Part shown: positions 1 through 32,000 of the stretch, one piece after another
Layout of the letters: every line of letters begins with the position of its first letter
Numbering within the stretch: the stretch's first letter is position 1
From: Pseudoalteromonas tetraodonis
Lineage (GTDB): Bacteria > Pseudomonadota > Gammaproteobacteria > Enterobacterales > Alteromonadaceae
NCBI RefSeq assembly: GCF_002310835.1
Contig: NZ_CP011041.1
Coordinates: 3,030,001-3,062,000 of the forward strand
Direction of reading: 5' to 3'
DNA: 32,000 bases
Made by a program: the position numbers and the translations under genes
The notes under the pieces: model-generated
Database searches by the model: none
The model's input: only the letters and a program-made list of their open reading frames with translations
What the model was told of the DNA's origin: nothing

Positions 1-1623
1 CTCGGCATTTTCTAGGGTGTTTTTGCTGCCCAATTCAATCGCTGTTACCGTGCTTGACGCTTTAGCATTTAACGAATCAATCATCTCATTAATTTGCTCC
101 GTAGACTCCGCGGTACGTTGCGCAAGCGTTCTTACTTCGTCAGCAACTACCGCAAAGCCACGGCCCTGCTCACCCGCTCTAGCAGCCTCAATAGCCGCAT
201 TTAACGCCAATAAATTAGTTTGCTCGGAAATCCCTTTAATTACATCCAAGACATGAGAAATTGATTTAATCTCTGTCGAAAGCTCTAACACCGAGGCCAC
301 AGAGTTGGCCATTGACGCTTCTAGTTGTTCCATTTGTTTAATCGTGCTTTGCACAAACTCAACCCCTTTGTGCGTCGTTTCTTCGGTTTTAGTAGCAATA
401 TCTGCTGCATTACTGGCACTACCAGAAATATCCTGAACCGTAACCTCCATCTCATTAACGGCTGCCGCCACCGTTTGCGTACTCGATGATTGCACTTCAG
501 CTAAATTTGCCGCACCTTGCACTTGCTCAAGCACATCTTGGGAAATACCTTTAACATGAATTGCCGACTCAGAAACCTGTTTGAACATATAATGTAACTG
601 CTCTAAAAACAGATTAAACTTAACCGCTAAGTCTGAAATTTCATTATTATCATCAGTAGGGAGTCGTGCCGTTAAATCACCATCTTTTTCTGTTAACGCA
701 TTCACCGCTGCAGTAATGTTTTCGATTGGCCTAAATATTTGCCCTACTAACACGCGTGCTAACGCTAAACCTACAAGCGCAATAATTACACCAAAAATGA
801 TATTAGTATTAATAGCAGTATTAATTGCGCCATATAATTGCTCTTGGGGAATTTCAGCGACTAGATGCCAACCTAATGAATTTACTGGCGTACTTGAGAC
901 AACATAGTCATCACCATCAATTACTTTACTTTGAATTGCCCCATTTTTAATCGGCGCCAAGTCAACAGATTGCCCAATTTTAGTTTTATTACCATGCAAC
1001 ATAATCTCGCCACTACCAGAGACCAAATAAACAATGCCGCCCTCTCCTATTCTATATTCACTTATGAGATCCACCATAGAATCGAGCGAACGGCCTATTC
1101 CGGCAATTCCTTGTCGTTGCCCATCAAGCTCAATGGCATAATTAATAAATACCATCACCTCAGAGCTACCTTTATCTATGTCGAGTGCTACTTCAAATGG
1201 TCTATCCGATGCTAAAAAAGCATCAAACCAAGTATCACTACTGTCTATTTGCCTAGAAATACCTTCATCGGTGTAATAATTGCGGGAGTTTTTAGAAATA
1301 ATGTATGCGTTACTGGCTTGGTTTTTATTTTTTATATGTTTGAGGTAATCAATGAATTTACCTCGGCTTTGCGCATCTTCATTATTATTCATCCATTGCT
1401 GCACAAATAAGTTTTGCGCTATTTCTTTGCCTACAACAATAGGTGTAGAAAGTTCCAGCTCTATTTGGCTTTTCACCTCACTAAGCGCTGTTGGTAAATC
1501 TACTTTGGCTAGTTTGTCTTCTGTATTTGAGCGAATACTATTTGAAAATATTAGAGTAGATATTGCTAAAGGAGCAACAACAGCCAAAATAAGACTGAGG
1601 TATACTTTTCGTTTTAATAACAT
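1..1623 (-). CDS. Methyl-accepting chemotaxis protein with a dCache-like periplasmic sensor, HAMP and MCP signalling domain. Partial: the C-terminus lies beyond position 1.
   Basis: The minus-strand frame is open from the ATG (complement of 1621-1623, AGGTG Shine-Dalgarno 5 nt upstream) to the window edge. With no stop in the window it is absent from the supplied ORF track. I hand-translated several segments in frame and found no stops. They read [21 protein letters not shown] (TM1), a roughly 250-aa extracytoplasmic region, [28 protein letters not shown] (TM2 into HAMP), and the conserved MCP hairpin [32 protein letters not shown]. Confidence 0.9.
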
Positions 1624-1883
1624 AGAGCACCTAAGGGGTAACAAAGCGGTATTTTATATACTGCACACAATTAACAGTAGCGACATTAAAGGTCATAAAA
1701 TAAAGATTTTTATAATAAAATCTCATAACACTTTAATAGTAGATTCAACTGTGTTTATTGCAATGTATTCAATAAAATTAATAAAAAAATCAGTGCGCTG
1801 ATAAAAATACAATAGAAGTAATAGAAATGAAGTTTTATAAACTAGGAAGGTGAATTTCTATTTACTTGGAAAGCATTTAAAAG

Positions 1884-1960
1884 TGGTGGCCCCTCCCAGA
1901 CTCGAACTGGGGACCTAACGATTATGAGTCGTGTGCTCTAACCAACTGAGCTAAGGGGCC
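1884..1960 (-). tRNA. ileX: tRNA with anticodon CAU. The acceptor stem and body resemble tRNA-Ile2 (lysidine-modified, ileX type) more than elongator tRNA-Met.
   Basis: The reverse complement reads GGCCCCTTAGCTCAGTTGGTTAGAGCACACGACTCATAATCGTTAGGTCCCCAGTTCGAGTCTGGGAGGGGCCACCA (77 nt). It folds as a cloverleaf with a 7-bp acceptor stem, GCTC/GAGC D stem, anticodon loop CTCATAA, T arm CCCAG/CTGGG with TTCGAGT loop, and an encoded CCA. The acceptor stem GGCCCCT/AGGGGCC matches E. coli ileX as I recall it, not metT (GGCTACG). Confidence 0.93.
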
Positions 1961-2027
1961 ATCTTTGTATAACTGTAAGCAGTTAATTTTTGAAGCGTTT
2001 AGCCACAGAGCGACTAAAGCGGGTTGC

Positions 2028-2056
2028 AGTATAAAAAGTTTTTAGGGGCTTGTCAC
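2028..2056 (-). promoter_or_regulatory. Candidate sigma-70 promoter for the tRNA gene
   Basis: The minus strand reads GTGACA (complement of 2051-2056), a 17-nt spacer, then TATACT (complement of 2028-2033), about 66 nt upstream of the mature tRNA 5' end. Confidence 0.5.
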
Positions 2057-2237
2057 TAGCAAAAAGCTTTATTTTAACAATCAAGGGGCTAACTGCTCAA
2101 ATAGTAGGCTTTGAGGTTTTGTTAGTGATGAGTTTTGTAAAACAAATCCATCTATTAATAGCAGCCTGAGTAACTAATACACATACCTTTGGGAGCACTT
2201 AGCAACTCAGTATTAAATGTCCTGCTATGCTGCTACA

Positions 2238-2396
2238 TTATTTTTTGGCGATAATATAAATCGCATGAATTAATCCTGGGAAATAGCCGAGCAAAGTTAG
2301 CAAAATATTTAACCAAAAATGCATCCCTAGTCCTACCTGTAAAAACACACCCAGTGGTGGTAATAAAATAGAAAAAATAATTCTAATGATATCCAT
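2238..2396 (-). CDS. Pmp3/YqaE-family small hydrophobic proteolipid (52 aa)
   Basis: A 159-nt ORF below the track's size cut-off. Translation: MDIIRIIFSILLPPLGVFLQVGLGMHFWLNILLTLLGYFPGLIHAIYIIAKK. It has two TM helices and the family-typical LPPLGV and GxIHA motifs. An AAGGA Shine-Dalgarno lies about 7 nt upstream of the ATG. Confidence 0.85.
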   Translation of the reverse strand: MDIIRIIFSILLPPLGVFLQVGLGMHFWLNILLTLLGYFPGLIHAIYIIAKK

Positions 2397-2423
2397 AATT
2401 TAATCCTTATAATGTTAGCAAAG

Positions 2424-2449
2424 CAAAAAGCCCAGCAGGGCTGGGCTTT
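2424..2449 (-). terminator. Rho-independent terminator after the BON-domain gene
   Basis: Stem AGCCCAGC/GCTGGGCT with a 3-nt loop. On the minus strand it is followed by TTTTTGC. It sits 12 nt past the stop codon. Confidence 0.75.
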
Positions 2450-2460
2450 AGTATAGTGTA

Positions 2461-3030
2461 TTATTCTGCAATAACAGTTAATTCATCAACTACCTTGCGA
2501 ACATCTTCAGCGTTTTTAGCAATTTCCATCGCTAATTGCTTTTCAGCATCAGACTCAACTGTACCTTTAAGAGTTACCACACCATTATCGGTATCAACAT
2601 CAATGTCTGTACCACCTACTTCAGAATCAAATAAGTAACGTGTTGTGATCACTGTAGTGATTTTAGCATCGGTTAAATCACTTTCAGTGTCGTTACCCAT
2701 CATTTTAGAATCATGCTTCTTCATGTCGGTGTTTTTTACCACAGTTAGACTGTTTTCAACATCAGTTACACCATCTAGGCTTAGCACAAGTTCTTCAGCA
2801 AGCTCTTTATCTACTTCGCTGTTTACTTTACCTGTTAGCATTACCTTGCCGTTTTTTACGTCCGTGTTGATATCAAAGTTATTTAGATTGGTGTTCATAA
2901 GCAAGACTGTTTCTGCTTTCCCATCAATCCAAGCATCTTTACTTTCGTTTTCCCAACTGCTTGCCTGAGCACCCATTGCGGTTGTTCCTAATACTAGGGC
3001 TGCAATCATAGACTTATTAAATGTTTTCAT
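2461..3030 (-). CDS. osmY: Periplasmic protein with two BON domains, OsmY-like
   Basis: The ORF translation shows the signal peptide MKTFNKSMIAALVLGTTAMGAQA followed by two BON-type repeats (VNGKVMLTGKV...EL and DNGVVTLKGTVES...A). I moved the start to the internal ATG at 3030 because AAGGAG lies 7 nt upstream. The track start at 3057 adds 9 residues before the signal peptide. Confidence 0.85.
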   Translation of the reverse strand: MKTFNKSMIAALVLGTTAMGAQASSWENESKDAWIDGKAETVLLMNTNLNNFDINTDVKNGKVMLTGKVNSEVDKELAEELVLSLDGVTDVENSLTVVKNTDMKKHDSKMMGNDTESDLTDAKITTVITTRYLFDSEVGGTDIDVDTDNGVVTLKGTVESDAEKQLAMEIAKNAEDVRKVVDELTVIAE

Positions 3031-3292
3031 AATCGTTCTCCTTTTGATTAAAGACACTTAAGCTAATGCGAGCATCGGGCCAACATTTTTTAATCTTTAA
3101 TTTCAATAGGTTAATTTAAAATAGTAGATATTGGCTTAAACCTACTAAGTAAACATTTACAGACTATTGCGTAAAAGTTTCTCGAATAGCGAAACTTACT
3201 AAATAATTGTATATTTGGTTAATCTGTCGTTAATATAATAAAGAATCAAAAACCCAAAATCATAAACCACTGAATTTAAACAATTTAAAATT

Positions 3293-3308
3293 TGGTATAA
3301 GGCTTGCT
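3293..3308 (+). promoter_or_regulatory. Candidate sigma-54 (-24/-12) promoter
   Basis: TGGTATAAGGCTTGCT matches TGGCAC-N5-TTGCW at the invariant GG and GC with the exact spacing. It lies 36 nt upstream of the ATG at 3344. Confidence 0.4.
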
Positions 3309-3343
3309 TTGAAATAACCAGCAACCATAAAAGGATAATTTAA

Positions 3344-4009
3344 ATGTCTGTTAAAATTGAAGACCGCCCTATTGAGCAAGTTCGTGAGCAAGTGATTGAT
3401 CAGCTCATTTATAATTACAGCCATGGTGTTATTTCTGTTGAAGCATTTGAAAGGCGCTTAGACGACGCCATGGCAGCGAGTGACAATAAAGCACTTATGG
3501 ATCTCGTTGAAGATTTAACCTTAAATACTGACCAGCAATATAAGGCGCAAAAGCACTCTCAGTTTGCACCTAATTATAGCGCGCAGCATGAGACTGATGA
3601 AGAGCCACTTACATTAAGAAGCATTCTTGGTTCGAGTGAACGAAGCGGCCAATGGGTAGTTCCTCAAAACATTTACATAGAAAACTACATGGGGTCAATC
3701 AATCTTGATTTTACAGATGCGATTTTTACCCACCAACATGTCACTATTCACGTTAATTGTTATTTTGGCAGCGAAGAAATATATGTGCCAGAGCACGTTA
3801 ATGTAGTTTCTAAAATGTTTTGTATTTTAGGCAGTTTTGAAAATAAAACAGTGTCACTTAATAAACGCCAAGGGCCAACGATTCACATTGAAGGAAAAAC
3901 TGTTTTAGGCTCTGTGGAAGTTAAAGTTAAACGCACTATTAAAGAAAAATTTATTAGCTTTGCAAATGATCTAAAAACTCAACTTGGCATGAATGGTAAA
4001 CATTATTAA
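3344..4009 (+). CDS. Cytoplasmic protein with an N-terminal DUF1707-like helical domain and a C-terminal LiaF-like (DUF2154-type) domain
   Basis: AAGGA Shine-Dalgarno 9 nt upstream. The N-terminus (GVISVEAFERRLDDAMAA) has the DUF1707 pattern. The C-terminal half (ILGSSERSGQWVVP...INLDFTDA...GSVEVKV) resembles the LiaF C-terminal repeat fold. No TM segment is visible. The assignment rests on recalled motifs, not a search. Confidence 0.6.
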   Translation: MSVKIEDRPIEQVREQVIDQLIYNYSHGVISVEAFERRLDDAMAASDNKALMDLVEDLTLNTDQQYKAQKHSQFAPNYSAQHETDEEPLTLRSILGSSERSGQWVVPQNIYIENYMGSINLDFTDAIFTHQHVTIHVNCYFGSEEIYVPEHVNVVSKMFCILGSFENKTVSLNKRQGPTIHIEGKTVLGSVEVKVKRTIKEKFISFANDLKTQLGMNGKHY

Positions 4010-4023
4010 ATATGCTAAACATT

Positions 4024-4052
4024 GAATGAAGCCAAAACAGTTGGCTTCATTC
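4024..4052. terminator. Hairpin between convergent genes, probably a bidirectional terminator
   Basis: GAATGAAGCCAA / TTGGCTTCATTC is a perfect 12-bp stem with a 5-nt loop. The flanks are AT-rich but have no clean U-tract. Confidence 0.55.
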
Positions 4053-4055
4053 ATA

Positions 4056-4472
4056 TTATAAGTCGTTATTTCGCTCACTAGGTACATCACTCATGTACTC
4101 TACAAACTCAACTTCAAACCCTGCGGGATCAATATAATAAATGTTTTTTCTAAATGGATTTACAGCACCTTCTTTACTTATTGCAAAGCCCGCATGTTTT
4201 AGGCGCGCTATTACTGCATTTAAGTTATTGGTTACATAGGCAAAGTGTGCCAAACCAATTTGATGTCCTGATAGGTCGCGGTTTTCCCCTTCCCCATGAT
4301 CGCTTATAGCAATATATTGCTCGTTATCACCAAAATGTATCCAGCGCCTTGCTTTACCATACCAGGTTCCTTCTCCCTCACTTCTAATTGACCAATAGGG
4401 AAACGCTGCTTGGTAAAACTTAAGCATAGCATTTATGTCACTAACAACTAAATTTACGTGTTCTAATTTCAT
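4056..4472 (-). CDS. VOC-family (glyoxalase/bleomycin-resistance/dioxygenase fold) protein
   Basis: 138 aa. The N-terminus MKLEHVNLVVSDINAMLKFY and the internal GLAHFAY and YYIDPAGFEVEF are typical of paired beta-alpha-beta-beta-beta VOC modules. AGGAAG Shine-Dalgarno upstream. Confidence 0.8.
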   Translation of the reverse strand: MKLEHVNLVVSDINAMLKFYQAAFPYWSIRSEGEGTWYGKARRWIHFGDNEQYIAISDHGEGENRDLSGHQIGLAHFAYVTNNLNAVIARLKHAGFAISKEGAVNPFRKNIYYIDPAGFEVEFVEYMSDVPSERNNDL

Positions 4473-4708
4473 AACTTTCTTCCTATTAATTGAATATAGA
4501 ACATCATAAAACCTTAAGTTAACTTTAGGTAAAGCGCTAATTTACAAATTTATTGTCTGTTTTTATTCCGATAAATATATTGAAAGATCATGCCTGTACA
4601 AAAAACACTCACAAGTATTTAGGCTTTATGGTTTACTTTATGGCAAAAACCGCTAAAATACGCCGGCTTAAATATATAAACGTTCTTTTACAACCCAAAG
4701 GTAATACC

Positions 4709-5512
4709 ATGCATCCAATGTTAAACATTGCGGTTCGCGCTGCGCGTAACGCAGGCAAGCTTATTCTTCGTGCAAGTGAAGACTTATCAAAAGTTGAAGT
4801 GCAACAAAAAGGCACTAATGATTTAGTTACGAACATTGATAAAGAAGCCGAAGCCGTAATTCGTGACACTATTTTACGTTCTTACCCTGATCACTGCATC
4901 GTTGGTGAAGAGTTAGGCGAACACAAAGGTAAGGATGCTGATTACCAATGGATTGTTGACCCACTTGATGGCACAACTAACTTCATCAAGGGTATCCCTC
5001 ATTTCGCAGTATCTATTGCACTTAAAGTTAAAGGTCGTTTAGACCAAGCCGTAATTTACGATCCAATTCGAGGCGAACTTTTCACCGCTTCTCGTGGTCA
5101 AGGCGCACAGTTAAACAGCAAACGTTTACGTGTATCTAAAACGGTTGAACTTGCCGGTTCTGTTCTTGCAACAGGTTTCCCTTTCAAACAAAAACACCAC
5201 TTAGATGCCTATTCTGAAGCGTTTAAAGCATTATTCGTACATACCGCTGATATTCGTCGTGCAGGCTCTGCAGCACTTGATATGGCGTATGTTGCAGCGG
5301 GTCGTGTTGATGGTTTCTTTGAAATTGGTTTAAAACCGTGGGATACAGCAGCAGGCGAGCTATTAGTTAAAGAAGCTGGCGGCATGGTTGTTGATTTTGC
5401 TGGCGGTAATAACTACAACGTGAGCGGTAACGTTATTTGTGGTGCACCTAAGCTAACACAAGCGATTGTTCGTGAAATGCGCCCAGTATTATCTGAGTCG
5501 TTATTACGTTAA
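4709..5512 (+). CDS. suhB: Inositol monophosphatase SuhB
   Basis: From MHPMLNIAVRAARNAGK the protein is colinear with E. coli SuhB (MHPMLNIAVRAARKAGN..., WIVDPLDGTTNF, GRVDGFFE). I moved the start from the track's 4553 to the ATG at 4709 to match the SuhB N-terminus. Confidence 0.93.
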   Translation: MHPMLNIAVRAARNAGKLILRASEDLSKVEVQQKGTNDLVTNIDKEAEAVIRDTILRSYPDHCIVGEELGEHKGKDADYQWIVDPLDGTTNFIKGIPHFAVSIALKVKGRLDQAVIYDPIRGELFTASRGQGAQLNSKRLRVSKTVELAGSVLATGFPFKQKHHLDAYSEAFKALFVHTADIRRAGSAALDMAYVAAGRVDGFFEIGLKPWDTAAGELLVKEAGGMVVDFAGGNNYNVSGNVICGAPKLTQAIVREMRPVLSESLLR

Positions 5513-5527
5513 TCGTAATACCGCACT

Positions 5528-5555
5528 AAAAAAAGGAGCCGAGGCTCCTTTTTTG
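5528..5555. terminator. Bidirectional rho-independent terminator
   Basis: AAAAAAGGAGCC-GAG-GCTCCTTTTTT has A-tract and T-tract flanks. It lies between convergent suhB and the EAL-CBS-GGDEF gene. Confidence 0.8.
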
Positions 5556-5562
5556 CTTTTTG

Positions 5563-7350
5563 TTAGCCACTTTTTTTACTATTGGATAAACGCACAACAG
5601 CGGGTGCAGGCCTTCTTCGATTACAAATAAATAAGTAGCTGTGACGATAACGTTTTGCTTCTTTTTTAGCATCTGTGGCTAATGCCGCTACTTGATGGCT
5701 ATTTTTACACTGCTGCAGATCCGGCTCAACTAAACCTATCGATAATGTAAGTAGAGGTACAAACTGCTTTTCGCCCTCTCGATTAGTTGCCCAATACCCT
5801 TTTCCAGCAATATGCTCTGGCGTAAAAAATACGCGTGACTGCAATTCAAATTGCGTGATAATGGTATTACAAACCTCCACCGCATCTTTTTTTTCAAACA
5901 CCACCATAAAGTCATCGCCACCAATATGCCCGACAAAGTTAGCGCTGTGCGCACACGCTTTTACAGTCACATCGGCCAGAAGTTTTATCACGCTGTCCCC
6001 ACTGGCATAACCATACAGATCGTTAAATTGTTTAAAATGATTTAAATCGATATAAGCTAGTGAAAATGGCTGTTTATGTTGCAGACGCTGCTCTATTACT
6101 TCACTAATTGCCACATTACCCGGTAACATGGTTAGAGGGTTAGCATGTTGGGCGTGGCGGATTTTTTCAGCGGTAATGTGCTTTAATATGTCCCTTAGCG
6201 GTGCCAAACCTAAATATTTATTATTACTTGTGATAACAATATGGCGACGAATATCAAAGTCTTGCTCTGTTATTTGCTGAGAGACAATATCAAGCATTTG
6301 ATTTTCATCAACCACCAAAGGCTGTTTATCCATTAACTCAGTGACTTCACATTTATCATAAAGTGCATGCCCGTATGGCGCGGCAAACACTTCTGTTAGC
6401 TGATCTTTGTGTAACAGCCCTATTGGCTGCTGATTGCTATTTAAAACGGGTAAGCTAATTATGCGCTTGTCTTGCTCAAAAAGCGCATGAGCCTCTTTAC
6501 AACGCGTGTGACTGCTAATGGCAGGCTGAGCAACAGCAAGCACCCCGATAGCCATTGATTGTTCAAACTTTGACCCTGCTTGAGTCGATGTAAATGCTTG
6601 TAACTGCTTACAGTTATAGTCATAGCTTGGTTGTTGGCTGGGTCTTTCTAACAAAAATCCCTGAACATGACTTATGCCTATACTTTTAACTAAATCGAGT
6701 TCTTCAGTACGCTCAATTCCCTCTGCAATCACCGCTGTATTTGTTGCCCGTGCTAACACCACAATTGATTTTAGAAATTCTTTTTTAACTTCGCTTTGAT
6801 CGCAATGATCAATAAAGTAACGATCAATTTTTACAATATCTGGGCATAACTGCGACCATTGCTTTAGACCGGAATAACCTGCACCAAGATCGTCAATAGC
6901 AATAGTAAAGCCTAGCTCTCGATAATGAGCAATGGTTTTTAACAGTAAAAAGCCATCATCTACTTTTTCTTGTTCGGTGACTTCAATCACCACACGATTA
7001 GCCGCAAGACCAAACTGTTCAATTAAATGTAAGGTTTCGCCTTTAGGGTGGCTCGGATCGAGTAGAATTTTTGGGCTGACATTTAAAAATAACTTCCCTT
7101 GTAGATTTAGTTTTACAAAGTTTTCTATGGCGCGAGAACGGCATAAAAGCTCAAGCTCTGAAATTAATTGATATTTATGAGCCGTTTCGAATAGCTTATT
7201 TGGCATCGCTAATGGGCTATTTTTAGGGCCTCGACTCAGCGCTTCATACCCAATAATAGATTGCTTAGTTATATCAAAAATAGGTTGGAACAAGGTTGTT
7301 ATTGCCCCTTGTTGTAAGATTGACTCTAAGGCTTTACGTTGCTCAGTCAC
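5563..7350 (-). CDS. c-di-GMP signalling protein with EAL, a CBS pair and GGDEF in that order. The GGDEF signature reads GGDDF.
   Basis: EAL motifs are GYEALSR, EVTE, DDLGAGYSG and EGIE. The middle region has CBS-like repeats. The C-terminal part is GGDEF-like, with HIGGDDFMVVF (complement of 5908-5922). GTG start at 7350. Confidence 0.85.
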   Translation of the reverse strand: MTEQRKALESILQQGAITTLFQPIFDITKQSIIGYEALSRGPKNSPLAMPNKLFETAHKYQLISELELLCRSRAIENFVKLNLQGKLFLNVSPKILLDPSHPKGETLHLIEQFGLAANRVVIEVTEQEKVDDGFLLLKTIAHYRELGFTIAIDDLGAGYSGLKQWSQLCPDIVKIDRYFIDHCDQSEVKKEFLKSIVVLARATNTAVIAEGIERTEELDLVKSIGISHVQGFLLERPSQQPSYDYNCKQLQAFTSTQAGSKFEQSMAIGVLAVAQPAISSHTRCKEAHALFEQDKRIISLPVLNSNQQPIGLLHKDQLTEVFAAPYGHALYDKCEVTELMDKQPLVVDENQMLDIVSQQITEQDFDIRRHIVITSNNKYLGLAPLRDILKHITAEKIRHAQHANPLTMLPGNVAISEVIEQRLQHKQPFSLAYIDLNHFKQFNDLYGYASGDSVIKLLADVTVKACAHSANFVGHIGGDDFMVVFEKKDAVEVCNTIITQFELQSRVFFTPEHIAGKGYWATNREGEKQFVPLLTLSIGLVEPDLQQCKNSHQVAALATDAKKEAKRYRHSYLFICNRRRPAPAVVRLSNSKKSG

Positions 7351-7431
7351 TACTAGCTCTGATCAAAATTAAATAAGAGTGATAAAATATCAAGCTCGTA
7401 TGACAATTATATGTCTTACACGCTAAGCAAT

Positions 7432-7460
7432 AAAAAACCGCTCACAAGGAGCGGTTTTTT
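7432..7460 (-). terminator. Rho-independent terminator after secF
   Basis: AAAAAACCGCTC-ACAAG-GAGCGGTTTTTT has U-tracts on both strands. It sits 23 nt beyond the secF stop. Confidence 0.8.
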
Positions 7461-7482
7461 AAAAAGGATAATTTAATCTCAA

Positions 7483-8430
7483 TTAAGGCATTGAGTCTAA
7501 ATCGGCACCTTCTTTTTCAATCACCTCTGGTATTAAATCTTCTTTACTTACGCCCATGGCAATAGCCACCGAGCTGGCAACGTAAACTGAAGAATAAGTA
7601 CCAATAAATACACCAAATAATAGTGCGGTAGCAAAGCCATGAATAGTTTGGCCGCCCCATACAAAGAGTGCAATCAATACTAAAATAGTGGTAATTGATG
7701 TAACTAAAGTACGATTAAGTGTTTGCGTAAGTGACAGGTCAATAATTTCAATGGTGTCGTCAATACGTACTTTACGGAAATTTTCACGGATACGGTCTGA
7801 TACAACAATGGTATCGTTTAGTGAGTAACCTATCACAGCGAGTATTGCAGCCAAAATAGTTAGGTCAAACTCTAAACCAAGCACCGAGAATAAACCAATC
7901 GTAATGATTACATCGTGTAATAGTGCACCCACCGCACCTACAGCAAAGCGCCATTCAAAGCGAAATGCCACGTAAATTAAGATACATATAAGCGCAGTTA
8001 ACATGGCAAGGCCACCCTGCTCTTTTAAGTCTTCACCTACGCTTGGGCCTACAAACTCAATACGGCGCATTACTACGCTATCATCAGCTTGTTTAAGGGC
8101 AGCAATTACTTGGTTACCAATCACTTCTGCTTTTACATCATCACCACGAGGGGCTAAACGGACCAGTATTTCTTGGCTTGAGCCAAAAAGCTGTACCGAT
8201 GCATCAGCAAAGTCGTTTTCAGCCAGTACATTACGTACTTTTTTCAGATCGGCAGGTTGTGAAAAACCTACCTCAACTGCTGTACCGCCGGTAAAATCTA
8301 AACCGAAATTTAAGCCTTTAACAAAAAGTGACGCCAGCGACGCTATGATTAATAACGTAGAAAAGCCCATTGCCACTTTTCGAAGAGACATGAAACGAAG
8401 GGTTTTTCCGCCCAATCTTAAAATTTGCAT
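7483..8430 (-). CDS. secF: Protein translocase subunit SecF
   Basis: Colinear with E. coli SecF (GLDFTGGT, IEFVGPSVG, GYSLNDTIVVSDRIRENFRK). AAGGAG Shine-Dalgarno in the 9-nt gap after secD. Confidence 0.95.
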   Translation of the reverse strand: MQILRLGGKTLRFMSLRKVAMGFSTLLIIASLASLFVKGLNFGLDFTGGTAVEVGFSQPADLKKVRNVLAENDFADASVQLFGSSQEILVRLAPRGDDVKAEVIGNQVIAALKQADDSVVMRRIEFVGPSVGEDLKEQGGLAMLTALICILIYVAFRFEWRFAVGAVGALLHDVIITIGLFSVLGLEFDLTILAAILAVIGYSLNDTIVVSDRIRENFRKVRIDDTIEIIDLSLTQTLNRTLVTSITTILVLIALFVWGGQTIHGFATALLFGVFIGTYSSVYVASSVAIAMGVSKEDLIPEVIEKEGADLDSMP

Positions 8431-8439
8431 GTCTGCTCC

Positions 8440-10299
8440 TTAAATTGAAAGTTTATCAACACGTTTACCACCAATAAATAGGTTGATCACCGCACGGGTA
8501 CCTACAATTGCTGTAAACATTGAGGTTAAAATACCAATTGCTAGGGTTACCGCAAAGCCTGCAACAGGACCGGTACCAACAGCAAACAAGATAATCGCCG
8601 CAATTAATGTGGTGATATTGGCATCAAAAATAGTACTAAAGGCGCTATCGTAACCAAAATGAACCGCTTGTTGAGGGCTGCGGCCATCAGCGAGCTCTTC
8701 ACGAATACGCTCAAATATAAGTACGTTCGCATCAACAGCCATACCAACGGTTAGTACAATACCTGCGATACCCGGCAGGGTAAGCGTTGCACCTGGAATT
8801 AACGACATTACACCAATAATAAGTACTAAGTTGGCAGCCAGTGCGATATTCGCAACAAGACCAAAACCTTTGTAGTAAATAAGCATAAAGGCCAGTACAA
8901 ACGCAAAACCTAAGGCTACAGCGGTCATACCTGCTTCAATGTTTTCTTGACCTAGGCTTGGCCCAACCGTACGTTCTTCTACTATTTGAATAGGCGCAAC
9001 CAGTGCACCCGCGCGAAGTAGTAAACTTAAGTTATGTGCTTCAGCGGGGTTATCAATACCAGTAATACGGAATGAACGGTCAAGACGCGCTTGAATGGTT
9101 GCTACGTTAATCACTTCTTCCACTTTAATCGGTGGAAGTGCTTTACCTTCGCTATCTTTTTTACCAGATGGCTTGTACTCAATAAATACGGTAGCCATAC
9201 GTTTACCAATAGCACGTTTGGTGAAGGCATTCATTTTTGCCCCACCTTTACTATCGAGTTTAATGCTTACTTGTGGACGCTGGTACTCATCTGCACCTGA
9301 CTGCGCGCCAGTAATATGGCTACCTTCAAGAATAATGCGCTTTTTTAGTACCACAGGATAACCATCACGGCTCATGATCATTTCAGTACCCGGTGGGATA
9401 CGACCTTGAGCAGCGGCGCTTATGTCAGCATTTTCGTCAACTTCACGAAACTCAAGCGTGGCCGTAGCACCTAAAATCTCTTTAGCGCGAGCGGTATCTT
9501 GAATCCCTGGTAATTGCACAATAATACGTTCAGCACCTTGGCGCTGTACGTTTGGCTCTGCAACCCCAATTTGGTTGATACGGTTACGAATAATCGTTTC
9601 GTTTTGCTTGATGGCATAGTCACGAATTTCTTTTAGCTTTAGCTCACTCATAGTGGCAAAGAATGCGTTATCGTTACTGCTATCATCAATGTAAACGTTT
9701 AATGGGTAACGGCTTTCTAAAAAGCGCTCTGCGGCTTCTTTGTCTTCTTCGTTACGCATTTCTACACGCATACGCTCTGAGCCTGCTACACGGCGCACAC
9801 TACGATAACGTAGTTTTTCTTCGCGCAGGTCGCTACGAAAATCTTGCTCCATTTGCTCAAGCTGATTATCAACCGCAGTGACCATATCGATTTCCATGGT
9901 GAAATGTACACCACCACTTAAATCTAGGCCTAACTTCATTGGGTTACCGCCAAGCGACTTTAACCAAGCCGGTTGTGCCGGTGCCATATTGATAGCTGAG
10001 ATATAATCGTCACTAAGCGAGTTACGCAATAAGTCTTGCGCTTTTAGTTGGTCTTCAACGTTTTTAAAACGAACAAGAATTTGCCCGTCTTCGAGTTTCG
10101 TCGATTTAGCGCTGACGTTATCTTTTTTGAGGATTGCGTTTACTTTGTCTACAACACTGAGGTCGACATCGGTGCCTTTAGCGCCAGAAACTTGTATGGC
10201 CGGATCGCGGCCATACAAGTTTGGTGAAGCATATAAAAGGCCAATGGCTAACACAGCTAAAACAAGTAAATACTTCCAAATTGGAAACTTGTTTAACAC
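8440..10299 (-). CDS. secD: Protein translocase subunit SecD
   Basis: 619 aa, with N-terminus [30 protein letters not shown] matching E. coli SecD. GTG start with AAGGA 8 nt upstream. Confidence 0.95.
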
Positions 10300-10318
10300 G
10301 GGGCCGTCCTTATTATTT

Positions 10319-10654
10319 TTATAGCGACTTCATTGTGCCTTTAGGCAGTACAGCAGATACTGCTGATTTTTGTACAGTTACTTCTGCTTGCTCATTTAAT
10401 GAGATCACGATGAAGTCTTTATCTTCAGCAATTTTTACGATTTTACCCACTAAACCACCTTGGGTTAGCACTTCATCGCCTTTTGCCATCGCGCTCATTA
10501 AGCTTTTATGCTCTTTTACGCGCTTTGCTTGCGGGCGGTAAATTAAAAAGTAAAAAACCAAACCAAAAATCGCTAACATAATTAGCATTTCCATACCGCC
10601 GCCTGCTGCAGGTGCACCAGCGCTTGCATGTGCGTTTGAAATAAATAAACTCAT
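10319..10654 (-). CDS. yajC: Preprotein translocase accessory subunit YajC
   Basis: 111 aa, colinear with E. coli YajC ([10 protein letters not shown]..., [26 protein letters not shown]). Confidence 0.93.
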
Positions 10655-10680
10655 AATACTTCCTCTTTAATTTTTAAATT

Positions 10681-11880
<1,200 letters not shown>

Positions 11881-11946
11881 CTATTACTATTAGCAGTGAG
11901 AAATTCACTGTGCTTAGGAGTAAATAAAAACCGATGACGCTGTAAA

Positions 11947-12978
11947 TTATTTCCGGGTCAAAAACATCGCATCGCCATAGCTAAAAAAGCGATACTGTTG
12001 TTCAATCGCCGTATTGTAAGCGCCCATAATGTTGTCTTGCCCTGCAAAGGCACTAACTAACATGATCAGAGTTGATTCGGGTAAATGGAAGTTAGTTACC
12101 ATGGCATCAACAACGTTAAATTGATAACCCGGAAAAATAAAGATATCGGTATCGCCAAAGTAAGTATCTAGCTTGCCACCATGTATTTTTGCTGCAGACT
12201 CAAGTGAGCGTACTGAAGTTGTACCTATAGCAATCACTCGCCCGCCTTTGGCTTTGGTGCTTGCAACCGCATCAACCACATCTTGTGGCACTTCAATATA
12301 TTCAGAGTGCATGATGTGCTCATCAACACTCTCAACTCTTACAGGCTGAAAGGTGCCAGCACCAACGTGCAAGGTTACAAACGCCATTTGCACGCCTTTA
12401 TCTTTGAGCGCAGCCATGAGTTTATCGTCAAAATGAAGACCTGCCGTAGGTGCAGCAACAGCGCCTGGCTTTTCGCCATATACCGTTTGGTAACGCTCAC
12501 GGTCGGCTTCGTTATCTGGGCGGTCAATATAAGGAGGAAGCGGCATGTGGCCCACATCATTTAAAATATCGAGCACATTTTCACTGCGGTCAAACTCAAG
12601 CTCAAATAAGGTATCATGGCGTGCCACCATAATAGCTTTTGCTTTGCCCTCTAAAATGAGTACATTACCTGGCTTTGGGGATTTACTCGCACGAATATGC
12701 GCAAGTACGCGGTGTTCGTCTAATACGCGTTCAACGAGTACCTCAACTTTACCACCAGACTCTTTTTGACCAAACATACGCGCAGGTATAACCTTGGTAT
12801 TATTAAAAACCAGTAAATCGTTTTCGTTTACAAGCTCAAGTATGTCACTAAATATTTTATGCTCAATCTCACCAGTTGGCCCGTTTAGGCTCAATAAACG
12901 GCTACTCGTTCTATCTGCTTTAGGAAAACGAGCAATTAATTCATCAGGTAAGTCAAAGCTAAAATCAGCTACGCGCAT
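11947..12978 (-). CDS. queA: S-adenosylmethionine:tRNA ribosyltransferase-isomerase
   Basis: [16 protein letters not shown]..., [28 protein letters not shown] and [18 protein letters not shown] are colinear with E. coli QueA. Confidence 0.95.
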
Positions 12979-13015
12979 TGTTAGAATTCCACATCATTTA
13001 AAATCGCGCCAAGTG

Positions 13016-13279
13016 TATACCCAAACCACCTCAAAATGCGAGTTTCAGTTGGAATTAAAAGCGATTTAGGCAAGGCATTGATTGCAAATAATAGTGGTTC
13101 TATTATTAATATCAATAACGCAGTATAAATCGCTTTTAAACCAACCCGTGGGCGTTTCACAGGGGCATACTCTCATCGTTGCTACTTCTTGAAAGGGATT
13201 ACCATTACTGCAAAGTATCGCCTTGATATTAAGCCCCTGTGAAGCGCTGAATTCTGCATTTTGAGGTGGTTTGGGTATA
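13016..13279. repeat. Copy 1 of a 264-bp element closed by perfect 24-nt terminal inverted repeats (MITE-like element or structured RNA)
   Basis: TATACCCAAACCACCTCAAAATGC (13016-13039) is the exact reverse complement of 13256-13279. Inside are a 12-bp stem AAAAGCGATTTA/TAAATCGCTTTT (13057-13068 with 13126-13137) enclosing further 6-bp and 8-bp stems, and a 15-bp stem GCGTTTCACAGGGGC/GCCCCTGTGAAGCGC (13152-13166 with 13233-13247). Confidence 0.9.
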
Positions 13280-13538
13280 TTTAAACCAACTCAAAATGCG
13301 AGTTTCAGTTGGAATTAAAAGCGATTTAGGCAAGGCATTGATTGCAAATAATAGTGGTTCTATTATTAATATCAATAACGCAGTATAAATCGCTTTTAAA
13401 CCAACCCGTGGGCGTTTCACAGGGGCATACTCTCATCGTTGCTACTTCTTGAAAGGGATTACCATTACTGCAAAGTATCGCCTTGATATTAAGCCCCTGT
13501 GAAGCGCTGAATTCTGCATTTTGAGGTGGTTTGGGTAT
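13276..13538. repeat. Copy 2 of the same element, sharing 4 nt (TATA) with copy 1
   Basis: 13290-13538 is identical to 13030-13278 (249 nt, period 260). Its left arm differs from copy 1 at 4 positions (CCC to TTT, C to A). The last base of the right arm also differs. Confidence 0.9.
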
Positions 13539-13666
13539 TTAACTATTACTAATGAAGCTCAAGATAACTCCTATATTCTCCCTAATTAGCCACCAATGAA
13601 CTACATTTAAAATAGCGGTTAAATACGCTTGTTCTTATCGCTAAATATCATTACTCTTACTGTTTT

Positions 13667-16228
13667 ATGATCTGCATCTCTCGGAGTGGTACCTACGTGG
13701 CAAAACAGCTTAAATTGCTAATATTGAATGCAAGTAATGATGAGCGCCAGACTATTCGTGCCACGTTAGAGAGGCTTAATGTGTTTGAGTTCATTGAAGC
13801 ATCAGACAGCCAAGACGCCCTAAAAATATTAAAAAATCAAAGCGTAAATATAATCATAACCGGCTTAGATGTAGGTAAAATTGATGGTTGGCGGTTTTCC
13901 CGTATGATCCGCTCTGGATTACTAAACACGCCTAAAAACACGCCTATTTTGCTAATTCCGCCCATTTATTGTGAGCGAATCGCCGAGACTACTGCACGAA
14001 GTTATGGCATAGATGCGGTACTGCCTTTTGAGCGCCAAGATATTCTGCCGCAAATACTCGCAAATGTGTTGTCGAGCCATTTAGAAAAAAGTAGTCGCTT
14101 AAACCTGTTGTTATTAGAACCCTTTGCCAGCAGGGCAAATGATATGAGTGAGCAATTAAAACTTAACTTTGCTATCACCCATGTCACAACTGAAAAAGCG
14201 GCGCTAAGTGCTTATAATCAGCAGCCTTTTGCTATCGTGCTACTGGATGCCACAGCGGCACAAGCAGAAAGCTCAAATCAATTAGTCGAAAAAATTCTGC
14301 AGCATAACCCTCAGCAAGCCATTGTTACTATTATTGATAAAAACGATGCCGATTACGCAGAGCAGTTATTACTTTCAGGCGTTACCGACTTTATTCGCGC
14401 CCCTTACGACCCCTCATTTTTAAATAAAGTCTGTGACCACGCAGCTCGTCGTGAAGACTTTATGGTCAGCTATGCTGAATTTGCCAATAAAGTGCAGCAA
14501 TTAAGTATTAGTGAAGTAAAGTATCGCGACCTGTTTTCAGCACATCAACGTATTTTATTGCACCTAAATACCGTGGTGCTTGAGCTAGACCAGCAAGGCA
14601 ATATTCGCTTTATAAACCCTGCATGGGAGTCTTTGAGTGGTTTTGGGGTTAAATCGACCTTGAAACAGCCATTAACTGCATTTTGTACCAAAGAGTATAA
14701 ACAGTCATTACAATCCACTATTGATGACATTTTACAAGGTGGCGCAAATAAACAAAAAATAGAAGTTAAACTGCAACAAAAAAATGGCAATTCGGTGTGG
14801 GTTGAATGCCGCCTCCAGCTAATAAAAAATAGCAGTAATAACGCGACCATTACCGCCACACTCGATAATATTCATGAGCGTAAGCAAGCTGAGCTTCAAT
14901 TACGCCATTTAGCATTGCATGACACGTTAACCGGCCTACATAATCGTTATTACTTCGACCAACAACTTAACTATATTTGTCAAAGCGAAAATACCTATGC
15001 AAATATTGAGCATGCGCTTATTTATATCGATCTTGATCACTTTAAAATAATCAACGGCAGTAAAGGCCACCAACAAGGCGATATTGTTTTAAAAGAAGTG
15101 GCACAACTGTTTATTGCCAATATTAGTAATGAGCACCTGATCTGCCGTGTGGGTGGCGATGAGTTTGCGGTAATCCTTAAAAACACCAATTTATTAGACG
15201 CACATTTAATTGCAGAGGGGATTTGTAGTGCCATTGAAGGCAACCAATTTAAGTCAGAAGATCAAGTGTATTCAATTAGCTGCTCTATTGGCTTAACACA
15301 AATTACCGCTGATAACTGCGACCCAAATGAATGTTTAAAGCAATCAGATATTGCGTTATATATTGCTAAAAATTTAGGCCGTAACTTAGTACATTGTTAT
15401 TCAAAACAAGATGGTGAAAACAATGCGCTGCAAACGGGCTTAGAATGGGGCCATGGCGTACGCCAAGCTCTACAACAAGACAGTATAGAACTTCATTATC
15501 AACCCATTTGGGATTTTAAAACTAATCAGGTTGCTTACTTTGAAGTACTACTGAGATTAAAGCTCGACGACGAACTTATTTACCCAAATCAGTTTATTCC
15601 CTCATTGGAAATGCTTAACGACACCTTTTTAATGGATCAATGTGTTATTCGTAACAGTATTGCGAGTGTTGCTGCGCACCCAGAGCTTCTTCAGGTTGCA
15701 ATAAATTTATCGGCACAGTCATTTTTAGATGAGCGTTTACTGCCGTTAATAGAGTCGAGCCTCGAAAAATACCAAGTGTCTCCGTCAAAAATTATTTTTG
15801 AAATAACCGAATCGGCTAGCATTAATAATTTGGCTGCCACTCGTAAAATGATTGAACGGTTAAATAATTTAGGCTGCCACTTTTCGATTGATGACTTTGG
15901 TACCGGATTTAGTACCTTTAATTATCTTAAACAATTACCAGCCCAACATGTGAAAATTGACGGCTCATTTGTCCGCGATATGCTTAACGACTCCATTGAT
16001 TTAGCGCTAGTAAAAGCTATAAACGACATCAGTCGGTCACTAGATAAGCGCTCTGTGGCTGAATATGTGGAAACCGCTGAAGTATTTTTTGCACTCAAAG
16101 AAATAGGCGTAGACTACGGGCAAGGCTATTTTATTGCTCGCCCTGTCCCTATCGACAAGGTACTGATTGAATTAGAAAAAATAAAGAACAACCCTATTTT
16201 TTATCAAGATACCCTCACATCACTATAA
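13667..16228 (+). CDS. c-di-GMP signalling protein with two receiver-like domains followed by PAS, GGDEF and EAL
   Basis: PAS region (LELDQQGNIRFINPAWESLSG). GGDEF domain with an intact RVGGDEFAVIL. EAL domain with FEVLLRL, EITE, DDFGTGFS and GQGYF. An alternative GTG start at 13697 has GGAG 10 nt upstream, while the ATG at 13667 has no visible Shine-Dalgarno. Confidence 0.88.
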   Translation: MICISRSGTYVAKQLKLLILNASNDERQTIRATLERLNVFEFIEASDSQDALKILKNQSVNIIITGLDVGKIDGWRFSRMIRSGLLNTPKNTPILLIPPIYCERIAETTARSYGIDAVLPFERQDILPQILANVLSSHLEKSSRLNLLLLEPFASRANDMSEQLKLNFAITHVTTEKAALSAYNQQPFAIVLLDATAAQAESSNQLVEKILQHNPQQAIVTIIDKNDADYAEQLLLSGVTDFIRAPYDPSFLNKVCDHAARREDFMVSYAEFANKVQQLSISEVKYRDLFSAHQRILLHLNTVVLELDQQGNIRFINPAWESLSGFGVKSTLKQPLTAFCTKEYKQSLQSTIDDILQGGANKQKIEVKLQQKNGNSVWVECRLQLIKNSSNNATITATLDNIHERKQAELQLRHLALHDTLTGLHNRYYFDQQLNYICQSENTYANIEHALIYIDLDHFKIINGSKGHQQGDIVLKEVAQLFIANISNEHLICRVGGDEFAVILKNTNLLDAHLIAEGICSAIEGNQFKSEDQVYSISCSIGLTQITADNCDPNECLKQSDIALYIAKNLGRNLVHCYSKQDGENNALQTGLEWGHGVRQALQQDSIELHYQPIWDFKTNQVAYFEVLLRLKLDDELIYPNQFIPSLEMLNDTFLMDQCVIRNSIASVAAHPELLQVAINLSAQSFLDERLLPLIESSLEKYQVSPSKIIFEITESASINNLAATRKMIERLNNLGCHFSIDDFGTGFSTFNYLKQLPAQHVKIDGSFVRDMLNDSIDLALVKAINDISRSLDKRSVAEYVETAEVFFALKEIGVDYGQGYFIARPVPIDKVLIELEKIKNNPIFYQDTLTSL

Positions 16229-16415
16229 ACATTAATAAACAAATTTAAGCAATTTATTACTACCAAAATTGCCCATCTAACCTATACTTTGCTTATCGGC
16301 AGCACAATGTCATGAAAATTAAGTGATTACCTTGATTTTACATGACATCTTTATTTCTTATCGTCTAGATGTCTATACTCTTAAAGATGGACATTTGGTC
16401 ATAAGGAGGATGTTT

Positions 16416-16619
16416 ATGACGCAACTAATCACGTTATTATTGTTTATACACTTTGCTATTGCGCTTCAATGTTACAAGTATGCCCAGATTAAAGGCTACC
16501 CTGTAAAAACCTTTACAGTGCTTGGACTGGTGCCTTACTTCAATGTTGTTGTGTGGGTTTACTTATTGTTTTTACCGCCTCTAGAGAGCTACCATGGCCA
16601 GCACAAGCAGCCACTTTAA
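16416..16619 (+). CDS. Small membrane protein of unknown function (67 aa, two predicted TM helices)
   Basis: TAAGGAGG Shine-Dalgarno 6 nt before the ATG at 16416, so the track's GTG start at 16323 is unlikely. Translation: MTQLITLLLFIHFAIALQCYKYAQIKGYPVKTFTVLGLVPYFNVVVWVYLLFLPPLESYHGQHKQPL. A clean terminator follows. Confidence 0.65.
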   Translation: MTQLITLLLFIHFAIALQCYKYAQIKGYPVKTFTVLGLVPYFNVVVWVYLLFLPPLESYHGQHKQPL

Positions 16620-16634
16620 TTCCCTGTGTTATTG

Positions 16635-16663
16635 AGCGTATTATCTCTAATACGCTTTTTTTT
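16635..16663 (+). terminator. Rho-independent terminator
   Basis: AGCGTATTA-TCTC-TAATACGCT followed by TTTTTTT. Confidence 0.8.
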
Positions 16664-16666
16664 ACG

Positions 16667-17584
16667 TTACTTAAAATCAACACTGCACTGCTTTTTCAAA
16701 AAGACCTCTAACTGTTGGCTAAACAATTTAAAGTCACGAATCCGCCCCGTTGTTTTGCGCCACAGTACACCAATATCACGATAGGCATCACCTTGTGATG
16801 GCGTAGCAAGCATGTTTTTGTTTTCTAAAATACCCGCGTTAATCGCCATTTGCGGTAAAAAAGTCACGCCAAGTTTGTACTCAACCATACTCAATAAAGT
16901 ATGTAAGCTAGCTGCCTCAAAGGGATTTATACAGCTAGAGCGGTTTAAATGGCACGCACTGAGCGCATGCCCAGTCATACAGTGCTCTCGCTCAAGTAAA
17001 AATACACTCGCTTCTGGTAGTAAATTAAAGTCTTCAATGCCTTTAGCTGGTGTGTAGTCTTTATGGTGCACTAAGCTAAAATGATCTTGTGCAAGTACTT
17101 GTGTATGAAATTTATCGGTTTCGTAGGGCAGCGCTAATAGTGCCAAGTCAATTTGCCCATGCTCTAACTTATCAAGTAGCTTGTCGCTGGTATCCTCCAC
17201 TAAAACTAACTCTAAGTCAGCAAACGTTTGCTGACAAAAGTGATAAAGAGGCGCTGCAATAAAGCTCGCAATCGTGGGAATAACACCTACCGTTAATGTG
17301 CCGCTAAGCGGCGTTAAAAAGCTTTTGGTAAGCTCTTTTAAGCTAATAGTGTCGTTAATGATTTTTCTTGAACGCTCAACAACCTCTTCACCAATGGTGG
17401 TAAACATAAGGCTGCGATTTTCTCGTTCTATAAGCTGACACCCTAAGGTCTCTTCTAAGTTTTGAATTGCGGTGCTCAGCGTTGACTGGCCAATAAAGCA
17501 GGCACTTGCTGCGCGGCCAAAATGTTGATGCTGATGCACAGCTAATAAATACTGTAGCTGCTTTATACTAGGGAGATTGGTCAT
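16667..17584 (-). CDS. oxyR: LysR-family redox regulator, OxyR-like
   Basis: N-terminal HTH (IKQLQYLLAVHQHQHFGRAASACFIGQSTLSTAIQNLE). The segment LLEREHCMTGHALSAC aligns without gaps to E. coli OxyR LMLEDGHCLRDQAMGFC, so both redox cysteines (C199 and C208 equivalents) are present. I prefer the ATG at 17584 over the GTG at 17596. Confidence 0.75.
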   Translation of the reverse strand: MTNLPSIKQLQYLLAVHQHQHFGRAASACFIGQSTLSTAIQNLEETLGCQLIERENRSLMFTTIGEEVVERSRKIINDTISLKELTKSFLTPLSGTLTVGVIPTIASFIAAPLYHFCQQTFADLELVLVEDTSDKLLDKLEHGQIDLALLALPYETDKFHTQVLAQDHFSLVHHKDYTPAKGIEDFNLLPEASVFLLEREHCMTGHALSACHLNRSSCINPFEAASLHTLLSMVEYKLGVTFLPQMAINAGILENKNMLATPSQGDAYRDIGVLWRKTTGRIRDFKLFSQQLEVFLKKQCSVDFK

Positions 17585-17599
17585 TTTTCTTTCCACAAA

Positions 17600-17636
17600 T
17601 AAAAAGACCCCAACACCAAGGGCGTTGAGATCTTTT
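17600..17636 (-). terminator. Possible terminator after pitA
   Basis: The minus strand reads CAACGCC-CTT-GGTGTTG (one G-U pair) followed by GGGTCTTTTTATTT. Confidence 0.4.
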
Positions 17637-17665
17637 CAAGCTAAAAGTCTTTTAAGTACTTTTTA

Positions 17666-18934
17666 TTAAACCCCAAAAGCGGTTCTTAGTACGTAGAAAA
17701 TAACAATAGCAAGGGCAGCACCAACTGGCAATGTAATTACCCAAGAAACTACAATATTTCTTATTACACCCATATTAAGTGCGGCAATACCACGTGCCAT
17801 ACCTACACCCAACACGGCACCCACTAGGGTTTGTGTGGTTGAGATAGGTAAGCCTGTGCCCGATGCAATAACAACGGTAGATGCAGCAGCTAATTCAGCA
17901 GCAAAACCACGGCTTGGTGTTAAATGTGTAATTCCTTCACCAATGGTTTTAATTACTTTTTTGCCTAAAATAGCAAGACCGGCAACAATACCTAAACCAC
18001 CCAGTGGTAATATCCACCAAGCAATAGCCGCTTTCTTCGCGATTTCACCATTATTTTCAACAATGTTTACAACAGCAGCTAGTGGTCCAATTGCATTAGC
18101 AACATCATTAGAACCATGAGCAAATGCCATACAACAGGCTGTTAGCACCATAAGTACTGCAAACACTTTTTCTACATTGTTAAACTGCATTTCTCTATCC
18201 GCTTTAGGATCGATATTTAAACGAGAAATCGCAATTTTACCAATAACAGCAACTAGTACCGCTATACCTATAGAAATAGCAAAACCTTCAAAGGTACCTA
18301 AATTAATACCAATGTGCTTTAAGCCTTTTTTAATGGTCACAAGTGCCATAATAAAGCCAGCTAAACCCATGTATATTGGTACAAAGCGCTTGGCATTTTT
18401 AAGTGGAGCGTCTGTATCAAATATCAGCTTTTGCGCACTCATAAATATTAAGTACGCTATAAAACCTGATATCGCCGGCGTTACAATCCAGCTACCTACG
18501 ATACCGGCAACCTTACCCCATTGAATAGCCTCTGTGCCTACTGCAACCAGAGCAAAGCCAATAATAGCGCCAATGATTGAATGAGTCGTCGATACCGGCC
18601 AGCCTAAAAACGAGGCCATTAATAACCAACTGCCCGCGGCAAATAAAGAGGCGATCATACCTAAAATCATCAATTCAGGAATGTCGGCAAATGGGGCCGC
18701 ATCAATAATCCCTTTACGAATTGTTGATGTTACTTCACCACCGGCTAAATAAGCACCTGCAAACTCAAAAATCATCGCGATAAAAATCGCTTGTTTAATG
18801 GTAAGTGCTTTTGAACCTACTGATGTACCCATCGCGTTGGCAACGTCATTTGCGCCAATACCATAAGCCATAAAAAAGCCGACTGCTGCGGCAATTAAAA
18901 TTAATACCGTGCCGTAAGATGCAATGATATCCAT
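17666..18934 (-). CDS. pitA: Inorganic phosphate transporter, PiT family
   Basis: 422 aa and polytopic. Duplicated PiT signature GANDVANA (N-terminal GIGANDVANAMGTSVG, C-terminal HGSNDVANAIGP). Confidence 0.9.
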   Translation of the reverse strand: MDIIASYGTVLILIAAAVGFFMAYGIGANDVANAMGTSVGSKALTIKQAIFIAMIFEFAGAYLAGGEVTSTIRKGIIDAAPFADIPELMILGMIASLFAAGSWLLMASFLGWPVSTTHSIIGAIIGFALVAVGTEAIQWGKVAGIVGSWIVTPAISGFIAYLIFMSAQKLIFDTDAPLKNAKRFVPIYMGLAGFIMALVTIKKGLKHIGINLGTFEGFAISIGIAVLVAVIGKIAISRLNIDPKADREMQFNNVEKVFAVLMVLTACCMAFAHGSNDVANAIGPLAAVVNIVENNGEIAKKAAIAWWILPLGGLGIVAGLAILGKKVIKTIGEGITHLTPSRGFAAELAAASTVVIASGTGLPISTTQTLVGAVLGVGMARGIAALNMGVIRNIVVSWVITLPVGAALAIVIFYVLRTAFGV

Positions 18935-18973
18935 TGTGTAACCTTAATCTTTCGTGTTTGAACTGATTTTAAA

Positions 18974-19648
18974 TTAACGAGCTAACATCAGCTCAAGACG
19001 TGATCCTACGCGCTCTGCAATATCTGCAAGCTCGCCAACCCATTCAATGATTTTGTATAAAAACATTACATCTACTGGATTTAGCTCACTTTCTACTTTA
19101 CGTAGTTGGCGGCGTATTCTAATTTGCATTTCATCCGTGTCTTGTTCTATGGCATCCAATTCTACGAGCATTTTTTCAACCAGAGTAACTTCTCTGCCTT
19201 TAAAGCCCGTTTCTAACAATTCTTCTAATTCATTAATCGCTTTAGATGCTTGTTTTGTTGCATCAACACAACGAGTTACATACGCCAAAAAGTCTTCTTG
19301 AATCTCTTTTGGTATGATCATCTCACGACCAATTACACGCCCAGCAATGTCTTTTGCCTTATTAGCAATTTTGTCTTGTTGGGTTACTAATTCGAGAAGG
19401 TCTGTACGCTCTACCGGCATGAATAATCCGCCAGGTAGTTGTAAGCGTATAGTTCTTTTCATTTCATCGGCTTCACGTTCTAAATTACGAATAGTTAAAC
19501 GTAGCTCTTCAGCTTGTTGCCATTCTTCTTTAAAAACATGATTAAAAAAAGGTATCAAACTTTCGCTTGCTTGATGCGCTTTTCTGATGTGTTCTTCTAT
19601 TGGTTTTATAGGTGATTTTGCAAAAACACCTAAAAAATTTGTTGGCAT
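18974..19648 (-). CDS. DUF47 / TIGR00153-type PhoU-like protein, the accessory partner usually found with PiT transporters
   Basis: All-helical, with an N-terminus of GVFAKSPIKPIEEHI type typical of the family. It sits 40 nt upstream of pitA in the same orientation. I prefer the ATG at 19648 (AAAGGG upstream). The track start at 19666 is a TTG. Confidence 0.8.
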   Translation of the reverse strand: MPTNFLGVFAKSPIKPIEEHIRKAHQASESLIPFFNHVFKEEWQQAEELRLTIRNLEREADEMKRTIRLQLPGGLFMPVERTDLLELVTQQDKIANKAKDIAGRVIGREMIIPKEIQEDFLAYVTRCVDATKQASKAINELEELLETGFKGREVTLVEKMLVELDAIEQDTDEMQIRIRRQLRKVESELNPVDVMFLYKIIEWVGELADIAERVGSRLELMLAR

Positions 19649-19741
19649 AACTGACCCTTTAATCAATTCAATATGCTGTTCAGCGTGAATTTTACAGCAT
19701 TAAGCTAGATTGTGAACGCTTTTTCTCATTCAATTATTTAC

Positions 19742-19773
19742 AAAAAATAAAAAAGGCAGTGTATTACTGCCTT
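19742..19773 (-). terminator. Rho-independent terminator after phoU
   Basis: AAGGCAGT-GTATT-ACTGCCTT. On the minus strand it is followed by TTTTTTATTTTTT. Confidence 0.8.
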
Positions 19774-19798
19774 TCTTATTTTCTAGTTATTCGTATCA

Positions 19799-20500
19799 CT
19801 ACAGTGATTTTTCAATATCTTCTTGAGATGTATGACGAATATCTTTACCGTTTACAAAATAAATGACATATTCAGCGATGTTTTGACAACGATCACCGAT
19901 ACGCTCTAATGAGCGAACAGACCATACTAAATCCATAATTTTTGGAATTGAGCGCGGATCTTCCATCATGTACGTCATTATTTGACGGGTGATAGCTTCA
20001 TACTCTCTATCTACTTTAGCATCCTCTTTATGCACTTCAAATGCACGTTGCACATCCATACGTGCAAATGCATCTAAAACGTCATGCAGCATTTTAGATA
20101 CTTGGCGACCCATATTTTCAATATTTACTAATAAATCTTGTTGATCCTTAGTAAATGAGTCTAGTGCAACTTTAGCAATTCGCTTAGCTTCATCACCAAT
20201 TCGCTCTAAATCAGCAATGGTTTTTGCTATTGCAATTACTAAACGTAAATCACTGGCTGCCGGTTGGCGCTTAGCAATAATACGGGTGCAATCTTCATCA
20301 ATACTGACTTCCATTGCATTAACTTTGTAGTCGTTTTCACGTACTTTTTGTGCCAATACCGCATCGTTTTTGCTAACTGCATCAAGCGCGCTATTAAGTT
20401 GTTGCTCAACCAACCCACCCATACTCAGTACATGGTTTCGCACATCTTCTAACTCTTGGTTAAAACGACCAGAAATATGTTTATTAATGTTGTGTTCCAT
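19799..20500 (-). CDS. phoU: Phosphate signalling complex protein PhoU
   Basis: 233 aa, with HISGRFNQELEDVRNHVLSMGG at the N-terminus and duplicated ExxxD/LERIGD motifs (DLERIGDEAKRIA, SLERIGDRCQNIA). It lies directly downstream of pstB. Confidence 0.93.
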   Translation of the reverse strand: MEHNINKHISGRFNQELEDVRNHVLSMGGLVEQQLNSALDAVSKNDAVLAQKVRENDYKVNAMEVSIDEDCTRIIAKRQPAASDLRLVIAIAKTIADLERIGDEAKRIAKVALDSFTKDQQDLLVNIENMGRQVSKMLHDVLDAFARMDVQRAFEVHKEDAKVDREYEAITRQIMTYMMEDPRSIPKIMDLVWSVRSLERIGDRCQNIAEYVIYFVNGKDIRHTSQEDIEKSL

Positions 20501-20544
20501 AATGACCTTCTTTAATAATTCATTGTTTTAGCGTTTTAACCCGA

Positions 20545-21372
20545 CTAGCCGTAGCGTCCGGTAATATAATCTTCAGTTTTTTTCTTCGTTGGTGTGGTAA
20601 ATAAGGTATTGGTATCTGAATACTCAATGAGCTCACCCATATACATAAACGCGGTTTGATCAGATACCCGCGCTGCTTGTTGCATGTTATGAGTAACAAT
20701 AACCACAGTAAATTTATTCTTTAAATCATTAATTAGTTCTTCAATCACTAGAGTTGAAATCGGGTCGAGTGCTGATGTTGGTTCATCAAGTAATAATACT
20801 TCTGGCTCTATCGCAATTGAGCGAGCAATAACTAAACGCTGCTGCTGACCGCCCGATAAACCGAATGCGCTATCGTGAAGTCTGTCTTTTACTTCATCCC
20901 ATAATGCCGCACCACGTAGCGATTGCTCTACCACTTCATCAAGCTTACGCTTTTCTTTGATCCCTTGCAGGCGAAGACCGTAAACCACATTCTCGTAGAT
21001 TGATTTAGGAAACGGGTTTGGACGCTGAAACACCATGCCAACATTACGACGAAGCGCAGCAACATCTACGCTTTTGTCGTAAATATTTTGCCCGTGCAGC
21101 ATTATTTCGCCTTCTATGCGACAAATATCAACCAAGTCATTCATACGGTTAATACAACGCAGCAAAGTTGACTTACCACAACCCGACGGACCGATAAATG
21201 CCGTTACTTGGCCTTTCGGAATGTTCATATTTACTTTACTCAGTGCTTGTTTATCACCGTAGTAAAGGTCGAGATCTTTAATTTCTAGCGCTTTTTGTTC
21301 GTCTGTTAAATTATTTAAATCTAACTTCAAGCTTGGCTTTGCTTGGTTTACTTTTGGAGCGACTGTAATCAT
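20545..21372 (-). CDS. pstB: Phosphate ABC transporter ATP-binding protein PstB
   Basis: Walker [10 protein letters not shown], signature LSGGQQQR, Walker [12 protein letters not shown], and the PstB-typical C-terminus [10 protein letters not shown]. Confidence 0.95.
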
Positions 21373-21391
21373 GTTTGTTACCTATACTAAA

Positions 21392-23041
21392 TTAATGCTC
21401 AAGCGATCTGAATTTTTCACGTAAATGGTTGCGTATACCAATGGCGGTGATGTTAAGGGTAATAATAACCGACACTAACAAAAAGGCCGTTGCATATACC
21501 AGCGGACGCGCCGCTTCAACGTTAGGGCTTTGAAAGCCAACATCGTAAATATGAAAACCTAAGTGCATGAACTTTCTATCTAAGTGTATGTAAGGGAAGT
21601 TACCATCAAGCGGCAACGTTGGTGCCATTTTTACCACACCCACCAGCATAAGCGGTGCAACTTCACCCGCAGCACGAGCAACCGCTAAAATTAACCCCGT
21701 CATAATAGCAGGACTGGCCATAGGAATAATGATTCGCCATAACGTTTCTACCTTAGTCGCGCCCAGTGCTAATGAACCATCACGTACTGTGCTTGGAATA
21801 CGAGATAAACCTTCCTCGGTTGACACAATTACCACAGGCAGAGTTAATATAGCCAAGGTGAGTGCCGACCACATCACACCGGGTGTACCAAATACAGGCG
21901 TAGGCGATGATTCTGGGTAAAATAGTTGGTCAACACTGCCACCTACCATATACACAAAGAAACCTAGACCGAATACACCATATACAATTGACGGAACACC
22001 CGCTAAGTTAATAACCGCAATACGGATCATTTTAGTAATTGCGTTTTTAGCTGCATATTCATGCAAATAAATAGCGGCAACCACACCAAATGGCGTCACA
22101 ATCACAGCCATTAACATCACCATGAATACCGTACCAAAGATAGCAGGAAATACACCGCCTTCGGTATTGGCTTCACGTGGGTCATCTGAAACAAACTTGC
22201 CTAACTGCACAAAGTAATGGCCTAGTTTAGCAAAAAAGCCCATATCGTTTGGAAACCATACATCCAACACTTGATAAAGCGGGATAGTAACAATCTCACC
22301 ACGCATATCTTTCACAGTTACTTGGTCACGCTTAGCTTGGTTACGCAGTGCAAATAACTCTTTTTCAAGCTCACCATATTGCGCACGTAAATCAGCACGG
22401 GCTTGAGCAAGTTCAGCTACGCGCTCATCAGTTAGCTCGTTATCAAGCAAATAGGCTTTTTCCTGCAAACGTAAACGCTCTAACTCGTAGTTTATATGAC
22501 CAATATCACCATTTTGTAAATCCAGTGCTTCGTCATTTAAATCAACCGCACGCTCTACAAGATCATGTAATGTTTCAACTTTATCTGTAGTTATTGTTTC
22601 ACCATCTTTAATTACTGATTCTACATAACCGTAAAAGTTACCGTTTTTGCTACGCTCAAATACCGCGAGTGCTTTTGGTGCTGAGCTTTGTGTAATATCA
22701 GTTTCAAGTATCCAGCGAAAGTCTAAATCTACATACTCACGGTTACCGGTTTTAATTAGTAAACGCTCAACCTCGTCTTTTTCAAATTTAGAAACATCAA
22801 TACCGGTTGCCGCTAAACGCGACTTAGGTACTAATTCACGGTCGTAAATTTCACCAATAACGGTTTGTTTAGTAATCGAGCCTTCAAGCTCATATTGCAT
22901 AACTTGAGATGGCCAAAAAAAGCTTAATCCCTTCCATGCAATCATGGCGAGTAAACCAATTACTGAAATTAAACTGATGCTGACGGCACCACCGGTCATC
23001 CAAATCCAAGGAGAACCAGACCTAAACCACTGCTTTACCAT
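21392..23041 (-). CDS. pstA: Phosphate ABC transporter permease PstA, long form with a roughly 260-aa periplasmic insertion
   Basis: The C-terminal core carries the EAA loop ALGATKVETLWRIIIPMASPAIMTGLILAVARAAGEVAPL. After TM1 there is a long hydrophilic segment containing heptad-like acidic/basic helices. The start is either the ATG at 23041 (GGAG 9 nt upstream) or the GTG at 23056 abutting the pstC stop. Confidence 0.88.
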   Translation of the reverse strand: MVKQWFRSGSPWIWMTGGAVSISLISVIGLLAMIAWKGLSFFWPSQVMQYELEGSITKQTVIGEIYDRELVPKSRLAATGIDVSKFEKDEVERLLIKTGNREYVDLDFRWILETDITQSSAPKALAVFERSKNGNFYGYVESVIKDGETITTDKVETLHDLVERAVDLNDEALDLQNGDIGHINYELERLRLQEKAYLLDNELTDERVAELAQARADLRAQYGELEKELFALRNQAKRDQVTVKDMRGEIVTIPLYQVLDVWFPNDMGFFAKLGHYFVQLGKFVSDDPREANTEGGVFPAIFGTVFMVMLMAVIVTPFGVVAAIYLHEYAAKNAITKMIRIAVINLAGVPSIVYGVFGLGFFVYMVGGSVDQLFYPESSPTPVFGTPGVMWSALTLAILTLPVVIVSTEEGLSRIPSTVRDGSLALGATKVETLWRIIIPMASPAIMTGLILAVARAAGEVAPLMLVGVVKMAPTLPLDGNFPYIHLDRKFMHLGFHIYDVGFQSPNVEAARPLVYATAFLLVSVIITLNITAIGIRNHLREKFRSLEH

Positions 23042-23056
23042 GTCGTGTTTCTCCAC

Positions 23057-25291
23057 TTACATTGAGCTATATTTTTCACGCAGCTGCTGACGAACAAATT
23101 CAGCAACTGTGTTGAAAATAAAGGTAAATATGAATAATACAAAGGCGGCTAAGAATAGAATTCGATAATGCGAACTCCCCACTTCCGACTCTGGCATTTC
23201 GACGGCAATATTAGCGGCTAAGGTACGCATACCTTGGAAAATACTCCAATCCATAATCGGCGTATTACCGGTTGCCATCAGTACAATCATGGTTTCGCCT
23301 ACGGCGCGACCTAACCCCATCATAACCGCAGAGAAAATACCTGGGCTAGCCGTTAGTAACACCACGCGAATTAGCGTTTGCCACTGCGTTGCACCTAATG
23401 CTAACGATCCATTGGATAAATGCTTAGGAACGCTGAATACCGCATCTTCCGCAATTGAGAAGATAGTGGGAATAACCGCAAAGCCCATCGCAATACCAAC
23501 CACAAGCGAGTTACGCTGATCGAAAGTCATACCAAGCTCATTGGTTAAGTATTGACGCACATTGCCATCAAACATCCACAGTTCAATACTTTCGCTCATC
23601 GCAAATGACAACCAACCAATAAATAACACCACAGGAATTAATAAAATTGAATGTGAGCCTTCAGGAATTTTATGGCGAATAGCTGCAGGTAATTTAGTCC
23701 AACCTAAAGCGGTTGCTAAAATACCTAATGGCAGTAATACGAGTAAGCCAACAATAGCCGGCAGGTGCTCTTCAATTAAAGGCGCTAACCACAAGCCAGC
23801 TAAAAAGCCGAGTATTACCGTTGGCAAAGCTTCCATTATTTCAACGGTCGGCTTAACTACGCGACGTAATTCGCTCGACATAAAGTAAGCGGTGTAAATA
23901 GCGGCTGAAATAGCAATAGGCACAGCAAATAACATTGCATACATAGCAGCCTTTAAAGTACCAAATGAAATTGGTACCAGTGAGAACTTAGATTCAAAAT
24001 CATCACTTGCAGACGTTGATTGCCAAATATAACCCGGCTCAGGGTAACCCTCGTACCATACTTCTTGCCAAAGCGCTGACCACGTAACTTCTGGGTGTTC
24101 GTTATGAATTTCTAATACCGTTAGCTTGTTATCAGCCAAAATCAACGCGGCATTTGAACGCGGAGCAATAGCAAACTGTTCAATTGCACCGTCACTGACT
24201 TTACCTTGCCACAACTTTGCTTCACTGGTTGTGTAATAAACACCTAGCTCACCATTTTGACCAGTTGTAAAAAAGGTACGGCGGTAGAATTCAGTAAAAA
24301 CATTGAGCTTACTTTGCTTAGTGGTTTCAAACGAACGAATTTTTTGAAACTCGCGACCTGAGTCAGTGTTTACTTCAAACCACTGCGATATTTCACCATT
24401 ATCATTGGCCAGCATCAGGGAGTTAGCACCAGCTAATAATTGTGATGACACAATATTAGCGTTTTCTTCGTTGGCAGATAATAATTGGATTTGCTCTACT
24501 TCACTTGGGTAGCGAGTATCGAATACGTAAATTTGATTAGCAGAGCGAACAAATGTGCGGGTGGTATCCGGCGACATTAATAACTCATCTACGCGACCAT
24601 CAACGTTCAATTCGGTACGTTCAACTTGCCATTCGACTTCACCGGTAAACATATTTTCTTCGGCTACAAAGCTGCTAAATACCACACGTTTATCGGCGGT
24701 AAGTGCCACAACGGCTGTTTTGTCCTCATAATGGCTAAAGGCAAAACGCTTAATAGCAGCACCTTGTTCATCAACTTCTAACGCCATCTCACCCAATGGA
24801 TAACCTAAACGCGGGCTTAATTTACGTTCATTATTAGGGAAGGTGACTAAAAACTTAGGCGCAACAATAGTCACGGTGCCATTTTCTAAGCCATACGCAT
24901 AATGACCTTGAAAAGGAGCACTATTTGCAAAGCTGGTTACCTTCGCAGGTAAAGTGGCATTAAGTGTTTTTAGTTTTTTACCAAAGTTTGCTTTATCAAC
25001 ACTATAGAAGTTAACTTGACCTTGATTATCAAGTAAGTAAGCAACCTCAGTTTGCTCTTCAACACCAAGCCCAACTATTTGCTCAGCATTAGCAACATTA
25101 AAGCTAGCGCGCTTTTCAACTTTAGCTGACTCGAAAATAGGCTGCACTACATAAAGAAGGTAAAAAAAGATCAATAGCAGTGCTATTAATACCATTATAC
25201 CGCCTGCGGTTATGCCAAACTTAGCAAACCGGTCTTTAAATAGACGGCTTCGATCCGTATTAAAAGTCGGTTTATTCGGATTTGAAGTCAT
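23057..25291 (-). CDS. pstC: Phosphate ABC transporter permease PstC, long form with a roughly 390-aa periplasmic insertion
   Basis: The C-terminal ~300 aa form a PstC core with the EAA loop ALGATQWQTLIRVVLLTASPGIFSAVMMGLGRAVGETM. I place the start at the ATG at 25291 (AAGGG upstream) because the track's ATG at 25324 overlaps the predicted -10 box. Confidence 0.88.
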   Translation of the reverse strand: MTSNPNKPTFNTDRSRLFKDRFAKFGITAGGIMVLIALLLIFFYLLYVVQPIFESAKVEKRASFNVANAEQIVGLGVEEQTEVAYLLDNQGQVNFYSVDKANFGKKLKTLNATLPAKVTSFANSAPFQGHYAYGLENGTVTIVAPKFLVTFPNNERKLSPRLGYPLGEMALEVDEQGAAIKRFAFSHYEDKTAVVALTADKRVVFSSFVAEENMFTGEVEWQVERTELNVDGRVDELLMSPDTTRTFVRSANQIYVFDTRYPSEVEQIQLLSANEENANIVSSQLLAGANSLMLANDNGEISQWFEVNTDSGREFQKIRSFETTKQSKLNVFTEFYRRTFFTTGQNGELGVYYTTSEAKLWQGKVSDGAIEQFAIAPRSNAALILADNKLTVLEIHNEHPEVTWSALWQEVWYEGYPEPGYIWQSTSASDDFESKFSLVPISFGTLKAAMYAMLFAVPIAISAAIYTAYFMSSELRRVVKPTVEIMEALPTVILGFLAGLWLAPLIEEHLPAIVGLLVLLPLGILATALGWTKLPAAIRHKIPEGSHSILLIPVVLFIGWLSFAMSESIELWMFDGNVRQYLTNELGMTFDQRNSLVVGIAMGFAVIPTIFSIAEDAVFSVPKHLSNGSLALGATQWQTLIRVVLLTASPGIFSAVMMGLGRAVGETMIVLMATGNTPIMDWSIFQGMRTLAANIAVEMPESEVGSSHYRILFLAAFVLFIFTFIFNTVAEFVRQQLREKYSSM

Positions 25292-25322
25292 CAAAACACC
25301 CTTATATCTTAACGTTGGGCGC

Positions 25323-25356
25323 ATTATATTTCATCAAAGTGACAGTAATGTTACAG
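25323..25356 (-). promoter_or_regulatory. Pho box (PhoB binding site) plus -10 hexamer of the pst operon
   Basis: The minus strand reads CTGTAAC-ATTA-CTGTCAC (complement of 25339-25356), then 10 nt, then TATAAT (complement of 25323-25328). Two 7-mers at 11-bp spacing replace the -35, as in the E. coli Pho box consensus CTGTCAT-A(A/T)A(T/A)-CTGTCA(C/T). Confidence 0.8.
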
Positions 25357-25647
25357 TCGTAATAATTCTTTACTGGAACCACAAAATAATATTAAAGTAT
25401 TGTTTTATTAAATAATTGTATTTATTTATGTGTTATTAATAAACTAAATCAATTATTAATTGGACAAACTATTTATCCAAGACAATACTCAATGGGCATC
25501 TAATATAACAATAATAAAGTAACCTATTAAGATATAACAATCCTTTTGTGGTTAGCTTTTACATACATTAAGAATCACATACATTAGATCGCATCACTTA
25601 ATGCCTATGCATTTATTTTTTCATTTGGGCTTAAAAAGAGAACTATT

Positions 25648-26154
25648 ATGAAGCAGTTGGTAATAACCATTTTAGGGGAAGATCGCCCCGGTTTAGTAGA
25701 AAGTATTTCATCGGTTATATTGGAAAACCACGGTAATTGGTTAAGCAGTAATTTAAGTCATTTGCTTGGCCACTTTGCTGGCATTATACAAGTTGAGGTG
25801 GCTGAAGAGCATTTACAGGCATTTCAAGATGCGCTTAATGGGCTTCCTAAATTAGATGTCCGTATAGAAAAAGGCAACACCGAAATTGAGCCTGTTGAAC
25901 TCGAGCAGCTTAATTTTGTGATCACCGGGAACGATCGCCCTGGTATAGTCCAGGAGTTGGCAAGTGTTATTCGTCATAAAGGCGCTAATATTACGAACTT
26001 AAACTCAAGGCAGCAAAGTGCGCCAAACTGGGGGGTGCCAATTTTTAGTGCCGTTGCCACCGTTAGCCTGCCTAATGGGCTTAACAAAGACGAAGTAATT
26101 AACGCTCTTGAGTCAATTACGAGTGACTTAGTGGTTGATGTAGAGCAAAGTTAA
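25648..26154 (+). CDS. Tandem ACT-domain protein, GcvR family
   Basis: Two ACT-type repeats begin LVITILGEDRPGLVESIS and FVITGNDRPGIVQELA, the same architecture as E. coli GcvR. Confidence 0.75.
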   Translation: MKQLVITILGEDRPGLVESISSVILENHGNWLSSNLSHLLGHFAGIIQVEVAEEHLQAFQDALNGLPKLDVRIEKGNTEIEPVELEQLNFVITGNDRPGIVQELASVIRHKGANITNLNSRQQSAPNWGVPIFSAVATVSLPNGLNKDEVINALESITSDLVVDVEQS

Positions 26155-26176
26155 ATGTGCTCTATTATTTTACACA

Positions 26177-26207
26177 CGAAAAAGGCGCTTATTACAGCGC
26201 CTTTTTT
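26177..26207. terminator. Bidirectional rho-independent terminator
   Basis: AAAAAGGCGCT-TATTAC-AGCGCCTTTTTT lies between convergent genes. Confidence 0.8.
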
Positions 26208-26224
26208 ATGCGTAACACTTGTTG

Positions 26225-26680
26225 CTACATATCTGCATGACGATTAATGCTTTGTATCATTTGCCTTAATCCTTGCTCTTCAAGTTGCAACAGCTCACTT
26301 AGTTTTTCTTGAGCCTCAGGTGATTGTGCTTTATCAGCCAAATAACTATATGCGTTCAATACTTTTTGATGCTGCTTTGATAAATATTCTTGAATTACTT
26401 GCTCATCTAACTGGTTACTGCGATCTAAATCAGTAAAGTTAATAATTTCTGAGTGCTCTGAAAAATACTCATAACAATACGTATCTAATGTGTTTATTTG
26501 CGTGATGGCTTTAAAGCCAATTAAATCCTCAGCGAGCTTTTTTTCATACTCAACACAATAATCAATTAGCTGTTTGTTATGCTCCCCGAGTAGGTCCTTT
26601 ACACTAAAAAAATTAGCGGCCATTTGTGTGTGAAATTGAACTGTCCAATCGAACACTTCTTGGATTGTTTTAACTTGCAT
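26225..26680 (-). CDS. Hypothetical acidic, predicted all-helical protein (151 aa)
   Basis: An ORF with AAGGAA 6 nt upstream of the ATG and a terminator downstream. I recognise no motif. It has no TM segment and no signal peptide. Confidence 0.55.
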   Translation of the reverse strand: MQVKTIQEVFDWTVQFHTQMAANFFSVKDLLGEHNKQLIDYCVEYEKKLAEDLIGFKAITQINTLDTYCYEYFSEHSEIINFTDLDRSNQLDEQVIQEYLSKQHQKVLNAYSYLADKAQSPEAQEKLSELLQLEEQGLRQMIQSINRHADM

Positions 26681-26774
26681 GTGCGTTCCTTACTATTTAA
26701 CCCTAATGATTAAATAGATGCGTGAATCATGCCAACAAAAAACACAATAAAATCAGCAGGTAAAGTAAGGATGG

Positions 26775-26808
26775 GTAACTTGTACTGATTTTTTACAGTA
26801 CAAGTTAC
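26775..26808 (-). other. Perfect 13-bp inverted repeat 17 nt after the cusA stop (terminator-like hairpin or operator)
   Basis: GTAACTTGTACTG-N8-CAGTACAAGTTAC. There is no clean U-tract on either strand. Confidence 0.5.
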
Positions 26809-26824
26809 ACAACCAGTGTAAAAA

Positions 26825-29800
26825 TTATAGGTTTCGCTTTCGCCATAATAAATACACCGCGGGTAACACCAGCAATGTTAAAACAATGGCGCTAAACATA
26901 CCGCCAACCATGGGGGCGGCTATTCGACTCATTACTTCACTCCCCGTGCCTGTGCCATATAACACCGGTAACAGGCCAATCACTATGGTTGCTACCGTCA
27001 TCATTACAGGGCGAACGCGCAAACCGGCGCCTTCTAATATGGCATGCTTAAGCTGCTCAATACTTATGCTTTTTCCTAATTGAGCGGCGGCCTCTACTTG
27101 CGCTTTATAGGCTTGGTTTAAATACACCAACATAATAACGCCTATTTCTACGGCCACCCCAGCAAGGGCAATAAAGCCGACCCCCACAGCAACAGAGAAA
27201 TTAAAGCCTTCTAAATACATGAGCCAAATACCCCCTATCATTGCCAGTGGTAATGTCGCCATAATAATAAATACTTCAGTGAAGCTTCTAAAATTCAGGT
27301 AAAGCAGTACCACAATAATGGCTAAGGTTAACGGCAACACATAACTCAGTTTCGCCTTAGCGCGCTCCATGTATTCATATTGCCCTGCCCAAGTTATAGA
27401 ATACCCTGCGGGTAAAATTAGCTGCTCGTTTAGTAACTGCTGAGCACTTTCTACGTAGCTGCCAATGTCAGTATCTTTAATATCAATAAAGCTCCAACCA
27501 TTTAAACGGGCATTTTCACTTTTTATGCCAGGAGGGCCATCGCTAATGTATACATCAGCCACGTCGGCAAGTGCAATGCGTTGCCCAGCAGGGGTTACAA
27601 TAGGCAGCAGCATTAACTCCTCTGGTGAATCACGATACGCTTGCGGATAACGAATATTAACCGGGTATCGCTCTTGACCCTCAACCGTTTCAGTCACGTT
27701 CATTCCCCCAATGGCGGTTGCGACCACTTGCTGCACATCTGCAATATTTAAACTATAACGCGCTGCTTTTTCACGGTTAATATCGACCTTGATATAACGC
27801 CCACCCGCTACTCGCTCTGAGTAAACCGATGCGGTACCTGGAAGATCTTTAAGCAGTACTTCTATTTGTTGACCTATTTTTTGAATTTCACTCAAATTCG
27901 GCCCCGCGACTTTTATACCCACAGGGGTTTTAATCCCTGTAGCCAGCATATCTATTCGCGTTTTGATAGGCATTACCCAAGCGTTTGTGAGTCCTGGGAA
28001 CTTTACTAAAGCATCCAGCTCTTGTTTGAGCTTTTTGGTGGTCATGCCTTCGCGCCACTGATCTTTAGGCTTAAACTGTATAAAGGTTTCAATCATGGTG
28101 AGTGGTGCCGGATCGGTTGCCGTTTCCGCTCGTCCAATTTTACCAAATACGGTTTTCACCTCGGGCACAGTGGCAATCAGCTTATCGGTTTGCTGTAATA
28201 GCTCGCGCGCTTTACCAATAGAAATCCCAGGGTAAGTGGTTGGCATATACATTAAATCCCCCTCATCAAGAGGTGGAATAAACTCACTGCCTATTTTATT
28301 TACCGGATAAAAGCCCACTAAAGTAATAATCAGTGCCACCAACAAGGTGCTTTTGGGGAATTTTAAGACTGTGTTTAACAGTGGCTTATAACTATTTACT
28401 AGTAAACGGTTTACCGGATTTTTATTTTCAGATATCACCTTACCGCGAATAAAGTACCCCATCAGTACGGGTACTAAGGTAATTGCTAAGCCGGCAGATG
28501 CCGCCATTGCATAGGTTTTTGTGTAAGCCAATGGCGCAAACATTCGCCCTTCTTGAGCTTCTAAAATAAACACCGGCATAAAGCTAACTGTAATGATTAA
28601 TAAGCTAAAAAATAATGCAGGCCCTACTTCACTGGCAGAATCAATCACCACTTGCCAACGATTTTCATCGGTCAGCGGTTTTTTCTCCATGTGTTTGTGC
28701 ATGTTTTCAATCATCACAATCGCACCATCGGTCATGGCACCTATCGCTATAGCAATCCCGCCTAATGACATGATATTGGCGTTAATCCCTTGCCAATGCA
28801 TAATAATAAAAGCGGTGAGTATGCCTAACGGTAAGGTAATAATAGCCACCAGCGATGAGCGTACATGGAATAAAAACACCACACACACTAAAGCAACTAC
28901 AATCAGCTCTTCCATCAATTTAGAGGTGAGGTTATCAACTGCGTCTTTTATTAAATGAGAGCGGTCGTACACAGGTACAATTTCAACCCCCTCGGGCAGG
29001 CCTTTTTTAAGTGACTCCAATTTAGCTTTGACGAGCTCTATAGTTTTTTGCGCGTTTTCACCAAAGCGCATCACTACTACGCCACCAGCCACTTCGCCTT
29101 CGCCGTTAAGCTCGGCAACACCACGGCGCATTTGAGGACCTAAACGCACATTAGCAACATCACGTAACTGTAGTGCAGTACCGTTAGCGTTTATACCTAA
29201 AGGAATCGCTTCTAAATCAGCCACACTTTTTACATAGCCAGTGCTGGTAACCATGTATTCGGCTTCTGCCATTTCAACAACTGATGCCCCCATTTCTTGG
29301 TTGCCTTGCTTAATGGCAGTTTGAATAAGGCTTAGCGGAATACCATAGGCACGTAACTTATCGGGCTGTACGTTAACTTGGTATTGTTTCACCATGCCAC
29401 CTACCGATGCTACTTCGGATACACCGGGCACAGTTTGCAGTTCAAACTTTAAAAACCAATCTTGTAAACTGCGTAGTTGGCTTATGTCATGCTTACCTGT
29501 GGTATCAGTGAGTGCATATAAATACACCCAACCAACTCCTGTGGCATCGGGGCCTAGCTCTGCAATTGCCGTATTGGGTAAACGCGCAGATACTTGACTT
29601 AAATATTCTTGAACACGACTTCGCGCCCAATATAAATCAGTGTCTTCGTCAAAAATAACGTACACGTAGGAGTCACCAAAAAACGAAAAACCGCGTACTG
29701 TTTGCGCCCCTGGTACCGATAACATCGCCGTGGTTATAGGAAATGTGACCTGATCTTGCACTACTTGCGGCGCTTGCCCAGGGTAAGATGTTTTAACAAT

Positions 29801-29941
29801 AACCTGTACATCAGATAAATCGGGTAAGGCATCTACTGGGGTGTTTTTTACAGTATACAAGCCGCCACCAATCAATATAGCGGTCAGTAACAGTACAAAA
29901 AAACGATTAACAACAGACCAGCGAATAATTGCAGTAATCAT
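26825..29941 (-). CDS. cusA: Cu(I)/Ag(I) efflux RND permease CusA
   Basis: Colinear with E. coli CusA from [14 protein letters not shown] (E. coli MIEWIIRRSVANRF). The three-methionine Cu/Ag site is conserved in context ([26 protein letters not shown]). I place the start at the ATG at 29941, with AGGAG 5 nt upstream. Confidence 0.93.
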
Positions 29942-29949
29942 AACCACTC

Positions 29950-31449
29950 CTACTCGTGCTGACTGTGCATAGCATGCACAGAAGTCATTGTATGGATCAC
30001 AAACTCACCTTGCTCAATACTAAAGGTAAATGTAACTTCATCATTTAGCTTAAACGCCTCAATGGTTACATTTTTTGCTAACACAAAGTCCATAGTTGCA
30101 GGTCCGCGCCCCCACTTTTCAATCGCCTCACGGCTAATATTCATAACCCGCGTGCTAGGGTCAATGCTGTTGATAACCCCATTCACAGTAGCCATGCTTG
30201 GGTCACTATCACTCATTGCCATTGTGCTGTGCGAAGGGGCTTGCATACGCTTAAAGTCAGAGCTTTTACTCGACTCTGAATCAATTAAAAACTGTGCTGA
30301 AGTAACCACTTCATCTTCAGCCATAACACCCGATAAAATCTCAGTATGAGTCGCATCGCTTCGCCCTAAGGTTACTTCAACCGATTTAAAACGCCCCTCA
30401 CCAAGCGCAATTACAATGCGGTTTTGGCTACCAGTGCGAATAACCGCCTCTTTAGGCACAATTAACTGCTTTTCAGCTTTTTGGCTATGAATACTCACTT
30501 GCGCAAACATATTTGGTTTTAACTGATGACCTTCGTTATTAAAGCGCAAACGCACTCGTAAAGTACGATTTTTAGCATCTAAAGTAGGGTAAATATAATC
30601 CACTTGCCCTTGCCAACGTTGACCACTTAAATAATCGAGTGTCATGGTTACCGGTAAGCCAACACGGATCAGCTCAGCTTGGCGTTCAAATACCTCAGCC
30701 TCAACCCACACTTCGTCAAGCTGAGCAATACTCATCATTGATGTATCTGGTTTAACGTAAAACCCTTCACGAATATTAAGCTCATCAACAACGCCACCTT
30801 GGCGAGAATAAAAAGTAATATTTTGTAGCACTTGCTGACTTTTTTGTAAGCGTGAAATAAAACCCTCAGACACATTAAGCGATTTTAAACGTGCTTTAGC
30901 CGCCCGAATTAACACCGGATTATTGCGCTTTAACGCTAAAACAAACTCTTCTTGGGCATTGACTAATTGCGGTGAATACAAGGTATAAAGTGGCTCATCT
31001 TGTTTAACCTGATCGCCTGCGGCCTTCACATATAATGTCTCTACCCAGCCCTCTACCCGCGGATGAATATGAATGAGCTGGTCTTGGTTATACTGTACAT
31101 AGCCTACCGTGTTGACTTCATTTTCCAGCGCTGCAAACTCCACCGGTGTCGTACGTACACCTAAGTTGTTGATCACGGTAGGTGAAATTTTAACACTGCC
31201 GGGGCCTTCATTGGCGCCACTGTCTGACTCTTCATAAACAGGCACTAAATCCATACCCATAGGTGATAAACCCGGTTCATCACGACGATAATTACTGTCC
31301 ATTGGTGCCACCCAATAAAGCGGCTCTTTTTTACTACTGGTTTTGTCATTGCTTGGCATAGTGTGCTCAGCTGGCAAGCTCAATAACACCCCGGCCGTCA
31401 GCGCTGCACTGCATATAGCCACCAATGACAATTTTAAATTAGTATTCAT
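29950..31449 (-). CDS. cusB: Cu(I)/Ag(I) efflux membrane-fusion protein CusB with a fused C-terminal CusF-like domain
   Basis: The N-terminal metal-site region [27 protein letters not shown] corresponds to the E. coli CusB region YWYDPM...SPFMDMDLVPKY. A barrel-sandwich/beta-barrel MFP core follows. The last ~98 aa align to CusF. The start overlaps the cusC stop by 11 nt (ATGAATACTAA). Confidence 0.9.
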
Positions 31450-32000
31450 AGGTTAGCTCCTGCTGTGATAAGTTTTTTAAGCTGGCGTCATCAGCACTGG
31501 CGTAATAATTTAACCGTGCAATAATAATTTTTTGATCAACATGAATATTAAGTGCGTCTATTTTGGCATTTAATTCGCTAATCCGCGCTTGCATCACATC
31601 CGAAAAATTACCATCATCGCGAGTATAAGCATTAAGGGTCGCTTGGGATTGCTCGGCCATTTGCGGCAATAATTTAGTTTTATAGAGCGCTGCTCGCTGA
31701 CTTAATCGTGTTAGTTGGCTGACTTCCTTAAAGTACATTCCTTGTAGCTTTTTAAGGGCAATTAATTTTTGTGTTTTTGCCTCTTCGCTATCAGCAATCG
31801 CGGCATTAACGAGTTGATCTTGGCGATTGTCGGTAAATAACGGTAAATCGATACTCACTCCCACAGAGAAAAGGTCTGCTCGCGAGCCCCCCATTGGCAT
31901 ATCATCACGATAACCATATCCCATATTCACACCAATTTGCGGTTTATAGCCTTGCTCAGCCACACTGATTTGAGTTTGCTTTGCCTCTATTGCATTATCA
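31439..32000 (-). CDS. cusC: Outer-membrane efflux factor, TolC/CusC family. Partial: the N-terminus lies beyond the window.
   Basis: The frame stays open upstream of the track's start (a GTG at 31963) to the window edge. The C-terminal half has the TolC-type repeat (SVGVSIDLPLFTDNRQD, coiled helices). It is translationally coupled to cusB. Confidence 0.8.
   Translation of the reverse strand, partial: DNAIEAKQTQISVAEQGYKPQIGVNMGYGYRDDMPMGGSRADLFSVGVSIDLPLFTDNRQDQLVNAAIADSEEAKTQKLIALKKLQGMYFKEVSQLTRLSQRAALYKTKLLPQMAEQSQATLNAYTRDDGNFSDVMQARISELNAKIDALNIHVDQKIIIARLNYYASADDASLKNLSQQELTYEY

Follow-up and report, generated by a model that had tools for sequence, protein, structure and literature searches.

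The presence of two nearly identical copies of a long inverted-repeat element between queA and a gene encoding a PAS-GGDEF-EAL protein, in the 32,000-nucleotide stretch of Pseudoalteromonas tetraodonis DNA analyzed here (the window), raises the question as to what kind of element this is and how it came to be there. The initial annotation, made from the sequence alone, favoured a MITE with an IS630/mariner-type TA target and offered a large structured RNA as the alternative. The favoured reading is supported by the dispersal of the copies, by sites that are filled in some strains and empty in others, by the TA flanks, and by homology of the terminal inverted repeats (TIRs), and we conclude that the region very probably consists of two head-to-tail non-autonomous MITEs (~260 bp plus flanking TA) derived from, or mobilised by, transposases of the IS630 family (Tc1/mariner superfamily, DDE_3).

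The positions of the copies, their repeats and hairpins, and the genes on either side are listed in Table 1, and Pfam matches to both flanking genes verify the placement of the pair between queA and the GGDEF-EAL gene. The distance from the queA start codon to the left end of copy 1 is 37 nt, and that from the right end of copy 2 to the start of the PAS-GGDEF-EAL gene is 128 nt. Several features described initially are reproduced by our analysis: positions 13030-13278 and 13290-13538 are identical (249/249 nt) with a period of 260, and TRF reports a repeat at 13023-13538 (period 260 nt, 2.0 copies, 99% matches); the two copies are oriented head-to-tail and have the 4 nt TATA in common; and the perfect 24-nt inverted repeat bounding copy 1 extends further inwards at lower identity (Table 1). 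Hairpins A and B are also recovered, A with a perfect stem of 14 bp followed by stems of 6 bp and 8 bp and the loop TGGTT, and B with 24-nt arms at 83% complementarity and a core of 15-16 bp. Compared in register, the copies differ at four positions only (13020-13022 CCC>TTT and 13029 C>A), all of which sit at the left tip of copy 2, where TATATTTAAACCAAC is present in place of the copy 1 type TATACCCAAACCACC. Where the copies meet, the sequence forms a quasi-palindrome (26 nt, 81%) around an asymmetric centre of 10 nt (GGGTATATTT). Copy 1 is identical to the family consensus at 247/265 positions.

Table 1. Coordinates (window positions) of the paired elements, their internal features and the flanking genes. 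Hyphens in the end sequences separate the element from its flanking TA.
Feature	Coordinates	Strand	Description
MITE copy 1	13016..13279	+	264 nt including flanking TA on each side; intact ends TA-TACCC...GGGTA-TA
MITE copy 2	13276..13538	+	Period 260, in register with copy 1; right end intact
Copy 1 left TIR	13016..13048	+	24 nt perfect, 33 nt at 88%; homologous to IS630-family IS ends
Copy 1 right TIR	13247..13279	-	Inverted-repeat search
Copy 2 right TIR	13507..13538	-	Inverted-repeat search
Hairpin A, copy 1	13048..13144	.	Folding and alignment; internal module conserved in all subfamilies
Hairpin B, copy 1	13151..13247	.	15-16-bp core stem; contains GCCTTG
Hairpin A, copy 2	13308..13404	.	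Inverted repeat and period 260
Hairpin B, copy 2	13411..13507	.	Inverted repeat
Junction of copies	13247..13308	.	Right TIR abuts degenerate left TIR
queA (flanking gene)	11947..12978	-	PF02547
PAS-GGDEF-EAL gene (c-di-GMP turnover; flanking gene)	13667..16228	+	PF00990, PF00563

The element is a member of a dispersed family with many copies at unrelated sites, both within and between genomes. A BLAST search of PLSDB identifies full-length copies (86-92% identity) in Pseudoalteromonas chromids at unrelated sites (yegS/TonB receptor and hisS/ispG), together with one copy of 70% identity in a Photobacterium. A scan of one genome per species with the motif CAAGGCATTG-N11-TAG-N-GGTTCTA, which is invariant in seven BLAST-derived copies, identifies more than 116 stretches among the matches listed, nearly all of them in Pseudoalteromonas and the others in Photobacterium, Thalassotalea, and an unclassified 'Bacterium sp. 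HQB-39'; several genomes contain at least 5-6 copies each. A single match in Arenibacter was rejected as a family member, as it is a chance match within a coding region. At least 106 full-length copies were extracted, mostly 263-266 nt in length and from at least 75 distinct intergenic flank clusters; copies of the main subfamily are on average 93% identical in pairwise comparison. There are also longer variants of 277 and 332 nt, and forms of 145-252 nt that are truncated or have internal deletions, in keeping with the decay of transposon copies. The initial annotation had proposed a BLAST search for further copies as a check, and as these are found in Pseudoalteromonas and in other genera the MITE reading survives it. 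In the window's own lineage the queA site is the only one seen, and the copy number, at least 5-6 in the best-sampled genomes, is modest for a MITE, a point against this reading.

At 264 nt the element is within the size range of MITEs (under ~600 bp) and is non-coding; its ORFs are at most 63 aa, straddle the element borders, and match no Pfam family at E <= 0.01, the sole match at the 0.1 limit being to DUF7625 (E = 0.093, 13.2 bits vs a 27-bit cut-off). BLAST of the element against a phage collection gives no match, and we found no published description of a Pseudoalteromonas, Vibrio or Photobacterium MITE or repeat that matches it. The initial annotation had recognised neither an Rfam family nor a known repeat, in agreement with our Rfam and literature searches, and as far as the latter shows the family is previously undescribed; the kind of element is well known.

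The TIRs are conserved in the 101 copies aligned, and nearly all copies begin with TATACCC and end with GGGTATA. Reading outward from GGGTA the flanking positions are T (100%), A (89%), T (49%) and A (56%), followed by background, a pattern corresponding to a TA in TATA-like surroundings. The flanking base next to the element never varies but the outer one does, in a few copies as an inverted pair (AA...TT, CA...TG), and this unequal conservation is a poorer fit to a simple TA duplication than equal conservation would be. The locus L097 contains a right end followed by a left-end remnant (GGGTA-TA-TACCC), which is what a shared TA would give. The initial annotation called for empty sites in relatives, and these are present at three locations in related chromids: hisS/ispG (filled in L012 and L013, empty in L132 and L133), PPIase/MAPEG (filled in L028, empty in L135), and yegS/TonB (filled in L015 and L137, empty in L136). 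The empty alleles lack ~260-275 nt and have a TA at or beside the junction; the genomes compared are 84-93% identical with extra junction indels, such that an exact TA duplication is compatible with the comparisons, not demonstrated by them. The family is thus polymorphic for presence and absence at these three sites, and the queA site has one- and two-copy alleles.

The TIRs link the family to autonomous IS630-family transposons. With the first 37 consensus nucleotides as query, BLAST of plasmid sequences finds both ends of an IS, annotated as 'IS630 family transposase', on more than 150 plasmids of enterobacteria, with 27/33 identities between MITE TIR positions 1-33 and the end of the Salmonella-plasmid IS. 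In the Salmonella Infantis plasmid CP038508.1 this IS is ~1.1 kb long, encodes a 345-aa transposase with matches to DDE_3 (E = 1e-38) and HTH_33/29/23, and has the ends TA-TACCCAATAAACCTCAAGATGCAGATTTCAG...GGGTA-TA. Transposases with ~60% identity are encoded on Vibrio and Photobacterium plasmids in elements with the ends TA-TACCCGTTCAACTTGAAGATGCAGGTTTCA. Three such transposases were aligned and the alignment was used to scan metagenomes, which yielded 80 IS630-family loci whose transposase-distal ends all conform to TATACCC-N10-(C/G)AAGATGC; the best IS-end match is 30/34 to the MITE right end, so that homology to the autonomous elements ranges from 27/33 to 30/34. Both MITE ends are of the transposase-distal type only. 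The MITE and the IS elements (CP038508.1 and its Vibrio, Photobacterium and marine metagenome relatives) thus share the terminal sequence TA-TACCC-N10-(C/G)AAGATGC-NN-NTT(C/T)A and a TA flank on each side, but the IS is ~1.1 kb and coding whereas the MITE is 264 bp and non-coding, and hairpins A and B are absent from all sampled IS copies. On the basis of the distal-type ends and the TA flanks, the element can be assigned to an IS630-family clade as one of its MITEs.

An IS630-family transposase with near-identical TIRs was not found among the 80 metagenome loci; over all searches the best IS ends are 82-88% identical and derive from other genera or metagenomes. Searching ~1 Mb of Pseudoalteromonas loci, chosen around the MITEs, with IS630 transposases (tblastn) gave no match, and a search for an autonomous partner through unpaired or oddly spaced TIRs in the loci examined gave only truncated or deleted copies. 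In P. damselae KC-Na-1 a family member (identified by a TIR match only) and an IS630-family gene are present on separate plasmids (NZ_CP021154.1 and NZ_CP021153.1, respectively); the P. damselae copy for which the full 254 nt were read comes from a plasmid of a second strain, KC-Na-NB1. Judging from known IS630-family elements, a transposase acting in trans would bind the 24-33-bp TIRs, excise the element, and insert it at a TA, usually in a TATA-like context, with duplication of the TA.

RUP of S. pneumoniae and Nezha of cyanobacteria are MITEs attributed to IS630-family transposases, and by description they too are small, non-coding, intergenic and multi-copy, with a TA target and TIRs related to an IS630-family IS. 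RUP is shorter (~107 bp vs 264 bp), and the copy number is lower here; the present family also differs from both in extending across several marine gammaproteobacterial genera and in having a conserved internal hairpin module. To our knowledge there is no sequence relationship between either and the present family. Correia/NEMIS elements of Neisseria and ERIC/IRU elements of enterobacteria and vibrios are likewise described as TA-flanked, TIR-bounded intergenic repeats with long hairpins, often located beside gene starts and able to alter expression, but they have other sequences, hosts and sizes (100-155 bp). We know of no cognate transposase for these, whereas the present TIRs point to an IS630-family clade. 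RNA-level processing of Correia/NEMIS and ERIC/IRU has been demonstrated experimentally, whereas the present family is known here from sequence alone.

A further property of the family counts against the MITE reading, namely that the internal sequence and the length are unusually conserved across genera and the loops are invariant; a purely selfish model in which only the TIRs matter does not predict this. The initial annotation had commented that the elaborate structure exceeds what a simple MITE needs, and the structure is indeed real and conserved, as palindromic DNA. The minimum free energy is -114.6 kcal/mol for the plus strand (z = -10.9) and -109.6 for the minus strand (z = -11.8), and folding with DNA parameters gives -68 (z = -11.7); this equal stability on both strands and as DNA indicates that the structure is a property of the duplex palindrome rather than of one strand. 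The 101-copy alignment contains three subfamilies and 97.6% of cells are paired. Two-sided changes that keep the pairing occur in 30/58 consensus pairs, compared to 10.4 +/- 2.3 when shuffled and 10-17 with slid partners, and in helix 4 (within hairpin A) they occur in 10/11 pairs. Most of these double changes trace to only two divergent subfamilies, setting the main subfamily apart from six divergent sequences, and they therefore represent few independent events.

Could these be genes for a structured non-coding RNA, a three-way junction of ~260 nt that is in tandem here and has paralogues in the dispersed copies? In favour are the very stable fold (z about -11), the pairing kept through two-sided changes (the 30/58 pairs above, albeit from few independent events), the loop motifs, which are invariant across subfamilies only ~70% identical, and a weak orientation bias in co-directional gene contexts (21 antisense and 9 sense, p = 0.04). 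Nevertheless, we consider this very unlikely. The Rfam scan proposed initially matches no family, with nothing at the gathering score and only chance-level miRNA and snoRNA matches at E <= 10. The minus strand folds as well as the plus strand, and the consensus fold is better there (-52.7 vs -42.5). Helix mismatches, counted over the union of pairs predicted on either strand, are balanced between G·T (539) and A·C (491), with hairpin A favouring one strand and hairpin B the other, so the pairing is conserved with no strand signal. At the yegS/TonB site the element is in opposite orientations in two P. shioyasakiensis strains, and the ends of the element are transposon ends homologous to IS630-family TIRs. 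Furthermore, quasi-palindrome mutagenesis is a known process in which template switching can keep palindrome arms complementary, requiring no selection at the RNA level. The large RNA suggested initially is thus disfavoured on several counts, and the palindromy looks to be DNA-level rather than that of a strand-specific RNA gene. In the MITE, the nested internal palindromes would be maintained at the DNA level, and either selection on the element or arm-to-arm template switching could be the cause.

Nested hairpins with sequence-invariant tips and a very stable single-strand DNA fold (z = -11.7) are also reminiscent of palindromic elements moved as single-stranded DNA by an HUH/Y1 transposase (REPIN/RAYT-like, or a PATE of IS200/IS605), for which the 'TIRs' would be just the basal part of a hairpin stem. 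Elements of the IS200/IS605 type show a strong strand bias, but the orientation of the present copies relative to GC skew, a proxy for replication direction, is 36:37 (mean absolute skew 0.052), which argues against single-strand transposition of the HUH type. By inspection the ends, TATACCC, lack the GTAG/CGTC signature of REP sequences, and they match the ends of IS630-family (DDE) elements over ~30 nt. REP and REPIN sequences share with the present family that they are palindromic intergenic hairpin repeats, occurring singly or in pairs; however, REP sequences span 20-40 bp, carry a GTAG/CGTC tag and depend on a Y1 transposase (RAYT), whereas the element here has DDE-type IS630-like TIRs, TA flanks, and an orientation independent of replication. 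We therefore regard an HUH-type origin as extremely improbable.

Hairpin A merits particular attention within the IS630-type MITE. It contains motifs that are invariant in all subfamilies (CAAGGCATTG, the tip TAG-TGGTT-CTA, and ATAAC) with stems that covary, and the Pseudoalteromonas, Photobacterium, P. damselae-plasmid and HQB-39 subfamilies all have it; the 254-nt P. damselae plasmid variant retains hairpin A and has a wholly different hairpin B. Hairpin A is absent from every autonomous IS sampled. The sequence CAAGGC is located ~56-61 nt from the left end and its inverted counterpart GCCTTG ~55-60 nt from the right end, and both resemble the TIR core TCAAGATGC minus two bases; we speculate that this symmetric pair may represent inner transposase-binding sites. 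It is conceivable, although we would not favour it, that hairpin A is a functional unit riding on the transposon, either as a protein-binding hairpin that mobilisation requires or as a portable regulatory or RNA element. If it were to bind a transposase or host protein, this IR/DR-like architecture would be new for bacterial IS630 MITEs, and if it were a regulatory or RNA element it would benefit the host genes beside the insertion. Likenesses of hairpin A seen by eye to a XerCD/dif arm, an IHF site, a tRNA T-loop, and a conserved sigma-70 promoter were discarded, being either not conserved across subfamilies or at chance level.

The contexts of the copies were compared using one copy per site cluster (n = 59) and long ORFs as gene proxies, with the first ATG taken as the ORF start so that distances to genes are approximate. 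There are 21 divergent, 30 co-directional and 8 convergent contexts, and the left end faces a gene start at 42/59 sites, often 18-52 nt from the ATG. In hairpin A of copy 1 the minus strand contains a 10/12 sigma-70-like site pointing at queA (TTGATA-16-TATTAT, 13115-13088; a consensus match only), with a terminator-like stem upstream of it. A domesticated MITE serving as a regulatory cassette, with the hairpin-A side driving the gene at its left end (here queA) from a promoter that points outwards, alone or combined with an insulator, would explain why copies lie just upstream of genes. In its favour are the left ends that face gene starts, the excess of divergent over convergent contexts, and the predicted promoter directed towards queA with a terminator-like stem behind it. 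However, the -10 hexamer is good in this lineage only, the family consensus being TATTAC and the Photobacterium subfamily lacking it, and both the promoter call, as a consensus match, and the approximate gene distances weaken the case. Divergent spacers are also larger and AT-rich, and TA-targeting alone could enrich for them; such larger, TA-rich divergent spacers could explain much of the context pattern. A dedicated cassette is unlikely; a regulatory side-effect is possible.

The history of the MITE pair can be examined by comparison of the site in 10 loci from among the many public assemblies that encode exactly the same queA protein. Six of the ten carry two copies joined at TATATTT as in the window, among them a metagenome scaffold (L007) with an N-gap inside copy 1, and the other four have exactly one copy, including the complete chromosomes CP001796.1, CP152390.1 and CP162514.1. 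The single copy of these alleles has the same left end as copy 1 and is followed by the flank that lies to the right of copy 2. The pair is also present at the same site in the complete chromosome of a species representative, Pseudoalteromonas sp. RW-H-Ap-1 (L089, CP176466.1), with 96-98% identity. The initial annotation had asked whether the tandem arrangement is real, and these other assemblies (the six queA-identical loci and L089) answer that it is. The N-gap in L007 does indicate that the repeat troubles assemblers, and a collapsed or expanded repeat could in principle masquerade as a tandem arrangement, but assemblies from different projects, including the complete chromosome L089, have two copies with the same idiosyncratic junction, and the complete genomes L003, L008 and L010 carry one-copy alleles; the probability of an assembly artefact is negligible.

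The identity of the copies had been taken initially to signify a very recent duplication, and this does not hold. Within single strains copies 1 and 2 differ at 0 to 7 nt, the same junction is found in these strains and in the more distant relative L089, and both downstream flank haplotypes carry one-copy and two-copy alleles, indicating that the pair has existed long enough to become polymorphic. It arose once, and not very recently. The first insertion between queA and the GGDEF-EAL gene would have occurred in an ancestor of this Pseudoalteromonas lineage, and the second copy could have arisen by either of two routes. In the first, an insertion at the TA abutting copy 1 would have created a perfect 2 x 24-nt palindrome whose centre later eroded; a double insertion sharing a TA predicts GGGTA-TA-TACCC and a period of 262, whereas the observed junction is GGGTA-TA-TTTAAACC with a period of 260. 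The second would be a microhomology-mediated 260-bp tandem duplication, on which the comparison of the downstream flank (GGGTAT-TTAA-C) with the junction (GGGTATAT-TTAA-ACC) bears. Each route needs one additional small step, and we choose neither. For the one-copy alleles the simplest explanation is that homologous recombination between the two direct repeats later removed one copy in some strains.

This locus therefore contains a tandem, polymorphic pair of MITEs from a family that is related to IS630-family transposons and spread through marine Gammaproteobacteria. As one further family in a well-known class it leaves the general understanding of bacterial MITEs unchanged. For genome annotation it provides a name and a model for a repeat that gene callers now mis-annotate as hypothetical proteins of 59-63 aa, and that breaks or collapses assemblies in Pseudoalteromonas, Photobacterium and their relatives. 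The connection to a widespread marine clade of the IS630 family makes mobilisation of the MITEs testable, and the natural 0/1/2-copy polymorphism immediately upstream of both queA and a gene for c-di-GMP turnover could serve to study whether such insertions alter expression. The main interest of the family lies in this polymorphism and in the conserved hairpin-A module.

The MITE pair, two head-to-tail copies of the 264-nt element lying between queA and a GGDEF-EAL gene, is accompanied on both sides by a 14-nt direct repeat, CATTTAAAAT(C/A)GCG, which is located 8 nt to the left of copy 1 and 66 nt to the right of copy 2. An exact 16-nt repeat, CCACATCATTTAAAAT, is also present at window positions 12552 and 12989. 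Within this divergent promoter region the flanking 14-nt repeat could serve as a site for a regulator; alternatively, it could have arisen by chance in AT-rich DNA. The GGDEF-EAL gene itself is called at 853 aa in some assemblies versus 843 aa in others (window 13667-13696; loci L003, L005, L006 and L010), which makes it uncertain where the gene really starts and how far it lies from the MITE pair.

Several public assemblies (L001, L003-L007 and L009) annotate ORFs of 59 aa and 63 aa within the MITE copies as genes. Neither ORF matches a Pfam family above threshold, and these gene calls are almost certainly spurious. The tandem repeat also breaks short-read assembly, as seen in a metagenome scaffold (L007, about 9800-9900) with a run of N within copy 1. 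The window contains a tRNA gene and a short tandem repeat, both without relation to the MITE pair.

Coordinates of repeats, element remnants, gene calls and other features
Feature	Location	Strand	Basis
14-nt direct repeat CATTTAAAAT(C/A)GCG	window 12995-13008, 13604-13617		
14-nt direct repeat, third copy, within queA	window 12558-12571		
59-aa and 63-aa ORFs within MITE copies	window 12981-13160, 13229-13420	-	gene calls, public assemblies
Left-end remnant TATACCCAA...	L097, about 5673-5684		
Left-end remnant TATACCCAA...	L054, 4767-4780		
Left-end remnant TATACCCAA...	L104, 7966-7980		
Left-end remnant TATACCCAA...	L117, about 6590-6601		
tRNA gene	window 1887-1960	-	Rfam, 68.8 bits
Short tandem repeat, 16 nt x 2.2	window 25390-25426		

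Two P. shioyasakiensis strains carry the element at the same yegS/TonB-receptor intergenic site, with one orientation the reverse of the other (L011:1501-1765 versus L015:1501-1765; also L049 and L040), indicating either inversion in situ via the terminal inverted repeats (TIRs) or independent insertions at the same TA. At four independent sites, left-end remnants of 8-12 nt (TATACCCAA...) immediately follow intact right ends; these may be footprints of lost neighbouring copies, or may indicate that TIR-like sequence is preferred as a target. The essential housekeeping genes hisS and ispG, which border another site of the family, are carried on Pseudoalteromonas replicons of 0.68-0.9 Mb that were deposited as 'plasmids' (L012, L013 and L132-L134); presumably these are a second chromosome or chromid.

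Family members are also found on plasmids of other genera. Vibrio tritonius plasmid pMA35 has TIR matches at eight places, and a partial copy corresponding to the right half (L138:2950-3040) is located where an annotated pectate lyase CDS begins, the ATG of this CDS being within the TIR motif CAAGATGC. A Photobacterium damselae plasmid carries a 254-nt member (L140:2001-2254) in which the TIRs and the internal hairpin A, with its invariant motifs, are retained while an unrelated, nearly perfect long palindrome takes the place of hairpin B, showing that the element is modular.
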